Made by a program: the position numbers and the translations under genes. A DNA stretch of 64,000 bases, from NCBI GenBank assembly GCA_051362555.1, contig CM120643.1, positions 28,648,848-28,712,847 on the forward strand, in the 5' to 3' direction. Positions 1-64,000 of this stretch are shown piece by piece (within the stretch, counting starts at the first letter, position 1; each line of letters starts with the position of its first letter). Under the pieces are notes generated by a model that saw only the letters and a list, made by a program, of their open reading frames with translations, was not told where the DNA came from and did not search any database. The DNA comes from Lingula anatina (lineage: Eukaryota; Animalia; Brachiopoda).

Positions 1-717
1 ATTTTATTTAAATATCAGGATTTTTCTTAAAACGATGAGGCGTGACTCTTTAATATTTGATATTAAAATAGTCCTTTAAAAAATTATCGAGAGGCATTAC
101 ATGTCTCATGATTTCTACATCTATACTTCCAAAATGCAAAGAATTAAAATGACTGAAACATTCTGGTACCATGCAGAGCCAACCTGCCAAATATTAATGG
201 AGAATATGAAGACAAATAGTGGAAACAGAAAAGATAACAGCTATATTACTTTTTTATCCTTCATATGATACGCGTTTCCTCTTTAGTCTCAAACTGTATA
301 TGTCACTGTTGTATATGGTGCGAGGCCAAACCAAAAATGAGGCACTTATTTAAGGTGAAGGAAACGAGATATTTTCTCAATTTTTAGTCTTTTTTTTAAA
401 TATCGTAAAAATATTAATTCTAAAACAAAACAAAAAAAAAATGACGGGCCATCTATTAACATCGGGTGGGGAACACATGTCCAACAAGGTCATTGTTACC
501 TATCTGCAGGACTAAGAAAACTAAGGAATGGGTGTCCGCAGTACTTTTAATATCAAATCATCTCCCAGGGCATGCGTGTCCTAGGAATTGGAGACCTAGG
601 ACAAGTATTCCCAGGACTAAGTGTCGACGAGACACTCATTTCTATACAACATACATGTACATCCGTTCTCTTCAACTTCCCTGGGATGGAACTACAGGGA
701 GTACACATCTACTGTAA

Positions 718-1283
718 TGTCCCTATTTCACACAGACCACGAATCCCACGAATCGACAGGTATTGACAAATTTCAGGATTCGTGAGGATTCGTGAGATTT
801 TGCCAATTTTCTGGTCTAATTCGACACGCTCTACGATTCAGTTACGATACAGGTGCGATAGTGATACGAATATTCGTGGGATTAGGCTGGCATCGCACGA
901 ATATTGTCCAGAAATTCACTACGATTTTTTGGAATCGGGAGTTCGTGGCTAAAATTTTGAACAGCTCAGAATTTTTGCCACGAATTCCCGATTGATCAAG
1001 AATTGCAAGAACTGACTACGATTATATATGTATCTGTTAAGAACTTCACGAACTGATTACGAATCCTGAAATTTGTCAGTTCGTGGGATTCGTGGTCTGT
1101 GTGAAATAGGGGCACCAAAGTTTTTGCCACGAATTCCTGTTGGTCAAGAATTGCAAGAACTGACTACGAATATATACGACTCTGTTAAGAACTTCAGGAA
1201 CTGATTACGATTCAACCACGAATCCTGAAATTTGTCAATTCATGGCGATTCGTGGGATTCGTGGTCTGTGTGAAATAGGGGCA
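718..1283. mobile_element. Non-autonomous DNA transposon (MITE), PIF/Harbinger-like, with a duplicated right end
   Basis: Left TIR TGTCCCTATTTCACACAGACCACGAATCCCACGAATC at 718; inverted copies end at 1114 and 1283. TAA flanks both outer ends (715-717, 1284-1286). No transposase ORF. Confidence 0.75.
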
Positions 1284-1351
1284 TAACCGAGTGAAGCGAA
1301 TAATAGTTCTGTTTCATGCGACCCATCTCATCAACTTCATTGCCAATTCAG

Positions 1352-4300
1352 AATTTTACTTTACATTATCAACATCAAATCTTCGACCCTAGGTCAACAG
1401 AGCTGCAGTTTGGAGAAATGGAAATCAAGAAGCATGTTTCTTCCAAGGAAGTCAACGTCGACAATAGCACTGACGTGGACACCGACGAAGTGGACATCGA
1501 GACAGATGAAGTCCAGCGTGTTAACGGAGGTATACTGACCAGCGTCTCCGGGCACGTGCAGGTGTTTGACAGACCAGCTGAGCAGGTAGATTTTATTTGA
1601 TGTAGCAGCACTATAGATATGAAGAACCGTACTAAATTAACCAAATATGTCAATTGAATGTTTGTGAAAAATGTCCTGTAGCTACTGATAGTTCTGACAA
1701 ATTTTATGAAGCCTCAATCTACAAAGTACAGTCAAACGTACGTTTGAAGCATCATTTATTACTATTTGTCTTGGGCTCGCTCCTCGGGTTAAAAAGAGAT
1801 CATGGAAATTTTCATCTGATGGATATTTTACATGCAAACCACAGTATATTGTGCATTGAATTTTGCAGATAGATGAAATATAACAACATTGAACACAAAT
1901 CAAATGCTAGTCATGTTATAGGATATGCGCATATATTTAAAATTTAATATTGCATAGCGTTGGTAAAATTTAATATTAAAATCCCCTCAGGATGACACCA
2001 CAACCAACCCTGTGGAAGGGGGTAATGTTGATCTTGGGGCATATTTGACCTCTAACGTGACATTCACGTTGACCTTGCGCAAGCACGTAAAGCGTTCCGT
2101 CGAAGGCGTTCAAAGAATGGAAGCGGCAGCTAAGGCCCAATTCCAGAAAAGATCCTTGGTCGGACAGTATGACCAGGGTAAGTGAAGCTGTAAAATTCTT
2201 AATTCTGTCTCACTTCCTTATTTATACTTTTTGGGAGGAGGGGGGAGCGGCTGAAGGAAGGAGGGAATGCCTTTACAGCTAAGAAATTGGCTTTTTATTG
2301 TGAAAAAGCTGTTAGTGCTATATTCCCTTTCCTCATCTCTCGAAGAAAATGCAGTTCAGAGAAGATGGTGAAAAAACTGATTCCTGCATGCACTACTAAT
2401 AACTGGGTCTCTTGAAACATTTTTAAATTATTGTTTAAGATTTTAAAATAACTAATTTATGTTTCAATGTCATTCTACATATTGTCATGTACTGCACATT
2501 ATGATCCCTAATTGCAGTGTCTGGTGTTTACCAAAGATGGACTGTTTTGAGGAAAAAGTTCGACGGAGAGGATAAGTTAAGTCGAGCTGTGGCGAACTTC
2601 ATAAAGGATCCATCAGCTCTGTCAAAATGTATGTGTTATAGCGTATTTTTAACTTTTTTAAAGAACGATTTAGTTCCAAACACTGTTGAAATATCTGCCA
2701 AAGACTTTCTATATCAATATTTGTGGTTGAAAAATAGAATCACGGGCGTATCAAACGCTAATGCATATTTCAATTGGGTATAATTAAACATTATTTCATG
2801 TATATGATATGCAAATGGTTGAATATTGACTTTTGTACTCTGCTTGCTGTCTTGCCTGCACAGGTATCCCGTAAACTGCCATTGTGTACCGTACATGCAC
2901 CTACATATGTTCACCAGATTTTTTGTTGCAGTGGACGAAGTGAACGAAATTCTGTCGCTAGAAAATGAGCTTGGGATGCCACACAACACTGCAACCTCTG
3001 CAGCCGCCAACAAACCGCCTTTGGTTAAGCAACTGCTACAAGCAACAAAAGAGGTTTGACTTTAATAATATTCTATTGAGCATGTAACAGTTTAAAAAGT
3101 ATGTATAACCAAAACCAAATTTTACTGTATGGTCTTCAATATCAAGAAAACTGACAAGAAATGTAGAAGATTACATTTTGGACTACTGTGTGATCTGTAT
3201 TTACATACATGTGTACATTACCTTTTTTTGTTATCGTTTTTCAAAATAGTTTCCCTGCCTTATTAAAAAAGACTGCTTGTCATTTCTGTTTGGGCACCTT
3301 TACTTACGTTTTCATTTCTGAAAGTGTTTGAATATGTGTTTTACAAATGGACATTGTATACTTGTATAGATATGTAAATTTAAGGGTTGCTGAGATTTAT
3401 GTATAACGTAAAATTAATGCATTTAATATACATTAACTTTGATGCACTAAATGTTAAGTCACCAAACGTATTATATCCTGTGCTTTAAGATTGTTACCAA
3501 GTGCTCGACACATTGGGAAATTTGCAAAGATATATTGGATCTTTACATCACTGCAGGCGGCAAAGAAGTCGAAAAGGTAACGTACGGTAAAATACAAAGT
3601 GCCATTTAGACCCTTTTGTTGTAATTCTCATCTGCTTAAGTATATTATAATGTATTACATGAATTGTGCAAACTCTGAAAATGTACAAACGTAATTTTAC
3701 GATATTGCACAAAAAGACATTTAACTCAGCGGTTATACGTAACATTTATTACACTTGTGGCTTTGAGAAGGATGACAGACGTAACATTAACGCCATAAAT
3801 GTAACATTTTGGATACAATTTTTACAACGTGCAGCACACTGTCATGTTTTGTCTTTCCTAGACGCTGTCAGATCTGGTCCAGTCTCACCCCCTTTCTGTC
3901 GACCAAAAACAGGAACTGGTTCAGAAGATGTCCTTTATTGCCAAACCTACAAACCACATCCTGACCACAGTTAAGACACTCTGGAACACGGTGTCCTCTC
4001 AAGGTGATCCATCCCAAAGTCACGTCATACTTACCCTCGGCTCCCTCGCCTCGAAGGAAACTACCACCACTGGTTTCCGATCAGAATTGGTGGATCTTCT
4101 TCGACGCCATCTCCAATCAGGCGACAAAAATAACAACACGGAGCAAATCAGTGACGCTCTCGAGGCTATAGGTAACTTTGGTGACAACAGACTTACACCG
4201 GATGTATTGACAATTGCTAAAAAGACGGGACAACTGGAAGAGATAGAGATAGGCTGTATCCACGCTCTGAGAAGAAACTTCCACGTTGAGTCAGTTCAAA

Positions 4301-5221
4301 AATGGCTAGTTGATTTGCTGACCCGTCCAACATCTAGCTGTGAATTACTTGAAGGTGCCGTAGTGACCATCAAAGATGAACTTGCCTACAGAAAGATACT
4401 GGATACCAAAAATAAGGCATGGCCCAATGCAGGTCACACAGACGTAGATAGAATTCTTCTCAATGCACTTCTCATGGCAGATTTAAGATACGAGTGCGCA
4501 TTTTCAGATATAAAGCAGTATTTCCGACTTAAAGGTGTACCGATTGGTAAACACATTGAAATTTACGAGACGGTGAATTCCACGCGCACCAAGAGAAGAG
4601 TTGACCATGTAAGCTGCAGTTCTTGGGGCACCTACGGCTCACGCTATTCAGAATTGTTAAGTTCAAGTCAGTTCACAAATGATAACTCCTTGTTCCCAAA
4701 CAACAAGCACTGCCTTTCCCACATCAGTTACGGTCCTTCGAAAGTTAACGTCTATGTCAAGTCCGGTGTCTTTGCTGGTAAAGATGAAGTTCGAAGACAC
4801 TGTAAAGTGTACGGCAAGGCAGTAGCTAAACTCAAAGTCTTCTCCAAAAGCTTCACACTCGCAACCGCAGAAGTATATCGTGCCAAGACTAGCAGCAGTA
4901 GGACTAAGGTTTATCTTCATGTCTACTGGAAGACTGTGGTGAACACATACCAGTCCGGCCCACTGTACAAAAACTACCCCATTTACAGACCATCGCCAAA
5001 AACCATCACCTTATTCCAGATTCATGTACTTGTCGCCAAGATCTCTGTAACCATTACCTTGGCTCCAAGCGTGGACTTCAATGTAAGAGCAGGGTTCTGT
5101 TCTCGTTCAACAGATCCTTGTTCCCACTGTCTGACGATGACACTCAAAGCAGGTCTTCGTATTTCTGGTGGTGCTTCAGCTAGTTTGCTTGTAAGTACCA
5201 GTATATAACCTGTATAAACAC

Positions 5222-5267
<46 letters not shown>

Positions 5268-6106
5268 GTTTAGGTATATGTGTGTACATTGTAATAGCTG
5301 TTTTTGTGAATTAAAAATTAGATTTTTTTAGGAAAGTGACATCTATGTATCTATGTATTTTTCAGTGACAATTTAAAATCACAAAGGAAAAACGAAATAT
5401 ATTATAGATGTTTGGTGAAATAAAGTAACGTGTGCTAACTTAATCAATTTAAGGTTTCATAAATATAATTTAAAATAATCCTTGTAGTGTAATTTGGCTG
5501 CTGTTTGTAATAAGTCTCTACGCAAAACACTGGCCGTATCATTAATGATATATTAATATATATCATTACCTTATACTATAAAGACAGAGATAAATTCACT
5601 ACATGTTATTCATACATTGATTCCAGGCACTAGTTCGTGGTGGGATTGACGTAGGCGTCACTCTCAATTACCTAGTTGAAGGAGAAGGGAAGCTCTACCC
5701 TGGGGTGTGTTTCTCGTTCTACCACGGACACGACCCTATGAGCAATGACATCCAAGCTTGGTATCAAAAAAGAGATTGGAGGATATGGGTGAGTCGTGAA
5801 GTGGCGTAATTTGATTTTATATCGGTTCAGTTCAACTTGACTTGATTCAGCTTGGCTTAAATGGTATTTGAAAAACTTGTGTTACAGTCCAGATTCGTCA
5901 TGTGCTTTATTATTATTATTATTATTTATTTTAATATTATTGATATTTTATCATTGTTATATAATCCTAAATCATTTATTTCATTACTACATATTTCATA
6001 TCAGAAGCGGAAATGGGGAAGCAGGAAGACGTGGAATCCGTCTTCGCTGTCTTGGAGCTTGGGAAGATCCAGTAGAAGACGCATCGCTAAAGCGGGCACA
6101 TGCTAG
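1352..6106 (+). CDS. 3' portion of a multi-exon gene for a large lipid transfer protein (vitellogenin/MTP-like) family protein; 5' end not identified, probably upstream of the window
   Basis: Phase-compatible GT-AG exons 1352-1585, 1991-2177, 2518-2628, 2932-3053, 3490-3576, 3862-5190, 5627-5788, 6005-6106 (777 codons plus stop). Helical-repeat motifs ILDLYITAGG, ILTLGSLA, ALEAIGNFGD, CIHALRR resemble the lipovitellin/MTP alpha-helical domain. The exon model is well supported; the family call is by eye. Confidence 0.6.
3862..5190 (+). CDS. Largest exon (443 codons) of the lipid-transfer-like gene
   Basis: Acceptor tctttcctag at 3861, donor gtaagt at 5191. Contains most of ORF 3928..5208 and the RTKRR site. 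Confidence 0.85.
5226..5265. repeat. (AG)n microsatellite
   Basis: Directly visible dinucleotide run. Confidence 0.95.
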
Positions 6107-9100
6107 GCATTTTTGTTATATCAATTACACAAAAGTTCTTGTCTTAGTGCCAAGATATTTTTACGTTTGAATTCGCGTTCTTGTACGTGGACATGAGTGT
6201 TCACGCGTGCACTCGCATGCATATGCGTTATTTACATAGTGTCTAGAAAAGAGATCGGTCGCATATTGTTTCTTTGCAGCTTAGATATAGGTCAGAAACC
6301 ACTATATTATTTCTTACTGACGACCATACTAAGAAATACCTGCAAACTTCATGAAAAAAAGTATTTGGTAAAACATTTCCTATCCCCAAGGACAGCAGAC
6401 ATAACTCCCAATGGCACAAAAAATACTGTTGCAAGGTTCTTTCCTTACACTTGAACGCGTGCACTCTGATGTTTGTAAACAAACCACTGCAGCGCTCACT
6501 GTCAGTAACTCCCTCTGTCAGAGGTCTTACGCTGCACAACACCTGTGCTTGGTTCTGACAAAAAAATGGCAGTAGTTTACACCCTAGCTTGCTAGTTAAC
6601 ACCAAAATTAACCCCAGTAACACACAAGAGATTCCAGGAAAAAATTGGAAATAAATCACTAATTTCTCTCACAGCACTACATTCAATAACAGCCTGTGAT
6701 AAGTCTATTTGGTGGTTTCTGCCCTTATATAGTAACGCTTTTGAAACTAAGCACATGGCTTTTGTAGTTCACCAAAGCTGTCGGAGTGATTTGTTTTTCG
6801 TGCATTGTGTTTAACAAAATATTTCATTTTATTTGATTATTATTTTGTATTAATTCGTTAGTTTTTAATGTTTAATCAGTTAATTAATAATATTGCCTGC
6901 CAAGTGTTTTAAGAAGTGGTATATGAAACTTTTTTTTTTTGTTGATTGACAATGAATGGTTATTTTATTTGGTCGTAAGTGGGGGAATAAATAGAAACAT
7001 AGCATGCCCAATGAGCACTTTCACAACATTTGAATATGTTTGAAAAATAGATATTTTTCATATTATGCAGCTTTGTTTTCAAAGGCCAATGGTCAAAACG
7101 CGATTTATGCTGTATAATTGTACACAACTGCGAGCGGTAGACATATAAGCTACATTTAAGCAATGTGGGTATGTACACCTATGGGCATGGGTATTTTTTG
7201 AATAATTATATGCTTAAGTCACAGCCCTCCCACAACACATGATAGATAAAGAGATAAACAATTTTAACTCGGGTTACGGTAATTACTATAAATTGAGAAA
7301 AAACTCTCTTAAACCCATATGCTACTTTTCAAGATTATATGTTGAAATTCAGAAGTATTTTCGACCATAGTACATAAGCCGACCATCTATTCAGAAGTTA
7401 TGAAATAGCATTTTAATGAGTACTTCACACACTAGAATAATATTCTAATTATAATTTAAATATTATTTCAATAAGATTTATATCGAGTTTGTTCAGTATG
7501 AATTTAATTTCAACTTTATCTATACCCAATGTACTGCTAGCTTAATATACGCCTTACTCAGACCTTACATGTACAACTTGGTCAAAATAACTGCCCGTTT
7601 TTCATTTCATTGCACTGTTGTAGACTAGAAATGAACCACAAAATAAAAATTGGAAATATGATTTAGAAATTATGGACAATGGAACCTTTGAGGGGGGAAT
7701 GGTAAGAAAGGCGTGCTATCATCAAATGGCGGTTTTATTAGCCTAGCTGATTTTGTTAGTCAAGAAAGGCGCCATTTGCTCTTTCATTACGTCGATTTAG
7801 TTCATGGTAAATGTCTGAGAAATTCATTCAAAAGTAACTGGACAAGGTTTCCTGTGTGTAAAAGCATTGTACAGGGTTTTTTAATTCGACAAGTTATTAA
7901 ACACGTGATGTTCATGTACTTATGCCAATCCGTTCAACACCAATGTCCCCAAAACGATAGACTTATACATACCCATGTATACTCTGGAAAAGACATCTCA
8001 TTTTATATGCCAAGTTCACAATTGTCGACTAAAATCCGCCGAAATATCAATTAAAATTGAAATCATTGGTAATATGAAGTGAGATTTTTGGGGGAATTTG
8101 CGAAGAGTGTGTTCAGAAATAATGGCAGACTAGCGAGTGCATTGCGTTATATCTACGTATATTTTTGGGTATTCCAAGTTCTGTCAAATTACACAATTTT
8201 GCACAACCGAATAAAATTCACCCTGTTTTGGGAATCACTTAATTATTGGTTTCTAATTAAAATACCTTCCAGGCGTTAAGAGTTTCTCCTTCTTTCTATG
8301 AGTTAACTGTCTTAACAATTTCAGTTAAATTATGTATTGTGCACAGTAATAACGGTGTAAGTACCGGTGCATGTATATAATTTAAGTATATAAGTCTATG
8401 TATGCCTATACTTCAGAACTTATTATTTAGCTATTTTAATAAAATATCATTTACTCAAAATTGACAAAGAACGAAAGAGCACGGCTGTATAGCAAGCAAA
8501 TCAAGTAACAAACATCTGTTTATTTTTCTGAATATTGTTTATTATCGCAATAATTTATTTTCCTTTCCCCAACATGCGTGGTTTCACAAGGCCAAATTAG
8601 GCCACAGATTTAGGACCATTGCTGAAATACAAAATCAAAAACTTATAATTACCATCATTAGATAAATGACGTAGGAGGAAACCAATGTTTGCCTGCTGAT
8701 GTACCATTACATATGCCCTTTACTAAGGCCTTTTAACTGAATACATGTATAAGTAATGCATTGCTGGGTTGGTTAAGTTAATTACAGTACTTTTTTTAAC
8801 AAAAAAATAAGTCTTTGATTAAAATAATCGTATATATATATGGACACTGAAATAATGCCGGGTAGAATTTCGCCATGCTAAGTTACCTTACATAGTACGC
8901 CTCGAATTAAAAAGCATTGTTTGGTAAAATATTTGTTCTTTCCCCATCAGTAAAGTAAAATGACAATCCGCTATACAACAAACTGCTATATAACAATCCG
9001 CTATCATTTAAAGGTGATTTGCCCCCAAAAAGTGTTTTTCGCGTTTCTGGTATCAATATGCCTATCGTGCCTATATTGTGGCTCTCACATCACTATATCA

Positions 9101-9782
9101 GAAGCAAATAAGTAAGCACATGATGTAAGGACGTAGTACTGTCTTTATGATAAAACTGGAGAAGCACAACGCCGATTTAAATACAGTCGTACGTTAAATC
9201 TTACCCTGTATTGACTTTTCTTACAGGAATCGCCGATACATAAATGCCATTGAGTTCAGAGTCCTCACCCTGTTCGCCCTTTTTCTTTTTAAGGTGCACG
9301 TGCAGTACTTGTAATATGAATTTGTCCAACTGAAATGTACAGGTAGTCCTTACTCATTCAACGAAGATTCTGAACTAGAGGGATTGGCAACGTAATATTT
9401 CAAGTTTCCAGCAGGCCCGTCGTGCAATATTCTTTCCAATTTTTTTCTACAGATAAACGTTCTTTTAGGTTAGAAAAGCAAAATGAACTCGAACATGGCG
9501 GTAAATTTGTGAGGGAAAATAAACATTACGGCATTTGCCGAAAGACATGTATTTACTTTATTTGGCGTTTAATGAGAATTTATCTGAACAAAATGGGGTT
9601 AATGATAGCATATAAACACGTTACTATTATAGAAAAATGACCGCCATAATATGCAGCACAAAGTAAAAAAAGAGCTGCAAAATCGGTCCATATTTGATAT
9701 TATTAGTCCACTTAAGGCCTCCCAAGCCTCTGATATTTCTGTTAATTGTGACATAACGTTAGCCATGATTCTGAACTATCAA

Positions 9783-11754
9783 CACACTTGACATTTAATA
9801 TGGACTATTTTTTCCAAATCATTTTTCATCAGTTTTTTCCTATTTTTCTGACTGATAAATGAGTAAGGGTTAATAACTTTTAATAATCTACTTTATGTAA
9901 TTGTGACATTAGTTCTTAAATTGAATTGGCCAGTGAAGCACAAAAGAAAAACTGATCCTAAGCCTACAGAATTCGGCCAATTTCTTAAAGGATCCTAGGG
10001 CCGTTTCCTAAGGGGACACGGAATTTTTTTACCATAAAGGGAAAACAAGGTCTGTTTTTCCTGTCAGTTTCTATTTCTGGGACATAATAAATACAGACTT
10101 GACATTTAATATGGAATATTTCAGTTTTAAAGGTATGCCTAGATAAAAGTGCGTTCTTTTTTCAAAAAACTCAGATCTCATATAAGATATCTGTCAGAAG
10201 AAGTGTGAAGTCAGGTGTGTCGCTACCAATTAATTGCCTACCAAGTCCGTTGCACTGCTGCCTTGTGTAATATGCGGTGATTTAATTGGGTAGTGCTCCT
10301 TTGGGCTGGTCAAAGCTTGGCTTTGGCGAAGCATGGTTCTGCCAAAAAAGTATCCATTTGTCGGCAACTACTGCATCGAAGAATTTGAAATTTTGCATGC
10401 AAGCGGTCGGTTTTGCAAAATGAGTTAAAATGAGTTAAACAATATTTTACAAAAATGTTAATCTGTGTCAGAATGGCGCGAAAAATCCAGACATTGCCAG
10501 ACAGATTATTGTGTCAAACGGAATAGTCTGCACAGTTTTATGGAGTTATGCCCGGACTGATGTACCTACACAGAGACCACGCCCAATGTTTCGACATCTT
10601 ACCACCAGGGCACAGGACTCACTGTCCTTCAGGATATGCTGCTGCAACTAAACAAAACCCACCCAGTCCGTTCAGAATGAGGGGCAAATTGTGACCAAAA
10701 CGCGTTTTTCAAGGCTCTTAGCGAATATCAAACCGGTTTTAGCAGGTTAGGATACCAAACGACCTCTGAGGAAGCCACTGTAAACAGCAAAACAGCGTCG
10801 TCTGTTTCTCTAATGAATTGTGGACCATGGCCGTTTCTGGGTAGAACACTGAAACCGCGTGGCTTTCTTTATTGAGGTCAGATTTCACCTGTACCGCTTA
10901 ACTGGTCAAAACAGAGTTCCAGACATCCTGCAGAGGCCTACGACAAGGCGTGTGCCGCTTCTAAAGTGACTAGGGTCATTGACAGCGTCAGTATTTAGAG
11001 TGGATACCACATTGGTGCCAAAACACCAATGGTAGTCAATGATGAAAACCTAAACCAGATGAAATAAAGGAATAATCTGGGAACTATTTGACTATCATTT
11101 GATAGGGGGCACCTTAGGAACAATTTTAGGTTGCACAATGAGATTGCCCCTTCACACAGAGCACTTTTAATAGCAGATAACTTAAAGAGCCAAGGGATTG
11201 AGCAGATACATTGGTCATCAAAATCGCCATATTTGAACCACATAGACAACACATGGGTAGGTTATTACTCTCCGAATCAATGGCCTGCATGTCTACAACA
11301 AAACTGAACCGAATTGGACAAGTTTTGACCGTTGCCTGGAATTTTTTTCCAGATTAAACTCTAAAAACCCATCCTAAGGAATACCTTGCCACTTGAAAGC
11401 TCTGGTAGCAGCCAGCTGAAGTCAGGTGTAACAGCAACCGTTGCTGTGACAAGACACTGACATGAGGGTCATTTGTGGGGCGTAAAACTCTTCTAAAGAC
11501 GATAATTTCGAAAATATGGAGATCCAAAATATCGCTTTCAATGGTTGTCGTGTGACTTAAAATAGGCAATGCATTTTTGTTTGCCTCACTGGCGAATTCA
11601 ATTAATGAACTGATGTCACAATGACATCAAAGAGATGGATAAAATTTATAAAACAAGATTTTAATCCTTATTTTCATTTATCAGTCAGCAAAATAGGAAC
11701 AAACTGATGAAAAATAATTTGGAAAAAAATATTCCATATTAAATGTCAAGTCTG
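9783..11754 (+). mobile_element. Degenerate Tc1-family transposon
   Basis: TIR CAGACTTGACATTTAATATGGAATATTT has left copies at 9783 (long) and 10094 (short, preceded by TA). The inverted copy at about 11675-11754 is followed by TA. A decayed transposase lies between. Confidence 0.75.
10800..11260 (+). pseudogene. Tc1/mariner DD34E transposase remnant
   Basis: 11131-11256 translates LHNEIAPSHRALLIADNLKSQGIEQIHWSSKSPYLNHIDNTW, matching the Tc1 consensus QxDNAPxH...WPxxSPDLNPIExxW with the catalytic residues mutated. FSNE near 10805 corresponds to FSDE. Frame is disrupted. Confidence 0.8.
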
Positions 11755-12313
11755 TACTTCAAATTCAAAGATATCTCAGTTTCAAATAAAAGTGTATTAT
11801 TTAATTCAGCGTTGAAATGCAGGAATATGTATTGCAATAACTTATTACGTATCAGCTGCTTATATCTTAATGAAAACAAAATTATTATTACAATTATTAT
11901 TAAATATTTCGCAACTATAAGTAAGATTGTACATGTAGGCCAACTAAAAAGGTGTAAAATAATTTAATTATAGGATCATAAGATGCCATTACCGGAGGAT
12001 TTGTCGGGCGGCAAACATGGTGAGGTGAAAACAGGATATTATACTGAAAACAGACGGATACTTACTATCTCTTCACAAAACCACTGAACACTGGATCACA
12101 ACTCTTCTTACAACCTCCTTTGCAAGCACAGCCGAATATGTTACACTTTCCTTGGCCACAGTGCGGATTACTCTGAAGATGAAAAGAAGACACAACTTCA
12201 GGACTCCATCCCTCACAGTAGAAAGGCCAAATATGGAAGACATTTAATAGTGATACTCAGCTTCACCAAAGACCTGCTTGACAGACCGTTTTCCATTATC
12301 ACCAGTAGAGATA

Positions 12314-12527
12314 GGGCGTATTCACATAGATTTTAGATCGATCTATCCCCGTGGGGAGTCTCACTAGATAACTGTCAGGTAATCCGGCTTAAATGTCGGT
12401 CCCGCCTACTACAAGCTGTAAGGGGGTAATTAACTTTCGTGCCCGCTCGGCTGACAGCTATTTAGCGTGAACCCCCAGGGAGTTAGGTCGATCTAGTTGG
12501 ATCGATATAATCTCTGGGAATGGGGTC
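12314..12527. mobile_element. Degenerate palindromic MITE
   Basis: Imperfect inverted arms (ATTCACATAGATTTTAGATCGATC vs GATCGATATAATCTCTGGGAAT; TAGATAACTGTCAG vs CTGACAGCTATTTA). Confidence 0.4.
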
Positions 12528-13970
12528 ATTAATGAGATTATCGAAAAACAAGTCTCCGTAAACATGGTAGGAAGACTGTTTATATATTCACCTAGTATAT
12601 CTTTCCACATGAAGCCAAATGTAATTTTGAATCAATACACTTCCACATAACCAGTGGAATCACCTGTCAGAATCAATGGGTGTTGGTATGTAGTGAGAAC
12701 CTTTTTTTTTATTCTTCATATTTCTATTTATTCATTTGTTGTCTTAATATATCTTCTTTTTGTCAACCGGATATAAATACTAAAAATAGTTTTCCTACCT
12801 TTGTACAGTCTTGACACCAGCCATTTGCATTCTTGACTTGAAAGCAGCACACCGCTTGGGTTTCTCTAACCACAGTCATTGTCACAAGAACAACTGCTAG
12901 TATGGTGGCAAGATATCCAGACATTTTCTAAATATAGTTATTGATTGGATGTTATTCAAATATACCACTAAGACTCATTTCATAGTATTAAGACTAATGC
13001 TTTTCAGTAAATTTGAGGTAAAATTAAAAGTACGGTTTGGCACTTGTGGGACTTAAAATCAATCAATTCACGCCAATTTTCGAAAGACACTTGTTTGAAG
13101 TAAAAATGAAAATAAAGTTTGGCAGTTCTAGGGTGAAGTGTAAATTTGTCGGACGGCTGTGCCTGTCTCCATAAAAACACATACGTTGTCTGAATAAAAA
13201 ATTAACCAAAATATTAACCAAAAATGTTCCACTTTTCCGATTTTTAAAGTTGCTTTCAAATTTCCAGTTTGTTGTATTTTTTCAGTTATCCTACGCCCAA
13301 TTTACAAATCATTTGTGACGGACGTTGACAATGCAAAGCAAAAGGGACTGTTGAAATAACTTAAGCGATTAATCTTACCGGTAAGTTATTCTTCAGACAG
13401 CCGAGAGTCGAGTTGTGAAAGCAGCTGAACTCGAATTTACCGTGCGGTAAATATGAGACAACTGAATAAAACGTAGTTCCTATGTCATAGAAAAGATGCA
13501 GGACGGACTGTCTGCGCCCGCTTTATCTGTCTACCACCCTGCTGGTTTCGTCTGTTGTAGAACAATTTCAAAAGATCAATATTGTAAACAAAAACGTTTG
13601 TGGCACTGTGATATCAAACATGAAAGGAGTGCAGACTACACATTTTCAAGGGAAGCTTTTGACCGTTTGTGGGCATGTTCAGAACTGATGCAACTTAAAC
13701 CGTAAATTTCCCATCTGACGTCACCAAGAAATGGTCGTCATAAAGATAAGGTTCGCCATCTAGGGCATACCTTTCATTTCAGGATTCATCTAGCATTAGG
13801 AGTATTTTGGAGTAATAATTCAATCGAATATTATAGAAGTCTTAGAACTTCATGTGTCATGTTTGTTACATAAACCTACACTTAAAACACATTTTTGAAA
13901 CATGTATGCGTTTATTATAAATTTTTAAGATGGCAATTGTAGAAACAAATCATTATAATTATCATGACTA

Positions 13971-14346
13971 AGAATGACGTGATTTTTTCTTCAGTCAGGG
14001 AATGAGGCTATCCAGGTGATTAGCCTCTACTCAGGAGATGTACTTGCCCCCCCCCCCCCCCCCCCCCCCCCCCATTGTCTTAGGAAAGGGAGGTGGGACA
14101 CAAAGGGAGGGACCACATGATACTTTATTTCCGGACTGTTCCTCATGCTGGCTTAATGCTGACTTGCTGTCTCTATTACTGGCCGATTTTAGGTGTTCAG
14201 CCATTCCTTCTGGCACTGATCTTCCCGTTTCGTTTATTCACCTGGATAGCCTCACTCCCTGAAGATGTCCTGATAGACATCGAAATATTGGAGGTAAAAC
14301 CTATCTCAAAATTAGCTGTTGACTGAAGAAAAAATCACATCATTCT
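13971..14346. mobile_element. MITE with TA target duplication
   Basis: TIR AGAATGACGTGATTTTTTCTTCAGTCA / TGACTGAAGAAAAAATCACATCATTCT, TA on both flanks. A second internal inverted pair CAGGGAATGAGGCTATCCAGGTGA / TCACCTGGATAGCCTCACTCCCTG and a poly-C run lie inside. Confidence 0.75.
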
Positions 14347-15188
14347 TATAACTTAACACAGCTGATGAAATTCTCCTCTGAATTATTAGGACTATTCTTA
14401 ATATTATTTTGTGACACTTAACGATATTTTACCATTAATTGCCAACTTAATATTTTTTTATAAACCAACCACGATTCACTGTGGAAGTAACCAAATGCTG
14501 CTGGCTGACTTTGATGTTTACAATTAAGCTACACAAACCGCTGAAATGTACTGGTAGTTATAACGTATGTGACTGACATGAGGTGGTTAAATATATTATA
14601 ATATTTACCGTTGAAACTTTTACATTAGGAAACAGTAAAACAAATCAATTATTGAGTTTGTATGGAAGTAAGTTTTTGGAGCATTTTGTGAATTCAAGTT
14701 CGTGCATCTGGGTCGATCCGTTCATACAAACTTGAGCTCAAGACAGGCTGTTACATGTCAAGATATGTTAGAAAAACCCGACTTATTTCGAATACTGAAT
14801 CCTTTTTCATAGACTAAGATTTATCGAAGTGTCAATTTTAACTTGAATCATCTGAGATAGCTAAAATTTTCGCGGCTTTGCGTAAAATCACGGGAATTAG
14901 GGGGTGAGAATGGAATGAGAAATACTGACAGAATACCAACTGCTATGCGGCAACGAACTGTCAGTTCCAAATACCAGCATCTCAGCACGCAAACTTTCCA
15001 AGATACATTGTAAGATAGACTCAAATAAGAAGAGGCATGAACGCACAGACCAGCGGACAGAGGAACCCACCTGTAGACCCCCCACAGTGATTCCAGTACA
15101 ACTCCATTACATGCCTCACTGGGGGATAAGAAACTCAGAATGTCCAATAAACACTTTCATAACATTTGAATATGCTTGAAAAATATAC

Positions 15189-15194
15189 TTTATT
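15189..15194 (-). terminator. Candidate polyadenylation signal of the SOWAH gene
   Basis: AATAAA on the minus strand about 1.3 kb after the stop, followed by GT-rich sequence. Not unique in AT-rich DNA. Confidence 0.3.
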
Positions 15195-16120
15195 TCATAT
15201 TATACAGCTTTGTTAAAAAACTTCAAGAAATGGGATGGGTGCAATAAATTTTTCCTGTATAATTGTTACACAACTCCAAGCAAAAGATATATAATATCTA
15301 AGCAATACAGGTATACAGCCGATACTACTTATCCATAGTTGTATGCGTATAATATGCTTTAGTTCCAGATCACTCTCAACATATGAGAACGACAGAAATA
15401 CAGTTTTAACACAGATTATGGTAATTACTATAAATTATCATACACCTCCCCTTGTCTCATGTTTGATTTTTTCAATATTTTATGTTAAAATACCCACAAA
15501 AATATTTTCAAACATGAAGCCAAGAACAAATTTTTCTTTCACAGTGGTGTCATGTAATAACTCAAAGAACTCCAATACATCGTCAAACTCAAGTCCCTGG
15601 TGACAGAAATGGTTCTCATACTGTTTCATGTGAGTACCCTAGCCTACATGTAGAGCGTGCAAAGATAAAGGCTGCAGGTGCCATTACATTAAGGTACTTA
15701 CTCAAACAGCCCTTCAGCCAGATCTACAAAATATTGTCTTTATTTTTAGACCAAAGGTTCTGGTCTATTTCAATGCATGGTGAATTCAGAGTGAAAGATA
15801 TATGCTATAAATATGGTGTAAAAGGTACCAAAAAAATGCCAATCAGGTCACCATGAAGATGCCTCAATGTGAAGATGTTACAAAAGCTACCTTGAATATG
15901 TCATATGGTGAACAATGACATTGCCGTACCATGACGATTTTGAACAAGATACCATAAAGATGCCATGCCATACTGATGCTGTACAAAGTGCCATGAATAT
16001 GCCATAGCATGACAATGCCATGCCATGATTCTGCACCAAGCATCATGAAGGCATTGCACTAACATGTCAGTAACAAAGAAAAGATAGCATAACATGTAAG
16101 TTCTGATAATTTGCCTCCTA

Positions 16121-16563
16121 GCTCTTCATGGCTGCTGTCACACTAAAGTACCTGCTAGTCCTGATAGATAAATCCATATGAGAACATAAGTGAAGAACTG
16201 CTCTTCATGGCTCTTGTCACACTAAAATATCAGCTAGTCCTGATAGATATATCCATATAAGAACACAAGTGAAGAACTGCTCTTCATGGCTGCTGTCACA
16301 CTAAAGTGCCTGCTAGTCCTAATAGATATATCCATATAAGAACACAAGTGAAGAACTGCTCTTCATGGCTGCTGTCACACTAAAGTGCCTGCTAGTCCTA
16401 ATAGATATATCCATATAAGAACACAAGTGAAGAACTGCTCTTCATGGCTGCTGTCACACTAAAGTGCCTGCTAGTCCTAATAGATATATCCATATAAGAA
16501 CACAAGTGAAGAACTGCTCTTCATGGCTGCTGTCACACTAAAGTCCCTGCTAGTCCTGATAGA
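16121..16563. repeat. 79-bp tandem array, about 5.6 copies, overlapping the SOWAH stop codon
   Basis: GAACACAAGTGAAGAACTGCTCTTCATGGCTGCTGTCACACTAAAG recurs at a 79-bp period (16261, 16340, ...). Confidence 0.95.
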
Positions 16564-16608
16564 CCTGATGGTTCTGATACTGGTCTTGGCATGTCAGATG
16601 GTTCCTCT
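16533..16608 (-). CDS. SOWAH: SOWAH terminal coding exon (EEPSDMPRPVSEPSGLSGLAGTLV*)
   Basis: Acceptor gtatttcag; phase 2 matches exon 19270-19409. Confidence 0.7.
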
Positions 16609-16747
16609 CTGAAATACATGAACAATAAGTTTATCATGACATTTGCACACTTTTGTTTTTACTGTACAAGTCAATAAACATGATATCTTGTCTTATCATG
16701 AAGACAATTATGAAAGAGCATATAGTGTGTTATCTTTCAAAACTGTA

Positions 16748-16792
<45 letters not shown>

Positions 16793-19700
16793 ATATATAG
16801 CCTGTAACCTTCATGTTAGCCATTTAAAAATGTGCCCGCGTGCATGCATGCCTGCAGGCTGCATGTGTGTCTGTGTGTGTATTCGGAGACATAACCATAT
16901 GCATACTACACTATCTTCCATCAGTAAAAACTCCACATATAACAACATTCCCACAGGCCCTCAACATATCTTATACACTAAAACTTACAGCACGCTACGA
17001 CATTATCACTGGCCCAAAGCTAACTACCAGTTAAAATCAGAGCTGGACCAGGGGATTTTCTATAAATTTGTTGATTTGGACATGCTGACCCTTAGACTCT
17101 GGTGTCCAGAAGGACAGGCAGTCTTACATGTATAGTATGTAACATATCCCTTTAAAGCACAGCTTTATCATTTCATTTACTCGACTCATAATGTGATGCA
17201 TTACCCAAAAGTTTTATTTAAAGCACATCACATGGGGGGATGGTCACATAGGGAAGACCCCTTTCCAACACAAAAGACCCCTCATTGCCCCTCGGAATAT
17301 AAAACAACCAGTTAACAATTGCTTGGTGATCTAGTTTAAAACACATCTGTCATAAAAGGATCAAATAAGGGCATTGAATCCCGAACCTGGTGCATCAAGC
17401 TAAACAGAAGAAAGATCATACCGTCTGAAGCAATCTGTTTATCCATCTTTGCAACATAAATCTTAACATTTTGTGGCATAAAATAAAGCCAGGTGATCCA
17501 CGTGTAGCATTTTCAGGAGAAAAGAAATTTTTAATAGAAGAGTTTTCAAATTATCAGGACCACTGACAACACGGAACTAGTGAACAAATTCATTTAAACA
17601 TCGGACAAATGAATGTTGTATGAAATACAGTCTTTAACATGAAACTATAACTACCATTCAAAGTAACAAAAATATATTTAAGTGTTAGTACATATCTAAA
17701 CAAAAGAGCTGTGTAAAGCCTATTGTAAGTACCATAACAACGAAGAATCAACAGCTTGTGACATCACAGGTACAGTTTACCTCTCCCTCCACAAAAATAA
17801 ATTTAAAAAAACTACAGAAATCAAACCCAAAGCTCTCTTCCATCTTACCATGTTAAAGCTGTCAGGAAATTAGGGGCTGTCACTTGAAAAATAAACCATC
17901 ATCAAACATCATGTTAGACAATCATTAGTTTATGTTGGACTCATTACCCTTGTCTCATGTGGAAAATATAAAGAGAATTTAAATTAGTGCATCAATATTA
18001 TAACTGTTACATTTTTTCCTATCAATATTCTTCATTAATAACAGGAAAATAAAGCTAATTCTTCCAATACACCACAAACACCCAATTCAAGAAAATGGCA
18101 ATACCAGTATATGTTGAAAGAAAAAACAGTATTCCATTATAATTCATAATTCAAAGGTATATTAATAGATGCCCCATTTAACATCTGCAGTTATAATAAA
18201 CCTCATATGTCACTGCATCATGTCACCTCCAAAGGAATGGAGGCTTTGGGTGCCGCACAGTTGCCTCCACCTTGTGATTTTTAGCCACTGTTGGAAGAAA
18301 CTAATTCAGTTAAAATTTGAGCACCAATTATAACCCAGCTTATGAAATTCCTTGCTGAATTCATAACATGTTTTGGTCATGTACCTAGCTATAAGTGCCA
18401 ATTCCAAGAGAAAAGTATAATACCATTATAAATACACGTCAGGATATAGGTATTATATTGTCAAATAGAGGTCGCCATTGTCTGGTACTGTACTTGTCTC
18501 TCAAGTTAGTAACTTTTCCTTTATACCTCTTTGAGAATATGAAAATACCATGTATTTTAACTATTTTATCCAACTTTTAATTAAAATAGACGCTATTGTC
18601 ATCATAAATCAAAGTAATCTTATTAAACATTAGTCTAAGTCAATCATATAAAATAAACATGACCACCTACCGGGTACCAATTTTACAACTTCTTACAGTT
18701 TAATGATGTTTTCATCTACTAGTAATTTGATTTTTACAAGAAGTAATTTATTTTTATAAGATACTTATATAGATGACTGGTTTTCTTGAAAATTTACTGT
18801 GTATACAGCACAGAGTCTGTCTTCTTTTAACATGGAGCAGCACATGAACTGGACCCGTCGACTTTGAGAGGTACTCACTTGCAATAACACTACGTACAGA
18901 AAGCCTCTGAAACTTGATCACATCTTTTTAAACTTAGAACTCCTATATCAAGAATCCACCCACACCCCACCCACATTGCCTTCAAACTTGCTGGTACTGT
19001 CCCTAAAAGAAATATCTCTACCTGTAATTGGTTTCAAAGCTGTGCAAGTTCCTGGATTGTTGTAATCACAGAAGGCAAATCAAGACCCCCCCCCCCACGC
19101 CCACCATACACACATAACGCCTTCAAAACTTACTGGCACTTTCCATAAAAGAATCACCTCTACCCCCTACCCAGATGCCTACTAAATTTGACAGCATATC
19201 CTGTATTCAGACCCCTCCCTCCCCCATCCTCCAGATACCTAAAAGACCAGAAGTGATTCCTCTACTTACAGTTCATTTATATCACAGTCGCTCTCTATCC
19301 TCCGTATTTGTTTCTTTCTCCTGACAGGTGCTTTGGGAGGCGGCATCATCTCGCTGTCACTAGAGTCCTTGGTGACTGTGATAGCTGGAGGTGTGACCTC
19401 TCTCCCTATCTGGAAGGTTCATTTTAAAATCATATTAACACTGTTGAACTAGATATTAAGGAAGGGGCAGTAGACAGGTAAAATCATACCAGACACTTCA
19501 ATTTGGTTTTGCAGATAGCATAAAATGTAAGTGTAGTAATGTATAAAATAGTTCATGCTTTCTAGTATTTCAATTGTTTATTATCTGAAGCATATATTTG
19601 TCACTTTTATTTTTTTTATTTGTAAAAAGAAAGAAAAAAGAAGCACATTATGGTGTTAATAGTATCAGCGGTGCAACAGAAGTGAAAATTGCTGAGGTAA

Positions 19701-22700
19701 TAACAGTTAGCTACAGACTTAGTTAAGTGTATCTCACAAGAGATTTTTGTACCAAATCATAATTTCCCTGAGGAAAAAAGCAATCTTTTTCTACTTATGA
19801 ATTATTGCTTGACCTGCCTTTGTACCTGGATGCAATGTTTTGCACCATTTCTAATTAAATATTTTAGTTCTGAAAAAAAAATTATTATAAAAGCAAAGTA
19901 GCTGTCAGTTAAATTCTTAGCAGACTTCAGAAATAAACAGTATGTAAAACAGGCAGTCAGGGTATCTAAGAAAAACAACATACTGATCCAGATCTTTCCT
20001 GCCTCATGTTAGCCAGAATACTTCCAAATGAGCCTGCCCTGTCCCTGGGGGAGGGGGGTGGGGTACCCCTGGGGGACTGGCGGTTCTCCTTCTCGTTCAC
20101 GTTCTCCTGGGACGATGTCCACGAGGTGCGTGAACTCGTGGGGCGCATGATGAAGTTACTGATTGCATTGGTGGTCTTTTTGACACGGGCACTGAATGAA
20201 CCCGTCCTTGCGAACACGTCTGAAATGGGAAATTTAGTAGTGTTAGTTGTGGTTACTCACAGCTGGAGGAACAAAGCTGAGCTAAATTTATAGCCCCTCC
20301 TCCCAAGTCATTTTTAGTTTCAAAATTATATTTTAAATCCCGTTCTTGAAAGCAATCACTTTTAGTTTCATTCACAGTATGAGCACATGGAAATTAAAAT
20401 ATAACTTCTCATTTTTGATGATTCTTAAGGACCCCTATAGCTAGACAGGGGTGGAAGGAAGCCGCCTTTTGAGAAATATCTTCGGATTCATCCCTACTAA
20501 ACAAATGAATGAGAGAAACATCTAGATATTTCAGGTATGGCTTTGCATTAATTGTCATTTTGCAGTAGTTACAATCCAGATAAAAGTCCATTAAGATAAT
20601 TTCATAGTAATAATTTAGAATTTCTCTTATTTAGTAAGTGCTCATTTTTAATATTTACCAATCATGCAAATAAAATAAGAACATAACATTTTATAAAATA
20701 AGGATACTCCTTTCTCCTATTACAAATTTATGCAAAAATTTCCTCATAAATTAGCATTGACAGCTTCACAATTAGTAATAAATGCAAAAGCCAATTAACA
20801 AGTGTCAAGAACACTGCTAAACTAATACTATAATTTTATGCATTGGCATCATGCATATATGCAGCAGATTATATGTGGGATGTGTTGTGTAGCCCCCATA
20901 GCAAAATATCTCACTCTCTGTGTTACACTTGTGTAGCCCCCATAGCAAAATATCTCACTCTCTGTGTTACACTTGTGTAGCCCCCATAGCAAAATATATC
21001 ACTCCCTGTGATAGTCTTGTGTGGCCCCCAATCTTACCGGTATTGACTGTATTGCTACTGGTGAGGATTGAACTAGGACGACGGGTTTGTAATAGTTCTG
21101 AAATAGAACAACATGCAGAGGTGCAAGCAAACTACGTACACCAGGTGGCACTGTGAAAGCCAACTCAAACAACATCAAGACAGTCTCACTCACAGACAAG
21201 CCATCAACAACTTTAGCCACTGGTCTTAGGTAATTGGCTAAATTTTATGTCAGACACCAAGTGAAATATTTTTAGTTTTGTTTTTTCTTCTCAAAGTTAC
21301 TTGTACAGGCAAACAACCCAAAATTTTAGTAGTTGTTTTAGATTAATTTCTCTTAGTTATAAATTTCATCTTTAGATAGCAAACTATGACTCAGAGTAAT
21401 TGACTTAAGTCATTTTTTCAATCTAAAGTCTCAAGGACCAGTGGGCCAAGGTTAAGACTGTCAAACAATTCAAACAACATGAAAAACACTAGTGAATCAC
21501 ATCATATAGCAGAATTAAAATACCATACACACTGCACAAATTCTGGTCTTTTATTTACTTCCTTAGAAATTGTCCCAAAATTTTTTGGTCAGGGTGTGTA
21601 TGCATGCGTGCGTGTGTTTGTTTGTATGTTTGTTCACCAGTATAAAAGTGACCAAATGTGTTCTTCATAGTGGGAATGATTTTCTTATTTCAATAAGAAC
21701 TATTCATTCCAATCATGGAAGACCAGCTTTTTCTACCATGTTCACAAACATAACCAATACACACTCCAACAAACAACACACATAAAACACTAAAAAATAT
21801 ACACAAGGTTCAAATCACCATAAAAATAGCCATGCACAATATGCAAGTGAATACATGTTACTAATATCATTTATATGAATTTCTATTAATATCAGTTATA
21901 TTAATTTTAAATTAGTAGTTTTTCATTACAACATGCACATTGTTATCTGATACAAAATGAAGATAGACAACATGGCAAATACAATTTAAAAAATTAACAC
22001 ATAATAAATAAAAAAATAAATAGACAAATAAATAAGCAAAATTATTTTACAAAAGAGGTTTCAAAGTGAAAGTGAAACTAAAAACATGAAACAGCAAGAT
22101 GTGCACAAAAGTGAAAGAAATGTGCTGTTTGGATTGAGAAGAAAATCTGTGTGCCATCAGTATTATCTGTGTATCAAGATCAACATTATACAACCTCCAT
22201 ACCATCACCCCAACACCATGTTAAACATATTAAAACCATATTAAACATGCATACGATTACCTGGCCCAAAAAGACTATTTATACATATTCTGGATACTAT
22301 TCACCTTAGTTTGTCCAATAATATTCAGCCAGCTCTGGATATACCATGTTAAAGTTAAGAATGGTGTCAAGATATATAATAAATTTTTCGTTATAAAGTA
22401 GGAATTAAAAGAGTTAAATTTGTTGACAATCATGGGTATTCAAATAGCACCAGTTTTACAAAGGTTTTAATTTTTTTTTAAATTTAATTGTTGAACTTAT
22501 TGCAATAGAAATCAAGAAGTTCAAGGAACATATTCTAACTCACAGTATAAAAACTGATAAAATTTGGTATCAAACTAACTAGAATTAGAAACCAAATCAT
22601 CTAAAATTGTTCCTCTCTTTTCAAAGCATTGGTTAATGTTTAGAACAAATGAGAAAACTTTCATCTGATTCATTTACGTAAATCTGATAATCTACCAATC

Positions 22701-25700
22701 AAAATAGGATTTTAAATACTGACACAACATACAGGACTATGGTTACCTCAAAAATAAGTGATCTTTTTTTCTTTTTCAGACAGATTTATTTACAACCAGC
22801 ACCTGTACATCAGGGAATTCACGTTGATTTTTAGAAAAATAATACCAATTACAATCCTAGAAATATACAAAAGCTTATCAAAATTTGAATGAGTTTGTCA
22901 TTCCTGGGGGCAAACAGGGGCATTTTCTTAACACAGTCTCAGTCTTTGCCAGTGTGATTGAACTGCTGAGCATGTCTTTCAATATTAGTTCCATTGTTAG
23001 TGCCCGATCACCAAGTCTCTGAATTAATTAATGAGTTCGCAGCACCACTGTAGTTGTTCAGAAAGTATATACATCAGATTTTGGTTAAGTATTTAACAAA
23101 AGATATAATTAGTAAATAATATAAACCTAAGTATGAAGTTAAAAAATAAACAATGTTAGGAATACCAACATAAACAAAAGAGAGCTTTTCTGATATGTGT
23201 GAATACAAACAATTTTCTAGCTAACTTATATATTGTTTTTTCATTAATAAATGAAACAAAATGAAACAGAACAAAACAGGAGAATACAAAATTTCACAAT
23301 AACATTAAAATGTTGCAGATACATCTTAAATAATTATAATTCCTAAAGGGTAATAAACAACCACAAGTTTTTGTAAGGACTCTATTAATCTTACTACACA
23401 ATGCAGAATCTAATCTATGACACCTACAAGTTGATACATGCCTAAAACAGATCTGTTTAGATAGACTGTCCTCTATGCTGAATACCATATTTGTATTTGC
23501 TAATTTTTATAAAATTAGCTATTTCAGGAGATACTACTATAATAGTTTATAACACCACTGTCAGGGTGACAGTTTCAAATTGGATATTTTCATTAAACCA
23601 TTTTCCCTTGCAATTCAATTTGAAAGTCAAAATATGTTTTTTCTAAAGCTTTAGCTCAGCCTTTACATCCAAACTATGTAAAACAGCCCATTAATGGCAT
23701 TTATGAAAAACTGTCCATATTTGGTATTCATGTAAAAAAGCCCAAATATGGTTTTTATATAAAACTACCCAAATATGGTATTCATGTAAATTTGTTAATA
23801 ATAAAAATAAAGCTACTAACAGTAGAGAGGCATTTTAATCTCTACTGACTCTAGAGCTAAGGGGGATATATCAAGCATTGGAAGTCATGCTCTGAGCCAA
23901 ATGTTCAGGGTCAACTACTGTCACATTTAGAGCTAAATTTTTCTGCGACCCTGCGTCCTGACCGCTACGGAAGTCAAAGACAGATATAGGCGTCCCTGGC
24001 GTGCAGGGTACAGAAGGAGATGGCGGCACAGTGAACTGATGGGACCGTTTAGGCCAGGTGGAAATTGAAAGTGAGGCAGTGAGAGAGTCGGAGTTCTTAC
24101 GCTGGGTTTTGGAGGAGGCGGAGTTCTTCAGGTACTGCTTTGGCTTCTTCCCGCTGTAGTCTCGTATGTTGGGGTCAGCACCTGATGGGAAGAATCAAAT
24201 ATATTAAAATACTGCTGTGATAATTTAATACAAAACTTGAAAATAATAAATTACAACTCAATGACATGTATGTTTTTTGTTTTTCTTCATTAGCTGTGTG
24301 TTTATTTACTTTTTTAAAATATCTTATTTGCCAGCAATTGGAAAGGAAAAGAAGATTATGTCAGCTACTTGTGTTAACTCTTTACAAATGAATCTGCCAC
24401 TGTTGAATATACTGTATTGTTTATACCTTGTATTTAAGGTATAAACTAAACTTAGGATCTTATTAGCTCATGCAGAATATATATTTTTACTTTATCTGAC
24501 AGCAATTCTGTTGGTATTTGTACACATGAAACAACTTATTACTTGTTGTCACTTACAACAATTAAAAAATTATGTACCACTTATCATACCACTGTACTAA
24601 CAGCTCCAGTTCCACCTACCATGACACTGTACTAACAGCTCCAGTTCCACCTACCATGACACTGTACTAACAGTTCCAGTTCTACCTACCATGACACTGT
24701 ACTAACAGTTCCAGTTCTGCCTACCATGACACTGTACTAACAGCTCCAGATCCACCCACCATGACTCTGTACTAACAGTTCCAGTTCTGCCTACCATGAC
24801 ACTGTACTGACAGTTCCAGTTCTGCCTTCCATGACACTGTACTGACAGTTCCAGTTCTACCTACCATAACACTGTACTAACAGTTCCAGTTCTACCTACC
24901 ATGACACTGTACTAACAGTTCCAGTTCTACCTACCATGACACTGTACTAACAGTTCCAACCTACCATTACACTGTACTAACAAATCCAAACTACCATTAC
25001 ACTGTACTAACAGTTCCAGTTCTACCTACCATGCCACTGTACTAACAGTTCCAGTTCTACCTACCATGACACTGTACTAACAGTTCCAGTTCTGCCTACC
25101 ATGACACTGTACTAACAGTTCCAACCTACCATTACACTGTACTAACAGTTCCAGTTCTACCTACAATTACACTGTACTAACAGTTCCAGTTCTACCTACC
25201 ATGACACTGTACTTAAAGTTCCAGTTCTGCCTACCATGACACTGTACTTAAAGTTCCAGTTCTGCCTACCATAACACTGTACTAACAGTTCCAGTTCTGC
25301 CTACCATAACACTGTACTAACAGTTCCAGTTCTACCTACCATAACACTATACTAACAGTTCCAGTTCTACCTACCATGACACTGTTCTAACAGTTCCAGT
25401 TCTACCTACCATAACACTGTACTGACAGTTCCAGTTCTACCTACCATAACACTGTACTAACAGTTCCACTATGGCTTCATGTCCATGTAGTGCTGCTAGA
25501 TGGAGAGGTGTGTAACCCTGAAAGGACCAAAAAATTAAGTTATTTAAAAAGCATTTCTAAGCTCACACTGAGATGATATACTTTGGCTAAAGCAAAATAA
25601 AACTACTTTCCCTTTTTTTTTGGTCTCTTAAAGATATAATTATGGTCTTTTAATGTACCATAATTATATCTTTAAGAGGATTATCAAAATATTAAGCAGT

Positions 25701-27449
25701 CCAGTAAAATGATGAAACAAGCCACTGTATTTATTACAAATTTTATGGTAGCTACTTACCCCCTATTGTGTCAATAAAAATCAGCAACATGAAAGAGAAG
25801 GAAGTGCTTCATTAATTTAGTAATGTGTGTGTGTGTGTGTGTGCGTGTGCGTGTGTACTTATGGCATACAACAAGTCTAACTGCAAAGTCAGCTTTAATA
25901 ATAAACTTGTATAAAACATCATTCCTTATAATCAACATATCTCAGAAAAATGATGTTTTTTTAAACTCATGAAGCCTACTATGCACAACTCTTGGATGAA
26001 ACATGTTATCATTTTGTTTAGTTAGAAGTATTAAGCAATATGATATGAGAGTAACTTAAGGAAATATTTTAACAAGATTTGTTTTTAAAAAATGTTCTAC
26101 TTACGTGCTGCATGTTTCATAAAAAAGAACAAATAAAGAGTCATCATGAAATATGTCCATAACAGGTATATGAAATGACTTCTCTGTTGGTAATTTACCA
26201 TTACAAATGCATCAAATACAGAGAAGAATTTTGTCAGCTGTGTTATGTTATAAGAATAAAGTAATTTGTTTCAACCAACAGCTAATATTGGCAGCTAATA
26301 GTACCTGCAATATTTCAAACACAGTATTTATGGAATTTAAAGTCAAGCTATATTGCTTCTAAGAATAATTATCCAAATAATATTATACACTTTTTGCTAA
26401 TGTTTGCCCCAGTTGTTTTAGCTATCATCATCCAGACATGTAAATGGGTAAACAAATTATAGATCAACAATTTCTACTCCTTTTGGGCATGTGCGCACGC
26501 ACACACACACACACATACACACACACATACACACACACACATACTACTTACTGATCTTTGGTTCACATTCACTCCAGGTGTTCCCGCAATCATCTTCACA
26601 GTGTCTGAGCTGCCATGTTTTGCTGCCCAATGTAAAGCAGTCTGGAACAATAAGAAATATAAAATTGGACACCATATATATTGGCAGATGTGAGATTGAA
26701 ATCACTAACATATTGGGGATGATCTAACTTTTGCAAATCTTCAAAGGATATAAATCATTTGGGGAATTCTAGATAAGTTAATCATACTGAAATTGATACA
26801 CATCTTTTCACTTCTCCTTTTTAATCCCCCTCCCCCCCCCCCCCCCCCCCCCCCCGGATCCCTCTCAAATTATGATGCCCATATAACATGGTTCACCACA
26901 AATGTAAATATTTCAACAAGAAAAACTCTGAACAAGAAGAAAATTCTTACCATCTAATTTCAGATAATTGTGCGAGAGATGACAGGAATGCAATGAAAAG
27001 TAGAGGTGAAACATTCACATTAGAACAGACTCAACAGACAACAAATATCTAATGATTTAAAGGTCCAAGACCATATACTATGTTTACATGTTAAAATTTT
27101 AACAAGTAAAAGATCATGTGTCTTAATTTTACACATTCACTTATTAATTTTTTTTTTTTTTTGCATTTCTAAACCATAATCATTCAAATATAAAACAAAC
27201 AAAAGCCTTTCTTGCACAAGAACATTTAGTATATTATCAAATTTAACAAATTAAACATCAACGCTATTATATTCATGAAAAATATGTTGCTATATAGTTA
27301 TAGTTATGTGATAAGAATATCCACTTAAAATCATAAATATTTGAGATTTGTGGCAGGGACACTTACCCCCTATTATGACATCCATGACAATGTTCAGGAG
27401 AGAGTAAGTAATAACAAAAACTAAATTAGTCACATTATAAAACAGTAAA

Positions 27450-27482
<33 letters not shown>

Positions 27483-28324
27483 GCTGCAACACAGAACGTA
27501 TATACAAAAACTCTAAAATGAGCCTGCTTTGACTGCTTAATATATAACGTTTTCACTATGTCAATCATCAAGTTTTAATAGTAAGTATTGTGTTATCTTT
27601 TAACTTTTAAAGGTTAAAAATATTACACATTGGCCTTTACACCTCAACAAGGATGATGCCTGGTTTACTTATTTATTTATTTACTAAAAGCACCCATGAA
27701 AATTATTTCTGAATCCATAAGTATTCCAAATCAAAGTACTTACGTTTGTGAAATCCTGCAAAACAAAAATTAAAATTGATAAGAAACAGTAATTCACCAA
27801 AAAAGGTAATTCTATATCTATTATTAGGAATAACCATAACTGAGGATTTCTTATTAGTAACTAAGTAAAAAAAAATTGCTTGTAAATAATCTGATATGGT
27901 GTTTGTAAAATGGATAAAAGTGAATACTTATCAATATGTGTTACGACTGTAACCTTAAGCAGTACAGCACATTCTTGGCATAGGCAAAGTATACATCATG
28001 TAGACCATAGCTTACAATAAATGATAAATAAATGCACACAAGGTTGACAAAATATATGTATAATGCATAACTATCCTTAATGCAACATCTGCGTGTACAT
28101 AGCTCTCAGTGGATAAATCACTTGTTATAGCTATATACTGTCTCTCTTGACTCCATGCAGCAACTGTCACTGCATGCATCTGTTATGACCAACTTTACAC
28201 AGTTTACAGGACAATTATTTCCTCTGAACATAACATTTTCTTCTTACTTCCTCCAAAACATAGCATTACATATCCCGCAATTAATTACTGAGAGTTCAGT
28301 TATTTGAGATATTTTACTTCAAGA

Positions 28325-28363
<39 letters not shown>

Positions 28364-28379
28364 TGTGTGTGTGTGTGTA

Positions 28380-28425
<46 letters not shown>

Positions 28426-31400
28426 CACTCACTGGTTTCTTGGCCAGTTGAGGGTTGGTCAGTAGTATCTTGGCCATGGGATGATAGTCACACTTGGAGG
28501 ACAGCATCATCCACTCTCTCTCCACATCTGTCAGCTGGAATGTTATAAGAAATATCAGTTTTCATTCCCAGTTTCCACAAGATTTAGACATTATAATAAT
28601 CCCATTTTCCACATTTTCTTTACTCTCAATATATCTCTACTGATCAGCTATTAAAATATACATCATTTATTGTTTCCTTAGTTTTTTCTTGTCAGATTGA
28701 ATTTTTTTTCTATAATTTTTTTCTACATTGCTAAGTTTGAAAATCATAGCAAATTGTTAGGACTTTTTCCTAATTTGTAAATCATTTAATTTCAGCTCAC
28801 TTTCTATATGTTTCAATACAAGCCTGCTAAATGTCCTCTGTGCTTCAGCAAGAATCTGCATAAATGCCACCCACCCCCCACACCCCCAATGTGCTACACA
28901 GAACAACAAATTAATCAGATTCAGCAGCTACCGTTTTTATGCAATTTGTTTATCTCTGAATGCTGATATGTTGTGTTCAGAAAACAGGTAACATTTTGTG
29001 TTCTGTCTCCCTGATTGCAAATGTCACATCATCTGGTCATCACATATTTTATTTCCTGTCAGCTCCTTTTTTTCTCAATAAAGTTCTTCATTGTATTTTG
29101 GCAGAAAAGCGCGACTGTTCTCAGCATAGTGATAGTCACAACAAGTGTGCTTACTTACAAGTCTGAGGGAGTAGTGTAAAAAAAACTTCACTTATAGACC
29201 ATGTGGGAAAAGCAAATCAAAGAATGTCTGCATTCTGTTAATAGCAATATTACCTGCACATATGTCTTAAATGTCTGGGACAGTAAAAAATGCTCAAAAA
29301 TTATTTTTATATTCAGACCATAAAAATCCTTCTATTTTAATACAGTATATACCAGTGGAAGTCCACTTAAACAATTTGTTACCAAACCTTATTTAACAGT
29401 AAGGAATATACTGTCAGATATATATTAATATTTCCTTGCAGCAGATTAGATATTACTTACTATATCTTAAAGGTAGGTACATTTTCTGGGTCATAAATAT
29501 GAATTATGAGGCAATTTTCCAAGCAATAAAATCCTAGATTGAACTAGAGTTCAGAAGCAGTGATGTAGTAATATATATGATATATATGGTGCACAATTAC
29601 GATAAGACAAGTATTGTGTGGTGTGTTAGAAGACAGGCCTGTACTTACAGTGACAGATGCCGTGGAGGAATCATCATCATCATGCGCAGCCTGCAATCAC
29701 AAGAAAAGATCGTTAAAATTTAAAACCAAAACAATGAAAACCCCATATCATTTTGGAAAAAAAAAACCTTACCAAACTCAGGATAACAAATTATATTTTT
29801 TATGAATATTTCCTATCAAGACTATACCATAGTACCTTACTGAAAGCTTTGGCGAGTCTCTTATCCAAGTTTGTTAAAGACGGAACACGCATGATAACAT
29901 TGTCTTCAGTAGCCATATTTCACCAGCAGCAGACGCCCTTTTCCATCATATAACAGAACATAAACCACGCTTCAGATCCTTTATCTTCCTACGCAAAACA
30001 TGAAGGTTACACGAGGAGGGGAAAAACCACAATCCTTGTACTAAAGTTGGCAACCAGCTTGCACCCACCCCACTCAGAGCAACATCAAAAACCAAACTGT
30101 TATTCCACAACACGTAATCTGCTCCTTTCAGGCAGCCGAGTATTAAATTGCTAAATTATGCACAACCGTTTGGACATAGGTTATTTATGGCTGTACTGTT
30201 AGAGATAATGTCACTTAGATAATGCCCAATGCAATAAAAAAGGGCCCAGGTAAACACATTCTTTGTACTGTTATCAATTTCAATTTCAGCATGGAAGGGA
30301 GAAAAAGAAGAAATTCCAGACGAGATTTCTTACCATGATAGAACAGATGTTTTTATGCAGGAATCTCAGCATGTACGTTTTGTGCAATCTGCTCTTTGCT
30401 ACTCCAGACATTTTTTTTTTATTTGGGAGGGGGGGGGGGGGGGCAAAGAAAACATACATAACATTGCCTCAGCAATCTTACTTTTATCAATAATTTATAA
30501 GACCTTTGTAAAAACAAGGTACATCTTACAGTGTGTGTGTAAATAGGAGTTTTTTAGCAAGAATTTTCAACAATAATATCATTTTTATGTATCAACATGA
30601 CTTCATCAAACATATTCAAGTTACATGGATAAAATAACAACCTCTTAACTGCATGCCAATTCCAAAATCAGGCATATCAACCTTTGTGATCTTTGCCCTA
30701 TCAACTCTCTCTGACATGAGAGTCATCAATCATCTTGACCTGTAAACTATTAATCCTCCGTGACCTGTCAGTACTTGATGGGGAAGACAGCAGAACAGGT
30801 ATTTTACCTGCACAGGTGTTATTTTGCCAAAACAACAGTTGATTGTGCAGAGGGGGGGGGGGAGGGGAGGGGGTAATTTGGTCACTTTTTAGCAAAATAA
30901 CTCAAATTTAATCAAATTAATAAATGTTTTTGCCAAATCATAAAAAGGTATGAAAAATTTCTACATTTTCTAAATATTTGTGAAGAAACACTGTAATACT
31001 ATTACACATCAACAGCTTTTCACTAATCTTTTCAATCCAATCTATTAATTACATCAGACTTTTTCTTACAGTCAACTATTTATTCACAATCAATTACTGC
31101 ACTGAATTCAATGTATACAGTTAAATTATGTCAGGTGACCGTTTCCTCATCTAAAAAAGAAACAAAAGAAAACTTCTGCCTATTATCACTTATCTTCATC
31201 AACTAAACAACCTACCTTAGGTTTAGGATCTCTTTTCCTAAGTTGTACTCTTTGCAGTTCTGTCTCAGACTGAATCTTGTTAAGATGTTTGGCTCTCTCC
31301 TTTACGCTCATCACTTCTTTTTCCTCTGTGACCTCCCCTGCCTTGTTAGGGCCCTGGGAAGATGGAAGAATATGTTGGTTATTGTGTAGTAATTTATGTA

Positions 31401-31565
31401 ATTTCCCAATCATATATGTATATAATTCATCTCACAAGGTCTGGTGTATAATATGAGTCATCATTTTGCAGGTGAAATAGTGATATTGTATAATTCTATC
31501 TGTCTTGTCTCCTTCCCTCTTTCCGTACCTTCTACTCTTTCTCCCTCTCCTGCTTCTGCCTACTG

Positions 31566-31617
<52 letters not shown>

Positions 31618-34600
31618 AATAACAACTTGTATTCAAACTTGCAACTGATACTAGTTATAAGAATAATAATAATAGTCAATCCCCACACTTATCACAAGTA
31701 TCATACCTTAATCCATCACAACAAGCTCTTCTTTACTATTCCAGAACACAATTAACAAAAACAAATCAAACCTTAAAATGAGTTGATCAAAACCAATATA
31801 ACCTGAACTACTGATTTGTCTTCCCCATTTATACAAATACTAGCAATCAAATCACCTGAATGACTCCTTGAATCCTGACTTAATCCAACTCCTTACACAC
31901 TCTAAAACCTTGTTTCTACACTTTTCATGAGGATACTTTAACCTGGTAGGGTGGGACTCACACTGGATTATTAAACACTAAATCACTCACACACACCTTA
32001 AGTTCAACCTTTTTTATCCACACAATCTTATTATTTATAAGCTTTGATAACCTAGACTTCAAGATCAAATGGTTCAATTCTCTTTAACCAAACCCTCAAC
32101 AATAAAGTCAAAGTGGGTCTGAAACCAAGCAAAACATAAAAACCAGCTCCATCAATGTGGGGAGACTAAGGTGATGGCAATGCATACAAACACTATACTA
32201 AAAAGCCCACTTCAGTGCAGTATTTCAATGTGTATAATTGTACACAACTGCACTTCTTTGTTTATACTATATTACTAATATAAAAACGTTATGTAGTAAG
32301 TCACATAAGAGGTAAAAAAATTAATTTAATAGTGCATTAAGAAGTAGCAAACATACCAATCCAATGCTGGATTGCTGATTTATTACTTAAAATTTATTTT
32401 TTCCTTTTATGAGATTTCACGCTATCGGATGAATCAGAACATTTACTAGCAGTCTCATTAACATTAAGCCTACTAGTACATTACTCTCTTCAATGTCTCT
32501 CAACGTAAAACCAGAGAATTTTAAAAAGTCATACAATCTAACCAGAACATACCTTTAATTCAACCTTTTTATCCACACAATCTTATTTACAAGCTTAGAT
32601 TTCCTCCACTTCAAAAACATAAACAGTTAGCAAAAAGAGGTCCACAACCACCTCACAGCACTGCTCCTCTCTCAATCTAAAATCATCTGAGGAGACTGAC
32701 AATAGTAATGAGAAAATATTACACAATGATTCTGCCTCTCATTTCTTCAGGCTCTTAAGAGAGATCAGGTTAATGTACAAAGGGTTCTTTTCTGATAAAA
32801 AATACACAAAAGATAGCACTCTGGGTCTGACCTTGACAAGCAACTACACCTTCAAGTGGAATAAAACAGGTGGGGAAGATTGGAAAATAATCAACAAATA
32901 TTGCACAATGATGTGACCTTAATCTATGCGGAAACGAGTGTGCTTATGAATGAAGGTTTTTTTCTTGATCAGGAAGCTAAATAGAGCAACCTATAATGCC
33001 CTCTTCCTAGTTTTTTTTTTTTTGTAAGTATTTGGTTTGTTTGTGTATTTGTGGGCACAAGATCCCAGTAAGTTTTACACAAAGTTTGATGAAATTTTCA
33101 TGAGAGCCATTAATTCATTCTAACTAAATCAAGGACTTGGGTTTCTAACATTTTTTATGATAATTTTGTTTTCTAATTTACATTTTTTTTTTCAGATTGT
33201 ATCCACCATTAGATGAAAATGGTACTTCTGAATGGTAAAATAATGAAAAAGTAAGTGCAAAATGATTGTAGCTCAAGGTCTCTTAAAATGAGGTTAATGC
33301 AAAGCCGTCCTTTGATGATGAATAAAAAAAAAGTCCAATGTCAAGGTAAATGTGCTTGGCTCACCAATAAAAACCTGACCTTTTAGTCTTAATTGCAAGT
33401 TAGAAAGTGTGTGTGCCCCCTTCTCCTCCAACAGCATTATAGGCCCATTTGGATTGCCTGATAACAGCTAATTTAACAAAAACTCAAAGCAATTAAAAAT
33501 AAATTGTATGCTAAGCCAGGTAAACATGAACTTTGTAGTATATTATGTTGTGGAGTTGTGCAAGCCAACAACAACGTGTTTTCTTTTAATACTGTATTAT
33601 TCTTTTTTTTTAGCAAATTTCATCATGTGTGTTACACATCAGTCATACTGTCACATTGATAGGTTCTTCTAAAATCACACTTATTCTTCTTTAAAATTTG
33701 GTTATGTCCAGTGGCCTGCTTTAAATGTGTGCGTGCAAGTGTGTGTGATTATTTGTACACGTACCTGCATGTACAGGTGTATGGGTGCATGTTTATACAC
33801 ATAATACACAGTGCAGAGCTATCAGTAATGTACTTATGTACGGTAAAGTGCCATGAATTTCGAACGGCTCTTGAATTTCGAACTATCTTAAAATCGGCCA
33901 TCTGGAGTTTTTTCTGGACCATGAATTTCGGCCAGTAAGCAATTTTGCGCGATCTTGATTTCGTGAATTTCGTACACCTTAAAATCGGCCACCGGGCTAT
34001 TCTCGCGCTTGTAAAGATGTAAAGATCAGTCGGCAATGTTGCCCTAGCGTACCTTTACCTGAGTACTACGTGTGCGGCCCAAGGTGCAAGATAACGATCA
34101 GGGCCCGGTTGCACCAACAGGGCGTAAATTTACTCGGCTACGGCTGTCGTAAACCGCAACGCCTGGCGTCCGTGCGCCAGGTTTACTCTCCCTGCTTACG
34201 CCCGTTGCACCAAGACAAAAACTGATGGTCGTAACTACGCCCGAGTAACGCTCCGTTGCATCACTGGCAAACAATACGTGAATGAGGAGTTCTCAGCTGC
34301 AGTCATAATAGAATGATGACATAAATAAACACAAAAGGAGCATTTCAGTGACGGAGAAATTCATGAGCCACATTATCCCATTTTTATTTAGAAATAAGAA
34401 CGTTAAAATACGTTAACTTTGCTTTTGCCTTGTATAAATGGCAATAAAATCGTAAATATATTCCGAATCAAAATAATATTATAGTATGCTATTATAGTAT
34501 GCTGTTGTAAATGAGAAAAACGCGTTGGAGGCAGTACGTATTTCTATTAATGGATTTGAACACCTTCACATTTGTAATCGAAACTATTGAGTCTGAAAAT

Positions 34601-35005
34601 AATGCAAAAAAGCCAGCATTGCTTTCTTTTTATAATTTTACAACAGTGCCGACAATTTCATGACCTTTTTTATCTATGGTTACACCGTGAGGTATCATTT
34701 AATTCAATCGATCTTACATCTTGGAGATTGAGAAATACAATATACCTAATACATATTATATGAGCCTTAAAATGTTGATATTTTAAGCTTTCGTCTCTAT
34801 GTTTATATACAGTAAAATATAAATGATATAAAATGTGAATAAAAAATGACTATGGTTAGTTATGGTTTGTCAAAAATTGTGAAAGGCAATAAAGAAACCG
34901 TACTGCTGAGAGCCAAGGCGTGTCGACATGAGTGGTAAGATTTAATTTGAGCACATGCATATACATGTACATGGCTACGTACACACATAATGTATTTAAT
35001 AATTA

Positions 35006-35049
<44 letters not shown>

Positions 35050-38000
35050 GTTTTTTAAAAACCAAGCTATGCAGACGGAAGTTTTGTGTAAGAAACAAAC
35101 AAATAACAACCCACATAATCTACGTTAACTACGATAATTGTCATCAAACTCTCTCTGTGCCAGCCTAGCCATAGTGCAAAACGAGCTACGACCGACTTAC
35201 TCCTCCTACCTGGCAGGCGTAAATTTACGACTTAGTTAAGTCCGACGTAAACACTATTCCAGTTTGGTGCAACTGGCGTTACTCGGGCGTAGCGATTTGC
35301 GCCTGGTTTACGCCGGCGCAACTGCTACGCCTCACTTACGACCGGTTGGTGCAACCGGGCCCTGTACAGTTAGTTTAGGACGCTAAACAACATCGTCATA
35401 TCCATTCATTCAGATAACAGGAGAATCTATTAAGAGTTGTACTGTCGGGCTGTTGTTTCTTTACCGCAGTATTCGGTGTGAGATAGCGATCGGTAGTTTT
35501 GCTGAGGCGCACAATAGCATTGTTAACAGTAGAGACTTCAGTAACGGAACAAAAGAGCAATATTAAGAGCTGCAATAAAGATTACCATTATTGCTTTCTT
35601 GTCTCGCTCAGATCGTTCACAATCTCCCGCTGACGATCTTCCGCTAATGAGGTCCCTTGAAATGTACAAATGAAATGAAAAATATTTTTAAAAATTATAA
35701 ATTCCGATGGGGAGGGATGGAGGGTTAAAAACAATCGAGAACGATCTCCGGCTGACGATCTGCCGCAAACGAAAGCCACTGAACGAGTATGAGCTTTCTC
35801 GTTTCACTCGGATTGCCACGCTGATGATACGAAAATTGCGTTCTCGTCTCACCCTTTGGCTTACGAAGTCTCTTTAACAAATATGAAAATTGCCTCCTGG
35901 TCTCTCTCGGATTGCGAACGATCTCTCGCTGAAAATTTGAAATTTTCCTTTTTGTCAATCAGCTTTGTCAGTTGCCGTGCGTATGAAGGTCCGGAAGGTG
36001 TCCCCTTTCACAAATTGGCCTGTAGTTTTCTTAGTGTTTTGTACCGCATGAAGGTCACTCTTGTCACTGCTGCATACGGCGTGGAATGTGTATCTTAAGG
36101 TTCATAGAAACATTTTATTGTGTTTTGTAAGCTTTAGGAAGTAGTTTCGTCGTGACTGAATATCAGCGTACACTACAAAGTAGTACCATTCATCTGTGAC
36201 GCATCATAAAAGCTAGGTACGTCAAATTACTCTAAGAAAATTTCTTACAACGTCCACGGCTGTCCCGACAAGCCAAGACGTCATTAAAAGAAAAGTCGCA
36301 AGCCGTCTAGCCGTCTTTGAAAATATAGGCCGTCCGGTGATGTCAGCGGCCGTCCAAATGACGGCTGGACGGTTCGCTGGGAAAAGCCTTGCTCATAAGG
36401 GTATATTTATTTAACTAGGGGCTTACTGACATCACCCAGCTTACATGCGGGTGCATGCCTCCCAAAATTATATTAAAGGATAAAATTGTAATATATCTAA
36501 GTATAATTGTTTGTAAATTTTGTAAAAATTGCCCATGCCACCCCGTTAGTTTGGAGGGTTAAGCTGGATCAAGTCCGTGTCAAAATTCTTTGAAACTTTG
36601 CAGGAAAAATCAATCTTCCTTTGTTTCTCTGGCTCCTTGTTTATCCCGATGATCAGATTTATCTAGTGCCCCCAGGTCTGCTGGAGCAGCTCTTTGAAAT
36701 AATACACGGGTAGATTTTTATCTGAGATAAATATCGCGTTCAATACACTCAAGACAAAAGCTACCTGTGAGCTGAAGGGCACTTTACCCTCTAATTAAGA
36801 GGTAAAGCAAGTTCCAGCTAGATGGACGATTAAGATCGGACTTCAGATGGTAACTAGTATTGTTTACCTCAGTTCTGTGAAAGCTAACGAGAAGGGTGTC
36901 AGAACAATGGTGCATATATAAATTATACAGAGAATTTGTACATTCAGGTGACATTAATTTATAATCGACGGGGATTTTCGATAATATTCCTTGAAAAGTA
37001 CACTAGATTTATAGAGAATAATATCATGGTTGGCCAAAAAATTATATACGCACAGTGTATCCATGCGTATGCCTGGTTACGCCCCTGTCGCAAACCAGCA
37101 AACCATATCCTGCTGACTACATGAAAATTGCCTTCTAGCATGGACAAAAAGTCCAAGCTTCTATGCTTGCTCGGATCGCTGACGATCTCTTGCTGACGAA
37201 TATAGTAACGAAGTCCCTTGAACTAGTGTGGAAATTGGCTTATTATCGCGCTCAGATCGCTCACTATCTCCCATTGACGATCTTCCAGTCCCTTGAACGA
37301 ATATAAAAACTGCCTTTTCAGTTTACTCTAGATTACCTATCTCTCGCGTTTGTTTGAAGATGACAAAACGTACACGCTTTTCAAATGCGTACATTTACGC
37401 AACTGTGCGCCAGGAAATCAGTTGCTGCTGCTGGTTAAGATTGGGTTGTCTGAGCGAAAAAAAAAACGGCCCTGCACCCCCCCCCCAACCCAAACATAGT
37501 ATATTTGATCACAGACAACAATCAGCGGTCATCTTGGTCGCAGCGCACGACGGAGAGAGACCGTAATACACAGTTCGGCTGCCGTGGCGAAGGCTACCTG
37601 TGCGCCGCACATACCGATCTGCGGTCGTAGTGGCCTCCCCGCACGGAGGAGAGGCCGTAGTGCCGAGGCCGGCTTCTGCAGGGAAGGCTACGTATGCATC
37701 GGAGACACCGCGAACGGCGAGATGAGGACGCATTCGCGCGTAAAGCTCCGCCCGACTTTAACGGATAGACACTGATCGGCTGTCGTCTCGGTTTCAGTGC
37801 ACGGAAAGGAGCAACGGTAACACTAAGCTTCCATAGTAAAGGTTATCTGGCCGTGGCAGACGCTAATCGTCGGCCGTCTCTCCCTCCGTCCACTCCCGTT
37901 CTGAGCGCCAGGATCGTTTTTGAAAAACGACACTAGTTTCTGGCTGCCAGAATCGCTTTTGAAAAACGACACTACTGATAACGATGCTGTTTTGCGGCCC

Positions 38001-41000
38001 TAGACAAGAGTACCGCTCTATCTATGGGCCATACACAGTGATCGGGTGAAAGTACGTGTATACCTTTGGTCGCAATTACCGACACTCACACATCATACAT
38101 TATGGTAACTTTAAATAGATCGTCGGGAGAAGATAACAGAAGGCCTAGCGACGAACAGACAACTTCCGGTCAAAATTGACAGAATTCCATGAAATTCGAA
38201 CTTTCAGGAGTTCTGAGCACCTCCTTTTCATGAATTTCGGCCAGAACGATCTTTTCCCAAATTTAATTATTTTTTACTGTTCGAAATTCATGGCACATTA
38301 CCGTATATTTAAGAATCAATGATATATCATCATTATTATTCTTCACATTATTTTCATCATCATAATAGTAATATCAACATTACCCCAGTAATCTTTCCAA
38401 TAGATAATCATTTTAGTGCTGCTGCTGCTTCCAGTGATCATTACATGAACCAAATTTGGCACTAAATTATAACTTAGAAAGACATTTTTGCATGCCTTGA
38501 ATACCTACAATAAACCTTCCAGCAGTCAAATTTTATCAGGTGGATTTCAGAGGGGAAAAAAAGTTTATGCGTCATCTTTTAGAGGTGGACATGAAAATGC
38601 AGATAATTTAAAGTAATATAGATAACTTACAGAAGTCATGTTCTGACTGATAAAAATCCATATAAACAATGTCAAGACTAAACATTACTAGTAAATGCCT
38701 CCAAGTTTTTACTTCCTTTTTTCTATTATTTTGACAACTGTCAATCAAATGCAGAAAATTCTCATAACGAAAAATTCAAAACTGCTATTTGTCATACTCA
38801 CCTTATAAATATTATACATTTTTGAAGGTATGTCTCCCATGATGCCAATGAATGCACTTTCCCAGCCACACAATAAATGTATATATAATCCTACAATCTC
38901 TAAATCCACAGAATAATCCTGGTTCTCAAAAAATCTCTTCACTCCCTTAAATGATCACAAAATGTGTTGACATCTGACACCATAAAAAAAAGGCAATGAT
39001 ACAATTTTTTCTCATAATCATCTGGTTTCTCACAAGTGGAAGTGATCTTGAGATGTCATCAATTTGCAGACTACAGACAAAAATAATGAAATCATGTACA
39101 TGTATACATTGAAGGAGAAATAAAAGATAATCTGGTGAAGTGTTGATGTTCTTCCACAGCATGTGTTAAAGGCAACAGCTGGGTACTAGAACTCTGCATA
39201 AGTCACAGTAATGTCACAGCTGTAAAATGTCACGCTGACACCATACCAATAATCTGTCACTGTGCCGATATGACAAAGTGGACAGCTAAGATGTCAGTGT
39301 CAAATGCCTGTGGCACGCTCTGGAGATTTTTTTAAGTTCAAGGTACCAAGTCCATCTCATTTGGTCACTATCAAATATTACAGCAGTTGGTGTGTGTGTC
39401 AAACAGTGACACTATGGGCAGTCAGAATAACACTGACAGCCTGTGATATTCACTTGGTCACTGTCAAGTATTACAGAAGTTTCTATTATCACTGCATATA
39501 TTGTGTCACCATATTCATATTATGAGGACATTCAAGACTGATGACATGAAGTCGGTAATTTTTAACCAAAGGATGTCAATTCAAGTATGTCCCCATATAC
39601 ATGACAAAAAAGTGACAAAACTTTTCTGAGGATGTGACAGTCACAACATCACTGACACATCAATAACAAGTCACAACCCCAGCATTATACAACAGCTGTA
39701 GTGTCACTAAATCAGCCTGTGAACAGTCAAGATAAGTTACGGTAATCTTGGTGGATGACACCAAATCCTGAAAGTATCTCCTGGACTTTGGTAGTTCATC
39801 AGTCATTGCTATGGGCCAGAGTAATGGCCACTATTGGCACCAAGGACACTGACCACTGGGCCCTGTCGGTACCATGAAATGGCCACCACTGTCAAACACT
39901 GTATGGTACTCGCAGATTCCAGGCTGAAAATACTGCCACCACCAATGTCCACTCAGTGTCACTGTGATGACAGGATATAAGAGATCCTAAACCTTTAACA
40001 ACCAGAAGAAAGTCAATACTATCATGGAATAACTATCCCTGCTAATGTCACTGCTGAATCTTTCACCCCACGCAGGATCTCAGAAAAAGTATCCTCTCAC
40101 TGGGTTCATGTGAACAGGAGTCCCAAGAAACTGCTGTCACTGGTGTCATGAAGTAAATGTCAGTGCAAATGTCAATACAATATCTTTCCCTCATGTCCTT
40201 AGAATAAAGCACCAGATTATAAGTCTACAAGTACCTGTATACCCAACTACCTTATAAACCAATACGTGAAGCCTTTATTATCTGTATATATCCAATTTGA
40301 TCAATGTATCAAATGTTTTGAATACATGCATTTTCTGTCCTATACGTGAAGAGTTATCTTTAAGTACTAGTATCTATATCCATATTTGATCCAGTGGAAC
40401 TATAATTAGATGTTCAACTACATGAAGAGTCTCCTTAAAATATCTTCATGCAGATCAAATCTGGACAACAGATCAAAAAGCTGATATTTTTTTCCACCCA
40501 AAATGTGAAAAGTCAACTTCACTGATGATACAATGAATGCTTCCATTCCCCTTTGTGTGAGACGGAATGTAGTACTATTATTTACAATTCTTTGATATCA
40601 AATACACAATAAAATGTCAATCCTTTGGTAACAAAATACATTTAACTTTCCAAGTGGCAGATTTGACACTTCTTAATGCTGAGCGTACACTCCCCAATGC
40701 ACTTGAATTCTTCTTTTGCTATCAAGTGGAGAGCTGCTACCTTTTGTGAAATTTTCCAACCATGAATGCTTCCACAAGTTTCCCTGTACAACCTGAAGGA
40801 AATTTTCTACACCACTTTACTCCAGGTAAATGTAAAATTGGATTTCCTTTAAAAAAGCCATCTGCTCGCTCAATTATTCTAATTTTACAACTGTTTTTTT
40901 TTAAATAAATGTCACAGTTTTCAAACCTGTCTTATCCACCCTGCATCTCAATCGTCATATTTTTCCATATGCAGACTGCTCACTTGTACCATGCCCAATG

Positions 41001-44000
41001 GCATTTTAATAACCGGTTTATATCCCAGCTCTTCTGTAACAAATATGTTATCCCCCTCTTGGTGGGACCACGTTTAAAGACAAGTCCACAGCAATCAATT
41101 TATCACAGTCCTATATCAATATGGAGACAATTATCATTACCTAAAAGAAATTGCCATTTTCCTTTAGGGAAGTCCTTCAAGATTAATCCACTAGTTTAAG
41201 ATCAGTGCCAGTAATCCAGTATGCTTTAACATTAAAATATTCCCAGACAGACTAAAGTGGAATATCAGAATCACATTCACTCTCAGTGGAACAGAGCGTC
41301 CAGAAGCTTAATGTAAAAATAAATGTCCCATTTTAAATCCCATTTTCTTGATTTAAAGGTCTATAAAATCCATGATGTTGCATTAGATCCACCATATTTT
41401 GTCCAGTGTCTCCACCTCCACTTAGTGACCACAGGGGTCTGTGGTCACCATGGGGGTCAGGTGTCACAGGTCAGCAAGGAGACACATTTTTTAAACGTGA
41501 GCAGTGTCGTTCCACCCACCACACATGCTCCACATGCTAGCCTCTCTGCTGTCTCCTGTCAGGCATTTAGATTAATTACACATCCCAAGTTCAGCACCGG
41601 AAAAGAATAATGATGACCCTATCTTCTTGACTAACATAAATGTGTACTATAGATAACTGGAATTTTTGAATGCCTCACTTCTGTTTTATATCTTAAGTTT
41701 AACATTTTTTTACATGATCATTTTCATGATATCACAAAAATGTACTATTTGACCAGAGTCAAGTAACTTTTCAAAATTTCTTAATCAACATTTCTTAATA
41801 TAAATAAAAAACATTTTGGGAAAAATTATTAATTGATTCCAACTGAATTTTCTAAGTAAATACCATATAGCCAGCACCAACGAGGCTGACTTGTCCAGCA
41901 ATGAAAACATCCAAAGTTTTCACTGAAATCTTAACCCATCCCTGCTATTACACAATCCAAGTGGGGAGAAAAAAAGAAAACCAAGTCAGCTGACAACAAC
42001 ATATCCCTGATCAGAATCTTAAAAAGAAAAAAAATCTTAGTTGCCTGGATCCTGTGCTCTGGTCTGAGTCTGTCAGGTTAAACTAATGCACACCTCAAAG
42101 TTTCGCCTCTCTGATCCTGAGACAAGATTTCTGATCCAAAGTTCATGTGAGTGCAAAAGTTTTCCAGCTGATACAGTGAAACCCCAACAAGAGCTGTCTC
42201 CTTGGCTTTATTTTTCAAGGCACAGGGTCCATCCAGTGACTTGAACACAATAATATATCTCTTACTGTGTGAAAATCATGGCTCTCTCGAATTAAAATCA
42301 GTGTCAAAATTTCTAATTCAAGGTCCACATTAAGTGTAAATTATTTCCAGAAGTGAAATGTATGTCTCCAAGATGAAATACACAGTTCAAGGCTCTATGT
42401 CCATCCTCATTATTGAGTCTTGAGCTCTTATGCATGGATGTGAAAACACCTTTATAACAACAGAGTACTAGAATCTGATCCTAAATCTGATCCTAAACCA
42501 AAATACCAGAATAATGAAGTGATGTTGAAACTCTTCATAAATATAAGTTGCCATCTCTAAGATACAGATACTTCATCCACGGTACACAAAAGAGATCCTC
42601 TTACTGCATGACAATATTTATAACAAACAAGTAATCACCTAATAACACATTATGTAATATATCCAACTCCTCAACAAACGTGAAAATTATCAAGTAAAGG
42701 CAAAACACTTCATGGAAGTCTATGCGATAATCCCTGTTCAGAAAGCAAAGCACAGTTAACTGAAAAATTGCGTCAATGCATGTCCTCGGAATACGTAATA
42801 AGGATGTTTTACAAAATAAATACCCTCACTGACGGCTGCTACTACAAAATATTTATGCCTCCCGTGAGGTTTTTACTTAAAACACTAGCGGGATGGAAAA
42901 AAACTGGTAAAGCTGGTTACTAAACTATTTTTAAAGAAAAAAAAACTGACACTTAGTAAAAGCATGTGGTATTCCAGTGGCATTTGCTTCTTTTCTTCAG
43001 TGCCTTTAAGGCAGAATATGACAACTGCAAGTCCAACTGAATCTCTTCATTTTTGTGCATAATTATCCAATCCTTAACATTCCTCAATTTAGTAAAGGAA
43101 GTTGAAGAAAAATTTTATTTGGACTTAAGTTGGAGAAAAACCAAAACTCTTGAGAAAAAACTTCCCTCAAGCTGTCAAATTTTTGGATTTAGACCGAACA
43201 AAGTTCATGTCATACCAAGGAAAAAACTTTCCACAATTTAACCTTCTTCAAGGCTTTACCTACTAGCCATTAACTTTAGTTATAAAGTTAAATTTTTCAT
43301 GTCAAGAAATGACAGGTCCACCCTTGTCCTGTAGCATGTTTTGTTGGCTGACTAAATTTCAAAATGAATCAGGGAAAAAAAAACACCCTCCCCTCACGCC
43401 CACTGCCTGATAACACACAGGTGGATGTCATCTGGAAATATTTGGTGTAGAAAAAAAAAAAAAAAGAGCTGGACATTTTCACCCTGAGAGTGAGGCTATA
43501 TAGACAAGAGCCTACCTCTTTCCTGGATGTAGACAGGGATGAGGCTGCCATTTAGTGAAAATGTCATGAAATATGGAGTGAGGTACAGGGCCGGCCCAGG
43601 TCGATGAAAATTTTGGCTTTAAAAAAGTCAGAAATCTTGCAGATAGTCAGAAAAATCTCTTCCCTGTTTACAGCACAAGGGGTTAAGTAAGGCAATAAGG
43701 AATTTCAGACAAAAAGTTGGTCTTAATTTTAAGATTTATATTCAATTCAATTCAATTTATTTCTGTACTGGTACATAGATTGTCATGACCTTGTACGATA
43801 TGATATACAAATGACGATACAATACAGTTAGTGCATTACCATCTTTATATAATGAAGATAAGTACTAGTAATATTACTCATAAAACATTCTATCTAAGCA
43901 ATGAGATAAACCTTGGTGTGATTATAAATTTACCATAAACAGGGGCGGATCCAGAGATATTTTCTGACAGTGTTCCAAATGATCTTTGTTGACCCATCCT

Positions 44001-47000
44001 CATTTTTGACTGGCTTCCGGCAGAAAAAAATTACATAACCGTCAATGTAAACTTGCAGATTTGACCGTCTTCTGGAAGACCCAGAAGACGGCCTAAATTC
44101 GCCCCTGATAAACATACTATAAACATGTTACACAAAGAGAATATGTTTTTAAAGAACTTAAAACCACCGTTACATAGCTGTTTACATGGCTGTTTGATGA
44201 CATTGATAATTACGATTAATGACAATTACATAATATACCTTTAGGATACTTGAAATGAAAAGTCTTTTTAATGAAAAGAAAGAAAGAATTTGCTAAAGTT
44301 TTAGAAAATTTAGACTAATGATTAAATTAAATTTATTTTAAATGGCAAAAAACTACAGATTTACAGAAAAAGACTTAAGTTTTCAGTCTCAAACTTAAAC
44401 CAAACATTTTGCTATTTAGTCAAACTAGCCCATATGTTGACTTATTATTGAGAAAAGTCAGAAGAAGCCTTAGGAAACTCAGGGTGATATGTCAGGCTCA
44501 GTGAGCATGGAATGTGTGAAGGGCTATCTCTGGTTTGACAGTCCACTGCTGGGGAAAACAACTGCAGATCAAATTTCTTTTAAATGTCACTTCACAATGC
44601 AGGTGCCTCTCCACAGTACGGGACTAGCTGAGAGCAAACTGTAATTGAGATATTCCAAACATTTTTGCAGAACTGCCAGCTTTTATTATTTTTTTCCTAT
44701 TTCAAGCATGAAATCAAAGGTGCAATTTTTTTTACTGTAACTCCACAAAAAACTGGTGTTTTTTCATATAATCAAAAACAAAACATATTGAGGATAAAAT
44801 GTTGTTAAAAATAAAGAAATTTGTAATGCAAATGCTGGATTTTGTCTTTTTTTACAGTAAATACTGGTAAGCATTCCTAGTAAGTTACTATCAAGAATAA
44901 TATATGATTTAAATTCCAAGATAAACTACGAAACCCACTGTGGCACCTGATTGTTCTGGCTCACTGTTTAACTGGTCAGTGTGTCCTCACCATCTTCTAT
45001 TAAATAATCATAAGTTGATACTTTATTGTTATTTCTTTAATATGAGTAAATCTATTTAGCCTGAAATATTATAATGTTTAAATCATCTAAGTCCCTTCAC
45101 ATTTCATTCAAAAATTTTAGCATAATTTTTGGTAAAAGTGAAAAGTTTTGTATTAACCATTTTTGTTTCTAGAATCCACTTGCCAAGCATCCCACAAAGA
45201 TATAACCCAAGCCACCATGATTCTCATTTCTGCCACCAGATGTCACACTCTACCATCCTCTATCAAGACAGACAATCTCATCTAAACACATTTCCCACCA
45301 GAGGTAGCTCTCTTCAAGTCTTTATCAAGACAATCTCATCTCAGGTTTCCATTCAAAATAAAATGTCACATGAAGAAATTTGACATTCTTTTAAAAGAAT
45401 AACAGTCACTTTGACAGTAGTTCCAATACAAACATAAAGGCATATCAAATTTAAATAAACAATTCTGATGACGAAAATCTTTATTATTTATACCACTATC
45501 ATCATTATCATTATCACTAAAAATGTCATCTAAAAATTTACCGTAATCTGTGCCTCAAAACATCTCAAAATAATTTCAACAAAATCTGAAATCAAGCACA
45601 TTCAACTTACTTGTGCTTCTTCTGTTGTCTCTTTCTTTGGTCCCTCCTGAGCTTTCTCCACCACCTCCACTGACCTCTCAGGACTATTACGATATCCCTC
45701 CTGGAAACCTGCACGCCTGCCCTCTACAGGTACGTCTGGGCTTTGGCGATAAACATCCTCTGAGCCTCTCCTCGGAGCTTCCATCCCTCTATCAGGGCTC
45801 CGACGATATGGATCATTGTAGAGTCTTTTCGGCACTTGTCTGCCCCCGTCCTGCTCTTCAAACCCTCGCCTCTGAGGACTTTGTTGATACTGGTTGTCTT
45901 GGTAACTACCTCTCCTGGTCTGATCTGGGAGCGGCAGTTCAGCTGGACTGTGTCTGTACACCTCCTGGAAGTCATTCCTTGGCACCTGTCCGTAGGATTC
46001 CTGGAATCCCCCACTGCTGTTGCTGCCCCTCCTGTAGGGATCCTGGAACCCATTTCCTGGACTTTGCCGGTAGTCATCTTGGTAGGCTGCACTCCTGGGA
46101 CTTTCTCTGTACTGGTCCTGGTACCCAAGAGTCCCAGGTTCCTTGAAATCATCTCTAGGACTGTGACGGTAGGGTTCCTGGTAACCACCCCCACTGCTCC
46201 CCCTCCTGTACGGATCCTGGTACCCACTTCCTGGAACATCTCGGTAGTCGTCCTGATACCCTCTATCCATGGGTCTCTGGTTGTAGGGGGTGGGGTACAC
46301 ATTACTGAGAGGCTCTTGGTACTGGTTCCTGTACCCCCCTCCACTGCTGACAGGGAGATCTGGACTCTGTGTATGGGGGTAGGCCACCGAGGACTCAGCA
46401 TACATCCCTCTAGTAGGGTCTACACCGGGTGACATATAGGAATCATAAGCTGGAGGAATCAAGGGGGAGTATGGTGTCCCTGGGGCCCCGGGGGTGGTAG
46501 GGGTGGTGGGTGAGGCAGCCCCTCCATAGGGGTATGTTGATGATGATGGTGTTGACCCTGTGTGTGTAGGAGTGGACAACTGACCGGCAGCTGACCCTCC
46601 TTCCCTGTATTTCTTCTTTAAGACCAGAACTTTCTCTCCATTCTGAAACACAGGAATGTGTCAAGATAATGATGATACTGATGATAAATAAATAATAATG
46701 CTAATTATTATTATTATTATTATTATTATTATTTTTATTTTTTTTTTTTTATTAACACTTTTATCATTCAAACAACAATAACATTATAGATACCTAATTT
46801 ATCAAATTTTGATAGTACGAGGTGTTCAGTATCTTTAACAACAAATACTGTATTTAGCACCTTAATCTTAGTTTAATTTTGTCAAATGATTCTATCAACA
46901 AATATCCAGACATGATAACAGGGTCAAATATAATATTAGCACATCTGCTAAGTTTCATCATTTGAAATACATTCCCTGCTACTATAATAAAACATACAGG

Positions 47001-48029
47001 ATGTGCAAGTGTCATTATATGACTCATGCCACGTGCATGTTAACACTATCATGTTAGCACTGTGACAAGTTGATACTGCTAAATGATTCCCTTCCGGTCC
47101 CTCATTATTCTGTAACAATAGCTTTTATTTAACTTTTTTATTACTTTTTTTTTTCATGGTGGGGGTGGTATATGCATAACAGTCTTAGATGAGAACAAGG
47201 CAGCAAAGCTGTCAAATGTACAGACAAAAAACAGAAAATAAAGATGCAAAAAAAGGTCATTTTGTCAATTTTGATGCAATAATAAATAATGCTTATAATA
47301 GCACTGTCAGTCAACACTGAATTTTAATCATGCACAACAGGTAACATGGTCAATAACAGGAGCGGACCCTGAGATATTTTCTGACAGTATTCCAAAGTAT
47401 CTATGTTGATCCATCCTCCATTTTGATGGTCTTCCAACAGAAAAAAATACATACCAGTCACTATAAACTTAATAACCTGTCTTCAAGAAGACCCAGAAGA
47501 TGGTCTCAATCCACCCCTTCGATAAGATTACAGTTTCAGGACCATGAGAGACTATAGTCACATGATGAAAGTCTCAATATTTGAAAAATGATGACAGTGC
47601 ATAAAATAATTTTAAATAATGTTTAAAGACATAAAAAAAAAAATACAATTGCTTATGTGGAAATACAGAAAATGTGCAGAGCCTCGAGGGGGTGAGAGTT
47701 AAAAGTCACAAATGCAAGTGTTTGAGAAAAAATTGTAAAGGAAAACATAACAAAACTAGAAAACCACCGAGAGTGCAGACCTCTGCCAAGGCAGCAATTG
47801 TTGATTATTGTTGATTATTGATTGATTATTGAGCCAGACCACCACTAAAAACTAATCATTGTCCTCTTTGGCCCAATTCTGACAGTTCCTAAAAATTTCA
47901 GCAAAATCGGTCCATAACTTTTTGAGTTATGTTGATGACAGACAAACAGGGGTGAAAATATAACCTCCTAGGCAGAGCCTGAGGTAAATATAATTTCAAT
48001 GAAGCTGCTATTCAAACTTTTAATCTTTG

Positions 48030-48094
<65 letters not shown>

Positions 48095-51000
48095 ACCTGC
48101 ATAATTATCACTGCTTATTTATTATTAATCTAGCAGAGAGCTTAACTTTTGGGAGTTTACAAGGAAATATCAACAAGTGTGCTTTATGTAATCTCCTTTA
48201 ATGGCTTATCAATTAGGCAAATGACTTTATAACTCAGAAATTAGACTAAGTGATACCCAAGGGATATTAACAGACTGACCCTCTCAAAGGTCTTTCAGGC
48301 CCATAAGTCACATCTTAAGAAAAGCACAAAACAATAATGCACAAAATAGGAGACTACCAATTCTGATGCAATAATACATTATGTTTTACTGCACAGTCAA
48401 CATCAAATTTTAATTATGCACAACAGGTAACAACGACAAAAGTAAAAGCATAAGGTTTCAGGCCCATCAGAGTTCAAGTTTATACTTAGAAAGTGCCAGA
48501 ATGAGAAAAATGAAAATTTCACACAAAATTGCATAAATTCAATAATAAATGATAACCCAATTGACCTGGCTTTCTAATTTGAACTGCATGCCAATCCTAA
48601 AAATCATACTTGTAAGTTAAAAATAATAATAAGTAACACAGTTTTCTTTTCATAATGTTTGCAGTAGCAATGCAAAAATATTGTTGTCAATTTTGATGAA
48701 ACATTACATAATAAATTATAGAATAATTATCACCAATCTTTGATTATTGACAATAAATAGCATGGACATGTAGAAAATTTGATTACCATTCGGCTTCATG
48801 TCCATGGGAGCTCCGAGTCCCACAATGAATATTTCACTCAAATGTATAACTTCCAGAAAAAGAAGCCAATTAGACTGCTTTTCCAACTCATTCTGCATTT
48901 TAGTCCTGTTTTTCTTTTTTAAAGGTTTGACAGTCATAACACGGTTTTCCCATAATGCTCATCATAGCAGCAGCACCAAAAATTGTGTTTTCTTCTATTT
49001 TGATGCAATATTACATAATGCTTAACAGCATAATGACCATCAATTTTTAATAATAGAATATTAGTAACATGGACATTCAGAAAACAAGACAAGCAAAGGT
49101 CTTCAGGATCATGGAACTTCAAAGTCACACCTTAAAAATGCCAATCAGTGGAAAATTAAATTTTCACAAAAAACTGTTTAACTGCCAGAAAAAATTACCA
49201 AACAGACTGCATTGCCAACTGAAGCTGTATTTTAGTCCCATGTTTCTTTCCTGTAAGTTTGAGAACGGTAATTGACATGATTTTTGTTAAATGGTCATTA
49301 TGAGAGCAGTGCCCAAAATAGGGGTTTCTTCAAATTTTGATCCAATATTACATAATGTTTAACAGCATAATGACCATCAATTTTTAATAATGGAATATTA
49401 GTCACATGAACATTCAGAAAACGTGACTAGCAAAGGTCTGCAGGCTCATGGAACTTCAAAGTCACACCTTGAAAATGCCAATATGTGAAAAATTAAATTT
49501 TCACAAAAAACTGTTTAACTGCCAGAAAAAATTACCAAACAGACTGCATTGCCTACTGAAGCTGTATTTTAGCCCCATGTTTCTTTCCTGTAAGTTTGAA
49601 AACAGTAAGTGACATTGTTTTTCTTAAATGGTCATCATGGGAGCAGTGCCCAAAATAGGGGTTTCTTCAAATTTTGATGCAATATTACATAATGTTTAAC
49701 AGCATAATGACCATCAATTTTTAATAAGGAATATTAGTAACATGAACATTCAGAAAACGTGACTAGCAAAGGTCTGCAGGCTCATGGAACTTCAAAGTCA
49801 CACCTTGAAAATGCCAATATGTGAAAAATTAAATTTTCACAAAAAAACTGTTTAACTGCAAGAAAAAATTACCAAACAGACTGCATTGCCTACTGAAGCT
49901 GTATTTTAGCCCTATGTTTCTTTCCTGTAAGTTTGAAAACAGTAAGTGACATGGTTTTTCTTAAATGGTCATCATGGGAGCAGTGCCCAAAATAGGGGTT
50001 TCTTCAAATTTTGATGCAATATTACATAATGTTTAACAGCTTAATGACCATCAATTTTTAATCATAAAATATTAGTATCATGGATATTCAGAAAATGTGA
50101 TTAGCAAAGGTCTGCAGGCTCATGAAACTTCAAAGTCACATCTTAAAAATGCCAAAATGTAAACAAGACAGCACTGTTCTGAAATGGGTTTATTTCCATT
50201 TTTAACATTTTTTTAACATAAAACAAAATAAACAGTTTGTTGCCATTTTTATATGACCAACTAAGAAAATTGATGAGATGGGAAAAATATCAATAGAACA
50301 GTGTTTAATGTCCAATTACCTCCATTCTGAGATTCTGAACATAGTGGATGATTGAATCTGACAAACTGCAATGATGAGTTTATTACCATTTTTGACACTT
50401 TATTACACAATACACGATAACAAGTTTACCATCATTTTTACACAATCAATTAACAATGTTGTAAAGATGCAGGAAATATCAAACAAACACTTTTACGTAT
50501 CTTATTAGTTAAATAATGAGACTGTTCACATGCCTAATAATTGAATCTGAGGAAATGTGAAAAAACAGCAGAACTTCTAAAATAAAAGCCCGATCATGCT
50601 GATTTTCGAACTTGACCTGCGTATTATGAATATCCATCAGTTCTGTTAGTTTTAAGCCAAAAGGTAAAATGTTATTTCACTTATCGTGTTATCGGTGTTG
50701 CATATATGCTGAGAAAAGTGAAAAAACAACGTAACTTCCCTAAAAATGACCCGATCATGCTGATTTTCAAACTTGACCTGCGGATTATGAATATTCATCA
50801 GTTTTGTAAGTTTCAAGCCAAAAAGTAAAATGGTTTTCCACTTATCGTGTTATCGGTGCTGCATACATGCTGAAAAAAGTGAAAAAACAGCATAACTTCC
50901 CTAAAAATGGCCCGATCATGCTGATTTTCGAACTTGACCTGCGTATTAGGAATATTCACCAGTTCTGTAAGTTTCAAGCCAAAAGAAAAAACGGTGTTCC

Positions 51001-54000
51001 ACTTATCGTGTTATCGGTAAAAGTGCACGACGGCGACGACGGCGACGACAGACGCAGATGATGGCTACGGTAAAGTCTTGAAAATTTCGTCGTTCTTGAA
51101 AATTTCGTCGGCCGACGATTTTCCGCAGACGTAATTTTTTTCCCTTTGAAAACTTCGTCGACCTTGAAAATGAGGTACTCGATAATTTTTGAAAAGTTCG
51201 TCGCCAAATATGGCCGCGTTGTCCAGCTCAAACATAAAGGTAATGCGTCAGTTGATTCAAGACAATGATACGATCAGGATATCATTGCCGATAACACTCT
51301 CAATGGGAGATAGGAACAATAGTGCGCCCCTGCGAGCGGTCATTCACAATATAGATGGTTTAGATGTGAATTCCCGTTCTCAATTGCGGGAACGTCGGCC
51401 TTTTGTCTTTAGTTTTATTACTATTACCTGGCTCAAGGCGGCAAATAGAAGACAGGCCGCGGCTCTGTCATTTGTAACGCCGTTATTGTTATCGGCGGCT
51501 GTCCTAAATGAGGAAGACACAATGAAAAAATCAAGATATTATCTCGAAGGGAAATGTACCTGTCACTTCTATTCATGGCCATGTTCAATTTAGGACCATT
51601 TAACGATTACCTGGCTCGAACATGGAGATCGTTCGCAATGCGAATGGGACGAGATGGCAATTTCATATCTTCAGCGGAGAATCGTTCGCGTAATATCGTC
51701 AACAGATCGTTCGCGATCCAAACGAGACGAGAAGATAATTTTCATATTTGTAGCGGACTCCGTTCGCGTAAGATCACCAGCGGGAGATCGTTTGCGATTC
51801 GAGAGAGACGAAAAGGCAATCTTCATATCTTTAGCGGGAGATCGTTCGCGATGTAAGCGAGAATAAAATGCACTTTTCATATTAGTTCAAGGGAACTTCG
51901 TTCGTGGAAGATCGTCAGCAGGAGATCATTATTTTAACCCCCCCCTCCCCCTTTGAATTTTATAAATAATATATATTTTTCATTTTATCTTTAACCCCCC
52001 CCCCCTTCCCCACTCACGGCATATCTTCGGCGGAGATCATCAGGACTTTGTTTGCGTAAGATCATATCAGAGGGAGATCGTTCGCAATCCTAGCTAGACG
52101 TAAAGGCAATTTTCATATCTTCATCGGGAGATTGTTCGCGATGTAAGCAATAATAAAATGCAGTTTTCATATTAGTTCAAGGAACTTAGTTTGCCAACGA
52201 TCGTCAGCGGGAGATCATTATTTTAACCCCCCTCCCCCTTTGAATTTTATAAACAACATATATTTTTCATTTTATCTTTAACCCCCCCCCTTCCCCCGCT
52301 CACGGCATATCTTCATCGGAGAATCGTTCGCGTAATATCCTCAGGACTTTGTTCGCTATGTAAGATCGTCAGAGGGAGTTCGTTCGCGATCCGAGAGAGA
52401 CGAAAAGGCAATTTTCATATCATCATCGCAGGGAGATCGTTCGCGATGTAAGCGAGAATAAAATGCACTTTTCATATTAGTTCAAGCCTTCAAGGGAACT
52501 TCGTTCGTGGAAGATCGTCAGCAGGAGATCATTATTTTAACCCCCCTCCCCCTTTGAATTTTATAAATAATATATATTTTTCATTTTATCTTTAACCCCC
52601 CCCCCCTTCCCCGCTCACGGCATATCTTCGGCGAAGAATCGTTTGCGTAATATCGTCAGGACTTAGTTCGCGTAAGATCGTCAGAGGGAGATCGTTCGCG
52701 ATACGAGTGAGACGAAAAGGCAATTTTCATATCATCATCGGGAGATCGTTCGCGATGTAAGCAATAATAAAATGCAGTTTTCATATTAGTTCAAGGAACT
52801 TAAATTGCAGATGATCGTCAGCGGGAGCAATTATTTTAACTCCCTGTAAATTTTTAGGAAGTTACAGATGGTAATTTTAGAAGGCCTGACACTTAATCCT
52901 GGGAAAAGCCCTGCATGCAACAAACGTTGCCAAGTGCGTAATTTTTTTTTTTTTTTTGAATATGTCGCATCCAGGTTATGATGCAAGGTTGCAATTAGGC
53001 TTATCTTGATCCTTCTTCTCTATCAGGAGGTATGTTTCTTACCGAGAAGATAATTCTCAACATATTTTCGGGTACAGTAAGTTAAATATAACTTAAAAGA
53101 GATGCACAAATAAATAGATTATTATTTACCACCAGAAAATGACTTAAGAAGTAGTAATAAATATCCCACAATATAGGAGGGTCAAAGATAACAGCCGCTA
53201 AGGATAAAAGCACAAAGGCCGGATTTTTGAAAATTTCGTCATACCCAGGAGTCGGGGAGAGGTAATTTTGAAAAATTAGTCGGATTTACACAATTAAAAA
53301 TATTAATTAATTTTTAAGCGACGAAATTTTCAAGACTTTACCGTATATGTACAGACACATCTGTGTCTGTACATAAAAAGAAAACAACCAAATATTAACA
53401 GGAACTACACACTTTTACACTCAATAATCTGATCTGAAATATGTAATGGCTTGTTGATTTGAATAATAAGGAGAAGTCTTATCAATTAATTAGTTTAATA
53501 GGAAAACGTATTTCTGAGCAATGTTTTAACTTTTTTCACTAAATTATCTATAGCTCTCTCCTTTTAGGTTTCAGACTGAAAGTCTTGATGTACTTTGACA
53601 CTAGTAGTTGACTCAAATTAAATTCAGAAAATACGGCACCTGTTTCACAAAAATGCTACATATGGCTGGCATTTTGAGGCAACAGTTGCTAGAAAAAAGT
53701 GATGTACCTGGATCATAGCTGATCCAAATAATTCGGTCCATGAAGATTTCTCAAGCAAGAATATTCTGATGCATTTTATCCTAATCATGCACTTGCACCC
53801 TTTATCAAGAAGCTTTCTAAGTCCCTTAGACCCTTAAATAATTCAACTAAAGTATCATCCTGCAACACTCTAATTACTAACACCCAGGCCTGTAAGAAAA
53901 TTGGGGGGGGGGGGGGGGGGGGGGGTTTCAGGGAAAAGGAGAGTGAGAAAAAAAAATTTTGGCCAGAAAAGGTCTGCTTCTAGTTCAATACCTTAACAGA

Positions 54001-57000
54001 CATGAGCCTAAGTTTCAACAAGGCAGCAAAGCTGACAAATGTACAGACAAAGAACAGAAAATAAAGATGCAAATAAGTGAAAAATTAAATTTTCACAAAA
54101 AACTGTTAAATTGCCAGAAAAATTTACCAAACAGACTGCGTTGCCTATTGAAGCTGTATTTTAGGCCCATGTTTCTTTCCTATAAGTTTGAGAACAGTAA
54201 GTGACATGATTTCCCTTAAATGGTCATCATAGGAGCAGTGCCCAAAATAGGGCAAATTTTGATACAACATTAAATAATGTTTAACAGCATAATGACAATC
54301 AAATGTTATTAATAAAATATTAGTAACATGGACATTCAGAAAATGTGACAAGCAAAAGTCTTCAAGATCATGGAACTTTAAAGTCACACCTTGAAAATGC
54401 CAATATGTGAAAAATTAAATTTTCACAAAAAACTGTTGAACTGCCAAAAAAAAAAAAAAAAAAAAAAATCCAAACAGACTGCATTGCCTACTGAAGCTGT
54501 ATTTTAGTCCCATGTTTCTTTCCTGTAAGTCTGAGAACAGTAAGTGACATGATTTTCCTTAAATGGTCATCATGGAAGCAGTGCCCAAAATAGGGGTTTC
54601 TTCAAATTTTGATGCAATATTACATAATGTTTAACAGCTTAATGACCATCAATTTTTAATTATAAAATATTTGTATCACAGATATTCAGAAAATGTGACT
54701 AGCAAAGGTCTTCAGGCCCATGGAACTTCAAAGTCACGCCTTGAAAATGCCAAAATGTAAACAAGACAGCACTGTTCTGAAATGGGTTTATTTCCATTTT
54801 TAACACTTTTTTAACATAAAACAAAATAAACATTTTACTGCCATTTTTATATGACCAACTAAAAAAATTGATGAGATGGGAAAAGTATCAATAGAACAGT
54901 GTTAAATGTCCAATTTCCTCCATTCTGAGATTCTGAACATAGTGGATGATTGAATCTGACAAACTGCAATGATATGAGTTTATTTCCATTTTTGACACTT
55001 TATTACACAATACATGATAACAAGTTTTTTACATAATCAACTAACAATGTTGTAAAGATGCAGGAAATATCAAACAAACACTTTTAGGCATCTTATTAGT
55101 TAAATAATGAGATTGTTAACATGCTTAAGAATTGAATCTGAGGAAATGTGAAAAAAACAGTATAACTTCTAAAATAATGGCCCGATTATGCTGATTTTCG
55201 AATTCAACCTGCGTTTTAGTAAGATTGACCACTCCTGTGAGTATAATTACAATTGGCCAATCCGTTTTTCTTATATTGTGTTATCAGTGTTGCATTTATA
55301 TTGAAAATAGTGAAAAAACAGCATAAATTCCCTCAAAATAGCCCAATCATGCTGATTTTCGAACTTGACCTGCGTATTATGAATATTCATCAGTTCTGTA
55401 AGTTTCAAGTCAAAAGGTAAAATGGTTTTCCACTTATCGTGTTATCGGTGCTGCATATATGCTGAAAAAAGTGAAAAAACAGCATAAATTCCCTAAAAGT
55501 GACCCAATCATGCTGATTTTCGAACTTGACCTGCGTATTATGAACATTCATCAGTTCTGTAAGTTTCAAGTCAAAAGGTAAAATGGTTTTCCACTTATCG
55601 TGTTATCGGTAAAAGTGCACGGCGACGGCGACGACGGCGACGACAGACGCAGATGATGGCTATATGTACAGACACATCTGTGTCTGTACATAAAAATAGC
55701 CTCTGAACATTTATCATGGACCCAACACCTAACCTTGATGAATCTTCTGGGACCATCAGAATTGAATTAAAAAATGCGGAATTCTGCTTTTTCGCGGAAA
55801 AATCTCGTCTGCTTTAACCTAAGCTGGGTGAAATATGGGTGTATTAGTGCTAGTAAAGATGCAAACTTTTTGAGAAAAAGACCCCCCCCCCCCCCCCCCC
55901 CCGGCTTACAAATTGCAGGTTTCAGGCAAGTTAACACTACTGCCCTGAATCACGACACTTTCATACCTTCTTCCTGCGAAGGGACCACATAAATGGATCC
56001 TTCCGTCGAAACGACATTTTTCTGTCCCAGACTCCCTGTTCAAGTCACTCTTATTGATAAATCACTCCCTCAATAGGGGCAAATCAATATGACACTTTGA
56101 AGCCTGGTGAGTAATAATAACAATATAACCTAAACTTCCGCAGTGTCACACACACATTGTCCTCTGTCCATCATCCCATGACTGGGGTCAAATGACACTC
56201 TTATCTCTCAGGGAAATACACTGTGGATACATATAGTAATACATACATGATATAGAAGTTGTTAATGCTCAGTGCTGACCTGTGGGTCAAGTGATGTATT
56301 TAACTGGGGTATTTACTGAGATGAACATGCCTGACAAGTCTTCTGTGCCATTTATTGCTTAATATAATGTGGAGTTTTATCGCAGATGGATGCACTAATG
56401 AGGCTGTGATTTAGTAACTTATATCAGTACTGTACTGTATACAAGTAAGTCTACTCATTATATATATTAAATGTATCTTCATATTGCAGTATAAACATCC
56501 AATTACACAATAGTAATATCTGATATACTAGTACACTGTAATTGTCCAGCACTGACCTGTGGTCAAGCCCTTAGTCAGGGTGTTTATTTAGATGGACATG
56601 CCTGGCAAGTTGTCTATATACATCATCATTTCAGTAATGTCTGAGTCACATGCTATCTCACACCTCAGGTTCTGTTCACATTGATTTAAGTCCCACTGCT
56701 TTGATGATACGTATAATTTTTGAAAAGATTATTTGTTTTCATGCCAAAATACTAAAATCTGTAAACTTAATATCAACTATAATGAAAATGTAACAATGAC
56801 ATCACATTTATAATAAAAAATTCTCTTGGTCACTACATTAGTGGACAGATCTTTAGATATATCTGAATCCAAGATATACAAAGTTATTCATATTACATAG
56901 TGGTAAAAAATGCTCATCACTTTTCTGTACTCAATGACATCTTGACTATCATTTATTTTGATATCTTGAGGTAAGTACTCTCATGAGAGATGATTTATGG

Positions 57001-59254
57001 CCCAATCTCATCCATACAGGTTTTTATGTAATAGTGGGAACACTTCATTTCCCTATTACGGATAATATATATGGGTTATCATATTTATATCTAGAACAGA
57101 CTTGGACAGTGAACATCACAGATGTATATTTAGAGAGAGAAACAAAAGGCACAGCCATTCAGTGACTGGTGTCTGCTGAGCTGCAGGTATGTATCACTAG
57201 TATATGAAACAATATTAAACATTATCAATAGAAATTAACAGTAAGAGTAACTTTTGAAAACATCTTACAAAGTCTGACAATTAAGAAGATAAGTATTAGT
57301 ACAAGTAGTGATTTGAAAAAAGTTCGTGTTAACAATACCATAGGTTACTAGTAATTGGTGAAATAGCTGATTAAGAAAAGGATGGTAATTCTAACAATTA
57401 TTTAATAAATTATCGGATTATTATTGTTTTGTTTCTGAAAATAAGGCTCCTGACTACAATAAGTATAATGCTTCGTGAACATGAAGCAAAAATGAACATA
57501 GGTTGATTAGTCCTCAGTATTTCCTAACACACTGACTCATAAACACTTGACTCTCTCAGTGTGTTAGAGAAGACGCTGTTTTATATATATATCCTCAACT
57601 AGCACAATACTGAACTCACTGGAACAACATCAATTTATTTGCTGTACATATTTCAGTTTGACTGGACATAAAGTTTCTAGGAAGACATTTCCAGCAAAAG
57701 TTAACCCCCCACATTTTTTAGTCTGGCATAACATCAAATCTATCCTGAAATTGTGCTTCGAGACATATAATCACAGAGTGAGCCAAGAAATGCTTTTTTC
57801 TTACCTTCCCACCCTCCACGTTCACCGTAAAATGTCTGCCCTCCATTTTGGTTTTACATTCTGAGCTCAGCCTTTTCCCAAGGCCCACTTTTTCCGAAAA
57901 AAAAAAAAAAAGCCAAACTCCCCCACACAGCCCCATTGGAAATACCTGGCTACAGGCCTGTGAAAAGATTACCAAAATAACATATTTTTAACATTATACT
58001 CACATCATCAAGTTTAATTGTTGCCAATGTGTTCACATAGTCCTTGAACTTATCTCTGTTCACCCCTGTAAAAAATAATAAAACATTTATTTTAAAATAA
58101 ACTTCAATTAATGATTTTAACAGTGCATATTAAAATAAATTGATGGATGAATGGAGAGACAAATATATAAAAAATAAATAATGAATGTATAAATGTTTTT
58201 TTTTTTAATGTACTTCTAGATTTTTCAACAGGAAAATTTAAGAGTACAGTGCATGTACTATACAAGTAAAAAGTCAGCCATAATTGGGAAAACATTACAG
58301 CTTGAGGTTGTTATCTGATGAGACCACATTCATTTCCAGTTTGAACAGAAGAAGCTATAGATCAGATTATACAGTGGTTATAAGGTCAATAGTCAATACT
58401 TCCTTGTGTGTTATGCAATTCCGGTCTTTCCCAGCAGCAGCATACCATTTTGCCAGACCACATTTCCTCTTGCTACATCTGTTTTTAACAATTAACAAAG
58501 TATAAACTGTACCTCTGTAGCATTTTTTGGGGAAATTACAGGTCAAACTTGTCCAGGGATCAAAGCTGGACCACTTGCTTACCATGATAGTGCTCTACCA
58601 CTGACTTACCTAACCAAGGTAAACCCCAAACCAGACACTACGCCTTCTTGCATGCCTAAACTTCCTTTCAGTGAAAGTTTCACTACTAGTACTACTAGTA
58701 GCCCCATTTATACTGTCTGACACAGTGTCTACCTCGGAATGAAACACAGATAGATTTGTAATGACTCAAAAGTCATCAATTTTCTTTACTTATCTTAAAA
58801 CTAGAAGACTTAACTGGTAATGAAAATGACATCCAACAGCAGCTAGCCTCTCCCTCCCTCCCCCACCCCCCAACCACACACAAACAAACACACAATTTCC
58901 ACTTTCAGAATTTCAAACGTAATTGAGAAAATGAAGCAGTTCTGTAGTCCTGCTGAGTGTCTGAGTTCGTAGAGCTTAATTCTCTCGATCGGCCATTCAT
59001 TCCATAGTTTAAGGTACAAAATTAATTATCAATTTTGAATTAGTCAAGTTTCACGTAAGCCGTCGCCTTTTGCCTTGGGGATACGTGTGATAATGACACC
59101 CTGCCTTGTTTCGAAAAAGTTTACCCTCACCTTTCTCGACAGGATCGTTCAGATAATGCTTAAACTGAGCTACGAGTTGGTGGTTTTTGACTTTCCCATT
59201 TTTCTGGAGCATGAAATCTCTGACACTTTGTAAACAAAATCCGCCTGGTTCCAT
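16533..59254 (-). CDS. SOWAH: Sosondowah ankyrin-repeat domain protein, 18 coding exons, about 759 aa
   Basis: Exons 59131-59254, 58004-58065, 45611-46642, 31216-31353, 29649-29690, 28433-28534, 27744-27755, 27367-27369, 26951-26953, 26552-26641, 26105-26107, 25760-25762, 25445-25517, 24101-24181, 21038-21097, 19984-20219, 19270-19409, 16533-16608 are all GT-AG and phase-compatible (2280 nt). Family-typical N-terminus VRDFMLQKNGKVKNHQLVAQFK...FKDYVNTLA. Ankyrin region EREWMM...DFTNGMTALHWAAKHG...NQRSHGGYTPLHLAALHGH...GADPNIRDYSGKKPKQYL. Further exons in the large introns cannot be excluded. Confidence 0.88.
19270..19409 (-). CDS. SOWAH: SOWAH exon (IGREVTPPAITVTKDSSDSEMMPPPKAPVRRKKQ...)
   Basis: ccttccag acceptor, gtaagt donor, open frame. 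Confidence 0.8.
19984..20219 (-). CDS. SOWAH: SOWAH exon (VFARTGSFSARVKKTT...QERSGS)
   Basis: atttcag acceptor, gtatgt donor; corresponds to ORF 19966..20217. Confidence 0.85.
20885..21030. repeat. 44-bp tandem repeat, about 3.3 copies
   Basis: TTGTGTAGCCCCCATAGCAAAATATCTCACTCTCTGTGTTACAC at 20885, 20929, 20973 and a partial copy at about 21018. Confidence 0.9.
21038..21097 (-). CDS. SOWAH: SOWAH exon (LLQTRRPSSILTSSNTVNT)
   Basis: tatttcag acceptor, gtaag donor, phase 1-1. Confidence 0.8.
24101..24181 (-). CDS. SOWAH: SOWAH exon, end of ankyrin domain (ADPNIRDYSGKKPKQYLKNSASSKTQ)
   Basis: cccatcag acceptor, gtaag donor; RDYSGKKP motif. Confidence 0.9.
24591..25468. repeat. 35-bp minisatellite, about 25 copies, derived from an exon end plus splice donor
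   Basis: Unit ACTGTACTAACAGTTCCAGTTCTACCTACCATGAC with a few 29-bp variants. The terminal unit overlaps exon 25445-25517. Confidence 0.95.
25445..25517 (-). CDS. SOWAH: SOWAH ankyrin exon (GYTPLHLAALHGHEAIVELLVQCY)
   Basis: Canonical ankyrin TPLH motif; ctttcag acceptor, gtaggt donor. Confidence 0.92.
25760..25762 (-). CDS. SOWAH: 3-nt microexon GGG (Gly)
   Basis: cacaatag|GGG|gtaagtag with an upstream pyrimidine tract; completes RSHG-GYTPLH. Confidence 0.72.
26105..26107 (-). CDS. SOWAH: 3-nt microexon CAC (His)
   Basis: aacatgcag|CAC|gtaagtag with an upstream T-rich tract. Confidence 0.72.
26552..26641 (-). CDS. SOWAH: SOWAH ankyrin exon (TALHWAAKHGSSDTVKMIAGTPGVNVNQRS)
   Basis: ttgttccag acceptor, gtaagt donor, phase 0-0. 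Confidence 0.92.
26951..26953 (-). CDS. SOWAH: 3-nt microexon ATG (Met)
   Basis: gaaattag|ATG|gtaaga, preceded by a branch-like TCTAAT and a long AG-free pyrimidine tract; gives G-M-TALH. Confidence 0.62.
27367..27369 (-). CDS. SOWAH: 3-nt microexon GGG (Gly)
   Basis: cataatag|GGG|gtaagt; supplies the conserved Gly of the ankyrin G-x-T-x-L-H motif. Confidence 0.72.
27744..27755 (-). CDS. SOWAH: 12-nt microexon (DFTN)
   Basis: gttttgcag|GATTTCACAAAC|gtaagt; supplies the DF motif before the first full ankyrin repeat. Confidence 0.82.
28329..28425. repeat. Compound (GT)n(GA)n microsatellite
   Basis: Directly visible; lies just inside the intron after exon 28433-28534. Confidence 0.95.
28433..28534 (-). 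CDS. SOWAH: SOWAH exon (LTDVEREWMMLSSKCDYHPMAKILLTNPQLAKKP)
   Basis: cattccag acceptor, gtgagt donor, phase 0-0. Confidence 0.9.
29649..29690 (-). CDS. SOWAH: SOWAH 42-nt exon (AAHDDDDSSTASVT)
   Basis: gattgcag acceptor, gtaagt donor, phase 0-0. Confidence 0.8.
31216..31353 (-). CDS. SOWAH: SOWAH exon (GPNKAGEV...MSVKERAKHLNKIQSETEL...KPK)
   Basis: cttcccag acceptor, gtaggt donor, phase 0-0. Confidence 0.85.
33841..38303. mobile_element. 4.46-kb non-autonomous Tc1/mariner-superfamily (pogo-like) element with nested insertions
   Basis: TA|CGGTAAAGTGCCATGAATTTCGAAC ... GTTCGAAATTCATGGCACATTACCG|TA, with subterminal CATGAATTTCGGCCAG repeats near both ends. Confidence 0.85.
34102..35361. mobile_element. 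Harbinger-like non-autonomous element nested in the pogo-like element
   Basis: TIR GGCCCGGTTGCACCAAC / GTTGGTGCAACCGGGCC flanked by CAG and CTG. Further inverted subterminal matches (TACGCCCGAGTAACGC / GCGTTACTCGGGCGTA); AT-rich core with (TA)n. Confidence 0.8.
43940..44107. mobile_element. 168-bp MITE, hAT-like ends (copy 1)
   Basis: CAGGGGCGGATC ... AATTCGCCCCTG; related copy at 47357. Confidence 0.7.
45611..46642 (-). CDS. SOWAH: SOWAH large exon 3 (344 codons), Pro/Gly/Tyr/Arg-rich low-complexity region
   Basis: gtgtttcag acceptor, gtaagt donor; ORF 45602..46651. It begins NGEKVLVLKKKYRE, continuing the conserved N-terminal domain. Confidence 0.92.
47357..47521. mobile_element. Degenerate second copy of the 168-bp MITE
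   Basis: Aligns by eye to 43940-44107 (GAGATATTTTCTGACAGT..., GAAGACCCAGAAGA...). Confidence 0.65.
47755..47987 (+). mobile_element. Short Helentron-associated (HINE/DINE-like) element
   Basis: ACCTCTGCCAAGG near one end, internal (TTGATTA)-type repeats, GACAGACAAACA, and a terminal imperfect palindrome AACCTCCTAGGCAGAG...GAGGT in an A-rich context. Confidence 0.5.
48990..50160. repeat. About 336-bp tandem satellite, about 3.5 copies; 2 more copies at about 54072-54758
   Basis: AAAATTAAATTTTCACAAAAAACTGTT recurs at about 49152, 49488, 49825, 54081, 54411. Decayed relatives occur at 47260-48700. Confidence 0.85.
50161..53377 (+). mobile_element. Helentron-like non-autonomous element with about 161-bp internal tandem units (copy 1), interrupted by a TIR element
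   Basis: Starts AAACAAGACAGC; three units with GATCATGCTGATTTTCGAACTTGACCTGCG; (GACGGC)-type microsatellite; terminal hairpin TATGTACAGACAC-ATCT-GTGTCTGTACATA followed by an A-run. Confidence 0.7.
51068..53343. mobile_element. 2.28-kb non-autonomous pogo-like TIR element with internal about 300-bp tandem units
   Basis: TA|CGGTAAAGTCTTGAAAATTTCGTCG ... CGACGAAATTTTCAAGACTTTACCG|TA is a perfect 25-bp TIR. The empty site is visible at 55661. Four units rich in GGAGATCGTTCGCG lie at about 51620-52840. Confidence 0.92.
54759..55695 (+). mobile_element. Helentron-like non-autonomous element (copy 2, uninterrupted)
   Basis: Closely similar to 50161-51067 plus 53346-53377; hairpin at 55663-55692. 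Confidence 0.7.
58004..58065 (-). CDS. SOWAH: SOWAH exon 2 (VNRDKFKDYVNTLATIKLDD)
   Basis: ttttacag acceptor, gtgagt donor, phase 1-0. Confidence 0.9.
59131..59254 (-). CDS. SOWAH: SOWAH first coding exon (MEPGGFCLQSVRDFMLQKNGKVKNHQLVAQFKHYLNDPVEK)
   Basis: ATG at 59254, donor gtgagg, phase 1; family-typical N-terminal domain. Confidence 0.9.
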
Positions 59255-59617
59255 TTCAGCGGATTGCCTTATTTACCGTTAAATTATTAGTTTCGCATTA
59301 TAATTCAACCCTTGTTTTGTTTTGAGAACATTTTCATTGTAAAATTGTATGCACATGAAACTACTGTTGTCAAACATATATAGCTGTTTCAAGTTCATTT
59401 TTATATGTGCCGTTTACGTCAAGTGATATTTATCTAAACTAAAGTTAGAATAAAGACTAACTCTGTCAGTTGCGAAGGTGGAGAGATACAGTCGTTACAC
59501 CACATGCGTCTAAGTTTCAGTCATTTAACAGCAATCATGTGAGTGAACACTCTAATTCTGAAAGTGATTTCGGGCAATTGAACTTGTTTTGTATTCTTTG
59601 GACGTGTCAGAAGACCT
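59255..59617. promoter_or_regulatory. Probable bidirectional promoter between SOWAH and PDP
   Basis: Only 363 bp separate the divergent start codons. CRE-like TTACGTCA at 59414-59421; Inr-like TCAGTT at 59466. Confidence 0.6.
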
Positions 59618-61117
59618 ATGGCAGTTTTCATGAGGAGATTGCCACTTGGTCGATGGCTCTCACGTTGGACGAAGGACGAATTCTCCTCGGTTGCGATTTG
59701 TAGGTCAGGTAAACCTCCACAGCGTGAAAATAACCTGCGCAGGTATCGTTACTCGGGGATAGACTTCCCTAAGTTCAACAAACAGCGAGTGACGTCTATG
59801 TTAAGAGCCAGAGAACAGACTGTCCCTATTGAGAAAGGTTCCATTCTGTACTACGAGTCAAATTTCCTCCCCTCTAATGACCCCATAGAAGATCGGCATT
59901 CCGTGGCGCGCTGTCTCCAAACCGACGCCATGCTGTTTGGCGTTTTTGACGGCCACGCAGGAGACTCATGCGCCCAGATAATCAGCGAGAGGCTGTTCGA
60001 TTACATAGCAGTGTCTCTCATGCCTCCTGAAGTTTTGGATCAATTCTGCAAATCTTTTCTGAGCAGAGGGATAACGCTTGACCTGCTGCAGTGGTACTAC
60101 CACAAGAAAACTTCGCATTATGATGCATTGCTGGGTGTGCATAAAAACAACCTTCATCGTTTCGCAGTAGAAACTCTGTCCACCCTCGAGGATGAATTCT
60201 CCTTGGCGTCTGCCTTGGAAGGTGCATTTGTACGCTTAGATAATGATATATCTAGCATGGCAATGCCGAGTAACAATAATGGACTGATCAACTCACAGCT
60301 GTTAAATATAGCCCTAGCAGGCTCATGTGCTATAGTTGCCCATGTGAATGGACCACATTTGCACGTTGCCAATAGTGGGGACTGTAAGGCTATACTGGGA
60401 CGCATGAGTTCAGGCGGGAACATTAAATTTATTCCACTTTCAAATGATCACAGTGCAAATAACCCAAAGGAAGTGGAACGAATCAGGCGCGAACACCCCC
60501 CTAATGAGAATGTCATAAGGAACCAGAGGCTCATGGGAAATTTGGCTCCTCTGAGAGCTTTTGGCGATGTTTGTTATAAATGGCCAAGTAAAGAGTTGGC
60601 ATATGTGACAAAGCATGCCGGGAAGCTCAATAATCCGTATGCAGTGATGCTTTCAAACTACTATACACCGCCTTACTTGACAGCTAAACCAGAAGTGATA
60701 TCATACCGTCTGACTCCAGCAGATCGTTTTATGATCCTAGCGACAGATGGATTATGGGATATGTTGACCCCAGAAAAGGTCACACATCTTATTAGCGAAC
60801 ACATGATGGGGAAACAGACATGGACAAAATACGAAGCCGCAGGGACTTTGACTCTAGGAAAGATCAATTCAGATCTCCGCAAGAGAAGAGTTGGTCTGGA
60901 GTATAAACCTGAGGATATTAATGTCGCAACACATCTGCTGCGTCACGCTCTGGGAGGAAACAATGGCGAGAATGTCACCCATTCCAAGTTGTCTGCGTTT
61001 CTTTCTCTGCCGCCAGAATTGAGCAGGTCGTTCAGGGATGATATCACAATGATAATTGTGTTCTTTGATGATAACTATCTTAGGGATTATTCATCTGTCA
61101 GTGAGCCTTTCTATTGA
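59618..61117 (+). CDS. PDP1: Mitochondrial pyruvate dehydrogenase phosphatase catalytic subunit (PP2C/PPM family, PDP1/PDP2-like), intronless CDS, 499 aa
   Basis: Motifs LPSNDPIEDR, LFGVFDGHAG, LHVANSGDCKAILG, LAPLRAFGD, NYYTPPYLTAKPEV, FMILATDGLWD, NVATHLLRHALG, RDDIT. The Arg-rich N-terminus is consistent with a transit peptide. Confidence 0.96.
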   Translation: MAVFMRRLPLGRWLSRWTKDEFSSVAICRSGKPPQRENNLRRYRYSGIDFPKFNKQRVTSMLRAREQTVPIEKGSILYYESNFLPSNDPIEDRHSVARCLQTDAMLFGVFDGHAGDSCAQIISERLFDYIAVSLMPPEVLDQFCKSFLSRGITLDLLQWYYHKKTSHYDALLGVHKNNLHRFAVETLSTLEDEFSLASALEGAFVRLDNDISSMAMPSNNNGLINSQLLNIALAGSCAIVAHVNGPHLHVANSGDCKAILGRMSSGGNIKFIPLSNDHSANNPKEVERIRREHPPNENVIRNQRLMGNLAPLRAFGDVCYKWPSKELAYVTKHAGKLNNPYAVMLSNYYTPPYLTAKPEVISYRLTPADRFMILATDGLWDMLTPEKVTHLISEHMMGKQTWTKYEAAGTLTLGKINSDLRKRRVGLEYKPEDINVATHLLRHALGGNNGENVTHSKLSAFLSLPPELSRSFRDDITMIIVFFDDNYLRDYSSVSEPFY

Positions 61118-61178
61118 AGTGATGTGAATGTAGGTTATGATACAGATTTATTAAGCTAATGTATACTTGCACACACAA

Positions 61179-61184
61179 AATAAA
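61179..61184 (+). terminator. Candidate polyadenylation signal of PDP
   Basis: AATAAA 62 bp after the stop, followed by GT-rich sequence. Confidence 0.4.
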
Positions 61185-61326
61185 ATTTAAATTGTGAAGT
61201 GTTTGGACTAGTGTAAATGTTGGATATATTTTCTTTTTTTATCAGAGTGAAAATGCTCAGAAAATTGTTAGCTCTGATGAGCAACTGCCAGTTAAAGTTT
61301 TTTAATTAGGAATTCCTTAGTATAGG

Positions 61327-61367
<41 letters not shown>

Positions 61368-61486
61368 AGCAGTCTGTGACTTTATCTCTACCCTAGATGC
61401 CAGTAAAACCAGACATGAGCTTTTTCTGTGGAAATTCAATTCTAAGGCAGCTCCTGAACCTCCAACCAGTTAGGTGTTGGGTCCCA

Positions 61487-61488
<2 letters not shown>

Positions 61489-61554
<66 letters not shown>
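61489..61554. repeat. (AT)n plus poly-T run
   Basis: Directly visible; similar (AT)n runs at about 35010 and 48032. Confidence 0.9.
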
Positions 61555-64000
61555 AACTGAAACCTGAAGCCAGACCAGTAAATGTTTGTCAGTTTTCTAA
61601 GCTACTATCCTCTTTTACTGTTAATAGTTGCTTAGAGTCTCAGAGGGTTAGTACTCAGTAGGCTAAAACACTGCACAACCTGATCAAATGGATGTCAGCT
61701 GTTGGACCTGTAAACGTCTTTTTGGCCTTCTTTGTCTACGCAACTGACAAAAGTTTCCAATACAATTATTGTAAGAAGTACAGGGTGAGAGGCAGGATGT
61801 TTCCTGTAAAGTGAGATATTTCACTTATATTACATGTATTTTTACTTGTATTTATAAGGATAAATATTCCCGTAATACCGTATGAATACACAAAAGGTGA
61901 GGGAATTTTAATTATTGAGGGGCAGAAATGAAGGCAACTCTGTACAATGTACAGAAATGTTTGTCTACAAAGTGCAAATTGTATTTGATATGATATTAGT
62001 TTCATAGTCACATTTCTTCAGGGAGTATCACAAAAAGCAGCTAACTTGAACCAAAACTTACATCTGTTTATCACGTATTCTATATCACAAGCTATTGGTA
62101 GCAAAATGTTTTGCTTTCCTGGGAGTGAATGTTCTAAATCATCCAGTAGTAGTGTGTTATCACATTAGAGGAAAAAATCGAACCTAATACTGAACTTGTG
62201 AAGTAATAAAGAATGGTTCAATATTGTTATAGGTGCCTTCATTGAAAAAAAGGCAGGCTAGGGGCCGAAAGCTTGGGTAAGCAAGTACTAGTACATCTTA
62301 ATAGTAGTCTAGGATCTTCATAGATGCATCAGTATAATAACTTATTTACTTTTCCGTGAAAATGATGCTAAATTTGCATGTGTCTGACAAATTAAAACTT
62401 ACTTGCAATTTTTCTCTGTGTATACCAGAGGTCCCAGAGGTGCATGAGTGTCCGTGTTTTGTATTTCATTATAGATCAGAATTAATGTAGTCTGATGTGT
62501 AGTTAATCCACTGTTATAACATTAGTGAGTGATTTTTGTATTCACCTGCTGAATTCTATCACAATAAGACAATTTAGCAGTATGGCTGTTAACATAGTAC
62601 TTCAAGTTTTGCATTTTTATTGTTGATATTTTAAGCATGTTATGGATAGAGTTTGTGTAAATAGAATTTGAAAATGTTTGCTACAGAGACTCCTTTACAA
62701 TGAGGGTTTTGCTCAATGTTGCACAACAAAATGGAAGAATCTCCGCAGCTAATTACCAGACAGTTGTTATCGTTGTTGCTGTAAAGTGGTTCTGATGTTG
62801 TTCCCTATCTCTGTATATTGTTATTGATTACTGTACTGTACAAATGTGGTGCTACTATAATACTGTAATATTAATATGCCAAGGTTACAACTAGAATCCA
62901 GTAGAAAACCCAAGATCAATTTTCTCAAGCAGTAGAAAGGCCATAATTTGATTGATTTTTAATGTCACTGAATTACCTGGATGATCATGATGATATTCCA
63001 GTGTATGTCTCTAGTCTGCAGTTCTGTGGGAAGTTCCATTGTAATCATTTCTGTTCTGTGGGAACATTTCACAATGAAATCTGACAACCAGCCAACAAAC
63101 TCCATGGAGAGTCACTGAATACAAATTAGATTACCATGCGCCCTGGTGTTGAGTAGAACACAGAGAAATGTGATTACACCACTATGTTGGAAACGAGAAG
63201 ACTTGTTAACCTGTTAATCTGACTGCATTCAGCGAAAGTCCCCGAGAAGTTATGGTGCATTAGCAAGATCAACAGGTGTTATTGTGAATGGACCCTTTGT
63301 TAGTCCTGAAGTTAGTGATCCCTTACACACTAGTTTGGTCATGTTGCTCACTGTTAGAGAGCATTCACAACAATGATGATCTGCGGACTAACTAACAAAT
63401 ATGGCGCACACTTGACAATGGATTCCCGCCTCCAACACACATCGTCCCAGCAGGGGCAGAGCAATTAAATCTCGGTACTACGGTTTCAAGTGGGTGGCAC
63501 CATATTTGATCTGTAGACAAGTTAGTCCATGGATCAACTGGTTCTGAATGCTCCCTTAAACACCCTGAGTGTGAGAGTGTACTGGACACCTCTTCCAGAA
63601 ACCGGAAACAACAAAAACATGCTGATGACAGACATTAGTTTCCAGTAACCTCTGAAACTCAGGGCGCCTTTTGACCCTCACTTACATAGGAGTTATGTAG
63701 AGTCAGTGTATGTAATGGCAATTTTTAAAAAGTTGGTCATTTTAAAAAAGAAAAAAAGTTATCAATTCATTATAGACAGTTGGGTTTTTTATATGCCATA
63801 TTTACACAAGCTGTTGAAAAAAAAAAACTATCGCCATAATGTCAGTTGTAAATAACTTCCGATATTGTTTTTAATAAACAAATGTCAACAAAAATTAAAA
63901 TGTCTGATTAATTATGAAGGTTTTTTTTTTTTTTAATCTTGGAATAACATTTATCAATTCTGCATAATACAGTATGCGATTGTGGAGATGAAAGAGAAGG

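Follow-up and report, generated by a model that had tools for sequence, protein, structure and literature searches.

Five microexons, four of them single codons, encode two ankyrin loops of a SOWAH gene in the brachiopod Lingula anatina

Neural SRRM3/4 (eMIC) microexons keep the reading frame, contribute a few codons to surface loops and are alternatively spliced, and they depend on an upstream UGC element as well as on the SRRM3/4 factor. In schistosome micro-exon genes, most of the coding sequence is divided among symmetric microexons that are skipped combinatorially. Both systems differ from the SOWAH gene of Lingula anatina described here, in which microexons account for 24 nt of coding sequence and encode eight residues that are part of a conserved domain. 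Skipping is tissue-dependent in the SRRM3/4 programme and combinatorial in the schistosome genes, whereas no skipping is listed for the Lingula SOWAH microexons in RNA runs whose tissues are unstated. Plants offer another point of comparison, since the accessible text of PMC8831610 describes conserved plant microexons of 1-15 nt that are widely misannotated, sometimes adjacent, and equipped with strong GTRAGT donors. These exons resemble the SOWAH microexons in their tiny size, their conservation, their omission from annotations and their strong donors, but they belong to other genes and another kingdom, and the adjacent pair shown in that text consists of exons of 5 and 12 nt rather than of consecutive single-codon exons (PMC8831610).

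The closest described counterpart is the sowah gene of Drosophila melanogaster (FBgn0036302), for which Tables S4 and S5 of PMC8042270 give four microexons tagged FlyBase. These exons (ME119, ME3, ME2 and ME19) are 12, 3, 3 and 6 nt long and lie in that order on the minus strand. All four appear in a sheet of 128 constitutively spliced microexons, for which PSI = 1 by definition; the fly data reside in these supplementary tables, and sowah is unnamed in the accessible main text (PMC8042270). The order of 12, 3 and 3 nt is the same as in the first loop of the Lingula protein, and the first 3-nt exon is a Gly codon in both species. In contrast, the second loop is encoded by one 6-nt exon (Asn-Gly) in the fly and by two 3-nt exons (His, Gly) in Lingula, and the introns between microexons measure about 1-3 kb in the fly and 242-677 nt in Lingula. 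The initial annotation of this locus had allowed that the arrangement might be new for Sowah, a notion that the FlyBase exons and the two tables overturn. A literature search for Sowah microexons, microexons in Lingula and tandem single-codon microexons, with supplements outside its reach, found no paper.

Also described are the Iroquois-Sowah block, which holds an intron-containing Sowah, and the replacement of SOWAH by a retrogene in tetrapods (Maeso et al., 2012, as cited in the accessible parts of PMC12311624 and PMC5803294). The Sowah of this block is a multi-exon gene, as is that of Lingula, which likely covers ~40 kb. Linkage to Iroquois genes marks Sowah in invertebrates; a search of the 64-kb Lingula window with three Iroquois homeobox motifs found none. 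Maeso and colleagues are also said to have discussed a conserved Sowah exon layout in 2012, possibly including its microexons. Already known, then, are the loop residues, which are present in the reference proteins of the species, and four of the five exons, which have an annotated counterpart in the fly. What is added here is a brachiopod whose second loop is split 3+3, as read counts support, together with a tally of the loops that have been lost from genome models.

The window, by which we mean the whole 64-kb stretch that was analysed, consists of AT-rich DNA with microsatellites. Judged by its sequence, the gene is SOWAH, as it encodes the ankyrin motifs TALHW and GYTPLH and its closest relatives carry that name. 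The exon that we call B has as its best match SOWAHC of L. anatina (RefSeq XP_013404060.1), with 100% identity over 30 amino acids, and the identity originally proposed for the gene is borne out by this match. Pfam Ank families are recognised on this best match (P0001) with E 1e-19. All three RefSeq proteins of the species (XP_013404059.1, XP_013404060.1 and XP_013404064.1) contain both DFTNGM and HG, and the protein encoded by exons A and B in these models is identical to that of the window. The models lie on a 21 kb contig, are without the N-terminal region (found at ~58-59 kb in the window) and differ in three tail residues. These tail differences and the absent N-terminus suggest that the window is likely another Lingula allele or assembly.

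The minus strand holds five AG-x-GTAAG units in the order, phase and positions given in the initial annotation. Exon A (28433..28534; 102 nt, phase 0) ends in LAKKP, matches residues 74-107 of P0010 at 100%, is bordered by CAG and GTGAGT and is entered through an RNA joint, 28534/29649, seen in four runs. It is followed by microexon 1 (27744..27755; 12 nt, DFTN), microexon 2 (27367..27369; 3 nt), whose Gly corresponds to the nearly invariant G85 of P0001, and microexon 3 (26951..26953; 3 nt), which encodes Met where most relatives have Tyr or Phe. Exon B (26552..26641; 90 nt, TALHW...NQRS) is marked out by RNA read depth as well as by its identity with L. anatina SOWAH. Downstream of it lie microexon 4 (26105..26107; 3 nt, His), microexon 5 (25760..25762; 3 nt), whose Gly corresponds to the nearly invariant G118 of P0001, and exon C (25445..25517; 73 nt), which begins with GYTPLH, is placed by its match to SOWAH protein and by its splice borders, and from which reads continue into exon D. 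Each microexon is placed by sequence, by read letters and by a unique parse. The acceptor of every microexon is YAG, the donor is GTAAGT in four cases and GTAAGA in one, and seven introns separate exon A from exon C.

When exons A, B and C are joined through the microexons, the product is free of stops and reads KP-DFTN-G-M-TALHW and NQRS-H-G-GYTPLH, which is the restoration of both ankyrin loops that had been predicted and that RNA reads now carry. All five microexons preserve the frame, and the large exons alone are likewise in frame, but without the eight loop residues. The five have the features of the microexon class, namely a length of 30 nt or less, AG and GT flanks, and presence in spliced mRNA. 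Between the large exons, which are 2,825 nt apart in all, the pattern YAG-NNN-GTAAG is present four times, whereas 5,000 single-base shuffles gave 0.076 on average and never more than 2; the rest of the 64 kb has one further instance when both strands are counted. Zones free of AG extend 42-74 nt upstream of the five microexon acceptors and 28-81 nt upstream of those of larger exons, and thus are not a special property of the microexons.

No contiguous copy of the 18-nt first-loop insert exists anywhere in the window, and both intervals between the large exons are free of the two 6-nt codon pairs, so the pieces must be separate exons. Furthermore, an exhaustive parse of the genome at each junction, allowing GT-AG or GC-AG borders and introns of at least 40 nt, returned a single solution for each, 12+3+3 and 3+3. 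Together with the missing contiguous copies, this search excludes one 18-nt exon or one 6-nt exon in place of the microexon sets.

The letters expected at the two junctions had been set beforehand as the check, and we compared them with raw RNA reads from eight of nine runs bearing the species label: X1, X2, X4 and X7 placed on exon B and its upstream intron, and four further runs (X3, X5, X6 and X8) placed on 25438-31400. Between 6 and 26% of each run was examined (~6% of X1, X2 and X4, and ~25% of X7). In the first four runs, read depth is limited to exon B, the reads are 95-100% alike to it, and the first mates of X1, X2 and X4 are all plus-strand, as expected for minus-strand RNA in a usual stranded library. 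Upstream of exon B, 167 of 168 partly placed reads (59, 38, 67 and 3 per run) share one common loose end with an agreement of 1, and its letters are those of the end of exon A followed by the three microexons (18 extra nt). Downstream, all 112 overrunning reads (29, 37, 42 and 4) likewise share one loose end, with agreements of 0.98, 0.99, 0.98 and 1, whose letters are those of the two microexons and the start of exon C (6 extra nt). Both loose ends are as predicted, and another 21 reads in X3 carry the full upstream form, again with an agreement of 1. We take this value to be the agreement of letters across the 30 letters shown.

In the four runs placed on 25438-31400, the ordinary joints 28534/29649 and 29689/31215 are called every time, and no direct joint between exons A and B or between exons B and C is among the 15 joints listed. 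Because positions 26487-26554 were masked as a repeat, two repeat joints were dropped, and three joints and 58 rows of loose ends fell outside the listing, this last result carries little weight for the second junction. In run X7, four reads have Tyr rather than His at microexon 4, three reads have a silent change in the 12-nt exon, and exon B differs from the window at three places; in this run, variation in the single-codon exons resembles that of ordinary coding sequence. More generally, many fixed exonic differences set X7 and X8 apart from the window, which suggests that these runs represent a divergent population or a cryptic species under the same label. A separate signal at 26224-26432, in the intron that directly follows exon B, consists of low depth on both strands with loose ends unlike the locus, and is likely due to a dispersed repeat that is transcribed elsewhere.

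Reads of this kind would also reveal omission of microexons. In a simulation, a single skipping read lowers the upstream agreement to 0.977-0.992 or opens a second row, and neither a second row nor a skipping form is seen at either end of exon B in X1, X2, X4 and X7. The downstream agreement of 0.98-0.99 leaves room in each run for roughly one read that skips microexon 5, or else for an allele or read errors. Forms without microexon 4, which would be expected to have a row of their own from three reads on, are not listed in these four runs. Microexon skipping is therefore at most about 3% in the runs examined, whose tissues are unstated, and inclusion looks constitutive, being at or near the 100% that characterises constitutive microexons. 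Given the unstated tissues and the 6-26% of each run that was examined, a rare cell type could skip. The proposal that up to 32 combinations of these exons tune the loops finds no counterpart in the runs, as they contain no skipping form or direct joint and two of the residues concerned are nearly invariant glycines; near-complete joint inclusion rules out such a set of 32 isoforms for the runs examined.

Taken together, these observations make it very likely that the five units are real SOWAH exons that are spliced in together and provide eight residues of two inter-repeat loops, in what is likely an ancient constitutive layout and not a switch. A sceptic might argue that the extra letters come from elsewhere, be it from longer exons in another allele or paralogue, from a faulty assembly, from RNA editing or from non-canonical splicing, and that the AG-NNN-GT units arose by chance. 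Pieces of 3 nt are beyond the placement of short reads, and indeed no read aligned directly on the four single-codon exons; moreover, the comparison covered the 64-kb window, outside which a second copy could lie in the genome. Nevertheless, the read letters match the five units in order with exactly one canonical parse per junction, the 3-nt pattern is ~50-fold over its shuffle expectation, and the reads are 95-100% alike to exon B. Since the accessible tables for the fly also show equal exon sizes for the first loop (PMC8042270), we find an origin outside the locus scarcely credible.

A different objection accepts the exons but holds that they are regulated: though mostly included, they would be left out, one by one or several together, in a particular tissue or stage, with consequences for loop length and binding partners. 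Preservation of the frame by all five microexons would permit this, and named models from wasps, aphids and a planthopper have gaps of exactly one, two or six residues that coincide with the microexon borders, with two Myzus isoforms differing by a single residue. The SOWAH gene also has other alternative exons, as indicated by joint 29689/29835 in X5 and X8. Aligners that miss 3-nt exons explain the gaps in genome models equally well, however, and the other evidence weighs against regulation: there is no skipping row in X1, X2, X4 and X7, there is no direct joint of large exons among the 15 listed even though ordinary joints nearby appear in each of the runs placed on 25438-31400, both loop glycines are nearly invariant, the first loop is complete in all 27 scorable proteins predicted from short contigs, and the fly exons are in the constitutive sheet of the accessible tables (PMC8042270). 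Regulated inclusion therefore seems unlikely to us. We also regard as improbable a more far-reaching version in which the chain would be shortened codon by codon in some cell type, thereby retuning or switching off the ankyrin binding loops of SOWAH. Consecutive single-codon exons would then work like a ratchet that advances step by step, comparable to recursive splicing with three bases retained each time, and would constitute an animal-wide and very old splicing device; insect isoform models with gaps of one or two residues hint at such shortening.

The introns of the chain are likely removed one at a time, with each tiny exon being recognised through its near-consensus donor once it has been joined to a neighbour. 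Such an order is expected because acceptor and donor factors would not fit on 3 nt together, and both the short introns (242-677 nt) and the AG-free zones fit stepwise removal. The introns, at least those of the first loop, probably already existed in a common ancestor of brachiopods and flies, to judge by the fly table and by gaps in related proteins. Selection for loop length and for the two glycines would have preserved such an old layout, given that loss of a Gly is predicted to damage the ankyrin turn and hence to be selected against. This locus reveals no new regulatory code, and most of its layout has already been recorded for the fly. However, two pairs of consecutive one-codon exons with near-unfailing, read-supported inclusion amount to a ready natural minigene, and the SOWAH chain lets one study what the spliceosome does with exons that are too small for exon definition, and the order in which it removes their introns.

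Ankyrin inter-repeat loops form beta-hairpin turns, and the microexon residues are predicted to sit in such loops. In an AlphaFold2 model built from 39 aligned proteins, residues 81-86 lie between helices 74-78 and 88-95, and residues 117-118 lie between helices 98-105 and 122-128, with pLDDT values of 96-98 in those blocks. Both segments would thus be non-helical. DSSP assigns zero strands of three or more residues to the model, and the beta-hairpin label is therefore drawn from established ankyrin knowledge and from alignment to ankyrin structures, not from the model. G85 (microexon 2) and G118 (microexon 5) are kept in at least 90% of the 39 aligned proteins, an alignment drawn mostly from proteins with full loops that speaks to residue conservation and not to loop frequency. 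A search of the PDB returned general ankyrin proteins, and the best 60 of its 429 matches include no entry under the name SOWAH.

To see how these loops fare in other species, we scored by eye 61 hand-picked SOWAH-like proteins, excluding two other Lingula isoforms; one source list comprised the best 120 of 2,282. Among the 28 proteins from short contigs, some of which may be intronless copies, 27 were scorable, each with a complete first loop and a complete second loop. The named genome models present a different picture. Of 33 such models, 28 were scorable for the first loop after removal of P0071 and P0090 (no motif) and of P0003, P0004 and P0005 (which start at exon B). The first loop is full in 14, is without all six residues in seven, without one in four and without two in two, and is replaced by unrelated residues in one. 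Defective first loops are thus found in 14/28 named genome models, as compared with 0/27 short-contig proteins. The second loop is full in 20 of 31 scorable named models, without its two residues in nine and aberrant in two. Insect models without one, two or all six first-loop residues include P0006, P0007, P0068, P0069 and P0092. In molluscs, wasps, aphids, a planthopper, a spider and a scorpion, the loop gaps coincide with the borders of microexons, which suggests that these animals have the same exon layout, and the loop motif and its length match fish and sea-anemone proteins as well. These gaps may be annotation misses or, in the insect isoform models, real skipping. The expectation that annotation would likely miss such exons is upheld for half of the scored named models, in which the damaged first ankyrin loop marks a systematic error, but it fails for L. 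anatina itself, where the residues are in all three RefSeq proteins.

The remainder of the gene was traced on the minus strand by RNA joints, by tblastn and by splice borders. Upstream of exon A, joints 28534/29649 and 29689/31215 together with splice borders define a 42-nt exon (29649..29690), which is preceded by a 138-nt exon with the motif SVKERAKHLNK (31216..31353; RNA joint, tblastn and splice borders). A predicted third coding exon (45605..46645) encodes GEKVLVLKKKY and then a low-complexity linker (tblastn and list of open reading frames). Two predicted N-terminal exons lie at about 59254-59132 and 58063-58004, where tblastn of P0024, P0002, P0043, P0046 and P0047 gives E values of 2e-8 to 9e-3. 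The N-termini of five relatives that bear the winged-helix family PF25877 match at 59254-59120 and 58063-58004, and Pfam finds no family on the 45-aa first piece alone. Downstream of exon C, exon D (24101..24181; 81 nt to its first donor) is placed by tblastn and splice borders, and its first letters are those of the loose ends at 25443. Predicted C-terminal exons follow at 21097-21038, about 20226-20026 and about 19394-19308, the last with an MMPPP motif (tblastn and splice borders). Because full-length relatives match exons near 59254-59120, 58063-58004, 46645 and 20226-19308, the gene likely spans ~40 kb of the window. The RefSeq models pass the donor at 24101 and stop near 23871, and conserved C-terminal motifs of SOWAH lie further on (~20226-19308), giving two possible 3' ends.

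Several further features concern alternative forms of this gene. A 35-nt tandem array of 25.5 copies (24590-25468) starts inside exon C and repeats the last bases of the exon and its donor, whose octamer has 12 exact copies in the array. Most reads splice at the first exon C donor, but nine in X3 and three in X6 appear to enter the array, and such read-through would bring an early stop. An exon at 29835-29930 (minus strand) joins the 42-nt exon in five reads of X5 and two of X8, matches the N-terminus of RefSeq isoform X3 and is likely an alternative first exon. Another possible first exon, at 38802-38840 (minus strand), matches residues 1-13 of RefSeq isoform X1 exactly and could give a SOWAH form without the N-terminal domain. 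Six reads of run X8 join the 42-nt exon three bases deeper in exon A (joint 28531/29649; 28531-28534 on the minus strand), perhaps at a tandem acceptor in the X8 allele.

Two other open reading frames of note lie on the plus strand of the window. A single open reading frame of 511 codons at 59582-61114 encodes a PP2C phosphatase domain (PF00481, E 7e-39), lies head to head with SOWAH within ~350 nt, and presumably resembles pyruvate dehydrogenase phosphatase. A 448-codon open reading frame at 3862-5205 has a weak match to Vitellogenin_N (PF01347, E 1e-5).
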